Of a stretch of 64,000 nt of DNA, positions 1 through 64,000 are shown in pieces (position 1 is the stretch's first letter; each line of letters starts with the position of its first letter). This DNA comes from Eledone cirrhosa (taxonomy: Eukaryota). The stretch is taken from the NCBI GenBank assembly GCA_964016885.1, contig OZ024742.1, positions 185,752,001 to 185,816,000 on the forward strand. The letters are read 5' to 3'. Under the pieces are notes generated by a model, which did not search any database, was not told the origin of the DNA, and saw nothing but the letters and a program-made list of their open reading frames with translations. The position numbers and the translations under genes are program-made.

Positions 1-3000
1 TAGAACACATTACAGTACTGCTTTTATATCTGGGACACTGTTGCTGTTACATACACACAGATATACTAGAACACATTACAGTACTGCTTACATATCTGGG
101 ACAGTGTTGCTGTTACATACACAGATATACTAGAACACATTACAGTACTGCTTTTATATCTGGGACAATGTTGCTGTTACATACACACAGATATACTAGA
201 ACACATTACAGTACTGCTTACATATCTGGGACACTGTTGCTGTTACACACACACTGATATACTAGAACACATTACAGTACTGCTTTTATATCTGGGACAC
301 TGTTGCTGTTACATACACACAGATATACTAGAACACATTACAGTACTGCTTACATATCTGTGACACTGTTGTTGTTACATACACAGATATACTAGAACAC
401 ATTACAGTAATGTTTACATATCTGGGACACTGTTGCTGTTACACACACAGATATACTAGAACACATTACAGTACTGCTTTTATATCTGGGACACTGTTGC
501 TGTTAGACACACAGATATACTAGAACACATTACAGTACTGCTTTTATATCTGGGACACTGTTTCTGTTACACACACACAGATATACTAGAACACATTACA
601 GTACTGCTTTTATATCTGGGACACTGTTGCTGTTACATACACACAGATATACTAGAACACGTTACAGTACTGCTTACATATCTGGGACACTGTTGCTGTT
701 ACACACACACAGATATACTAGAACACATTACAGTACTGCTTTTATATCTGGGACACTGTTGCTGTTACATACACACAGATATACTAGAACACATTACAGT
801 ACTGCTTACATATCTGGGACAGTGTTGCTGTTACACACACACAGATATACTAGAACACATTACAGTACTGCTTACATATCTGGGACAGTGTTGCTGTTAC
901 ATACACAGATATACTAGAACACATTACAGTACTGCTTACATATCTGGGACACTGTTGCTGTTACATACACAGATATACTAGAACACATTACAGTACTGCT
1001 TTTATATCTGGGACACTGTTGCTGTTACACACACAGATATACTACAACACATTACAGTACTGCTTTTACATCTGGAACACTGTTGCTGTTACATACACAG
1101 ATATACTAGAACACATTACAGTACTGCTTATATATCTGGGACACTGTTGCTGTTACATACACACAGATATACTAGAACACATTACAGTACTGCTTTTATA
1201 TCTGGGACACTGTTGCTGTTACATACACAGATATACTAGAACACATTACAGTAATGCTTCTATATCTGGGACACTGTTTCTGTTACACACACACAGATAT
1301 ACTAGAACACATTACAGTACTGCTTACATATCTGGGACAATGTTGCTGTTACATACACGCAGATATACTAGAACACATTACAGTACTGCTTTTATATCTG
1401 GGACACTGTTGCTGTTACATACACACAGATATACTAGAACACATTAGAGTACTGCTTTTACATCTGGGACACTGTTGCTGTTACATACACAGATATACTA
1501 GAACACATTACAGTACTACTTTTATATCTGGGACAGTGTTGCTGTTACATACACAGATATACTAGAACACATTACAGTACTGCTTACATATCTGGGACAC
1601 TGTTGCTGTTACATACACACAGATATACTAGAACACATTACAGTACTACTTTTATATCTGGGACAGTGTTGCTGTTACATACACAGATATACTAGAACAG
1701 ATTACAGTACTGCTTACATATCTGAGACACTGTTGCTGTTACATACACACAGATATACTAGAACACATTACAGTACTGCTTACATATCTGGGACAGTGTT
1801 GCTGTTACATACACAGATATACTAGAACACATTACAGTACTGCTTACATATCTGGGACAGTGTTGCTGTTACACACACACAGATATACTAGAACACATTA
1901 CAGTACTGCTTACATATCTGGGACAGTGTTGCTGTTACATACACAGATATACTAGAACACATTACAGTACTGCTTACATATCTGGGACACTGTTGCTGTT
2001 ACATACACAGATATACTAGAACACATTACAGTACTGCTTTTATATCTGGGACACTGTTGCTGTACATACACAGATATACTAGAACACATTACAGTACTGC
2101 TTTTATATCTGGGACACTGTTGCTGTTACATACACAGAGATATACTAGAACACATTACAGTACTGCTTTTATATCTGGGACACTGTTGCTGTTACATACA
2201 CACAGATATACTAGAACACATTACAGTACTGCTTACATATCTGGGACACTGTTGCTGTTACACACACACTGATATACTAGAACACATTACAGTACTGCTT
2301 TTATATCTGGGACACTGTTGCTGTTACATACACAGATATACTAGAACACATTACAGTACTGCTTACATATCTGGGACACGGTTGCTGTTACATACAGAAA
2401 TATACTAGATCACATTACAGTACTGCTTACATATCTGGGACACTGTTGCTGTTACATACACAGATATACTAGAACATATTACAGTACTGCTTTTATATCT
2501 GGGACACTGTTGCTGTTACATACACACAGATATACTAGAACACATTACAGTACTGCTTACATATCTGGGACAATGTTGCTGTTACATACACAGATATACT
2601 AGAACACATTACAGTACTGCTTACATATCTGGGACACTGTTGCTGTTACATACACACAGATATACTAGAACACATTACAGTACTGCTTTTATATCTGGGA
2701 CACTGTTGCTGTTAGACACACAGATATACTAGAACACATTACAGTACTGCTTTTATATCTGGGACACTGTTTCTGTTACACACACACAGATATACTAGAA
2801 CACATTACAGTACTGCTTTTATATCTGGGACACTGTTTCTGTTACACACACACAGATATACTAGAACACATTACAGTACTGCTTTTATATCTGGGACACT
2901 GTTGCTGTTACATACACACAGATATACTAGAACACGTTACAGTACTGCTTACATATCTGGGACACTGTTGCTGTTACACACACACAGATATACTAGAACA

Positions 3001-6000
3001 CATTACAGTACTGCTTTTATATCTGGGACACTGTTGCTGTTACATACACACAGATATACTAGAACACATTACAGTACTGCTTACATATCTGGGACAGTGT
3101 TGCTGTTACACACACAGAGATATACTAGAACACATTACAGTACTGCTTACATATCTGGGACAGTGTTGCTGTTACATACACAGATATACTAGAACACATT
3201 ACAGTACTGCTTACATATCTGGGACACTGTTGCTGTTACATACACAGATATACTAGAACACATTACAGTACTGCTTTTATATCTGGGACACTGTTGCGGT
3301 TACACACACAGATATACTACAACACATTACAGTACTGCTTTTATATCTGGGACACTGTTGCTGTTAAATACACAGATATACTAGAACACATTACAGTACT
3401 GCTTATATATCTGGGACACTGTTGCTGTTACATACACACAGATATACTAGAACACATTACAGTACTGCTTTTATATCTGGGACACTGTTGCTGTTACATA
3501 CACAGATATACTAGAACACATTACAGTAATGCTTTTATATCTGGGACACTGTTTCTGTTACACACACACAGATATACTAGAACACATTACAGTACTGCTT
3601 ACATATCTGGGACAATGTTGCTGTTACATACACGCAGATATACTAGAACACATTACAGTACTGCTTTTATATCTGGGACACTGTTGCTGTTACATACACA
3701 CAGATATACTAGAACACATTAGAGTACTGCTTTTACATCTGGGACACTGTTGCTGTTACATACACAGATATACTAGAACACATTACAGTACTGCTTACAT
3801 ATCTGGGACACTGTTGCGGTTACATACACAGATATACTAGAACACATTACAGTACTGCTTTTATATCTGGGACAATGTTGCTGTTACATACACAGATATA
3901 CTAGAACACATTACAGTACTGCTTTTATATCTGGGACACTGTTGCTGTTACATACACACAGATATACTAGAACACATTACAGTACTGCTTACATATCTGG
4001 GGCACTGTTGCTGTTACATACACACAGATATACTAGAACACATTACAGTACTGCTTTTATATCTGGGACAATGTTGCTGTTACATACACACAGATATACT
4101 AGAACACATTACAGTACTGCTTACATATCTGTGACACTGTTGCTGTTACATACACAGATATACTAGAACACATTACAGTAATGTTTACATATCTGGGACA
4201 CTGTTGCTGTTACACACACAGATATACTAGAACACATTACAGTACTGCTTTTATATCTGGGACACTGTTGCTGTTAGACACACAGATATACTAGAACACA
4301 TTACAGTACTGCTTTTATATCTGGGACACTGTTTCTGTTACACACACACAGATATACTAGAACACATTACAGTACTGCTTTTATATCTGGGACACTGTTG
4401 CTGTTACATACACACAGATATACTAGAACACGTTACAGTACTGCTTACATATCTGGGACACTGTTGCTGTTACACACACACAGATATACTAGAAAACATT
4501 ACAGTACTGCTTTTATATCTGGGACACTGTTGCTGTTACATACACACAGATATACTAGAACACATTACAGTACTGCTTACATATCTGGGACAGTGTTGCT
4601 GTTACACACACACAGATATACTAGAACACATTACAGTACTGCTTACATATCTGGGACAGTGTTGCTGTTACATACACAGATATACTAGAACACATTACAG
4701 TACTGCTTACATATCTGGGACAGTGTTGCTGTTACACACACACAGATATACTAGAACACATTACAGTACTGCTTACATATCTGGGACAGTGTTGCTGTTA
4801 CATACACAGATATACTAGAACACATTACAGTACTGCTTACATATCTGGGACACTGTTGCTGTTACATACACAGATATACTAGAACACATTACAGTACTGC
4901 TTTTATATCTGGGACACTGTTGCTGTACATACACAGATATACTAGAACACATTACAGTACTGCTTTTATATCTGGGACACTGTTGCTGTTACATACACAG
5001 AGATATACTAGAACACATTACAGTACTGCTTTTATATCTGGGACACTGTTGCTGTTACATACACACAGATATACTAGAACACATTACAGTACTGCTTACA
5101 TATCTGGGACACTGTTGCTGTTACACACACACTGATATACTAGAACACATTACAGTACTGCTTTTATATCTGGGACACTGTTGCTGTTACATACACAGAT
5201 ATACTAGAACACATTACAGTACTGCTTACATATCTGGGACACGGTTGCTGTTACATACAGAAATATACTAGATCACATTACAGTACTGCTTACATATCTG
5301 GGACACTGTTGCTGTTACATACACAGATATACTAGAACATATTACAGTACTGCTTTTATATCTGGGACACTGTTGCTGTTACATACACACAGATATACTA
5401 GAACACATTACAGTACTGCTTACATATCTGGGACAATGTTGCTGTTACATACACAGATATACTAGAACACATTACAGTACTGCTTACATATCTGGGACAC
5501 TGTTGCTGTTACATACACACAGATATACTAGAACACATTACAGTACTGCTTTTATATCTGGGACACTGTTGCTGTTAGACACACAGATATACTAGAACAC
5601 ATTACAGTACTGCTTTTATATCTGGGACACTGTTTCTGTTACACACACACAGATATACTAGAACACATTACAGTACTGCTTTTATATCTGGGACACTGTT
5701 TCTGTTACACACACACAGATATACTAGAACACATTACAGTACTGCTTTTATATCTGGGACACTGTTGCTGTTACATACACACAGATATACTAGAACACGT
5801 TACAGTACTGCTTACATATCTGGGACACTGTTGCTGTTACACACACACAGATATACTAGAACACATTACAGTACTGCTTTTATATCTGGGACACTGTTGC
5901 TGTTACATACACACAGATATACTAGAACACATTACAGTACTGCTTACATATCTGGGACAGTGTTGCTGTTACACACACAGAGATATACTAGAACACATTA

Positions 6001-9000
6001 CAGTACTGCTTACATATCTGGGACAGTGTTGCTGTTACATACACAGATATACTAGAACACATTACAGTACTGCTTACATATCTGGGACACTGTTGCTGTT
6101 ACATACACAGATATACTAGAACACATTACAGTACTGCTTTTATATCTGGGACACTGTTGCTGTTACACACACAGATATACTACAACACATTACAGTACTG
6201 CTTTTATATCTGGGACACTGTTGCTGTTAAATACACAGATATACTAGAACACATTACAGTACTGCTTATATATCTGGGACACTGTTGCTGTTACATACAC
6301 ACAGATATACTAGAACACATTACAGTACTGCTTTTATATCTGGGACACTGTTGCTGTTACATACACAGATATACTAGAACACATTACAGTAATGCTTTTA
6401 TATCTGGGACACTGTTTCTGTTACACACACACAGATATACTAGAACACATTACAGTACTGCTTACATATCTGGGACAATGTTGCTGTTACATACACGCAG
6501 ATATACTAGAACACATTACAGTACTGCTTTTATATCTGGGACACTGTTGCTGTTACATACACACAGATATACTAGAACACATTAGAGTACTGCTTTTACA
6601 TCTGGGACACTGTTGCTGTTACATACACAGATATACTAGAACACATTACAGTACTGCTTACATATCTGGGACACTGTTGCGGTTACATACACAGATATAC
6701 TAGAACACATTACAGTACTGCTTTTATATCTGGGACAATGTTGCTGTTACATACACAGATATACTAGAACACATTACAGTACTGCTTTTATATCTGGGAC
6801 ACTGTTGCTGTTACATACACACAGATATACTAGAACACATTACAGTACTGCTTACATATCTGGGGCACTGTTGCTGTTACATACACACAGATATACTAGA
6901 ACACATTACAGTACTGCTTTTATATCTGGGACAATGTTGCTGTTACATACACACAGATATACTAGAACACATTACAGTACTGCTTACATATCTGTGACAC
7001 TGTTGCTGTTACATACACAGATATACTAGAACACATTACAGTAATGTTTACATATCTGGGACACTGTTGCTGTTACACACACAGATATACTAGAACACAT
7101 TACAGTACTGCTTTTATATCTGGGACACTGTTGCTGTTAGACACACAGATATACTAGAACACATTACAGTACTGCTTTTATATCTGGGACACTGTTTCTG
7201 TTACACACACACAGATATACTAGAACACATTACAGTACTGCTTTTATATCTGGGACACTGTTGCTGTTACATACACACAGATATACTAGAACACGTTACA
7301 GTACTGCTTACATATCTGGGACACTGTTGCTGTTACACACACACAGATATACTAGAAAACATTACAGTACTGCTTTTATATCTGGGACACTGTTGCTGTT
7401 ACATACACACAGATATACTAGAACACATTACAGTACTGCTTACATATCTGGGACAGTGTTGCTGTTACACACACACAGATATACTAGAACACATTACAGT
7501 ACTGCTTACATATCTGGGACAATGTTGCTGTTACATACACGCAGATATACTAGAACACATTACAGTACTGCTTTTATATCTGGGACACTGTTGCTGTTAC
7601 ATACACACAGATATACTAGAACACATTAGAGTACTGCTTTTACATCTGGGACACTGTTGCAGTTACATACACAGATATACTAGAACACATTACAGTACTA
7701 CTTTTTTTTTTGTACAGTGTTGCTGTTACATACACAGATATACTAGAACAGATTACAGTACTGCTTACATATCTGAGACACTGTTGCTGTTACATACACA
7801 CAGATATACTAGAACACATTACAGTACTGCTTACATATCTGGGACAGTGTTGCTGTTACATACACAGATATACTAGAACACATTACAGTACTGCTTACAT
7901 ATCTGGGACAGTGTTGCTGTTACACACACACAGATATACTAGAACACATTACAGTACTGCTTACATATCTGGGACAGTATTGCTGTTACATACACAGATA
8001 TACTAGAACACATTACAGTACTGCTTACATATCTGGGACACTGTTGCTGTTACATACACAGATATACTAGAACACATTTCAGTACTGCTTTTATATCTGG
8101 GACACTGTTGCTGTTACATACACAGATATACTAGAACACATTACAGTACTGCTTTTATATCTGGGACACTGTTGCTGTTACATACACACAGATATACTAG
8201 AACACATTACAGTACTGCTTTTATATCTGGGACACTGTTGCTGTTACATACACACAGATATACTAGAACACATTACAGTACTGCTTACATATCTGGGACA
8301 CTGTTGCTGTTACACACACACTGATATACTAGAACACATTACAGTACTGCTTTTATATCTGGGACACTGTTGCTGTTACATACACACAGATATACTATAA
8401 CACATTACAGTACTGCTTACATATCTGTGACACTGTTGCTGTTACATACACAGATATACTAGAACACATTACAGTACTGCTTACATATCTGGGACACTGT
8501 TGCTGTTACACACACAGATATACTAGAACACATTACAGTACTGCTTTTATATCTGGGACACTGTTGCTGTTAGACACACAAATATACTAGAACACATTAC
8601 AGTACTGCTTTTATATCTGGGACACTGTTTCTCTGACACACACACAGATATACTAGAACACATTACAGTACTGCTTTTATATCTGGGACACTGTTGCTGT
8701 TACATACACAGATATACTAGAACACATTACAGTACTGCTTACATATCTGGGACACGGTTGCTGTTACATACAGAAATATACTAGATCACATTACAGTACT
8801 GCTTACATATCTGGGACACTGTTGCTGTTACATACACAGATATACTAGAACACTTTACAGTACTGCTTTTATATCTGGGACAATGTTGCTGTTAGATACA
8901 CAGATATACTAGAACACATTACAGTACTGCTTTTATATCTGGGACACTGTTGCTGTTACATACACACAGATATACTAGAACACATTACAGTACTGCTTAC

Positions 9001-12000
9001 ATATCTGGGACAATGTTGCTGTTACATACACAGATATACTAGAACACATTACAGTACTGCTTACATATCTGGGTCACTGTTGCTGTTACATACACACAGA
9101 TATACTAGAACACATTACAGTACTGCTTACATATCTGGGACAGTGTTGCTGTTACATACACAGATATACTAGAACACATTACAGTACTGCTTACATATCT
9201 GGGACACTGTTGCTGTTACATACACAGATATACTAGAACACATTACAGTACTGCTTTTATATCTGGGACACTGTTGCTGTACATACACAGATATACTAGA
9301 ACACATTACAGTACTGCTTTTATATCTGGGACACTGTTGCTGTTACATACACAGAGATATACTAGAACACATTACAGTACTGCTTTTATATCTGGGACAC
9401 TGTTGCTGTTACATACACACAGATATACTAGAACACATTACAGTACTGCTTACATATCTGGGACACTGTTGCTGTTACACACACACTGATATACTAGAAC
9501 ACATTACAGTACTGCTTTTATATCTGGGACACTGTTGCTGTTACATACACAGATATACTAGAACACATTACAGTACTGCTTACATATCTGGAACACGGTT
9601 GCTGTTACATACAGAAATATACTAGATCACATTACAGTACTGCTTACATATCTGGGACACTGTTGCTGTTACATACACAGATATACTAGAACACATTACA
9701 GTACTGCTTTTATATCTGGGACACTGTTGCTGTTACATACACACAGATATACTAGAACACATTACAGTACTGCTTACATATCTGGGACAATGTTGCTGTT
9801 ACATACACAGATATACTAGAACACATTACAGTACTGCTTACATATCTGGGACACTGTTGCTGTTACATACACACAGATATACTAGAACACATTAGAGTAC
9901 TGCTTACATATCTGGGACAGTGTTGCTGTTACATACACAGATATACTAGAACACATTACAGTACTGCTTACATATCTGGGACACTGTTGCTGTTACATAC
10001 ACACAGATATACTAGAACACGTTACAGTACTGCTTACATATCTGGGACACTGTTGCTGTTACATACACAGATATACTAGAACACATTACAGTACTGCTTA
10101 CATATCTGGGACAGTGTTGCTGTTACATACACAGATATACTAGAACACATTACAGTACTGCTTACATATCTGGGACACTGTTGCTGTTACATACACAGAT
10201 ATACTAGAACACATTACAGTACTGCTTTTATATCTGGGACACTGTTGCTGTTACATACACAGATATACTAGAACACATTACAGTACTGCTTTTATATCTG
10301 GGACACTGTTGCTGTTACATACACACAGATATACTAGAACTCATTACAGTACTGCTTACATATCTGGGACACTGTTGCTGTTACACACACACTGATATAC
10401 TAGAACACATTACAGTACTGCTTTTATATCTGGGACACTGTTGCTGTTACATACACACAGATATACTATAACACATTACAGTACTGCTTACATATCTGTG
10501 ACACTGTTGCTGTTACATACACAGATATACTAGAACACATTACAGTACTGCTTACATATCTGTGACACTGTTGCTGTTACACACACAGATATACTAGAAC
10601 ACATTACAGTACTGCTTTTATATCTGGGACACTGTTGCTGTTAGACACACAAATATACTAGAACACATTACAGTACTGCTTTTATATCTGGGACACTGTT
10701 TCTCTTACACACACACAGATATACTAGAACACATTACAGTACTGCTTTTATATCTGGGACACTGTTGCTGTTACATACACAGATATACTAGAACACATTA
10801 CAGTACTGCTTACATATCTGGGACACGGTTGCTGTTACATACAGAAATATACTAGATCACATTACAGTACTGCTTACATATCTGGGACACTGTTGCTGTT
10901 ACATGCACAGATATACTAGAACACATTACAGTACTGCTTTTATATCTGGGACAATGTTGCTGTTAGATACACAGATATACTAGAACACATTACAGTACTG
11001 CTTTTATATCTGGGACACTGTTGCTGTTACATACACACAGATATACTAGAACACATTACAGTACTGCTTACATATCTGGGACAATGTTGCTGTTACATAC
11101 ACAGATATACTAGAACACATTACAGTACTGCTTACATATCTGGGTCACTGTTGCTGTTACATACACACAGATATACTAGAACACATTACAGTACTGCTTA
11201 CATATCTGGGACAGTGTTGCTGTTACATACACAGATATACTAGAACACATTACAGTACTGCTTACATATCTGGGACACTGTTGCTGTTACATACACACAG
11301 ATATACTAGAACACGTTACAGTACTGCTTACATATCTGGGACACTGTTGCTGTTACATACACAGATATACTAGAACACATTACAGTACTGCTTACATATC
11401 TGGGACAGTGTTGCTGTTACATACACAGATATACTAGAACACATTACAGTACTGCTTACATATCTGGGACACTGTTGCTGTTACATACACAGATATACTA
11501 GAACACATTACAGTACTGCTTTTATATCTGGGACACTGTTGCTGTTACATACACAGATATACTAGAACACATTACAGTACTGCTTTTATATCTGGGACAC
11601 TGTTGCTGTTACATACACACAGATATACTAGAACACATTACAGTACTGCTTTTATATCTGGGACACAGTTGCTGTTACATACACACAGATATACTAGAAC
11701 ACATTACAGTACTGCTTACATATCTGGGACACTGTTGCTGTTACACACACACAGATATACTAGAACACATTACAGTACTGCTTTTATATCTGGGACACTG
11801 TTGCTGTTAGACACACAGATATACTAGAACACATTACAGTAATGCTTTTATATCTGGGACACTGTTTCTGTTGCACACACACAGATATACTAGAACACAT
11901 TACAGTACTGCTTTTATATCTGGGACACTGTTGCTGTTACATACACACAGATATACTAGAACACGTTACGGTACTGCTTACATATCTGGGACACTGTTGC

Positions 12001-15000
12001 TGTTACACACACACAGATATACTAGAACACATTACAGTACTGCTTTTATATCTGAGACAGTGTTGCTGTTACATACACACAGATATACTAGAACACATTA
12101 CAGTACTGCTTTTATATCTGGGACACTGTTGCTGTTACATACACAGATATACTAGAACACATTACAGTACTGCTTTTATTTCTGGGACAGTGTTGCTGTT
12201 ACACACACAGATATACTAGAACACATTACAGTACTGCTTTTAAATCTGGGACACTGCTGCTGTTACATACACACATATACTAGAACACATTACAATACTG
12301 CTGTTATATCTGGGACACTGTTGCTGTTACATACACAGATATACTAGAACACATTACAGTACTGCTTACATATCTGGGACATGGTTGCTGTTACATACAG
12401 AAATATACTAGAACACATTACAGTACTGCTTTTATATCTGGGACACTGTTGCTGTTACATACACACAGATATACTATAACACATTACAGTACTGCTTACA
12501 TATCTGGGACAGTGTTGCTGTTACATACACAGATATACTAGAACACATTACAGTACTGCTTACATATCTGGGACACTGTTGCTGTTACATACACAGATAT
12601 ACTAGAACACATTACAGTACTGCTTACATATCTGGGACACTGTTGCGGTTACATACACAGATATACTAGAACACATTACAGTACTGCTTTTATATCTGGG
12701 ACACTGTTGCTGTTACATACACACAGATATACTAGAACACATTACAGTACTGCTTACATATCTGGGACACTGTTGCTGTTACACACACACTGATATACTA
12801 GAACACATTACAGTACTGCTTTTATATCTGGGACACTGTTGCTGTTACATACACACAGATATACTAGAACACATTACAGTACTGCTTACATATCTGGGAC
12901 AATGTTGCTGTTACATACACAGATATACTAGAACACATTACAGTACTGCTTACATATCTGGGACAGTGTTGCTGTTACATACACACAGATATACTAGAAC
13001 ACATTACAGTACTGCTTACATATCTGGGACACTGTTGCTGTTACATACACACAGATATACTAGAACACATTACAGTACTGCTTACATATCTGGGACAGTG
13101 TTGCTGTTACATACACAGATATACTAGAACACATTACAGTACTGCTTTTATATCTGGGACACTGTTGCTGTTACATACACACAGATATACTAGAACACAT
13201 TACAGTACTGCTTACATATCTGGGACACTGTTGCTGTTACACACACACTGATATACTAGAACACATTACAGTACTGCTTTTATATCTGGGACACTGTTGC
13301 TGTTACATACACACAGATATACTAGAACACATTACAGTACTGCTTACATATCTGTGACACTGTTGCTGTTACATACACAGATATACTAGAACACATTACA
13401 GTAATGTTTACATATCTGGGACACTGTTGCTGTTACACACACAGATATACTAGAACACATTACAGTACTGCTTTTATATCTGGGACACTGTTGCTGTTAG
13501 ACACACAGATATACTAGAACACATTACAGTACTGCTTTTATATCTGGGACACTGTTTCTGTTACACACACACAGATATACTAGAACACATTACAGTACTG
13601 CTTTTATATCTGGGACACTGTTGCTGTTACATACACACAGATATACTAGAACACGTTACAGTACTGCTTACATATCTGGGACACTGTTGCTGTTACACAC
13701 ACACAGATATACTAGAACACATTACAGTACTGCTTTTATATCTGAGACAGTGTTGCTGTTATATACACACAGATATACTAGAACACATTACAGTACTGCT
13801 TTTATTTCTGGGACACTGCTGCTGTTACATACACACAGATATACTAGAACACATTACAGTACTGCTTACATATCTGGGACACGGTTGCTGTTACATACAG
13901 AAATATACTAGAACACATTACAGTACTGCTTACATATCTGGGACACGGTTGCTGTTACATACAGAAATATACTAGAACACATTACAGTACTGCTTACATA
14001 TCTGGGACACTGTTGCTGTTACATACACAGATATACTAGAACACATTACAGTACTGCTTTTATATCTGGGACACTGCTGCTGTTACATACACACAGATAT
14101 ACTAGAACACATTACAGTACTGCTGTTATATCTGGGACACTGTTGCTGTTACATACACAGATATACTAGAACACATTACAGTACTGCTTACATATCTGGG
14201 ACACGGTTGCTGTTACATACAGAAATATACTAGAACACATTACAGTACTGCTTTTATATCTGGGACACTGTTGCTGTTACATACACACAGATATACTATA
14301 ACACATTACAGTACTGCTTACATATCTGGGACAGTGTTGCTGTTACATACACAGATATACTAGAACACATTACAGTACTGCTTACATATCTGGGACACTG
14401 TTGCTGTTACATACACAGATATACTAGAACACATTACAGTACTGCTTACATATCTGGGACACTGTTGCGGTTACATACACAGATATACTAGAACACATTA
14501 CAGTACTGCTTTTATATCTGGGACAATGTTGCTGTTACATACGCAGATATACTAGTACACATTACAGTACTGCTTTTATATCTGGGACACTGTTGCTGTT
14601 ACATACACACAGATATACTAGAACACATTACAGTACTGCTTACATATCTGGGACAATGTTGCTGTTACATACACAGATATACTAGAACACATTACAGTAC
14701 TGCTTACATATCTGGGACAGTGTTGCTGTTACATACACACAGATATACTAGAACACATTACAGTACTGCTTACATATCTGGGACACTGTTGCTGTTACAT
14801 ACACACAGATATATTAGAACACATTACAGTACTGCTTACATATCTGGGACAGTGTTGCTGTTACATACACAGATATACTAGAACACATTACAGTACTGCT
14901 TTTATATCTGGGACACTGTTGCTGTTACATACACACAGATATACTAGAACACATTACAGTACTGCTTACATATCTGTGACACTGTTGCTGTTACATACAC

Positions 15001-18000
15001 AGATATACTAGAACACATTACAGTACTGTTTACATATCTGGGACACTGTTGCTGTTACACACACAGATATACTAGAACACATTACAGTACTGCTTTTATA
15101 TCTGGGACACTGTTGCTGTTAGACACACAGATATACTAGAACACATTACAGTACTGCTTTTATATCTGGGACACTGTTTCTGTTACACACACACAGATAT
15201 ACTAGAACACATTACAGTACTGCTTTTATATCTGTGACACTGTTGCTGTTACATACACACAGATATACTAGAACACGTTACAGTACTGCTTACATATCTG
15301 GTACACTGTTGCTGTTACACACACACAGATATACTAGAACACATTACAGTACTGCTTTTATATCTGAGACAGTGTTGCTGTTATATACACACAGATATAC
15401 TAGAACACATTACAGTACTGCTTTTATTTCTGGGACAGTGTTGCTGTTACACACACAGATATACTAGAACACATTACAGTACTGCTTTTATATCTGGGAC
15501 ACTGCTGCTGTTACATACACACAGATATACTAGAACACATTACAGTACTGCTTTTATATCTGGGACACTGTTGCTGTTACATACACAGATATACTAGAAC
15601 ACATTACAGTACTGCTTACATATCTGGGACACGGTTGCTGTTACATACAGAAATATACTAGAACACATTACAGTACTGCTTACATATCTGGGACACTGTT
15701 GCTGTTACATACACAGATATACTAGAACACATTACAGTACTGCTTTTATATCTGGGACAATGTTGCTGTTACATACACAGATATACTAGAACACATTACA
15801 GTACTGCTTGCATATCTGGGACAGTGTTGCTGTTACATACACAGATATACTAGAACACATTACAGTACTGCTTTTATATCTGGGACACTGTTGCTGTTAC
15901 ATACACACAGATATACAAGAACACATTACAGTACTGCTTACATATCTGGGACACTGTTGCTGTTACACACACTCTGATATACTAGAACACATTACAGTAC
16001 TGCTTTTATATCTGGGACACTGTTGCTGTTACATACACACAGATATACTAGAACACATTACAGTACTGCTTACATATCTGTGACACTGTTGCTGTTACAT
16101 ACACAGATATACTAGAACACATTACAATACTGCTTACATATGTGGGACACTGTTGCTGTTACACACACACAGATATACTAGAACACATTACAGTACTGCT
16201 TACATATCTGGGACACTGTTGCTGTTACATACACACAGATATACTAGAACACGTTACGGTACTGCTTACATATCTGGGACACTGTTGCTGTTACACACAC
16301 ACAGATATACTAGAACACATTACAGTACTGCTTTTATATCTGAGACAGTGTTGCTGTTACATACACACAGATATACTAGAACACATTACAGTACTGCTTT
16401 TATATCTGGGACACTGTTGCTGTTACATACACAGATATACTAGAACACATTACAGTACTGCTTTTATTTCTGGGACAGTGTTGCTGTTACACACACAGAT
16501 ATACTAGAACACATTACAGTACTGCTTTTAAATCTGGGACACTGCTGCTGTTACATACACACAGATATACTATAACACATTACAATACTGCTGTTATATC
16601 TGGGACACTGTTGCTGTTACATACACAGATATACTAGAACACATTACAGTACTGCTTACATATCTAGGACATGGTTGCTGTTACATACAGAAATATACTA
16701 GAACACATTACAGTACTGCTTTTATATCTGGGACACTGTTGCTGTTACATACACACAGATATACTATAACACATTACAGTACTGCTTACATATCTGGGAC
16801 AGTGTTGCTGTTACATACACAGATATACTAGAACACATTACAGTACTGCTTACATATCTGGGACACTGTTGCTGTTACATACACAGATATACTAGAACAC
16901 ATTACAGTACTGCTTACATATCTGGGACACTGTTGCGGTTACATACACAGATATACTAGAACACATTACAGTACTGCTTTTATATCTGGGGCACTGTTGC
17001 TGTTACATACACACAGATATACTAGAACACATTACAGTACTGCTTACATATCTGGGACACTGTTGCTGTTACACACACACTGATATACTAGAACACATTA
17101 CAGTACTGCTTTTATATCTGGGACACTGTTGCTGTTACATACACACAGATATACTAGAACACATTACAGTACTGCTTACATATCTGGGACAATGTTGCTG
17201 TTACATACACAGATATACTAGAACACATTACAGTACTGCTTACATATCTGGGACAGTGTTGCTGTTACATACACACAGATATACTAGAACACATTACAGT
17301 ACTGCTTACATATCTGGGACACTGTTGCTGTTACATACACACAGATATACTAGAACACATTACAGTACTGCTTACATATCTGGGACAGTGTTGCTGTTAC
17401 ATACACAGATATACTAGAACACATTACAGTACTGCTTTTATATCTGGGACACTGTTGCTGTTACATACACACAGATATACTAGAACACATTACAGTACTG
17501 CTTACATATCTGGGACACTGTTGCTGTTACACACACACTGATATACTAGAACACATTACAGTACTGCTTTTATATCTGGGACACTGTTGCTGTTACATAC
17601 ACACAGATATACTAGAACACATTACAGTACTGCTTACATATCTGTGACACTGTTGCTGTTACATACACAGATATACTAGAACACATTACAGTAATGTTTA
17701 CATATCTGGGACACTGTTGCTGTTACACACACAGATATACTAGAACACATTACAGTACTGCTTTTATATCTGGGACACTGTTGCTGTTAGACACACAGAT
17801 ATACTAGAACACATTACAGTACTGCTTTTATATCTGGGACACTGTTTCTGTTACACACACACAGATATACTAGAACACATTACAGTACTGCTTTTATATC
17901 TGGGACACTGTTGCTGTTACATACACACAGATATACTAGAACACGTTACAGTACTGCTTACATATCTGGGACACTGTTGCTGTTACACACACACAGATAT

Positions 18001-21000
18001 ACTAGAACACATTACAGTACTGCTTTTATATCTGAGACAGTGTTGCTGTTATATACACACAGATATACTAGAACACATTACAGTACTGCTTTTATTTCTG
18101 GGACACTGCTGCTGTTACATACACACAGATATACTAGAACACATTACAGTACTGCTTACATATCTGGGACACGGTTGCTGTTACATACAGAAATATACTA
18201 GAACACATTACAGTACTGCTTACATATCTGGGACACGGTTGCTGTTACATACAGAAATATACTAGAACACATTACAGTACTGCTTACATATCTGGGACAC
18301 TGTTGCTGTTACATACACAGATATACTAGAACACATTACAGTACTGCTTTTATATCTGGGACACTGCTGCTGTTACATACACACAGATATACTAGAACAC
18401 ATTACAGTACTGCTGTTATATCTGGGACACTGTTGCTGTTACATACACAGATATACTAGAACACATTACAGTACTGCTTACATATCTGGGACACGGTTGC
18501 TGTTACATACAGAAATATACTAGAACACATTACAGTACTGCTTTTATATCTGGGACACTGTTGCTGTTACATACACACAGATATACTATAACACATTACA
18601 GTACTGCTTACATATCTGGGACAGTGTTGCTGTTACATACACAGATATACTAGAACACATTACAGTACTGCTTACATATCTGGGACACTGTTGCTGTTAC
18701 ATACACAGATATACTAGAACACATTACAGTACTGCTTACATATCTGGGACACTGTTGCGGTTACATACACAGATATACTAGAACACATTACAGTACTGCT
18801 TTTATATCTGGGACAATGTTGCTGTTACATACGCAGATATACTAGTACACATTACAGTACTGCTTTTATATCTGGGACACTGTTGCTGTTACATACACAC
18901 AGATATACTAGAACACATTACAGTACTGCTTACATATCTGGGACAATGTTGCTGTTACATACACAGATATACTAGAACACATTACAGTACTGCTTACATA
19001 TCTGGGACAGTGTTGCTGTTACATACACACAGATATACTAGAACACATTACAGTACTGCTTACATATCTGGGACACTGTTGCTGTTACATACACACAGAT
19101 ATATTAGAACACATTACAGTACTGCTTACATATCTGGGACAGTGTTGCTGTTACATACACAGATATACTAGAACACATTACAGTACTGCTTTTATATCTG
19201 GGACACTGTTGCTGTTACATACACACAGATATACTAGAACACATTACAGTACTGCTTACATATCTGTGACACTGTTGCTGTTACATACACAGATATACTA
19301 GAACACATTACAGTACTGTTTACATATCTGGGACACTGTTGCTGTTACACACACAGATATACTAGAACACATTACAGTACTGCTTTTATATCTGGGACAC
19401 TGTTGCTGTTAGACACACAGATATACTAGAACACATTACAGTACTGCTTTTATATCTGGGACACTGTTTCTGTTACACACACACAGATATACTAGAACAC
19501 ATTACAGTACTGCTTTTATATCTGTGACACTGTTGCTGTTACATACACACAGATATACTAGAACACGTTACAGTACTGCTTACATATCTGGTACACTGTT
19601 GCTGTTACACACACACAGATATACTAGAACACATTACAGTACTGCTTTTATATCTGAGACAGTGTTGCTGTTATATACACACAGATATACTAGAACACAT
19701 TACAGTACTGCTTTTATTTCTGGGACAGTGTTGCTGTTACACACACAGATATACTAGAACACATTACAGTACTGCTTTTATATCTGGGACACTGCTGCTG
19801 TTACATACACACAGATATACTAGAACACATTACAGTACTGCTTTTATATCTGGGACACTGTTGCTGTTACATACACAGATATACTAGAACACATTACAGT
19901 ACTGCTTACATATCTGGGACACGGTTGCTGTTACATACAGAAATATACTAGAACACATTACAGTACTGCTTACATATCTGGGACACTGTTGCTGTTACAT
20001 ACACAGATATACTAGAACACATTACAGTACTGCTTTTATATCTGGGACAATGTTGCTGTTACATACACAGATATACTAGAACACATTACAGTACTGCTTG
20101 CATATCTGGGACAGTGTTGCTGTTACATACACAGATATACTAGAACACATTACAGTACTGCTTTTATATCTGGGACACTGTTGCTGTTACATACACACAG
20201 ATATACAAGAACACATTACAGTACTGCTTACATATCTGGGACACTGTTGCTGTTACACACACTCTGATATACTAGAACACATTACAGTACTGCTTTTATA
20301 TCTGGGACACTGTTGCTGTTACATACACACAGATATACTAGAACACATTACAGTACTGCTTACATATCTGTGACACTGTTGCTGTTACATACACAGATAT
20401 ACTAGAACACATTACAATACTGCTTACATATGTGGGACACTGTTGCTGTTACACACACACAGATATACTAGAACACATTACAGTACTGCTTACATATCTG
20501 GGACACTGTTGCTGTTACACACACAGATATACTAGAACACATTACAGTACTGCTTTTATATCTGAGACACTGTTGCTGTTACATACACAGATATACTAGA
20601 ACACAATACAGTACTTCTTACATATCTGGGACACTGTTGCTGTTACACACACAGATATACTAGAACACATTACAGTACTGCTTACATATCTGGGACAATG
20701 TTGCTGTTACATACACAGATATACTAGAACACATTACAGTACTGCTTACATATCTGGGTCACTGTTGCTGTTACATACACACAGATATACTAGAACACAT
20801 TACAGTACTGCTTACATATCTGGGACAGTGTTGCTGTTACATACACAGATATACTAGAACACATTACAGTACTGCTTACATATCTGGGACACTGTTGCTG
20901 TTACATACACACAGATATACTAGAACACGTTACAGTACTGCTTACATATCTGGGACACTGTTGCTGTTACATACACAGATATACTAGAACACATTACAGT

Positions 21001-24000
21001 ACTGCTTACATATCTGGGACAGTGTTGCTGTTACATACACAGATATACTAGAACACATTACAGTACTGCTTACATATCTGGGACACTGTTGCTGTTACAT
21101 ACACAGATATACTAGAACACATTACAGTACTGCTTTTATATCTGGGACACTGTTGCTGTTACATACACAGATATACTAGAACACATTACAGTACTGCTTT
21201 TATATCTGGGACACTGTTGCTGTTACATACACACAGATATACTAGAACACATTACAGTACTGCTTTTATATCTGGGACACAGTTGCTGTTACATACACAC
21301 AGATATACTAGAACACATTACAGTACTGCTTACATATCTGGGACACTGTTGCTGTTACACACACACAGATATACTAGAACACATTACAGTACTGCTTTTA
21401 TATCTGGGACACTGTTGCTGTTAGACACACAGATATACTAGAACACATTACAGTAATGCTTTTATATCTGGGACACTGTTTCTGTTGCACACACACAGAT
21501 ATACTAGAACACATTACAGTACTGCTTTTATATCTGGGACACTGTTGCTGTTACATACACACAGATATACTAGAACACGTTACGGTACTGCTTACATATC
21601 TGGGACACTGTTGCTGTTACACACACACAGATATACTAGAACACATTACAGTACTGCTTTTATATCTGAGACAGTGTTGCTGTTACATACACACAGATAT
21701 ACTAGAACACATTACAGTACTGCTTTTATATCTGGGACACTGTTGCTGTTACATACACAGATATACTAGAACACATTACAGTACTGCTTTTATTTCTGGG
21801 ACAGTGTTGCTGTTACACACACAGATATACTAGAACACATTACAGTACTGCTTTTAAATCTGGGACACTGCTGCTGTTACATACACACAGATATACTATA
21901 ACACATTACAATACTGCTGTTATATCTGGGACACTGTTGCTGTTACATACACAGATATACTAGAACACATTACAGTACTGCTTACATATCTAGGACATGG
22001 TTGCTGTTACATACAGAAATATACTAGAACACATTACAGTACTGCTTTTATATCTGGGACACTGTTGCTGTTACATACACACAGATATACTATAACACAT
22101 TACAGTACTGCTTACATATCTGGGACAGTGTTGCTGTTACATACACAGATATACTAGAACACATTACAGTACTGCTTACATATCTGGGACACTGTTGCTG
22201 TTACATACACAGATATACTAGAACACATTACAGTACTGCTTACATATCTGGGACACTGTTGCGGTTACATACACAGATATACTAGAACACATTACAGTAC
22301 TGCTTTTATATCTGGGGCACTGTTGCTGTTACATACACACAGATATACTAGAACACATTACAGTACTGCTTACATATCTGGGACACTGTTGCTGTTACAC
22401 ACACACTGATATACTAGAACACATTACAGTACTGCTTTTATATCTGGGACACTGTTGCTGTTACATACACACAGATATACTAGAACACATTACAGTACTG
22501 CTTACATATCTGGGACAATGTTGCTGTTACATACACAGATATACTAGAACACATTACAGTACTGCTTACATATCTGGGACAGTGTTGCTGTTACATACAC
22601 ACAGATATACTAGAACACATTACAGTACTGCTTACATATCTGGGACACTGTTGCTGTTACATACACACAGATATACTAGAACACATTACAGTACTGCTTA
22701 CATATCTGGGACAGTGTTGCTGTTACATACACAGATATACTAGAACACATTACAGTACTGCTTTTATATCTGGGACACTGTTGCTGTTACATACACACAG
22801 ATATACTAGAACACATTACAGTACTGCTTACATATCTGGGACACTGTTGCTGTTACACACACACTGATATACTAGAACACATTACAGTACTGCTTTTATA
22901 TCTGGGACACTGTTGCTGTTACATACACACAGATATACTAGAACACATTACAGTACTGCTTACATATCTGTGACACTGTTGCTGTTACATACACAGATAT
23001 ACTAGAACACATTACAGTAATGTTTACATATCTGGGACACTGTTGCTGTTACACACACAGATATACTAGAACACATTACAGTACTGCTTTTATATCTGGG
23101 ACACTGTTGCTGTTAGACACACAGATATACTAGAACACATTACAGTACTGCTTTTATATCTGGGACACTGTTTCTGTTACACACACACAGATATACTAGA
23201 ACACATTACAGTACTGCTTTTATATCTGGGACACTGTTGCTGTTACATACACACAGATATACTAGAACACGTTACAGTACTGCTTACATATCTGGGACAC
23301 TGTTGCTGTTACACACACACAGATATACTAGAACACATTACAGTACTGCTTTTATATCTGAGACAGTGTTGCTGTTATATACACACAGATATACTAGAAC
23401 ACATTACAGTACTGCTTTTATTTCTGGGACAGTGTTGCTGTTACACACACAGATATACTAGAACACATTACAGTACTGCTTTTATATCTGGGACACTGCT
23501 GCTGTTACATACACACAGATATACTAGAACACATTACAGTACTGCTTACATATCTGGGACACGGTTGCTGTTACATACAGAAATATACTAGAACACATTA
23601 CAGTACTGCTTACATATCTGGGACACAGTTGCTGTTACATACACAGATATACTAGAACACATTACAGTACTGCTTTTATATCGGGGACAATGTTGCTGTT
23701 ACATACACAGATACACTAGAACACATTACAGTACTGCTTACATATCTGGGACAGTGTTGCTGTTACATACACAGATATACTAGAACACATTACAGTACTG
23801 CTTTTATATCTGGGACACTGTTGCTGTTACATACACAGATATACTAGAAGACATTACAGTACTGCTTTTATATCTGGGACACTGTTGCTGTTACATACAC
23901 ACAGATATACTAGAACACATTACAGTACTGCTTTTATATCTGGGACACTGTTGCTGTTACATACACAGATATACTAGAAGACATTACAGTACTGCTTTTA

Positions 24001-27000
24001 TATCTGGGACACTGTTGCTGTTACATACACACAGATATACTAGAACACATTACAGTACTGCTTTTATATCTGGGACACTGTTGCTGTTACATACACACAG
24101 ATATACTAGAACACGTTACAGTACTGCTTACATATCTGGGACACTGTTGCTGTTACATACACACAGATATACTAGAACACATTACAGTACTGCTTTTATA
24201 TCTGAGACAGTGTTGCTGTTACATACACACAGATATACTAGAACACATTACAGTACTGCTTTTATATCTGGGACGCTGTTGCTGTTACATACACAGATAT
24301 ACTAGAACACATTACAGTACTGCTTTTATTTCTGGGACAGTGTTGCTGTTACACACACAGATATACTAGAACACATTACAGTACTGCTTTTATATCTGGG
24401 ACACTGCTGCTGTTACATACACACAGATATACTAGAACACATTACAGTACTGCTTACATATCTGGGACACGGTTGCTGTTACATACAGAAATATACTAGA
24501 ACACATTACAGTACTGCTTTTATATCTGGGACACTGTTGCTGTTACATACACACAGATATACTATAACACATTACAGTACTGCTTACATATCTGGGACAG
24601 TGTTGCTGTTACATACACAGATATACTAGAACACATTACAGTACTGCTTACATATCTGGGACACTGTTGCTGTTACATACACAGATATACTAGAACACAT
24701 TACAGTACTGCTTACATATCTGGGACACTGTTGCGGTTACATACACAGATATACTAGAACACATTACAGTACTGCTTTTATATCTGGGACAATGTTGCTG
24801 TTACATACGCAGATATACTAGTACACATTACAGTACTGCTTTTATATCTGGGACACTGTTGCTGTTACATACACACAGATATACTAGAACACATTACAGT
24901 ACTGCTTACATATCTGGGACAATGTTGCTGTTACATACACAGATATACTAGAACACATTACAGTACTGCTTACATATCTGGGACAGTGTTGCTGTTACAT
25001 ACACACAGATATACTAGAACACATTACAGTACTGCTTACATATCTGGGACAGTGTTGCTGTTACATACACAGATATACTAGAACACATTACAGTACTGCT
25101 TTTATATCTGGGACACTGTTGCTGTTACATACACACAGATATACTAGAACACATTACAGTACTGCTTACATATCTGTGACACTGTTGCTGTTACATACAC
25201 AGATATACTAGAACACATTACAGTACTGTTTACATATCTGGGACACTGTTGCTGTTACACACACAGATATACTAGAACACATTACAGTACTGCTTTTATA
25301 TCTGGGACACTGTTGCTGTTAGACACACAGATATACTAGAACACATTACAGTACTGCTTTTATATCTGGGACACTGTTTCTGTTACACACACACAGATAT
25401 ACTAGAACACATTACAGTACTGCTTTTATATCTGTGACACTGTTGCTGTTACATACACACAGATATACTAGAACACGTTACAGTACTGCTTACATATCTG
25501 GTACACTGTTGCTGTTACACACACACAGATATACTAGAACACATTACAGTACTGCTTTTATATCTGAGACAGTGTTGCTGTTATATACACACAGATATAC
25601 TAGAACACATTACAGTACTGCTTTTATTTCTGGGACAGTGTTGCTGTTACACACACAGATATACTAGAACACATTACAGTACTGCTTTTATATCTGGGAC
25701 ACTGCTGCTGTTACATACACACAGATATACTAGAACACATTACAGTACTGCTTTTATATCTGGGACACTGTTGCTGTTACATACACAGATATACTAGAAC
25801 ACATTACAGTACTGCTTACATATCTGGGACACGGTTGCTGTTACATACAGAAATATACTAGAACACATTACAGTACTGCTTACATATCTGGGACACTGTT
25901 GCTGTTACATACACAGATATACTAGAACACATTACAGTACTGCTTTTATATCTGGGACAATGTTGCTGTTACATACACAGATATACTAGAACACATTACA
26001 GTACTGCTTGCATATCTGGGACACTGTTGCTGTTACATACACAGATATACTAGAACACATTACAGTACTGCTTTTATATCTGGGACACTGTTGCTGTTAC
26101 ATACACACAGATATACAAGAACACATTACAGTACTGCTTACATATCTGGGACACTGTTGCTGTTACACACACTCTGATATACTAGAACACATTACAGTAC
26201 TGCTTTTATATCTGGGACACTGTTGCTGTTACATACACACAGATATACTAGAACACATTACAGTACTGCTTACATATCTGTGACACTGTTGCTGTTACAT
26301 ACACAGATATACTAGAACACATTACAATACTGCTTACATATGTGGGACACTGTTGCTGTTACACACACACAGATATACTAGAACACATTACAGTACTGCT
26401 TACATATCTGGGACACTGTTGCTGTTACACACACAGATATACTAGAACACATTACAGTACTGCTTTTATATCTGAGACACTGTTGCTGTTACATACACAG
26501 ATATACTAGAACACAATACAGTACTTCTTACATATGTGGGACACTGTTGCTGTTACACACACAGATATACTAGAACACATTACAGTACTGCTTTTATATC
26601 TGAGACACTGTTGCTGTTACATACACAGATATACTAGAACAGATTACAGTACTGCTTTTATATCTGAGACAGTTTTGCTGTTACACACACACAGATATAC
26701 TAGAACACATTACAGTACTGCTTACATATCTGAGACAGTGTTGCTGTTACATACACAGATATACTAGAACACGTTACAGTACTGCTTACATATCTGGGAC
26801 ACTTGCTGTTACATACACACAGATATACTAGAACACATTACAGTACTGCTATTATATCTGGGACACTGTTGCTGTTACACACACAGATATACTAGAACAC
26901 ATTACAGTACTGCTTTTATATCTGAGACACTGTTGCTGTTACATACACAGATATACTAGAACACATTACAGTACTGCTTTTATATCTGAGACACTGTTGC

Positions 27001-29657
27001 TGTTACACACACAGATATACTAGAACACATTACAGTACTGCTTTTATATCTGGGACAGTGTTGCTGTTACATACACACAGATATACTAGAACACATTACA
27101 GTACTGCTTTTATATCTGGGACACTGTTGCTGTTACATACACACAGATATACTAGAACACATTACAGTACTGCTATTATATCTGAGACTGTGTTGCTGTT
27201 ACACACACACAGATATACTAGAACACATTACAGTACTGCTTACATATCTGAGACAGTGTTGCTGTTACATACACAGATATACTAGAACACATTACAGTAC
27301 TGCTTACTTATCTGGGACACTTGCTGTTACATACACACAGATATGCTAGAACACATTACAGTACTGCTATTATATCTGAGACACTGTTGCTGTTACACAC
27401 ACAGATATAGTAGAACACGTTACAGTACTGCTTTTACATCTGGGACACTGCTGTTACATACACAGATATACTAGAACACATTAAAGTACTGCTTACATAT
27501 CTGGGACACGGTTGCTGTTACATACAGAAATATACTAGAACACATTACAGTACTGCTTACATATCTGGGACACTGTTGCTGTTACATACACAGATATACT
27601 AGAACACATTACAGTACTGCTTTTATATCTGGGACAATGTTGCTGTTACATACACAGATATACTAGAACACATTACAGTACTGCTTACATATCAGGGACA
27701 GTGTTGCTGTTACATACACAGATATACTAGAACACATTACAGTACTGCTTTTATATCTGGGCCACTGTTGCTGTTACATACACACAGATATACAAGAACA
27801 CATTACAGTACTGCTTACATATCTCGGACACTGTTGCTATTACACACACACTGATATACTAGAACACATTACAGTACTGCTTTTATATCTGGGACACTGT
27901 TGCTGTAATATACACAGATATACTAGAACACATTACAGTACTGCTTACATATCTGTGACACTGTTGCTGTTACATACACAGATATACTAGAACACATTAC
28001 AGTACTGCTTACATATCAGGGACACTGTTGCTGTTACACACACATAGATATACTAGAACACATTACAGTACTGCTTACATATCTGGGACACTGTTGCTGT
28101 TACACACACAGATATACTAGAACACATTACAGTACTGCTTTTATATCTGAGACACTGTTGCTGTTACATACACAGATATACTAGAACACATTACAGTACT
28201 GCTTACATATCTGGGACACTGTTGCTGTTACACACACAGATATACTAGAACACATTACAGTACTGCTTTTATATCTGAGACACTGTTGCTGTTACATACA
28301 CAGATATACTAGAACACATTACAGTACTGCTTTTATATCTGAGACAGTGTTGCTGTTACACACACACAGATATACTAGAACACATTACAGTACTGCTTAC
28401 ATATCTGAGACAGTGTTGCTGTTACATACACAGATATACTAGAACACGTTACAGTACTGCTTACATATCTGGGACACTTGCTGTTACATACACACAGATA
28501 TACTAGAACACATTACAGTACTGCTATTATATCTGGGACACTGTTGCTGTTACACACACAGATATACTAGAACACATTACAGTACTGCTTTTATATCTGA
28601 GACACTGTTGCTGTTACATACACAGATATACTAGAACACATTACAGTACTGCTTTTATATCTGAGACACTGTTGCTGTTACACACACAGATATACTAGAA
28701 CACATTACAGCACTGCTTTTATATCTGGGACAGTGTTGCTGTTACATACACACAGATATACTAGAACACATTACAGTACTGCTTTTATATCTGGGACACT
28801 GTTGCTGTTACATACACACAGATATACTAGAACACATTACAGTACTGCTATTATATCTGAGACAGTGTTGCTGTTACACACACACAGATATACTAGAACA
28901 CATTACAGTACTGCTTACATATCTGAGACAGTGTTGCTGTTACATACACAGATATACTAGAACACATTACAGTAATGCTTACATATCTGGGACACTTGCT
29001 GTTACATACACACAGATATACTAGAACACATTACAGTACTGCTTTTATATCTGAGACACTGTTGCTGTTACATACACAGATATACTAGAACACATTACAC
29101 TACTGCTTTTATATCTGGGACAGTGTTGCTGTTACATACACAGATATACTAGAACACATTACAGTACTGCTTTTATATCTGGGACAGTGTTGCTGTTACA
29201 TACACAGATATACTAGAACACATTACAGTACTGCTTTTATATCTGAGACACTGTTGCTGTTACACACACAGATATACTAGAACACATTACAGTACTGCTT
29301 TTATATCTGGGACAGTGTTGCTGTTACATACACACAGATATACTAGAACACATTACAGTACTGCTTTTATATCTGGGACAGTGTTGCTGTTATATACAGA
29401 GATATACTAGAACACATTACAGTACTGCTTTTATATCTGGGACAGTGTTGCTGTTACACACACAGATATACTAGAACACATTACAGTACTGCTTTTATAT
29501 CTGAGACACTGTTGCTGTTACACACACAGATATACTAGAACACATTACAGTACTGCTTTTATATCTGGGACAGTGTTGCTGTTACACACACAGATATACT
29601 AGAACACATTACAGTACTGCTTTTATATCTGGGACAGTGTTGCTGTTATATACACAA
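1..29657. repeat. 64/66-bp tandem satellite array (about 455 monomers), open at the window start
   Basis: Consensus TAGAACACATTACAGTACTGCTT(TT/AC)ATATCTGGGACACTGTTGCTGTTACATACA(CA)CAGATATAC repeats without interruption until an abrupt end at about 29657. Confidence 0.98.
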
Positions 29658-29695
29658 ACTAAAAATGTATTATATATAAATGAATATGTATTGCC

Positions 29696-29853
29696 AGGTG
29701 GTGTTATTACAGCAAAGTTCCGTCCCTTTACGATCTGAGTTCAAATCCCGCCGAGGTTGACTTTGCCTTTCATCCTTACGGGGTCGATAAAATAAAGTAT
29801 CAGTAATGCACTGGGTAATTGCTGGCCTTGTGCCTAAAGTAGAAACAATTATT
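29696..29853 (+). mobile_element. tRNA-derived SINE, family A
   Basis: B-box-like GAGTTCAAATCC, then GCCTTTCATCCTTACGGGGTCGATAAAATAAAGTA and tail GGCCTTGTGCCTAAAGTAGAAACAATTATT; recurs many times in the window. Confidence 0.8.
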
Positions 29854-29902
29854 ACGTTAGAAATGGCCTGGGCGAACTGCTCGAAACCTATCAAAGTTAA
29901 TA

Positions 29903-30012
29903 ATGTGTGTGTGTATGCGGACTCGACACACATCGGAGGCGGGTGGTATATATATATATATATATACCACCCGCCTCCGATGCGTGTCGAGGCCGCATAC
30001 GCACACACACAT
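29903..30012. repeat. Near-perfect palindrome centred on (TA)10
   Basis: GTATGCGGACTCGACACACATCGGAGGCGGGTGG-(TA)n-CCACCCGCCTCCGATGCGTGTCGAGGCCGCATAC. Confidence 0.9.
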
Positions 30013-30029
30013 ATATACGCACACACACA

Positions 30030-30375
<346 letters not shown>

Positions 30376-30517
30376 GCTCCTTCTACCTGTATTTGTCACC
30401 GATAGATAGCATTAGCAATTGGAAAGACTAACGGAAACATTGTTTCCGATTTGACGAAAGTCGATCGACTCCTATGCATGTATATTGTATGTATGTATGT
30501 ATCAATATATATATATT

Positions 30518-30782
30518 TATTTATAAGATGTAGGAAGCTCAGACGCAGAAAATAACTGCAATATCAATCTGTTGCTACGAAATAGCTTATAAAAATCGGA
30601 TAAAAACCCCTCGAAACGGAAAATTGTTGCTACCTGTTGGGTCTGTACCTGATTTTTATTAGCTTTTTTTTAGCAGCTGACGGTAATTGTAGTTATTTTC
30701 TGCATCTGAGCTTCCTACATCTTATAAATTTATTTCCTTTGTTCATTGTAAGTTCGACAATTCCAGTTTCTCACACGACGTT
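30518..30782. mobile_element. Foldback element between TA tracts (inverted arms plus about 55-nt tail)
   Basis: ATTTATAAGATGTAGGAAGCTCAGACGCAGAAAATAACTGCAAT is mirrored at about 30686-30730; no ribozyme core found. Confidence 0.65.
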
Positions 30783-30861
30783 ATATATATATATATATCA
30801 GAATCGATGCAATAAAAAGCAGAGTACTCAGGAGCTCAGACGTCGAGGTCCCGAAGTTTTC

Positions 30862-30907
<46 letters not shown>

Positions 30908-30911
<4 letters not shown>

Positions 30912-31240
30912 AAAACGAAAAATCTGGACTTAGTTTATTTCGTGTTACAAATGTTTCGCCGGCATGTAGCTCGAGTCATAGTCCTTGTATGGATCTGGCT
31001 GATTCTACTTCTGCGGGTTCTTTCAGACACGGGTGTTATGTCCGGAGCAAATTTTATCCATACAAGGACCATGACTCGAGCTACATGCCGGCGAAACATT
31101 TGTAACACGAAATAAACTAAGTCCAGATGCATCACTGATTTTTCGTTTTCTTTATAATATCTACACTCTACTCTGATGAATATCGAGTGCTAATTTTGGC
31201 ATACCGCCTACGGAAGCACCATAGCTACCACTATACACAA
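30908..31240. mobile_element. PLE pLTR-like foldback element in (TA)n
   Basis: Arms 30908-30995 and 31057-31155 are near-perfect reverse complements; about 85-nt extra tail on the right; TA tracts on both sides. Confidence 0.8.
30941..31031 (-). ncRNA. Type I hammerhead-like ribozyme with extended stem II
   Basis: Minus strand: CGTGT-CTGAAAGA-(ACCCGCAGAAGTAG...CTACATGCCGGC)-GAAAC-ATTT-GTA-ACACG; perfect 5-bp stem I, one extra A in the core. Confidence 0.6.
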
Positions 31241-31245
31241 ATATA

Positions 31246-31284
<39 letters not shown>

Positions 31285-31296
31285 TTATTATTTGGT

Positions 31297-31566
31297 TATT
31301 TATTTATGTTCATACATGGAACAAAAGACTACCCAAGACTTCAAGGCCCAAATTTGAGCATATCTCCAATATAAGAAACATCGACTTTGTGACTTTTCTT
31401 CGGACGTTTATACGAGTTTATAAGATACCGTTAAAAGTGTAAAACGGGCTGAAAATGCGTGTTTGCGAAAAAAACATATTTTAACGTATTATGGAGGTAT
31501 GGCCAAATTTGGGCCTTGAGATCTTGGGTACCGCTTTTGTTCCGCGTTTGAACATAAATAAATAAT
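31297..31566. mobile_element. Degenerate MITE-like element with imperfect inverted repeats
   Basis: GGAACAAAAGACTACCCAAGACTTCAAGGCCCAAATTTG versus CAAATTTGGGCCTTGAGATCTTGGGTACCGCTTTTGTTCC. Confidence 0.6.
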
Positions 31567-32396
31567 ATAATATTTCTGCTCTTTTTCCGATTGAACACTG
31601 TTTTCCTTTTTCCTTTTCACACCTATGGATATTGCTACATATATATATACATATATACATATATTTATATATGTATGTGTGTGTATGCATACGTGACTGT
31701 GTGTGTGTGCGTGTGTACGTGTACGCGTGTGGGGGGGGGGTGTACGTGCATGTGTACTTGTGTGTGTGTACGTGTAGGTGCGTGTATGTGTATGTAAATC
31801 AAAATGTGATTCTTCCTTTGAATTGTGTTGTTTCTAAAAGTAAAAGTTTATTTTTCAATATTTTCAGTTCTCTCGAAACTTTCGTTATATATCGAAAAGA
31901 TGTGTGATAAGAAGATTCAGCGAGTGGTGTCTAGCGATATCCACGCAGTCACAGCGAAATACCCAGAATACAGGTATACACCTGGTTGCGACTCAACCTT
32001 CGTCATACCAATCTTACGAATGTTACCAGTCAGACTATCAGATAAGCTTATTCATAATACATCGGAACAACCTATTGGAGTTGCTAAAAGCATTTAAACA
32101 CAATGACGCAAACATTATTTTCAACCCTTTATTAACCAGATTTCTAATAAATTTACAAATTATTCAAGAATTTGAGCGGATTTAATAACATTGCTAACTT
32201 TTCCATTTGGTGTTTGAAACATTACTTACGAAAACTTCTTACATAAAATTATGATGGAAGGTTTTTTTTTAGATAAATAACACTTTAGAACAAACAGCTT
32301 TGTATCATAAAACCAGAGCCGATTTCAGAGAGCTTGTTATCAAAAGAAGTGTCAGTTTTCATTTTATTGTAAATCTTTTTAATCGTCTTGCATCAA

Positions 32397-32470
32397 CGGG
32401 GTCGATAAAATAAAGTACTAGTAATGTAGTGAGTAATTGGTGGCCTTGTGCCAAAAAGTAGAAACAATTA
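32397..32470 (+). mobile_element. SINE family A, 3' fragment
   Basis: CGGGGTCGATAAAATAAAGTAC...GGCCTTGTGCCAAAAAGTAGAAACAATTA. Confidence 0.75.
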
Positions 32471-32715
32471 TATTTTTACAACAGTTTTCGTTTAACCATT
32501 TTTATAAATAAAGTTCAAAGCTATCTGTACGTCATGTGACTTATTTCTATAATCGATGAATTAAGTATATGTAAATAATTAAGATGGGGAGGACCGCAAA
32601 TGAATATGAATTGACATACAGATCATTATGTGTTATGTTGGGTTGTATATGGTAGACATCGATAGTTTCCGACGAGGAGTGATCCAAAAAACCACAGACC
32701 CTCCATCTCAACTCA

Positions 32716-32753
32716 CCTTTTGAAAAGCAGAAGAACTGCGAAACCGGTAAAGG
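32716..32753 (+). ncRNA. Minimal type I hammerhead, U3-A8 core variant
   Basis: CCTT-TTGAAAA-GCAG-AAGAA-CTGC-GAAAC-CG-GTA-AAGG: stems I and II pair, palindromic ACCGGT stem III, GUA cleavage triplet. Confidence 0.7.
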
Positions 32754-33206
32754 AACCAAATAAATATATATATTTTTTAAAAAAAATAAGACTTCAGTTG
32801 CATTTTCGATTTCATCCCTTTTTCTTTATATATATATATATATATATTCCATATAAAGCGTGAAACTAATAAAACTTTTGTACCTCTCTTTTGTGTTTCC
32901 TTGGACTGGATTTTTTTACCTTAAGTTGCCGCACATCGCTCGGTTTGTTGTTTTTTTCGCTGTTTTCTCTTTTCTTCCCTTTTCCCTTCTATTTCCCTCC
33001 CTCCTCCGTTTTCCCAATAACTTACCCAGTTATTGAACGCTCTGGAGGTACATATCTTGTCTTTAGAGCGTTGAAATATCCGAGACCACCAGTAGACAAC
33101 TAATGAGGGAAAGTCACCCCCCACCCCCACCCCGTTCTTGCTTTCTTCTTATTCTCATACCATTTTAAGCTACCTTAAATGGCAACTACACACCCAATCC
33201 TATTCT

Positions 33207-33249
<43 letters not shown>

Positions 33250-33254
<5 letters not shown>

Positions 33255-33490
33255 TTATTAAAATAACAGATTAAAGTTTAAGCAAAGAATCGCTGCTTTC
33301 ACCCTTAACGGGATCTTCTGAAACTCAGAGTTTCAGAAGATCCCGTTAAGGGTGAAATCAGCGATTCTTTGCTTAAACTTTAATCTGTTATTTTAATAAA
33401 TATTTGCTCTACGGTTCTTATATATTCGATATATATTTATCCTTATCGAGCCCTCTTTGGATTTTAGTCTTCAAATTTATTATTATTACT
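33250..33490. mobile_element. Short foldback of the PLE pLTR family also present at 39455-40684
   Basis: Arms 33250-33326 and 33329-33402 are palindromic; about 85-nt tail; nearly identical to the ends of the 39.5-40.7 kb element; flanked by (TA)n. Confidence 0.85.
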
Positions 33491-33500
33491 ATTATTATTA

Positions 33501-33547
<47 letters not shown>

Positions 33548-33549
<2 letters not shown>

Positions 33550-36500
33550 TCATAATCATCATCATCATTTTACGTCCGCTTTTTCCTGCTTGCAAGGGTT
33601 GGACGGGTCCTATTCAGCACAACATCTGTCCACTTGTCACGGTCCTTCGTCATATCCTGCATGAGTTTCAGTGATCTGAGGTCTGCTCTCACCACCTCCG
33701 CCCATATTTTTCGTAGTCTACTTCTACTGCGTCTTCCTTCTACTGAGATTTCTTGGCAATTCTTTACCCAGCGGTCATCCTCCATGCGCATCACATGTCT
33801 ATACCATCTCAGCCTTCTCTCCTGCACACCACAACTTATCCCTCTTATACCCAGTTTCTTTCTCAACTCATCTATGCTTGGTCGTTCACGCACATTGGCA
33901 TTGCACATCCAACGGAGCATGCTTGCTTCATTTCTCTCCAGCCGTCGCATAGCCTCTGCGGTTGCTGCCCATGTCTCATTACCATGCAGCATCGTGCATC
34001 TCACACAGGCATCATATTACCGTCCTTTCATACGCAGGGAGAAACCCTTCTTTGTCAACAGGGGAAGCAGCTCCCTAAACTTCTTCCAACCCGTCCTTAT
34101 TCTAGATACTATGGCCTCGGAACACCCCTCTCCCATGATAATCTGATCACCTAGGTACCGGAAGCTATCAACCACTTCTATAGAAACCACCTGCATTGGA
34201 AAAATGTGTCTATCACTGCGATTACTACTGCCAACTTTCCCTGTACATCTACTGCATACATAGTTTTCCCTACCTGTTTGTTTGCCTGCTAACCCACTAC
34301 ATCTCTTGTGTACCCAAGATCTGCATTGCGTACATTTTATGGAATTTATGACAGTTCCTTTCCTACATATCGAACATGGCCATTTCCCTGATGGAATCAG
34401 AGTATCGTCCTCTCTTCTACTCATCAACACTTTTGTCTCGGCTATGTTCACTCTCAGACCTCTTGATTCCAACTGCTGTTTCCATAGCCAGAATTTATTC
34501 TCTAGCTCCCCTACTGATTCTGCTATAAGAACCAGATCATCAGCATAGAGAAGTTCCCATGGGCATCCAGTCAAAACTCCTCTGTTATAGCTTGGAGGAC
34601 TATAATGAACAAGAGCGGGCTGAGGACCGAACCCTGATGTACACCTACTTGTATCTGGAAATCCTCACTAACCTCCATTCATCCTCTCACTTTACTGACA
34701 GCACCCCTGTACATAGCTTGCACTGTCCTCACAAGCTATTCCTCTACACCTAGTTTCTTTAGGGACCACCAGATGACAGATCGGGGTACCCTATCAAAGG
34801 CCTTCTCTAGGTCAACAAAAGTATAGTGGCTTATTCTTCTCTAAGAACCTCTCTTGCAGTTGCCTCACTAAGAAGAGGGCATCTGTTGTACTTTTCCGAG
34901 GCACAAAACCAAACTGCATCTCATCTAATTTGACCCTTTCTCTAATCAGTTGCGCTAATATTCTCTCTGCCACTTTCATAACCTGATCCATCAGCTTTAT
35001 GCCCCTATAATTACTCCTCTCCAGAGTATCCTCTTTACCTTTGTAGCAATTTATGAGAATACTGCTGCACCAGTCTTTGGGTATGACACCACCAGATATA
35101 GCTTGATTGATGATGCGTGCAACCAGTTTAGTGTCTACTTCTCCTGATGCCTTCAGCATCTCAGCAACTATCCCCGACGGTCCAGCAGCCTTACCATTCT
35201 TCATTTCCTTAATTTCCTCTTGTACCCTATATTCGTCAATCACAATAGCTGGTCCCTCTGTTGGGTCTACTGGGGGTAATTTCTCTCTCTCCCATTCGTT
35301 CTCCACATTTATCAGTCTCTCATAATGACATTTCCAAGCCTCCTTTTCTTTATCATTCGTGACACTAAGTACACCGGCATGATTCCGGACACACTTATCT
35401 TCAACAACATCCTGATTTGCACTGACACACTGCCTTGCAATGCGGAACACCGCACGTATCTGATCTTCATGTGGCAGAACATTGGTAAACCTCCTACTCT
35501 CAGCCTCCCTGCGTGCTAAGTACACCTGACGTCTAGCTTCTCTCTTAGCGGCTGTGTATCCTTCTCTACTCCCACCATTTTTCCAAGCCTTCCATGCCAG
35601 TATTTTGTCTCTAATGGCCCTATCTACCGTGCTGTTCCACCACCAGGTCACTCTCTGTCTGGTTGAAGCTCTGCCCCAACCACAAGTTTCTTCAGTAGCC
35701 TGCAGTAAGTTGTCACGCAAGAAATTCCAGTTATCATCTATGTCATACAACTCTAAATCGTCTTCTTTTTCGTCATACACATCTTGAAGGGCTTTGCTAA
35801 ATTTATATTTTAATGAAAGGTCTCTTAGCTGCCAGACCTTTCTTTTCCACACCTTCCTGTTTGTCTCATTCTTTCTCTTACTGAGATGTCACTAACGACT
35901 AACCTATACTGTGGGGTACATTCTTCCCCGGGGTATGCCTTAGTATTTGACACCATCTGTCTGTCTCGCTGTCTAACTAGTAAGAAGTCAATCTGGCTTA
36001 TGTGCTCGCCTGATTTGTAGGTTATTAAGTGGTTGGTAGGCTTCTGGAAGTTAGTGTTGCAAATGGTTAGTGCATTTGCATCACAAAATTCAACAAGCCT
36101 TACTCCTTCTTCATTTCTTGAGGCGTAACCGTGTCCACCATGTACCCCAGTGTATCCATCCTGGAGCTGTCCAACATGACCATTGAAGTCCCCTGCTAGC
36201 ATAACGATGTCCCTGTCCTCTGTCATTGAGGCTGTTTGTAAAAGTTGCTCATAAAAGCAGTCTTTCTCTTCTTTACCTAGGCCTAGGAGATGATTGTCGG
36301 TAGTCTCTTGCCTACAACTAATCTAAGCTTAATTATTCTATTACTAACTCTAACTACCTCTATTGTCTTATTGATCCATCTCTCAGTCAGTAATATGCCC
36401 ACCCCGCCTAACCCATCATCATTATCCACCCAGAAAAGTTATAACTACGATGTTTGCCTGCGATTCGTCTTGCAGAGGCGCCTCTCCATCTCACCTCTTG

Positions 36501-36870
36501 TACACAGCACACATCCACATGCCTTCTTTCCAGCATCTCCGCTATCTCACCAGATCTACCTGTTAAAGTGCCAACATTATGTGTGGCAACTCTGAGATGC
36601 GACGTCTCGTTCTTTTTCCTGTTGTGCGATTGCTTGATGACGGTCGTGGGGTTCTCACACATAGCCTCACTAGCCACCCCACTACCGTGCGCAGTCCTAA
36701 CATGTTTAGTGTTATTGCTGTTTACGCAGTTGTTGTGCGATTGCTTGATGACGGTCGGGGGCTTCTCGCACATGGCTGCACCAGTCACCCCACTACCGTG
36801 CGCAGCCCTAACATGGTTAGTGTTATTGCTGTTTACGCAGTTGTTGCAAATCTCATTCGTTGTGCTCATA
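33548..36870 (-). mobile_element. RTE-clade LINE, near full length, frameshifted (APE endonuclease and RT)
   Basis: APE motifs THNVGTL, CCVQEVRW, GDFNGHVG and QIDF; RT motifs NYRGIKL, QFGF and LLYADDLVL; C-terminal RRLRWY; (TGA)n 3' tail at 33548-33568. Confidence 0.92.
36621..36845. repeat. 111-bp direct duplication in the RTE 5' region
   Basis: GTTGTGCGATTGCTTGATGACGGTCG at 36621 and 36732; in-frame 37-aa duplication in ORF 36408..36869. Confidence 0.9.
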
Positions 36871-36984
36871 GTTTTTGGCAGTAGTATATATACTGTTTGG
36901 ATGCCCTTTCTAACACCAGCACCACTTTACAGCATGGACTAGGTGCTTTTATTCGTGCCACCAGTACTAAGCATATCATATATA

Positions 36985-37793
36985 TATAAAAAACATGAAG
37001 AAAGAAGAATACTGCGTGGTTGCACATGGGTTACATATGATAAAAATAGTCCTTCGTCAGTGATTTTCCAACCATCATTGGTATTTCATCGCATTAAAAA
37101 TCATATACCTCAGGTTGGTGCGAGCAATAACTAAAAAAGGTTATTGGGACCAGTAAATCGCGTAAAGCGAGGGGGACAAGTGAACAACATAGAAGGATAA
37201 AAGCAAACCAAAGAAAGGAAAAAAATAAGCAACATGGTAGTCCTGGTCAGCATAAACTGGGTGGATTTCATGAGCGAAAGGTACAGACGTCCGACGTGAG
37301 TGAGATGTAAGCAACAAGAGACCCACTGTAAGCCGAAGGGGAGAAACAGAGAGTAAGTGAGTGGAAGTGCGAGGAAGCGGTCAGTCGAGAGAAAGTCTAA
37401 CTGACAGAGCGGGCGAGAGAAGGTGAGAGAAACAGAGAGAACGGGGAAGCTGTAAGAGAGAAACAGATAAACGCAGCCGAGGTGAATATATATAAAAAAC
37501 ATGAGAAGAAAGAAGAATACTGCGTGGTTGCACATGGGTTACATAGGATAAAAATAGTCCTTCGTCAGTGATTTTCCAACCATCATTGGTATTTCATCGT
37601 ATTAAAAATCATATACTTCAGGTTGGTGTGAGCAATAACTAAAAAATGTTATTGGGACCAGTAAATCGCGTAAAGCGGGGGGGACAAGTGAACAACATAG
37701 AAGGATAAAAAGCAAACCAAAGAAAGGAAAAAAACAAGCAACATGGTAGTCCTGGTCAGCATAAGCTGGGTGGATTTCATGAGCGAAAGGTAC
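36985..37793 (-). mobile_element. ORF-less 508-bp tandem element (1.6 units) between TA tracts
   Basis: 36988-37285 repeats at about 37494-37793 (TCGTCAG at 37054 and 37562); related to 48912-49720. Confidence 0.8.
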
Positions 37794-38073
37794 ATATATA
37801 TATATATACATGCATATATGTACATATATGGGTAGGTATGTCTGTGTGTAAGTGAGTGTGTGTAGAAAATCTCAACGCATGAAATAACTATGAACAAAGT
37901 TGATTGTTATAAACAATAGTTTAGAAAATCAGGTAAAATAAACGGAAAAAGGGCCCGAGATTTTCTACATTTCTACTCATTTCAATTCACTCGACACTCC
38001 TATATTTATTTACACGCACACACAGACACACACACACACACAATGACACACACATAGACACACACACACGCAA

Positions 38074-38161
<88 letters not shown>

Positions 38162-38167
<6 letters not shown>

Positions 38168-38529
38168 AAATCAAAAGATGATTAAAAGAGTTCCATGTAT
38201 TTTATTATGCGCATTTCAAAAACAAATATCATCATGGGATGATATTTGCGTTCTCATCAGATAAAATAGGGAGACATGATATGAAGCTTAAAAAACACTT
38301 GCGAGCAGTGAAGTGTTAAATCAACATGTCTCCCTATTTTATCTGACGAGAACGCAAATATCATCCTATGATGATATTTGTTTTTGAAATGCGCATAATA
38401 AAATACATGGAACTCTTTTAACCATCTTTTGATTTTATATTATTTATACTCCAGTCCTATAAACTGTTGAGTGCTACTTATCCGATATTTGCATTGCTTT
38501 ATTGTGCTACAATAAAACTCACCTCCTAC

Positions 38530-38531
<2 letters not shown>
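38162..38531. mobile_element. PLE pLTR-like foldback element with a hammerhead on each arm
   Basis: Arms 38162-38278 and 38325-38442; about 90-nt tail; (TA)n on both sides. Confidence 0.85.
38325..38409 (+). ncRNA. Type I hammerhead ribozyme (mirror copy at 38194-38278, minus)
   Basis: TATTTTAT-CTGACGA-GAACGCAAATATCATC-CTAT-GATGATATTTGTTTTT-GAAAT-GCGC-ATA-ATAAAATA. Confidence 0.88.
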
Positions 38532-38587
<56 letters not shown>

Positions 38588-38591
<4 letters not shown>

Positions 38592-38905
38592 AGTATGTAT
38601 GTATGTATACGTACATACATATATGTATACAGACGTACAGTAGTATGTATATATATACATACATGCACACATATATATATGCACGTATCGGTTTACCGAA
38701 CATTTATTATAATGCTCGGTTTGTTTGCATTATAATAAATGTTCGGTAAACCGATACGTGCATATATATGTGTGCATGTATGTATATATACATACTACTG
38801 TACGTATGTATACATATATGTATGTACGTATACATACATACATTCTTACATTTAAGTAAGTGCCGTACTAAGAGTGAGAAATGAAATTTCGTTTCATTCT
38901 ATTCC

Positions 38906-38910
<5 letters not shown>
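38588..38910. mobile_element. Truncated foldback of the 450-bp retrozyme-like family (ribozyme not included)
   Basis: Matches 51963-52090 and 52580-52772; same 3' end CTATTCCATT followed by (TA)n. Confidence 0.85.
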
Positions 38911-38975
<65 letters not shown>

Positions 38976-38978
<3 letters not shown>

Positions 38979-39420
38979 AAACTTTTCGCTTTACATGGCT
39001 GAATACAATAAATGTAATCTGAGTTTTTCGAATATTAATAACATTCGATTCGTATGCAATTATGCAAACAAGCCTCAATTTTATAGCCATGTCAGTAGAA
39101 TGAACCCTTCATTCTTACTCTTGTGTTGGCATGTGAACAGCCAGTCTGCTAATATGCAAATCAGGCCGATCAGTGACTGTGTATTTTTAAAAATAGCATA
39201 TATTTTCACTAGCTCTGACAATTTGGCAGGTGAACAGTGAGCTGTACTGATGAAGGGTGATACCCAGAAACATTAGTGTCTGCAGTTCTGTTCACATGCC
39301 AACACAAGAGCAAGAATGAAGGGTTCATTCTACTGACATGGCTATAAAATTGAGGCTTGTTTGCATAATTGCAAACGAATCGAATATTATTATTAATATT
39401 CGAAAAACTCAGATTACATT

Positions 39421-39424
<4 letters not shown>
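38976..39424. mobile_element. PLE pLTR-like foldback element with the tail on the left
   Basis: Arms about 39009-39140 and 39288-39424; about 35-nt extra tail on the left arm; (TA)n flanks. Confidence 0.85.
39230..39295 (+). ncRNA. Minimal type I hammerhead ribozyme
   Basis: GAACAG..GCTGTA-CTGATGA-A-GGGT-GAT-ACCC-A-GAAAC-ATTAGT-GTC-TGCAGT..CTGTTC. Confidence 0.82.
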
Positions 39425-39454
<30 letters not shown>

Positions 39455-39460
<6 letters not shown>

Positions 39461-40684
39461 TAAAATAACAGATTAAAGTTTAAGCAAAGAATCGCTGCTT
39501 TCACCCTTAACGGGATCTTCTGAAACTAACAAAGTCAATCTGTAAACGCAGAAGTTAATATTTCAAAAACCGTTGCAACCGGAGGAAGACAGGAAGACGA
39601 TACTTTGGTTCGTGGAAACGTTCCCTGGCAAAGAACTGGAAAAAACGAATATAATACGTCATTATTTGGAGCGGTGAAAAACAATTCGACATCAATAATT
39701 ACTACTCCTCCATCACTTTACCACTTCTCCTTAGAGCTATCAATTTCGCTAAAACACTCACAGTGGTTAAGGATTTCGAAGTTGATGTCATCCTCAATGC
39801 CCGTAAGTCGGTGATTAATTTCGACGACTCTATTTGGATTAAAAAATCTAATAGTACCCCATTCGACGTGAGTATGGGCGCCAGCGATTCTGCGGAGGTT
39901 ACTGATCTTATCGGCCTTTTCCTTCTTTTCTCTATCAAGGACGAATTCCCCAACGCGGGCGGCGGTTTGTACCGTGATGGTGGTCTTTTGACCATGACTA
40001 AGTGCGGTCCACGTGCTTGCGACAGGTTCAGAAAAGAACTCACAGCTTCTTTAAAGGCTTCAACCTCTCTATACAGGTTGAGGCCAACCTCTCGGTCGTT
40101 AATTACCTGGACATTACCCTCAATTTATTGAATGGCATGTATTACCCGTATAGAAAGTCGAATGATACGCTTAATTACATAAGTAAGCATTCCAACCATC
40201 CTGCCAGCATAACCAAGAACCTGGTAAGAAACGTTTCTTTGAGGCTTTCCCGTCTATCTACTAACGAGCATATTTTCAACGACCATTCCACATATTACAA
40301 TGAAGCTCTTGCTCGGAGTGAATTTGTCGATAAGGAGCATATACAGAGTACGAGAATAGACCTAGAAGAAATAGATCCCGACGCATTATATGGTATAACC
40401 CACCATATAATATGGAGGTGGCCACACCTTTAGCTAAGATATTTCTATCCCTTATTACGAAGCATTTTCCCCCTACAAACGGTTTTTGAAATATTCACTT
40501 CTGCGTTTACAGATTGACTTTGTTAGTTTCAGAAGATCCCATTAAGGGTGAAAGCAGCGATTCTTTGCTTAAACTTTAATCTATTATTTTAATAAATTTT
40601 TGCTCTACGGTTCTTATATATTTGATATATATTTATCCTTATCGAGCCCTCTTTGGATTTTAGTCTTCAAATTTTTATTATTAC
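39455..40684 (+). mobile_element. Penelope-like retroelement (Naiad-like RT), truncated and internally deleted, with inverted pLTRs
   Basis: RT motifs FDINNYYSSIT, FDVSMGASDSAEVTDLIGLFLL, GLYRDGGL and NYLDITLNL; thumb YISKHSNHP; pLTR at 40478-40684 with an inverted copy at 39455-39574; no GIY-YIG seen. Confidence 0.85.
40510..40582 (+). ncRNA. Type I hammerhead with CAGAAGA (U4A) core
   Basis: AGATTGA..AGTTT-CAGAAGA-T-CCC-ATTAA-GGG-T-GAAA-GCA..TGC-TT-AAACT-TTAATCT; further copies at 39469-39542(-), 33275-33325(-) and 33329-33379(+). Confidence 0.65.
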
Positions 40685-40701
40685 TATATATATATATATA
40701 T

Positions 40702-41415
40702 AGCAGACCTATAAGCTTTGTCACAAATTGACATGAATAACCGGCAGACCTTTCAGGGAAGACACCAATATGATCGGCCCTCAGTGCATGTTTGTGCATC
40801 ATCAACCACGGCATTCCTACTTCTCCACGCAGCAACTGTTGACAGCAGACGGACCGCCTGATCATCGGAACGCATCCCTTCCACATGAAACGGAAGAGTA
40901 AATGCTACAGTGCAGTCAGACGGGACTTAGGACAAGACAATACGGTCAGGCGATTGCAGATGACTGAAGTGATGTATGCGCTTGCCACATCTGCCCGAAC
41001 TTTCAGGGATAGGTTCCTCTCAGCTCATTTCTGGGCGTCAGTGACCACTCTATTCGACGCCTCGTCCCACTCTTTGTCGCTCTGAAGGTCTGGAATGAAC
41101 AAGACCCCGAGCAATTTAACCAGTTCGCTTGTCCAGCGCCCGACGACACTGTTGGGCGGCAAGAACCTGCCTCTCCTGGTTAATTGTTCTCCTGTCAGCA
41201 CTTCCATCAGAGTAGTGCTTCAATGTGATTGGTGCTCAACACTGCTACGGTGACGTCGTCGGCATATGCTGACACGGATCTCCCATGTCTTAGTTCGCTC
41301 AGGATGTCCCTCAACGTCTCCAATTTGAGCAGTAGTGGTTCGAGAGTTAATACATACAACAGGGACGAGAGGAGATAACCCTGGCTGACCGAGCGCATGA
41401 GGTTGAACGGTTCAC
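40702..41415 (-). mobile_element. Decayed Tx1/L1-like LINE RT fragment
   Basis: QGYLLSSLLYVLTLEPLL, SAYADDVTV, VVGRWTSELVKLLGV and IRRSVCCQ are homologous to the 57-62 kb elements. Confidence 0.82.
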
Positions 41416-42654
41416 TCTAACCTCAGAGCAGATATCACTGTGCATTTATACTATCTTCAGTGAGGCCACGTTCGATGAATTGGAGGAAAATGTGGGAAGG
41501 GCCACTTACCTTAGTATTGGGGGGAAGAACGGTTGATCTGTCCTTTCGGTTATTTGCAGTCTCTTGCGCAGAAATGTCAGTATATATTCTTTTGGAAAGT
41601 CTCCTTCTGAAGTTTACAATTGAATCGGAAAATTTGGATTTCAAATGTGTGTATGAGTTTTGTGTGATTTGTATGATTTGTTAGATTGTTGGTAGTGCGA
41701 TTTTGGGGGGTGTGATATAGTATTTTTCTCTAATTGTGGTGTTGTACTCTAATGTGCAGGATGATGCCGCCTAAGAGATATATTTTTCTGGAATGGCATC
41801 CACATTTCTTTGACTGGTTTGGATGAGGGTTTTAACTCCCATTCCCAACCAGTTCTCCTTTTTAGTCTGGTAGAACTCGAGGATGTTTTAGTTTTCCTCA
41901 TGTCTGCTGTGACTGCAACAATTAGCCAAGGAATGGTTATTTCTCGCGGTACCTGCTAGACACGGATCCTTACTAGTCTCTGTTTGCAGTAGTAAGGGAC
42001 CAGCAGGATCTCTTCACTTTGTAGGGGTTTTAGGGAGTGAGATCTTGCTTCCTCTTCTATCGCCTATCTTATCTCCACCATGCCAAAATTCCTACCCCTG
42101 TCGATGTAAGTTTTTAGGTTCCATACGGAATCTAAATGTATTTTTTGTCCCCTGTGGTCTCTTTACCTTCCTTAATTTAAAACCAATAATACGGTATGTC
42201 ACCGTGTGACAGACCGTTTCGGGGTGGTGTCAACAGGGGTGTTGGGTATGACAATATGACCGGCTAACCTGATGTACTTCTTCAAAGTAAGTTACCTTTT
42301 GGAAAAAGGATTTCGTAGCATTAGTGAAAGATATCTTACCATTAGTGCTGGCATTTTGGGCTTGTTTGCCGGCTGTATCGGTGTTATTGTTGTTGCTATT
42401 GTTCTTGTTGTTATTGTTGTTGTTATTGTTGTTTTCGTTGTTTTCATAGTTATAGTTGTTGTTGTCATTGCCATTTTCAATTTTATAGACGTTGATTTTG
42501 CTGCTGTTGTTTTTGTTGTTATCGCTTTTTTCAGTGTTGCTTTCATTGTTGTCATTGTTGTTTTTATTGGTGTTGTTGCTGCTGCTGTCGTCATTGTTGT
42601 TATACCTGTTACTGTTATTAGTAACATTGTTATTTTCTGTATAAAATCCATATA

Positions 42655-43845
42655 ATGCGTCTAGATCTTATTTTTCCTTGTTTTGTCTTCGTACTTTATC
42701 TAGAAATCCGCTCCAAGTCAGAGCTTCATTGTAATATGTGGAATGGTCCGTGAAAATATGCTCATTAGCTGATGAACGGGAAAGCCTCAATGACAGGCTA
42801 GGTTTTTTTTATTTATGTTGGATGGATGGTTAGAATGTTTATTTATATAATTCAAAGCGTCATTGTGCTTTCTATATGGGTAGTACATGCTGTTCAACAT
42901 ACTGAATACCACATTGGAGAAATTTATCACAGATAGGTTAGCGTCCACTTGAATGGTAATGTTGAAATCTTTAAAAAATGCGATAAGTTCTTTTCTAAAC
43001 CTATCAATAGTTCGGGATCCGCACTTAATCCTAGTCAAAAGACCATCATCACGATACATACCCCCACCCACTATGAGGAATTCATCCTTGATAGAGAGAG
43101 ATAAGTGACCTCCACCGAATCGCTAGCACCCATGCTCACGTCAAAGGGGTGCTATTTTATTTCTTCAGCCAAATAGAGTTGTCAAAGTTTATCTCAGACT
43201 TACGAACATATAAAATGACAGCAACTTCGAAATCCTTAATTTCTGTAAGTGTTTTGAAAAATTGAATAGCTCTTAGGAGTGGTAAGGTGATGGAAGAATA
43301 ATTGTTGTTGATGTCGAATCGGATGAAGCGACAGTGTTCTTTGTTATGTATGCCCCTAAATCAATCAATCAACGTAAAAGTTGTCACGGTTAAAGAGGCC
43401 ATATCTCTAATTTTGGGTATAATTCTATCTAAAATTCTTTTACTAGCCTACGTAAATCAGACTTAGTGGGGTTAATGAGCCGAATCGATGGATTGTTATC
43501 AAAATTAGGCTTATGAACCTTCAGAGTAAAATGAGGAATAACAAGGGCAGGGATTCAGTCTGATCTTAGATATTTAGTTTTGAAGTGATTTTTTTACCAG
43601 CGTTATTGATGTCTTTGATTACACTCCGATCAGATTTCCGATAATTTTTGGTAACAGCATTAAGTAACAATTGGTGATATGTACTCCTCTCAACTTGATA
43701 GAGATTACCGGTTTTATCGGAGTTAACATGCACCGGAATAGAATCCTTTATCCATCGAATTCTTTTGTTCAAATCCTGTTGGAAGGAGGTGCTTCTCTTT
43801 CGAAATTTAATACTCCATATAAATTCAAATACATACTTTTCGAAC
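42655..43845 (-). mobile_element. Second decayed Naiad-like PLE RT region
   Basis: SDKTGNLY, FDVSMGASDS, GGMYRDDGLL and YINKHSNHP; homologous to 39690-40400. Confidence 0.85.
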
Positions 43846-43849
43846 GGTA

Positions 43850-44130
43850 ATTGGCAACGTTGTGGTTGCCAATACACTGAGGCCAGTTTGTCTTGAGGAT
43901 CTCAGTTTCGATTTCCTTCCAGTTGGCCTTCTTGAGATTCAGGTTCATGAGGGGTGAGTTATGTTTGATGTTATTTGAACCATATACAGATATTTTTATC
44001 CTGTCGTGGTCAGAAATAGCTATTAGAATTACCTGATAATTGTGAATAAAGTCTGCATTAGTGGTAAAGACTAGGTTGAGTATGTTATTTCCCTTATTTG
44101 GACAGGTAATAAATTGTTGCATGCATGAGA
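43850..44130 (-). mobile_element. CR1/L2-like LINE fragment (end of APE domain)
   Basis: QQFITCPNKGNNILNLVFT..ISDH..LKKANWKEI. Confidence 0.6.
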
Positions 44131-44149
44131 AGAGCTTTCGTGGTGTCCT

Positions 44150-44475
44150 ATCCGAAGCAACTGTCTCCAATTGATCCGGCTGGATCCTACTAGTTAGTTT
44201 TGCTCGTAAAATCTGTTCAGCGATTCTTTCCTTAAACAATCTGCCCATCTATCCGTAATATCGGAGCTGTAATCTCTCAATTCGAAGAAGTAGCGGATCT
44301 ACCTGAATGGACTCCCTAATCTCCGAGCTACACACTCTATCGAATAATGTTACTCTAGAGACCCTTCAGAGGAACACCATTTCGGTTGCTTATATTCGCG
44401 ATCGTATTCTTTCGGACATTACCCAAGATTCATGGCCATATGTAAGTGCTAGCACGAATACCGAATTGAATAATG
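44150..44475 (-). mobile_element. RTE-like LINE 3' fragment
   Basis: LTYGHESW..ATEMVFL..QLRYYG-type C-terminal motifs interrupted by stops. Confidence 0.6.
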
Positions 44476-45619
44476 TGGCACAGAAATAAACGAAACAAAC
44501 AAAAGAAGATAACATTCGTGTTTTTAAAATGTTACAAGTAAGTAAATTAAATTGATTATCCCTTAACTGTCTTCTACAAAATATAGACCTGTGCTTAATC
44601 AATATAAAGCCTTAAGGGAGCGAATTTTATTGAATTCTTTTAAAATATGTTCTTATAATGTAACGTATCATTAAACATATAAACTGTTAAAGAAATATTG
44701 TTTATTGCAAAGAAAATATAAAAGATGGTGCAAAACAATTTAAGAAAAATATTTCTGTATTAACTATGAGAGTGGCGGAACACAGTGGGGTATAGTTAAT
44801 TTTCGTTTGAGATGTTTCAGTATCATGAGAATTCTAAAGAAAGTATTGAGAAATAATTCAAAATCGAAATGATAGATTAATGAAGCGAGAAGATGTTATT
44901 AAAAATTATAGTGATAAGCTGTAATTAAAATTTTAAAATATTGGTCTGGAAAGGCTCCAGGCTGTGAAACAGGAAATCTATGTTCAACATTAATTTTCGT
45001 TGCTGACATAAATTTCGATTATTTCACGTGAGAAAATCGATATTTCTTAGCAATAGATTCAGAAGCTATCATAAACTATTGACTTCCCGGACTAAATGAT
45101 TTACAGTATGTTCTTAGTTCATATTCTGTTCGGAACGTTAAAAGAAACTGAAATATGGTTCGGAGGTTTGCTTCTCAATTACAGTTTCCGGTTTGGTACG
45201 ACTACGTGGCACCTTGTGAAAGTATTTTCTATCATAGTCTCGAGTCGACTGAAACCCTGTGAGAGAAATTTGGATGATAAACACTGTCTAGATATCTATC
45301 AGAGGGGTTACTCCTTGGCTGGTAAATTAATCCATACATTATCGAATTCCATAAATTTATGGAAATAGAAATGAGTTTTCGTGCAATGCTTCATAAAAAA
45401 AAAATCAAAAGAATCACATTTAGACAAATTACAGACAAAGCGATTGCTTTATGAATTTATAATTTTAGTGTCTATCTCTGAATCAGTAAGGTCAATTAAA
45501 ACATGATCAAAATTGATTGGTTTTGCTAAATAATATTGATCCCTTCCTTGTTAAAGAAAACAATATTCAGCATTAGAATATCATTACTATTTATTTATTC
45601 GCACACTAATGTAAACAGA

Positions 45620-45780
45620 TAAGGCGGTGAATAGGTAAAGTCGTAAGTGTCGGGTTAAAAATGCCTCGGTATTTGTTCCGGGTCATAGTGCTTTGAGTTC
45701 AAATCCCGCCGAGGTCAACTTTACCATAGACCATATTGAGGTCAATAAATAAAGTACCAGACCAATACTGAGATCGATTC
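45620..45780 (+). mobile_element. SINE family A, diverged
   Basis: GAGTTCAAATCCCGCCGAGGTCAACTTT...GTCAATAAATAAAGTACCAG. Confidence 0.7.
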
Positions 45781-45986
45781 TTCCTCTATATCTCTTTCTC
45801 ACCTTACCCCTTTTTCTCTCCCACTTTCTCTAGAAGAAATCGTTTGTTTTCCGACCAGGAGAGGGATGAGCTTCACCAGGTTTTAAATGCCCAAATCACT
45901 CCGTGTCAAGACGACGCCTCTATGACTCCATCGGGAGCTGTGAGCCCTTTACTTACTAATGTAGATCGACAGGGTTTGGAATTAAG

Positions 45987-46390
45987 GAATAATTGTTTCT
46001 ACTTTTGGCACAAGGCCAGCAATTATCCAGTGCATTACTGATACTTTATTTTATCGACCCCGGAAGGATGAAAAGCAAAGTTAACCTCGGCGGGATTCGA
46101 ATTAAAAAATAATTGTTTCTACTTTTTGGCACAAGGCCAGCAATTATCCTAGTGTATGACTGGTACTTTATTTTATCGACCCCGTAATTTGTATTAAAAA
46201 ATAATTGTTTCTACTTGTTGGCACAAGGCCAGCAATTATCAGCACATTACTGGTACTTTATTTTATCGACCCCGTAGGGATGAAAGGCAAAGTTAACCTC
46301 GGCGGGATTTGAACTCAGATCGTTAAGGGACGTAACTATGCTGGAAAGCTTGGTGTCTGACCCTCTACCGATACTGCCACTCCACCTTTG
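45987..46390 (-). mobile_element. SINE family A with a tandemly triplicated 3' part
   Basis: AATAATTGTTTCTAC..GGCACAAGGCCAGCAATTATC at about 45987, 46108 and 46200. Confidence 0.8.
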
Positions 46391-46872
46391 AATTAAAAAA
46401 TAATGTATGCAGATAATGTTCAGAACTTACAATAATACAGATAGATGATACTTGGAACTAAGGAATTTGATAATGCAGGAAGGAATTTGGTAATTTGATA
46501 ATATAGAAATTAAGTCTACCATCCAAAAACAGGAGCTTGTCCTCCGACGGGTCTCTAGATAGCTTTAGTCTCAAATTTCACATGGTTTCGGTCGAACAAC
46601 CGAGGCTATAATAGAAACTATTTTCGCAAGGTGCCAAGCAGTGGAATCGAACTGGAAAACTACCCTTTCTACACGAAATACTGAAAAGAAACTATTATCT
46701 TAAACATTAAGTCATTTCAAACGGTTACAGGGCCAGTTGAACGATGGGAAAGTCACGAATATTATATTGGTGGTTTTTATTCATGAGAGAACTCGAGCTC
46801 AATAATGAAACACTTCTAATACAGTGTGTCCCGCTGTTTATTGATGTGGTGTAAGACTTGCTTAGGTAAATA

Positions 46873-47036
46873 CAGAGTAGCCACTGAAAAACTTGTTCGT
46901 TTTCAATCTTTTTTTTTTTTTTTTTTGCTGATTATAGAGCATCCCTTATTGTTTTTCACACATAATACTGAAATAATAAAAAACTAAAAAAACTATGTTT
47001 TTGTTTTATATCATTCAGTCTTTCAGTAGCCCCCTA
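46873..47036. mobile_element. Degenerate Tc1/mariner-type MITE
   Basis: TA-CAGAGTAGCCACTGAAAAACT ... AGTCTTTCAGTAGCCCCCTA-TA imperfect TIRs with TA flanks. Confidence 0.5.
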
Positions 47037-47124
47037 TATTTACATATTAATAGATTTTTGTTACTGTTGTTATTTAGTCCCAGGTAGGTTTACCTTTTAG
47101 AGTAGAACTATTATCAAAGCGATG

Positions 47125-47245
47125 CGGTGATTTGACAAGATACATTAGAAACTCGGAATGTTTTGCGGTATTTGTTCCAGTTCTCTGCACTCGCTGAACT
47201 CAAATCCCGCCGAGATCAATTTTGCCTTTCCAGCACGAGATCGAT
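47125..47245 (+). mobile_element. SINE family A fragment (similar fragments at about 48650-48790 and 53925-54110)
   Basis: CTCAAATCCCGCCGAGATCAATTTTGCCTTTC. Confidence 0.65.
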
Positions 47246-47282
47246 TCTTCCTCTATATTTCTTTCTCACTTCAACTCTCACC

Positions 47283-47387
<105 letters not shown>

Positions 47388-47397
47388 CTATCCATCT

Positions 47398-47419
47398 GCC
47401 CTTGTGGCTAATAAAGAAA
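47398..47419 (+). mobile_element. Extreme 3' tip of the Tx1-like LINE inside a (TCTA)n tract
   Basis: GCCCTTGTGGCTAATAAAGAAA is the reverse complement of about 60796-60817. Confidence 0.7.
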
Positions 47420-47936
47420 CATACCTATCTCTCCTCCTTCTCTGGAAGAAATTAGCTGTGTTCAGTTATGGAGAGGAATGGGCTCCGCCGGATTTTAAAT
47501 GCTCAAGTTATATGTCACTACAGCGCCCCCCACCTACGACTCAATCAGATGTTGCAGACCCAGACATACATTACAAAAGCATTCAAGTCATCTTTTTTTA
47601 AACATTGTTTACGTCGGATAAGACTCTCCTGCGTGTCCTTCCTCCGGTTATGGCGGGAGGGTGCACTACGAGGAAAATTTGGCTGCTATTTATAGCTGAT
47701 AGTGTGACTAAATAGAGGTTTTGAAAGCCTTGCCTGGAGTGCTTCTTTACCTTTTATATTTGCTGATAAAGCTTCTTAGATATGTAAAATTCTCCACAAA
47801 ATCTAGCGGTTCACTATTGGTAGTGATAGGTGCAGGTTTGTTGCAGTTATATTTAAATATATGGCAATTTTAAAATATTGGATGCATTTACAGATTTAGA
47901 ATATCTGACTGGGGGTTCTTTTTTTATCTTTTAGAC

Positions 47937-48265
47937 CAGAGTTCTCAAAGTGAGCGCTACCGCCTCCGGGTGAGTTGAGAAGGTCCAGATGGCGCTGGGG
48001 TCTAAAAGGACGGTGGGGAGGCGATAGAGATGATATAATAGTATATTAGATATCAAATAATACATATTATATATAAATATAGCAAAATAAAAAATATATA
48101 TTTATTTATACATAATATATATTATATTATATATAATTTAACGATTTTATTTATTATATATTATTTATAATTTGAGTGTAGGCAGATCTCCCTAGAAATA
48201 GGGTTGGAGGCGCTGATGGTGTACGTAATCGTGGAGAGGGAGGGGGGAATGTTTGAGAACCTCTG
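47937..48265. mobile_element. hAT/Charlie-like MITE
   Basis: TIRs CAGAGTTCTCAAA and TTTGAGAACCTCTG; similar 8-bp flanks TTTTAGAC and GTTTAAAC. Confidence 0.7.
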
Positions 48266-48469
48266 GTTTAAACATTAATGAGAGGAAATGTCGCACTCAT
48301 TATCCTTTTCGGGCTCTCTGGGACTTGTTAGAAGAAAGGAAAAAATATCCCAAGACTGAACACTTGATGTGAATGATTGCAATAGAGAGGATTCTAAAAA
48401 CAAGCAAGGAAGAGATGACTGTTTTAAACAGGATGACAGTTAAGTCTCCCACCAAAGAACATGAACGGT

Positions 48470-48575
48470 CGCTCCTACGGGCTTCCACACAGTTTCCGTC
48501 TACCAAACGTCATTCATAAGTCTTTGGTCGATCCGAGGTTATGCTAGATATCCAAGGATGAAACTCGGAATCGCC
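48470..48575 (-). mobile_element. SINE family C fragment (others near 45180-45280 and 46580-46660)
   Basis: GCTTCCACACAGTTTCCGTCTACCAAA..TTTGGTCGATCCGAGG shared among copies. Confidence 0.5.
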
Positions 48576-48911
48576 TAGTTCTGAAGCACCCATATAATAA
48601 ATATAGGAGAGAACTATTTTATCATATAGTTACGATGTTGTTAGAGCGATGGATTGGCGGAGTTTCTAAAAACATCGGATAGAATGCATTGCAATATTTG
48701 TTCCAGCTCTATGTACTCTGAGTTCAAATCCCGCCTTTCATCCTTTCCGAATCTATGAATAAATTACCAGTTCAATATTGAAGTTGATTCCTGTATGTCA
48801 TTTTCTCATCTCTCTCTCTCACTCTGTCTCTCTCTCTCTCTGTCTCTCTCTAACTCTCTCTCTTTCTCTCTCTTTCTCTCTCTCAATATATATATATATA
48901 TATATATATAT

Positions 48912-49720
48912 GAATAAAGTGGTCCTTCATCAGTGATCTTCGAACCATCATGGGTATTTCTTCGCTTTAAAGACCAAGGACCACTTTATTCATATGTAAC
49001 CCATTTGCAACCACGCAGCACGTTTATTCTCATATTTACACATATATTTTCCCCCGCTGTGACCCGTCTATTTCGTTCTTACTGCTTCCTCTTTCTCTGT
49101 ATCTTTACCCTCTCTAACAGTCACTCTCTCTGTTAGCCTCTTCCTCACCCTTCACTCACTCACTCTCTGTTACTACCTCTCCTCCTCCTCATTCTTCCCG
49201 TTTGACCTGTGCGTAATTCTTTTCTTTCGCACCCTTGGTCTGGCAGGTCGCTTTTTTTCTCTCTCTCGTCTACGATTTCACAGAACTTATGTTCACCGAA
49301 TTCACAGACTAGATCCCTTCTTCCTCCCGTTAGACCTGTACGGAATTCCTTCCTTGCTCACATTCCAACCAGGTTTGATGGTCTTTATTCTCTCTCGTTC
49401 ACGATTTCACCGAACTTATATTCATGGAAATTTGGGACTTGACTCCTTCTTCCTCACTTTTCGTTGCTTCACCATCTTTGTTTGTTTACACTCTCGCTGT
49501 CCCCTTTATTTACGTGTCCCAACGACTTTTTTTAGCCGTTGCTCGCACCCACAGAAGAAATACCCATGAAAGCGAAGAAATACCCATGATGGGTGCTCGC
49601 ACCCACCGAAGAAATACCCATGAAAGCGAAGAAATACCCATGATGGTTGGAAGATCACTGATGAAAGACCACTTTATTCATATGTAACCCATTTGCAACC
49701 ACGCAGCACGTTTATTCTTA
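48912..49720 (+). mobile_element. More-than-unit-length ORF-less element with a short inverted 5' arm, in (TA)n
   Basis: Terminal direct repeat GACCACTTTATTCATATGTAACCCATTTGCAACCACGCAGCACGTTTATTCT at about 48979 and 49667; inverted arm 48912-48976; internal short duplications. Confidence 0.8.
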
Positions 49721-49732
49721 TATATATATATA

Positions 49733-50170
49733 TCTGTATATAGTATATATGTATATATATATATATATATATAAAAGCAAGTCGGTCTGTGTGTGTGTCT
49801 TTCTGTCTGTGTACAAATACTAGGCTCCTTTTAACTTTTGAAGTACTAGGTCGATTTCAACCAAATTTGGCACACGTATTGTTTATATGCCAGAGCAGGT
49901 TTTGGGCACAAAAAGATTTTAAATAATTCGATATTGGGGCCGAAAAATCGATTTTGTGTGTGTATCTGTCTGTGTACAAATGCTAGGCTCCTTTTAACTT
50001 TTGAAGTACTAGGCCGATTTGGCACGTGCTATTGAGGCGACCTCTCATTGGCTAGCCAATTAGCTGACATAAGCTGACATGCACTCAGAAATTGCTAGCT
50101 AAGCCATAAACGACCTTGAACAATTCAGGCTGTCATTCATTTCCCGAGCAACGCCGGGTATATCTGCTAG
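49733..50170 (+). mobile_element. Non-autonomous Helitron-like element
   Basis: TC-(TA)n-AAAAG start (exact 5' end uncertain), 3' hairpin CCCGAGC-AAC-GCCGGG (50143-50158) followed by CTAG (50167-50170) then T; about 70-bp internal duplication. Confidence 0.78.
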
Positions 50171-50559
50171 TATATATATATATAATTATAAAATGTGGAG
50201 AAGGAGCACACGAGGTGGCTTGATTTCTACAGCTGGATGCCCTTCCTAACACCAACCTCATTTACAGTGAGTGCTGGGTGCTTTTTTTTCCGTGGCACCT
50301 ACACGTCCACTTTACAGTGTGGGCTGGGTGCTTTTTTGCCGTGGCACCTCCACAACCACTTTGCAGTGGAATGATAGGGACCCCAGTCCCTATCATCTCA
50401 TTTCTACAGCCGAGTAAACTGGAGCAATGTGAAATAAAGTGTATTGCTCAAGGAAACAACACATCACCCGGTCTGAGAATTGAACTCACAACCTTTCGAT
50501 TGCAATTCCAATTAACCACTAAGCCATGTGCCTTCACTGTATATATATGTGTTCGGCGT

Positions 50560-51680
50560 CGGTGAGGGCAAGTGTGCCATTATCATCTCGGACACAGTTC
50601 TCTCCAACAACATTATGATTTCCCCTGACAAACTGCCTCACCATCCTGAACACCTAATATCTTTTGTCCTCACATCGCAAAACATGCATAATATTTATTA
50701 TTATTTTCCGCTTCCCTCCTTGCAAAGTATACTTGTCGCCTAGCTTCTCTCCTAACTTCTTTGTATTGTTCTCTTCTTCCGCCTATTCTGCCATTCTTTC
50801 CATGCCTGTTCTTTGCCTTAATTGTCTCATCCACCCTACAATTCCACCACCAAGTTACTCTCTATCTCCCATGAGCCCTGCTACAGCTACAGACCTCGTA
50901 TGTGGCCTTCAGCAGATTATCTCTTTGGAAGTCCTACCGTTCCTCTATATTGTAAGTCTGTATTTATTCTTCTTTACTGTTAAAAGCCCCAAGCAAAATA
51001 CCGTCTGAGAGCTCCTTCAACCTTCATGTCTCTTTTCTCCAGGTTTTCCTTAGTCTCTGAGTTCGTCTGGCCCTAACTTTAAGGTCGATAACTACTACAT
51101 GGAGGAACTTTATGTTTACAACCATCACTCTACCTCGTCTTCTGGTGATGATAAAATCTATTTGACTAGTGTGCCACCTGATCTATAGGTGATTGGCTGT
51201 GTTTCTGAAGTCTATGTTACAGATAATTTGAATTGCAGAATTCCAGGGACCTTTATCCTTTCTCTTTGCTCGTGGCAAACCCAATAGAAACCATCACAGT
51301 GCTGCTCAACATATCCATTAAAGCCGCCTGCGATGATTATGAGTTCATCGTTACTTTTTAGAAAAGTAGTCAGCATTAGGGATTTCTCCTTCACTCTACT
51401 TACCACAATTACATTATCTACCCCTTTGTATGCCTACAGAAGGCCTACTCCACCCATCCCGCACTCGTTACTCATCCAGAAAAATGTGTAGCAAGTATCG
51501 TTCTTTGACCACAAGAAGTTTAGCTGATGCTCCTCTTCATCTAGTCACTTGTACACAGCACAGGGCCACTTTCCTTCGCCTTATCATCTCCACAATCTCA
51601 CCTCACCTTCTTCTTACCTTGGTAGTCGCAGTTCTAAAGTTTGTGAGTTTACTGGAAGAAAGGGTGGATACTTGAGTAAG
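50560..51680 (-). mobile_element. Heavily decayed RTE-like LINE (APE region)
   Basis: ALCCVQVTR..RGASA-like and AGGFNGYV motifs parallel the 36.2-36.6 kb RTE copy. Confidence 0.6.
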
Positions 51681-51835
51681 GAGTGGAATTGGTGTTGGCT
51701 TTCCATACTTGAAATAAAGAAGATTCGCGTGGTTGCCCGGACATTAGTGATGGGTTCATACCAAGAAGGGGAATTCCTCCAACCATGTTGTCTACCTGCT
51801 ATACGATCCAACAAACCCACAATAATCATATCTCA

Positions 51836-51920
<85 letters not shown>
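51836..51920. repeat. (TAG)n microsatellite (another at 55869-56020)
   Basis: Direct reading. Confidence 0.95.
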
Positions 51921-52169
51921 TATTCGTACGTCCGTCAATAATACACAGATATATATATATATAAGTATGTATGTATATATACGTACATACATATATGTAT
52001 ACAGACGTACAGTAGTATGTATATATATACACACAAATATATATGCACGTATCGGCCTACCGAACATTTATTATAATGCTCGGTTTGTTTGTTTGTAAAC
52101 AAACAAACAGCCCGAATTATGCCGTACAGTGTTTAGGCAACCACGTCACCTTTTTGTTCAACACTGACA

Positions 52170-52228
52170 CAGGAACGATGTACTAGTTTCAAGCTCATTA
52201 GCTATCGTCAGCATCGTATACCTTCCTG
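52170..52228 (-). ncRNA. Type I hammerhead ribozyme, copy 1
   Basis: Reverse complement of the motif at 52432-52490, with a small change in loop II. Confidence 0.85.
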
Positions 52229-52431
52229 CCAGATGGTTGAACGTCTGAAAGTATATACTTTCCTTATGCATATTAACGGCTGAGCAGCCTAATTTGCATA
52301 TCGAGTGAGTTCAGTCGGCCGGGCGCACCGAAAACGATAAATGGAATAGAATGAAACGATATACAAATTAGGCTTCTCAGCCGTTAATATGCATAAGGAA
52401 AGTATATACTTTCAGACGTTCAACCATCTGG

Positions 52432-52490
52432 CAGGAAGGTATACGATGCTGACGATAGCTAATAAGCTTGAAACTAGTACATCGTTCCTG
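52432..52490 (+). ncRNA. Type I hammerhead ribozyme, copy 2
   Basis: CAGGAA..ACGATG-CTGACGA-T-AGCT-AATA-AGCT-T-GAAAC-TA-GTA-CATCGT-TCCTG; predicted cleavage after 52479. Confidence 0.88.
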
Positions 52491-52881
52491 TGTCAGTGTT
52501 GAAAAAAAAGGTGACGTGGTTGCCTAAACACTGTACGGCGTAATTCGGGCTGTTTGTTTGTTTACAAACAAACAAACCGAGCATTATAATAAATGTTCGG
52601 TAAACCGATACGTGCGTATATATATATATATGTGTGTACATGTATGTTTGTATATACATACTACTGTACGTCTGTATACATATATGTATATACGTATACA
52701 TACATACTTACATTTAAGTAAGTGCCGTACTAAGAGTGAGAAATGAAATTTCGTTTCATTCTATTCCATTTATCGTTTTCGGTGCACCCGGCCGACTGAA
52801 CTCACTCGATATGTAAATTAGGCTGCTCAGCCGTTAATATGCATAAGGAAAGTATATACTTTCAGACGTTCAACCATCTGG

Positions 52882-52940
52882 CAGGAAGGTATACGATGCT
52901 GACGATAGCTAATAAGCTTGAAACTAGTACATCGTTCCTG
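52882..52940 (+). ncRNA. Type I hammerhead ribozyme, copy 3
   Basis: Identical to copy 2 and 450 bp downstream; predicted cleavage after 52929. Confidence 0.88.
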
Positions 52941-53330
52941 TGTCAGTGTTGAACAAAAAGGTGACGTGGTTGCCTAAACACTGTACGGCGTAATTCGGGC
53001 TGTTTGTTTGTTTACAAACAAACAAACCGAGCATTATAATAAATGTTCAGTAAACCGATACGTGCATATATATATGTGTGTACATGTATGTATATATATA
53101 TACAAACTACTGTACGTCTGTATACATATATGTATGTACGTATACATACATACATACTTATATATATATATATATATATGTGTGTACATGTATGTATATA
53201 TATACATACTACTGTACGTCTGTATACACATATGTATGTACGTATACATACATACTTACATTTAAGTAAGTGCCGTACTAAGAGTGAGAAATGAAATTTC
53301 GTTTGATTCTATTCCATTTATATATATATA

Positions 53331-53464
<134 letters not shown>

Positions 53465-54535
53465 TGACTTCTACAGGACTAGAACTGTTTGATTCGAAGC
53501 CATTTCTATATTAAACATTATACACATTCTATGTATTGAGTACTTTACTTACTGTAGTTCCCCCCGATTGAACCCGGGATACACACACACACACACACAC
53601 ACACACAAATATATATTTCTATGAAAGAAATCTTCTGTGCTCTGACCTGGAGGGTGATAGGCTCCCCCAGGTTTAAATGAATACAATATCCACCCTACGA
53701 CTCCATCAGGATTTATGCGCCAGTGAAATGGCATATTAACAGTTGTCTTCGCCAACGTTATATACTTCCGTATCGTCCTTGTTTTTGCTGCTATTACATA
53801 CGAGACTATCTCCAGACAGGAACAGCAACTAAGAGCCATAAGAATCAATATATTTTGGAGAGGTATTGTAGACAATGTTAAGAATTCTACATCTGCTCAT
53901 TAGAATACATAAGAAATAGTTGTGAAGTAGATTGGCAGAATTGGCACAACGTCGGATATAATGTCATTGCACTGTATTTGCTCTGGCTCTTTATATACTG
54001 AGTTCAAATCCTGCCGAGATCATCTTTGCCTAAAACAAAGTACCAGTCAAGTACTGTGGTTTGATTTAATCAACTTTGACTTTCCCCCAAATTTGTTGGC
54101 TTATTGACTAAAATAAAAATCGATATTTATGAGACAGTTTGAATGAAACTGTGGTTAACAATAAAACATATTCTAACATTCTCCTGTCTGCCATTATATT
54201 TTAATTTGTTAATCAAAGCGTGGCAGTTTAAGTGATTGGAGATCGAATCTATTAAGCCCCTCCTTCTCCATCCCTACCTTCCTCTTTTCACAATACGGTA
54301 TCATACACATTGATCGGATTTCTGCCGAAATTTTCTCACTGACCCGGCCAATGCTATATCTACAAAAATTACGTCATCTACTTCTCTCTCTCCCTCTCTC
54401 TCCCTCTCTCTCCCCCTCTCTCTAACTCCCTCTCTTTCTCTGTCTGTTTATCTATCTCCATATCTATCTGTCTGTCTATCTACCTGTCTATCTCTTTGTC
54501 TATCTATTTCTATATCTTCCTCCCTCTCGCTTGCC

Positions 54536-54680
54536 CTCGCTCTATCTCTCTCGCTCTATCTCTCGCTCTATCTCTCTCGCTCTGTCTCTCGCTCTATCTC
54601 TCTCGCTCTATCTCTCTCGCTCTATCTCTCGCTCTATCTCTCTCGCTCTATCTCTCGCTCTATCTCTCTCGCTCTATCTT
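54536..54680. repeat. (CTCGCTCTATCT[CT])n minisatellite
   Basis: 12/14-bp units read directly. Confidence 0.85.
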
Positions 54681-54727
54681 TATCTATCTCTTCACGGAGT
54701 TTTGATGAGAAGGGGAATGCTCGAATA

Positions 54728-55782
54728 GAGTTAGTAGTATTGTACTAATGTAGTTAGTAGTCCTGTACTAATTTGTTAGTAAGTAGTCCTTTATTAATGT
54801 ACTGTAAGTAACACTGGAAGTAGTGCAGTACTAGTGTAGTTGTCAGTACTGTACTAAATGTAGTTAGTAGTAATATACTAGTAATATACTAATGTACAGC
54901 TAGTAATACTGTATTAATGCAGTTAGTAGTGCGGTACAAAAGGTGGTTAGAAGTATTATACTATTGTAGTTAGTAATGCAGTACTAAAGTACAGTTAGTA
55001 AAGTGTAATAATTTACAGTTAGTAGTACCGTACTAGTGTACAGTTAGTAGTACTCTGCTAGTGTACCTAGTAGTAGAGTACAAATATAGTTATTAGTATT
55101 GTATTAACGTAGCTAGTAGCATTTTAGTACTGTACTGGTATAGCTAGTATTACTTGTTCATAGTACTGTACTAATGTAGTTAGTAGTACTAACTAGTATT
55201 ACTGTGTTAGTATAACCACCAGTACTAGTTAGTAGTCTGGTAATGGTATAGCTAATAGCACTGCATTAATATAGTTAGTTCTATATTGCTGATGAAGCTC
55301 GTAACAAGAGTTAGTAATACTTTATTAATGTAGTTAGTAGTACTAGTTAGCAGCACCGTATCAATGTAACTTATACTTTAATAATATAGCTAGTAATAAT
55401 AGTTAGTTGTACTGTACTAAAGTAGTTAGTAGTATTAGTTAGTACTATTATATTAATATGGTTAGTAGCACTAGTTAGTATTAGTATATTAATATGGTTA
55501 GTAGCACTAGTTAGTACTGTTATATTAATATGGTTGGCAGCACTAGTTAGTACAATTATATTAGCATGGTTAGTAGTATTAATTGGTGCTGGTATAGCTA
55601 ATAGTATTAGTTAGTACTACTGTACTAATATAGTTAGGAGTAATAATTATACTGTACTAATACAACTATTAGTTATAGTTAGTACTACTCTAATAATAGA
55701 GCTACAAGTACTAGTTAGTATTATTGTACTAAAACAGCTAGTTGTACTAGTTAGCATTAAAGTAATAATACTAGTAATACTC
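54728..55782. repeat. Degenerate TAGT/AGTACT-rich cryptic satellite
   Basis: Recurrent TAGTTAGTAGTACTGTACTAATG-like words; local repeats of about 36 bp at 55436-55580. Confidence 0.75.
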
Positions 55783-55868
55783 GATAGCAATTGTAGATAA
55801 CTGTATTAAAGTGACTCTGGTCAGTTTAATCAATATTCTCTCAGTTGAACAGAATCGATAACCAATAT

Positions 55869-55948
<80 letters not shown>

Positions 55949-55982
55949 GGTGGTGGTCGTGTGGTGGTGGTGGTGGTGGTAA

Positions 55983-56019
<37 letters not shown>

Positions 56020-56143
56020 CAATGCATTGTTAGTAATTACGAAATAATTGTCGATTTATGAATAATATTGTCAAACATTTTCACACACACACAAATAAAC
56101 ACATACACACAAGTAAACACACACACGCACACACGCACACACG

Positions 56144-56219
<76 letters not shown>

Positions 56220-56439
56220 TGAATAGTCAGTTATCAGACGATGCAGCAGCTTTACAAATAGGCTTGTAATTATGTCGAGACCCATATACGGGAATGTTTT
56301 GTTGTTTTTTTTTAATCTGGCAGAGCTCATCTCCTCTCCAGGTCTGAACACAACCGATTTCTTCCAGGGAAGGAGAGAGAGTGTGTGAGGTAGAGAAAGA
56401 GCAATAGAAAAGAAGGGTGAAAGATATATAGGGAAAGAA

Positions 56440-56792
56440 TCGACCCCAGTACTAGACTGGTACTTTTTTTATCGACCTAGAAAAGTTGGAAGGCAAAGTT
56501 AACCTCGATGCGTTTTGAATTCAGAGTGTAGAGAGACGGAATGGTACCGTAAATCATTCTGTCTCACGACTCTGCCACTTCGCCGCCTACAAATATACTT
56601 ACTAAAGGATAAATAATTGTCTCTACTTTAGGCACAAGGCCAGCAATTCACCAGTGCATTACTGGTACTTTTATTTTATCGACCTCGTAAGGATGAAAGG
56701 CAAAGTCAACCTCGGCGGGATTTGAACTCAGATCGTAAAAGGGACGTAACTATGCTGGAAAGCATGGCGTCCGACCCTCTACTGATACTGCC
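56440..56792 (-). mobile_element. Two adjacent SINE family A copies
   Basis: GGCAAAGTTAACCTCG at about 56492; well-conserved copy at 56612-56792 with GGGATTTGAACTC. Confidence 0.8.
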
Positions 56793-56940
56793 AATAAATC
56801 ATGTTAATAATTACAGACAGTGGGGAGAGAGAGATGGAAAGAGACTGACCGACAGAGACAGAGACAGAAGAAAAAAAACGAAAACAAGACAGAACACGGT
56901 AAAAATTGAGAACACTTGTTTAAGTAAGAGATCAGTGTAT

Positions 56941-57189
56941 AACGTTTCGGGCTATATCTTTCATCAGGGAGGAAAAGTTGTAGGGAAAAAATGAAAGGAA
57001 AGAGACAGTTGACATCAAAATGTATATGGTTGCTTAGATAGCGTGTGTGTATATCATCATAATTATTATCATCATTCAACATCTGAATGCAAAATGTTTT
57101 CGTTCCTTCCCTTTCTCACTTTCTATCTTTCTATTTCCTCTTTTATTTTTCATTCTATCTTCTGATGACGGACTAGTGTCCGAAATGTA
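56941..57189. other. Two divergent degenerate hammerhead-like cores (old pLTR remnant)
   Basis: Minus 56941-56967: CTGATGA-AAGATATAGCCC-GAAACGTT. Plus 57162-57189: CTGATGA-C-GGAC-TAGT-GTCC-GAAATGTA. Stem I is poor in both. Confidence 0.45.
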
Positions 57190-57448
57190 AAAACTCTTTT
57201 CCTACTAAATTAAGCTTTAAACTAATAACTTTCTTCATTGTAGTGTGTTGTTTTGTTAGTGGTTCCGTTTACTTTTTGCCTATATATGTATATATATAAA
57301 TATATGTGTGCGTGTGTGTGTGTGTATGTGTGTGTGTGTGCATAGTAATGCAGAGTTTAAAACTTCATATTCAATGCCACCTTTTTTTTCAATAAATACG
57401 TTTTATATTCTGCTCACATGTATTGCATGTATATTCAGTTAATGGTCA

Positions 57449-60400
57449 ATCCCCAATAGGGGGAGGCGCCACAAATGGGTTGTTTAATACCCCGTAGATA
57501 GAACAACCCTCAACTTCAGGAGCATGTTGTGCAAGTGCTCCTTTCTTCCTTTTGCTCTCTTCTTCAACCTACAGGTTTATATACAGAGAAGGCCCAATCA
57601 CTCGGGCCATTTTTGCCACATTCACCCACCTTTCAATAAATTTACTGGGGTGCAGTGCCTCTCTCTCCACTCCGATTCTCCTTCTAAAGAGGTACCTAAA
57701 GAAGGGAATGAGTTGTTGTCCGGAGAGAAAGACATCTGTCCTCAGTCCTCTCAATCTCGTCCACCATATAACCTCTTTCACCATAGCCACTATACAGAGG
57801 AAAACCGCTTCTCTTTCGTTTTTGAAAGAGGCTGGCGGTTTGATCCTAACTATGGACTCGGCAGTCAACTGGATTTGTCCCATACGCGACAGAAGTTGTT
57901 CTGCATAGTTCCACTCCCGGGCAGTATACAATTGCGTGCAAGACGGTTTCAATGTCCTGCTCGCATCTTGGACACGTCCTCTTGGAAGGATCCCTGCCGG
58001 GGCGTCCGTGCCTGTAGATCTTATCTCGAACGGGTAGAGCACCTCGGTAGCACTGCCAGGCCAGGGACCTCTGGAAGTTGTCCATAGGTCCCGGGCAGAA
58101 AGTCCTACCGAACAGCCTGGTGAACTCGTCGTCTTCGACGCCTAGAGTCTCCCCAAGAATGTCGAAGTGGAGTCTCCACTGATTGCTGTGCCCGCTTGAC
58201 AGAGGACTGTGAGCGCCTGGGCGCATTCAATGTGCCAGGCGCCCATCTTCTTCGGTCTGTCTTCGCTTGACCCAGGACTGCAGCTCTGTCAGCGAGACGA
58301 GCTGTGGGAAGGCCTGTCTCACAAACGGTGCCCACACGGGTTGGTCGGTGAGGAATACCTGAAGATGCCGTAGCCTCAGCGCATGTTTGCGCATAATTAG
58401 CCAGGGCATGCCCAGCCTTCCGTTGGAAGGGTGTTGACAGCAGACGGATCTCCTCACCAGTGGAGCCTGCTTCTTCCACAGGAACTGGAAGAGCATGCGT
58501 TCCATCTTAGTGAGGTATTCACGGGGACAAGGCACGACAGTCAAGCGGTAGTAGATGACGGACGCTATGAAAGTGTTCGCCACCTCCGCTCGACCTTTCA
58601 AAGTCAGTTTGCACTCTGCCCACTTCTGGGTGAGCGCAAATACCTTGGCCATGACCTCGTTCCAGTTTTTCTCCACCTGGAGGTCTGGACCGAACCAGAC
58701 CCCGAGCAATTTCACCGGTCCTTCCGTCCAGCATCCGACGACGCTGTCGGACGGCATCCGTTTGCCTCTCCACGTTCCGAGTTGCAAACCGACAGACTTG
58801 TTCGGGTTCAGTTTTTCTCCTGTGAACCTTTCGTATTCGTGTAGTACGTTGCCGATTACCTCGATTTCCGAGGTTTTCGACACCATTACCGTCACGTCGT
58901 CGGCATAAGCCGACGCCGCTTTTCACAGTCTCGGTTCTAAAGGGATGCCCTGCAAAAGCTCTAGCTTCCGCAGTAGTGGCTCTAGAGTCAATACGTACAG
59001 AATGGAGGAGAGAGGGCATCCCTGTCGAATGGAACGCGTGATTGCGAACGGCTCCGATAGGTAGCCGTTCACCTTGACCTTCGAGCAGATGTTGGTGTGC
59101 ATCGCCTTGATCCAGCCTCTGAAAACGGGACCGAAACCGGCCGCCTTGAGAACCGCTTCTAAGTATCGATGGTCGACCCTATCGAATGCCTTAGACTGAT
59201 CTAAATGGATCAGAGCCCCACCGAAGCCGGGTTTACACCCCACCCTCTCTATGATGTATCGCATGAGGTGGAGGTTGTCGTGTATGGACCGGTCGGGATT
59301 GCACACGTTTGCGCTTTCCCTACCAGGTTTTCGACGACAAGCGCCAGCCTCGTTGCTAGCTCCTTGGCCAAAATCTTTAACTCTGTGTTGAGCAGAGTTA
59401 TGGGCCTGAAATTGTTTATTTCGTGACCCTTGTTCTCGTCTTTCCTGATCAGCATTACTACGCCCTTGCCTGCAGAACTGGGAATTGTCCCGTTCTGCTG
59501 CCAATTGCAATAGACGGCTTCGAGGACGCCAGAGAACAAGTCCGGCATGCCTATGTAAAACTCATAGAGTAGACCATCTAGACCGGGTGATTTGCGTTTC
59601 CGGCAGCGGCCCAGAGCTTCCCGTATCTCAGTGGCTGTGATCGGTCTTTCGTAGAATTCAGCGTCCATGCTCGAGAGACGCGGCAGGCTGTCGAGGTATG
59701 AACCAAAGTCCATTGCCCCGTTCGGTGCACCGTTGTTCTGCTCAAACAGTCGCACAAAGTGCCGCTGAAATGCCGCGCACATCTGCCTGGGGTCAAGTAG
59801 CACACGTCCGTTTTGGTCTTTCAAAGACCGAATCGTGGACTTGTTGCCACTTTTCGCTTCCGCCACTCGTGCCCAGCTAACAGCTTTTGCTCCCTCGTTT
59901 CCTAGAGCACGTGATTTACTTCTGACCACGCAGCCTTCGTGTTTCGCGTCGAAGAACTGGTCCAGTGCCGTACTCTAGCTACGTTTCCACTCCTAAGCTC
60001 CTCTTCTACTTTGGTTACTAGTTTTGTTTCTGATTTGCTTTTCTCTAAAGTTAATTCTCTTCTAAACCCTATCGATTCTACTCTAATTGCTCTCTTGAGA
60101 GAGTACCACCATCTATTGTTGACGATGGCTCCCGTCAACTCTTGCTTAACTAATCTAATTATCCGTTCACTGTAGGCTTTTCATGCTGGCAATGACACGT
60201 TCAGCTTCCAGTATCCGGGTCCTTGTCTATGTATTCTATCACGGTTGACTATGCAGATGACTAGTTTGTGATCTGAATAGGCAACCATGTGCATTTGTGG
60301 ACAGCTTAACATCTTCTTGTCTTTTTCTCTAATGAAAAACCTATCTACATACGATCTAGATGTCCCGCTGCGGTTTGCCCACGTCCACTGTGGTGCAGTC

Positions 60401-60745
60401 GGGAAATCTATCTAGTCGATATCTATCGGCCAGTTGGAATTAGCCGATTAGATTTTTGAGGCTGTTGCACCCCGCTCTACTGGGACATGCTCCCCAATAG
60501 TCCCATCATGCATCTAGGATACCATTCCAGTGCCCCACTAAAAGCAAGGAGCGAGACGTTCCCAGATAAGACTCCAGACGCTGAAAGAAGTCTGGCCGCG
60601 ATTGTGACTGCCCGGTCGGGGCATAAACAGCCACCAGTCTGAAGGCTCCACCTCCAATACTGTTCACGTCTATTACTACCAGTCTACCCTCCGGGTCTAA
60701 GGGTACTTGCTGTACTTCGAGATCCAGGTTTTCCGAAACAGAGCG
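57449..60745 (-). mobile_element. Tx1/L1-clade LINE copy 1 (partial APE, RT, C-terminal CCHC), frameshifted, 5' truncated
   Basis: VAVYAP, GHWN, KSPGLDG, NFRPITLLN, LDQSKAFDRV, RQGCPLS, YADD and CPRC..ETVLHAIVYC. Confidence 0.92.
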
Positions 60746-60795
60746 ATAAGATAGATAGATAGGTAAGTTGGTAGATGGATAGATAGATAGATAGA

Positions 60796-62110
60796 TTTCT
60801 TTATTAGCCACAAGGGCGCAACAAGAAAGGGGACAATACAAAGACATGCCGGGGATTTTACATACAGTCGTGTAAAAAATATAAAAACAAACAATTTCAA
60901 CAATCGAAATCCCCAATAGGGGGGAGGCGCCACAAATGGGTTGTTTAATACCCCGTCGATAGAACAACCCTCAACTCAAGGAGCGTGTTGTGCAAGTGCT
61001 CCTTTCTTCCTTTTGCTCTCTTCCTCAACCTACAGGCTTATAAACAGAGAAGGCCCAATCACTCGGGCCATTTTCGCTTCATTCACCCACCTTTCAGTAA
61101 ATTTACTGGGGTGCAGTGCCTCTCTCTCCACCCTGATTCTCCTTCTAAAGTGATACTTAAAGAATGGAATCAATTGTTGTCCGGAGAGAAAGGCATCTGT
61201 CCTCAGTCCTCTCAACCTCGTCCACCATATAACTTCTTTCACCATAGCCACCGTACAGAGGAAAACCGCCTCTCTTTCGTTTTTGAAAGAGTCTGGCGGT
61301 TTGATCCTTACTATGGACTCGGCAGTCAACTGGATTTGTCCCATACGCGACAGCAGTTGTTCTGCATAGTTCCACAGGTCGCTTACGCTCGGGCAGTGTA
61401 CAATTGCGTGCAGAACTGTTTCAATGTCCTGCGCACATCTTGGACACGTCCTCTTGGAAGGATCCCTGCCAGGGCGTCCGTGCCTGTAGATCTTGTCACG
61501 AACCGGTAGAGCTCCTCGGTAGCACTGCCAGGCCAGGGACCTCTGGAAGTTTTCCATAGGTCCCGGGCGGAAAGTCCTACCAAACATACTGGTGAGCTCA
61601 TCGTCTTCGACGCCCAGAGTCTCTCCGAGCACGTCGTCGCCCTTGTAACGTACAATCCCTCTATAGAATGTCGAAGTGGAGTCTCCACTGATTGCTGCGC
61701 CCGCTTGCCAGAGGACTGTGAGCGCCTGAGCGCATTCAATGTGCCAGGCGCCCATCGTTTTCGGTCTTTTCTTCACCCAGGACTGCAGCTCCGTTAGCGA
61801 GACGAGCTGTGGGAAAGCCTGTCTCACAAACGGTGCCCACACCGGTTGGGGGTCGGTGAGGAATACCTGGAGATGCCGCAGCCTCAGCACATGTTTGCGC
61901 ATCATCAGCCACGGCATTCCCAGCCCTCCGTTGGAAGGGTGCTGACAGCAGACGGATCTCCTCACCAGCGGAGCCTGCTTCTTCCACAGAAACTGGAAGA
62001 GCATGCGTTCCATCTTGGCGAGGTGTTCACGGGGACAAGGCACGACAGTCAAGCGGTAGTAGATGACGGACGCTATGAAAGTGTTCGCCACCTCCGCTCG
62101 ACCTTTCAAG
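60796..62110 (-). mobile_element. Tx1/L1-clade LINE copy 2, 5' truncated, intact 3' ORF and 3' UTR, flanked by (GATA)n
   Basis: Open 359-aa ORF 61030..62109 is highly similar to copy 1; 3' end AATAAAGAAA-(TCTA)n; (GATA)n at 60748-60796 and 62111-62134. Confidence 0.92.
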
Positions 62111-62664
62111 GATAGATAGATAGATAGATAGATATTTAGACCAAAATTTCAAACATTTATACTTTGACGATAGTTCCCAAATAAATAATTCTCTTTTTTT
62201 TTTTTTGTTCGAAACTCAACGCCTGTGGGAAAACGGGAAAACTTTCTTATGTTGTCTGAAAGCTGATATTCATATCTAGTTCCCACTAAAAACTATTGCA
62301 TTGACCATGTTGGAACCAGACTTAACTCTATTATAACTTTTACTAACTTTATTTCTAAACAGTATCGAAGACAACGTTCGTGTTTAGATTATTTTGAAAG
62401 ACTACCTGCAACATATCCTCCAACATCAGCTGGACATTGCGACGTATCCTTTGTTACTCTAAAGATTAATATTCAACAAAGACAACGCAACTCTCGTGGT
62501 GTAAATGTAAACGTCTTTTTTCTTTTGTTTAACACTCATTGATCGCTATCTACCTCATAACATGTCACATCAAGATCATAATGTATGTGTCAGATGAGGT
62601 ATTACAAAGGCAGTCATGCTTTACAAATATCAAACAATGCATCGATACCTTTTTCTATATAAGG

Positions 62665-63103
<439 letters not shown>

Positions 63104-63106
<3 letters not shown>

Positions 63107-63230
63107 GAAAAAAAACGAGGAAGTTTAGTTTACATATGAAAAATATTTATTGTGTATCGACCTGTTACTCGCCTTTCGCAGAGGATTGGCTCAAAAGTAA
63201 AATTGAGATAGAGGGTTTGTGTTTCTGTTG
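63104..63230 (-). mobile_element. Degenerate relative of the 32.7 kb hammerhead element
   Basis: TTTCGCAG..TCAAAAG..TTGAGATAGAGGGTTTGTG aligns with the reverse complement of 32690-32745. Confidence 0.5.
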
Positions 63231-63449
63231 TATATATATATATATATATATATATTTCGTTTCTGAATTTGTTTAGCAAGATTCTTTATCTGAAATCGTG
63301 TGTTGAAACCGATATTGTTATACTTTAGGAGGGTCATGTTGCCAATAAGAAACACACGCACCAGTTGCTTTCACTTCAATTTATTATAATAAATTTATAA
63401 ATTTCTGGTTGGTTGGTTGGTTCCACAACCAGATAGTTGTTTATATATT

Positions 63450-63492
63450 GTCATAGTTCTTTCGTCACACACTCTGTGACCTCTTCAGTGAC
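63450..63492 (-). ncRNA. Minimal type I hammerhead in the PLE 3' pLTR
   Basis: GTCA-CTGAAGA-G-GTCACA-GAGTG-TGTGAC-GAAAG-AA-CTA-TGAC. Confidence 0.8.
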
Positions 63493-63691
63493 TGGGGATT
63501 CCTTTCTTTGTTTCTGTGCCTCTCCTTTGTTCTGTCCTACGCCATTTTGTTTCTGTGTGTGTGTTGTGTGCTCAGTCTGCGCATGCGCCACATCCGGGTG
63601 TCTGTGTGTGTTTATGTTCATTTATGTATTTGTTTATTTACATGTTACTGGTTGGTTGTTTGTTCTGTGTGTGTGTGTTTTCATTTTGTCC

Positions 63692-64000
63692 TTAATTGTA
63701 AGTTGTGATGTTGTTGTTCCACTCATATTTTCTATTTAATTTTGGTTGTAATTCTTTTATGTTTATTGCCTCTGTAATTTGTCTAAACATTGCGTCTTTT
63801 CTGTGTGTAGATTCTATTTTTATTTCTATGTTCTCTAATTTACCCTTGTGTTCTATTTTAGCATGTTGGTAGAGTACAGATGATTCTTTACTATCTTGAA
63901 GGTCTCGCCAGTGTTCATTTATCCGTTCTCCTACACTACGGGCTGTCTCACCTATGTACACTATATTGTTGTCTCTACATTGTCCTTCAGTACATCTTAG
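63692..64000 (-). CDS. C-terminal GIY-YIG endonuclease of a Penelope-like element (open at the window end)
   Basis: C..C..VYIGETARSVGERINEH..SVLYQH..RQITEAINI..PKLN, followed by a hammerhead-bearing 3' region. Confidence 0.85.
   Translation of the reverse strand, partial: LRCTEGQCRDNNIVYIGETARSVGERINEHWRDLQDSKESSVLYQHAKIEHKGKLENIEIKIESTHRKDAMFRQITEAINIKELQPKLNRKYEWNNNITTYN

What the first reader, a model, noticed from the sequence alone, without database searches (positions are those of the whole stretch)
51963..53320. 450-nt hammerhead multimer: candidate retrozyme copied from a circular RNA
Seen: three near-identical minimal type I hammerheads, two in direct repeat exactly 450 bp apart and one inverted; no ORF; several internal hairpins. 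Both arms read through the point where the insertion ends (CTATTCCATT|TATCG), and the ends are not at the predicted cleavage site. A second truncated insertion with the same 3' end lies at 38588-38910. Known: animal non-LTR retrozymes and PLE pLTRs carry such ribozymes with palindromic stem III loops, and retrozymes give circular RNAs. Inference: cleavage at 52479 and 52929 would release a 450-nt monomer that circularises and is reverse transcribed in trans by a PLE into (TA)n.
Basis: partly seen in the sequence, partly recalled or inferred. Interest (0 to 1): 0.9.

Follow-up and report, generated by a model that had tools for sequence, protein, structure and literature searches.

The report
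Hammerhead retrozyme family with Penelope footprints
This is one copy of a non-coding repeat whose hammerhead-ribozyme motif occurs over 23,000 times in this animal genome; its insertions have the ends of Penelope-like retrotransposons, so it is likely a parasitic RNA, probably circular, copied into (TA)n repeats by their enzymes, and a new member of a known kind.

Summary
Observation confirmed: three type I hammerhead motifs, two 450 bp apart and one inverted, no conserved ORF. The locus belongs to a young, genome-wide family (23,085 exact 34-nt ribozyme cores; units 419-538 nt; arrays to about 7.5 units), most likely a non-LTR retrozyme, i.e. a non-autonomous Penelope-like element (PLE). Copies are not circularly permuted: 3' ends fall at two fixed sites 61 nt apart, next to (TA)n (136 of 150). 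In head-to-head two-armed insertions one arm uses each site (43 of 46); coding PLEs of the same genome do likewise (9 of 9). This ties the family to PLE machinery and suggests priming from both nicked strands. Stems I and II covary across relatives down to 60% identity. 5' ends do not pile up at the cleavage site (4 of 90 passages, 3.2 expected), so a cut linear monomer is not the template; a circle is likely, an uncut multimer is not excluded. No coding PLE with this unit as pLTR was found, and the partner is unresolved. Cleavage and circles are untested. New member of a known kind.

The parts
51950..51961 (.). left (TA)n target flank
   Evidence: sequence
51962..52359 (-). inverted arm; 3' end at the short site (CATACTTA), 5' end at unit position about 272; 0.9 unit
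52175..52217 (-). type I hammerhead motif 3; predicted cut between 52181 and 52180
52357..52359 (.). inversion junction, CGA shared by both arms (BLAST overlap 6 nt with one mismatch)
52357..53160 (+). direct arm, 1.8 units, running to a short site
52443..52485 (+). type I hammerhead motif 1 (stem I ACGATG/CATCGT, core 52449-52455, U-U plus 4-bp stem II, palindromic stem III); predicted cut after 52479
52480..52929 (+). 450-nt cut-to-cut monomer, predicted multi-branched fold
52711..52771 (+). 61-nt tail between the short and the long 3' site, read through here
52893..52935 (+). type I hammerhead motif 2; predicted cut after 52929
53161..53319 (+). terminal piece (unit positions about 138-292) ending at the long site; makes a 102-nt duplication with the arm before it
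53320..53402 (.). right (TA)n target flank
38590..38909 (.). second, separate two-armed insertion of the family in (TA)n: left arm short end, right arm long end, no ribozyme

Best explanation
The element is one insertion of a high-copy, non-coding, hammerhead-bearing repeat family with Penelope-type ends, likely a non-LTR retrozyme copied in trans by a Penelope-like element's reverse transcriptase and endonuclease from a probably circular RNA. Steps: (1) shown: tandem units of about 420-540 nt, each with a type I hammerhead motif; (2) inferred: transcripts self-cleave, as dimers through the palindromic stem III, and the monomer is ligated to a circle; (3) inferred from the ends: a PLE protein nicks both strands of a (TA)n tract, and each 3' end primes cDNA at an internal start site, one at unit position 231 and the other at 292; (4) shown in DNA: both arms run on past the cleavage site for variable lengths, often more than one unit; (5) inferred: the two cDNAs meet head to head and join through short complementarity, giving the inverted arm; if only one arm survives, a single 5'-truncated copy results; (6) some long arrays likely grew further at the DNA level. 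In this window the extra 102-nt piece likely arose when the long-start cDNA, having copied the unit's own (TA)n, re-primed at the short site; a nested second insertion is the alternative. Odds: PLE-mobilised non-autonomous family about 0.9; one start site per nicked strand about 0.7; circle as main template about 0.6.
For: Copy number 23,085 exact cores, control 0. Of 97 loci analysed: 3' ends at two sites; 136 of 150 such ends followed by TA-rich DNA against 257 of 1940 random positions. Two-armed insertions: 61, of which 46 have both ends at a canonical site; 43 of 46 are one short plus one long (p 2e-10 against 0.5). Same pattern in 9 of 9 two-armed insertions of three coding PLE families of this genome. 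Arm junctions overlap by 1 nt or more in 27 of 46; the longest overlaps sit on internal palindromes. The two arms of one insertion share variants (e.g. L020, L117, L119, L126, L128) and units differ less within than between insertions in all five reference groups. In loci picked by a motif downstream of the cut, 4 of 90 passages stop within 10 nt of the cleavage site, 3.2 expected at uniform hazard. Hammerhead stems: 7 of 13 pairs change on both sides in 9 hand-picked relatives, covariation score above 500 of 500 shuffles and above slid controls; a 60%-identical 466-nt relative keeps a similar branched fold and has the canonical G-C at the base of stem II. The same U-U variant cleaves, better as a dimer, in axolotl retrozymes that form circles (PMC7229834). 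Two RT start sites defining the tail, nicking and extension of both strands and a predicted dimer were shown for an anole PLE (PMC11167929). Run X4, which skips introns of a ribosomal protein gene and so is an RNA library, holds contigs on the unit: presence only.
Against: No cleavage or circle was observed. For the anole PLE, ribozyme cleavage was not needed in vitro and unprocessed RNA was the main template. Variants carried by only part of an array (L128: 6 of 9 units; L107: many in 2 of 5) show that long arrays are not all single rolling-circle products. 3 of 46 classifiable insertions break the one-each rule, one being this window's element (short-short unless the terminal piece is counted); 15 of 61 had an arm ending elsewhere; 15 of 46 junctions have a gap and 4 are blunt. 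The window's own three copies share no private variant. No partner matches in sequence: 1 of 9 tail comparisons reached p 0.047 uncorrected. The monomeric hammerhead does not fold better than shuffles (z -0.7). The 120 of 150 arms that cross a cleavage site is inflated, since 60 loci were picked by queries spanning it. Loci L031-L130 all come from the first 25 Mb of one contig.
Confidence: 0.65

Rival explanations
1. Same PLE-driven insertion, but the template is an uncut linear transcript of a genomic tandem array; the hammerhead trims or regulates the RNA and circles, if any, are not the template.
For: Unprocessed RNA was the dominant substrate for the anole PLE and no RNA-seq reads ended at its cut. 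Tandem arrays of 5-9 units exist as possible sources. One X4 contig bridges the cut site (record 12), which fits uncut or re-ligated RNA alike. Only 1 of 9 Xenopus dimers cleaved in vitro.
Against: None of 46 single-arm 5' flanks is shared with another at the junction, as copying off the 5' end of a linear source might give (small sample). The ribozyme is kept with compensatory changes down to 60% identity; if it cuts, arms crossing the cut need re-ligation.
Confidence: 0.25
2. The copies are 5'-truncated ends (pLTRs) of an autonomous PLE whose coding body was not sampled.
For: All end features are those of PLE pLTRs; retrozymes in Xenopus are often close to pLTRs. Protein searches of the genome score only the best candidates.
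Against: Of 168 tail copies in 97 loci, 86 read into the unit's own spacer, 79 end in (TA)n and 3 in other short flanks; none enters an ORF. 1 of 48 single-arm 5' flanks matches a PLE protein, on the opposite strand. The four coding families inspected have other ends; family copies near them are nested in their TA flanks.
Confidence: 0.06
3. A DNA-level repeat (satellite or foldback element) spread by recombination or repair, with the hammerhead as a relic.
For: Partial sharing of variants inside long arrays; strong self-complementarity.
Against: Fixed 3' and variable 5' ends, (TA)n targeting, the same two-site pattern as coding retroelements, and stem covariation.
Confidence: 0.04

Closest known systems
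Metazoan non-LTR retrozymes (coral, mussel, axolotl; PMC7229834), especially axolotl Rtz_353 with HHR_Amex2
   Same: Non-coding tandem units of a few hundred bp, one type I hammerhead per unit, U-U at the base of stem II, 2-bp stem III, highly paired monomer, very high copy number, PLEs in the same genome.
   Different: Circles and cleavage are shown there and untested here; unrelated sequence as far as examined (not aligned); here dispersed 1-2-unit, often two-armed insertions in (TA)n with two fixed internal 3' ends, which the sections I read do not describe for retrozymes.
Vertebrate non-LTR retrozymes as non-autonomous PLE derivatives (bioRxiv 10.64898/2026.07.22.740005)
   Same: Same class and same proposed partner.
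   Different: That link rests on co-occurrence and pLTR similarity; here no pLTR homologue was found, and the link rests on insertion-end anatomy. No mollusc was among their 35 species.
EN+ Penelope-like elements (Neptune, Hydra, Naiad, Penelope/Poseidon; PMC8557442, PMC3846280, PMC11167929)
   Same: Partial tandems, inverted 5'-truncated copy, optional tail at one end, (TA)n preference, hammerhead upstream of two RT start sites.
   Different: No ORF; tail 61 nt against the 30-40 bp reported; the one-long-one-short pairing is counted here, whereas the passages read say only that the tail is optional or often at one end.
Non-autonomous Chlamys PLEs such as MRC1 (PMC8557442, passage)
   Same: Non-coding PLE derivatives with multicopy head-to-tail insertions.
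   Different: Green algal, mostly without hammerheads, and similar to their autonomous partner at the 3' end.

Membership tests
Non-LTR retrozyme | [quoted passage not shown] | tested here: met
   42 cut-to-cut units of 419-538 nt; window unit 450 nt
Non-LTR retrozyme | No protein coding | tested here: met
   Longest ATG frames 75, 51 and 112 low-complexity residues, differing among subfamilies
Non-LTR retrozyme | Conserved hammerhead fold | tested here: met
   7 of 13 pairs with changes on both sides; core kept except one of 9 rows
Non-LTR retrozyme | Highly self-paired monomer | tested here: met
   -143 kcal/mol, z -6.75; partly due to TA/TG palindromes
Non-LTR retrozyme | Transcribed | tested here: inconclusive
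   RNA-type run X4 holds 75 contigs on the unit; strand, level and independence from host transcripts unknown
Non-LTR retrozyme | Self-cleavage and circular monomeric RNA | not testable with these tools
   Only assembled contigs were available; needs bench work
PLE-type insertion (works like) | Fixed 3' ends with optional tail, variable 5' truncation | tested here: met
   Two sites 61 nt apart; 87 5' ends spread over the unit
PLE-type insertion (works like) | Inverted 5'-truncated copy head to head | tested here: met
   61 two-armed insertions in 97 loci
PLE-type insertion (works like) | (TA)n target as in Neptune, Hydra, Naiad | tested here: met
   136 of 150 ends against 257 of 1940 background
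PLE-type insertion (works like) | Target-site duplication | tested here: inconclusive
   Cannot be read inside (TA)n (flanks)
Autonomous PLE (member) | RT plus GIY-YIG ORF between pLTRs | tested here: not met
   0 of 168 tail copies continue into an ORF; no sense PLE-protein match in 48 5' flanks
Derivative of a named coding PLE | Sequence similarity to the partner's pLTR or tail | tested here: not met
   Four coding families compared; other families may be unsampled
Minimal PLE hammerhead (min-HHR of PMC4209133) | No stem III, long stem II, short stem I | tested here: not met
   6-bp stem I, 4-bp stem II, 2-bp stem III

The most novel reading that the evidence does not exclude
An animal retrozyme caught with its mobiliser's fingerprint: a dimeric PLE protein binds one ribozyme-made RNA circle, each subunit primes from one nicked strand of (TA)n at its own start site (231 or 292), and the two rolling cDNAs meet head to head. 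This would explain the inverted pLTR and the one-sided tail of all EN+ PLEs by one rule, and give a 450-nt substrate with intact candidate enzymes in the same genome.
Probability: 0.35. Interest if true: 0.7.

Novelty: new member of a known kind. Interest (0 to 1): 0.42.

Why it matters
Which enzyme moves animal retrozymes, whether circles are the template, and how PLEs make inverted repeats with a tail on one side are open questions. This family carries PLE end anatomy with no coding sequence, in thousands of young copies, and the one-long-one-short pairing holds for it and for three coding PLE families of the same genome. That gives a sharp prediction for the existing in vitro PLE assay. The class itself is known, so the gain is a good test system and a counted rule, not a new kind of element.

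Tried and rejected
Rfam: no match at gathering score in the window. Sequencing runs: no RNA holder listed; X4 had no recorded kind and was shown to be spliced only. Contig depths show more of the window's subfamily in X4 than in the DNA run X1, but summed contig depth is a poor measure and I do not use it; contig ends near the cut occur in the DNA run too. X5 and X6 hold a few related contigs and nothing on the control gene; not used. Circular permutation of ends: not seen. Pile-up of 5' ends at the cut: not seen (2 of 87 within 5 nt). Partner search: five protein searches of the genome gave a 900-aa family with older relatives, a 713-aa Hydra-type family and two Neptune-type families (775 and 796 aa); none has the unit as pLTR. 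The resemblance of the tail to the 796-aa family's read-through (p 0.047 for subfamily A, 0.43 and 0.56 for B and C) is not significant over 9 comparisons; the stretch used for the 900-aa family in that test began just after its short end. The 775-aa family is closest in tail length (about 60) and also has U-U under stem II, but shows no sequence likeness (p 0.85-0.97). Shared 5' flanks among single-armed copies: none in 46. Three look-ups of earlier scan findings returned nothing. Literature searches for retrozyme plus cephalopod, and hammerhead plus octopus plus Penelope, listed no description of this family; Repbase and Dfam could not be searched, so it may be catalogued there.

Full report
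Observation. The stretch 51962-53319 lies between two (TA)n tracts and consists of an inverted arm (51962-52359, minus strand), a direct arm (52357-53160) and a terminal piece (53161-53319). Hammerhead cores start at 52449 and 52899 on plus and 52211 on minus; the direct unit is exactly 450 nt from predicted cut to predicted cut (52480-52929). Stem I is ACGATG/CATCGT and is predicted to extend past a bulge, stem II is 4 bp on a U-U mismatch, stem III is 2 bp with a UA loop in a palindrome that can pair between two molecules (-6.8 kcal/mol). Rfam finds nothing. A second insertion at 38590-38909 has two short arms and no ribozyme.

It is a family. The 3.0-Gb genome holds 16,809 exact copies of a 24-mer across the cut, 15,279 of a 24-mer 100 nt downstream and 23,085 of a 34-mer core, with 0 for reversed controls. 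These count motifs, not insertions. I analysed 97 non-redundant loci of the 130 fetched for the family (30 best BLAST matches, the rest the first matches on contig 1). Units are 419-538 nt in three subfamilies, with older relatives down to 60% identity. The host is likely an octopus: the nearest named relative of one of its PLE proteins is from Octopus bimaculoides (61%); this is an inference.

Ends. 3' ends cluster at two sites, unit positions 231 (CATACTTA) and 292 (CCATTT), and 136 of 150 are followed by TA-rich DNA, against 257 of 1940 random positions. 5' ends are spread over the unit. So copies are not circular permutations. After dropping two segmental duplicates there are 61 head-to-head two-armed insertions; 46 have both ends at a canonical site and 43 of these pair one short with one long end, 2 are long-long and 1, this window's element, is short-short unless its terminal piece is counted (p 2e-10). 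52 single arms end long (31), short (18) or elsewhere (3). Junction overlap is 1-10 nt in 21, over 10 in 6, nil in 4, and a gap in 15 (BLAST boundaries, approximate).

Coding PLEs behave alike. Protein searches found young intact families: a 900-aa RT plus GIY-YIG family, a 713-aa family with the DKT and CxCx5C motifs that PMC8557442 gives for Hydra (no Pfam match), and two with a Neptune-type cysteine linker, 775 and 796 aa. Clade names rest on motifs; no tree was built. All four end in (TA)n at two sites, and 9 of 9 two-armed insertions among the loci fetched use one each (Hydra-type 2, 900-aa 3, 775-aa 4). None carries the 450-nt unit as pLTR. Of 168 tail copies of our family, 86 read into its own spacer, 79 end in (TA)n, 3 end otherwise; 1 of 48 5' flanks matches a PLE protein, in antisense. 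The 775-aa family is the best candidate partner by tail length and by its U-U hammerhead, without sequence support.

The ribozyme looks selected. Nine hand-picked relatives, chosen by core and spacing and not by pairing of stems I and II, keep 90% of cells paired; 7 of 13 pairs change on both sides. Related sequences can beat the shuffle control, but slid controls are far lower. Two relatives have the canonical G-C under stem II. The axolotl HHR_Amex2 has the same U-U and cleaves better as a dimer.

Template. In loci picked by the downstream motif, 74 arms make 90 passages up to a cleavage site and 4 stop within 10 nt, 3.2 being expected by chance. A cut linear monomer is therefore not the usual template. 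Either the RNA is uncut or it is re-ligated. Conservation of the ribozyme, shared variants between the two arms and among units of an array and the absence of shared 5' flanks (0 among 46) favour a circle; variants in only part of long arrays and the anole result that cleavage is dispensable in vitro keep the uncut multimer alive. Run X4 skips three introns of a ribosomal protein L3 gene, where DNA run X1 does not, so it is an RNA library of this organism; it has 75 contigs on the unit, one bridging the cut. That shows presence in RNA only.

Mechanism. Shown in DNA: family, two start sites, (TA)n target, two-armed anatomy, read-through of the cut. Inferred: dimer cleavage, circularisation, nicking of both strands by a PLE, one start site per strand, joining by short complementarity. 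PMC11167929 supplies the biochemistry for a PLE: both strands nicked and extended, two internal start sites bounding the tail, predicted dimer; it reports no difference in start site between strands, which is compatible with per-event pairing on a symmetric target.

Comparison and novelty. The class is described: PMC7229834 (read: results and discussion, parts 2-4 of 6) and bioRxiv 10.64898/2026.07.22.740005 (read: parts 1-3 of 5, abstract to discussion). PMC4209133 and PMC11167929: parts 1-2 of 4 read. PMC8557442 and PMC3846280: passages only; they state that the tail is optional or often on one end, and the latter explains head-to-head inversions by self-priming on antisense RNA. Searches listed no account of this family or of a counted one-each rule; most subscription journals, Repbase and Dfam were out of reach and no supplements were read, so family lists there may bear on novelty. 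Verdict: a real, young retrozyme-type family with PLE footprints; new member of a known kind; interest 0.42.

Noticed in passing
window 1-29656: Satellite array of alternating 64/66-bp units, about 457 copies, 92% matches.
   Followed up: no
window 38155-38448: Inverted repeat (124-nt arms, 97%) between TA tracts with a hammerhead-like motif on each strand (38343 +, 38260 -; long stem II, GCGC stem III); similar motifs recur elsewhere (L204). Likely another small two-armed PLE-type element.
   Followed up: partly
window 38980-39420: Palindromic element with a hammerhead-like core at 39247, related to sequence in L177.
   Followed up: no
window 39455-40690: Broken Hydra-type PLE with an inverted short-ended arm at left and a long end at right, both in (TA)n: same one-each pattern, read by eye.
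   Followed up: partly
window 53465-53580: Fragment resembling a further small hammerhead family seen as palindromic insertions in L022, L058 and L111.
   Followed up: no
L113:751 onward; L046:2850; L213: Another tandem family of about 310 nt with a hammerhead of the same U-U plus 4-bp stem II design but different sequence; the genome seems to hold many retrozyme-type families.
   Followed up: partly
L226:4517-6600 and L227-L232, L237: The 796-aa Neptune-type family has a 1-2-kb TG/TA-rich 3' region, and my descriptor found no hammerhead belonging to it; it and the 775-aa family have a coding-like region upstream of the RT frame.
   Followed up: partly
L172:2098-2135: The 900-aa PLE has a variant hammerhead-like motif with core CCGAAGA and no stem III beyond an AATT palindrome; an older copy has CTGAAGA (L230).
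   Followed up: no
L112:1912-8567: Two different two-armed insertions, each present twice in direct repeat: local DNA duplication after insertion.
   Followed up: partly
window 33556-36926 and 57488-62148 (- strand): Broken LINE-like endonuclease/RT frames; by eye RTE-like and L1/Tx1-like (labels recalled, not tested).
   Followed up: no
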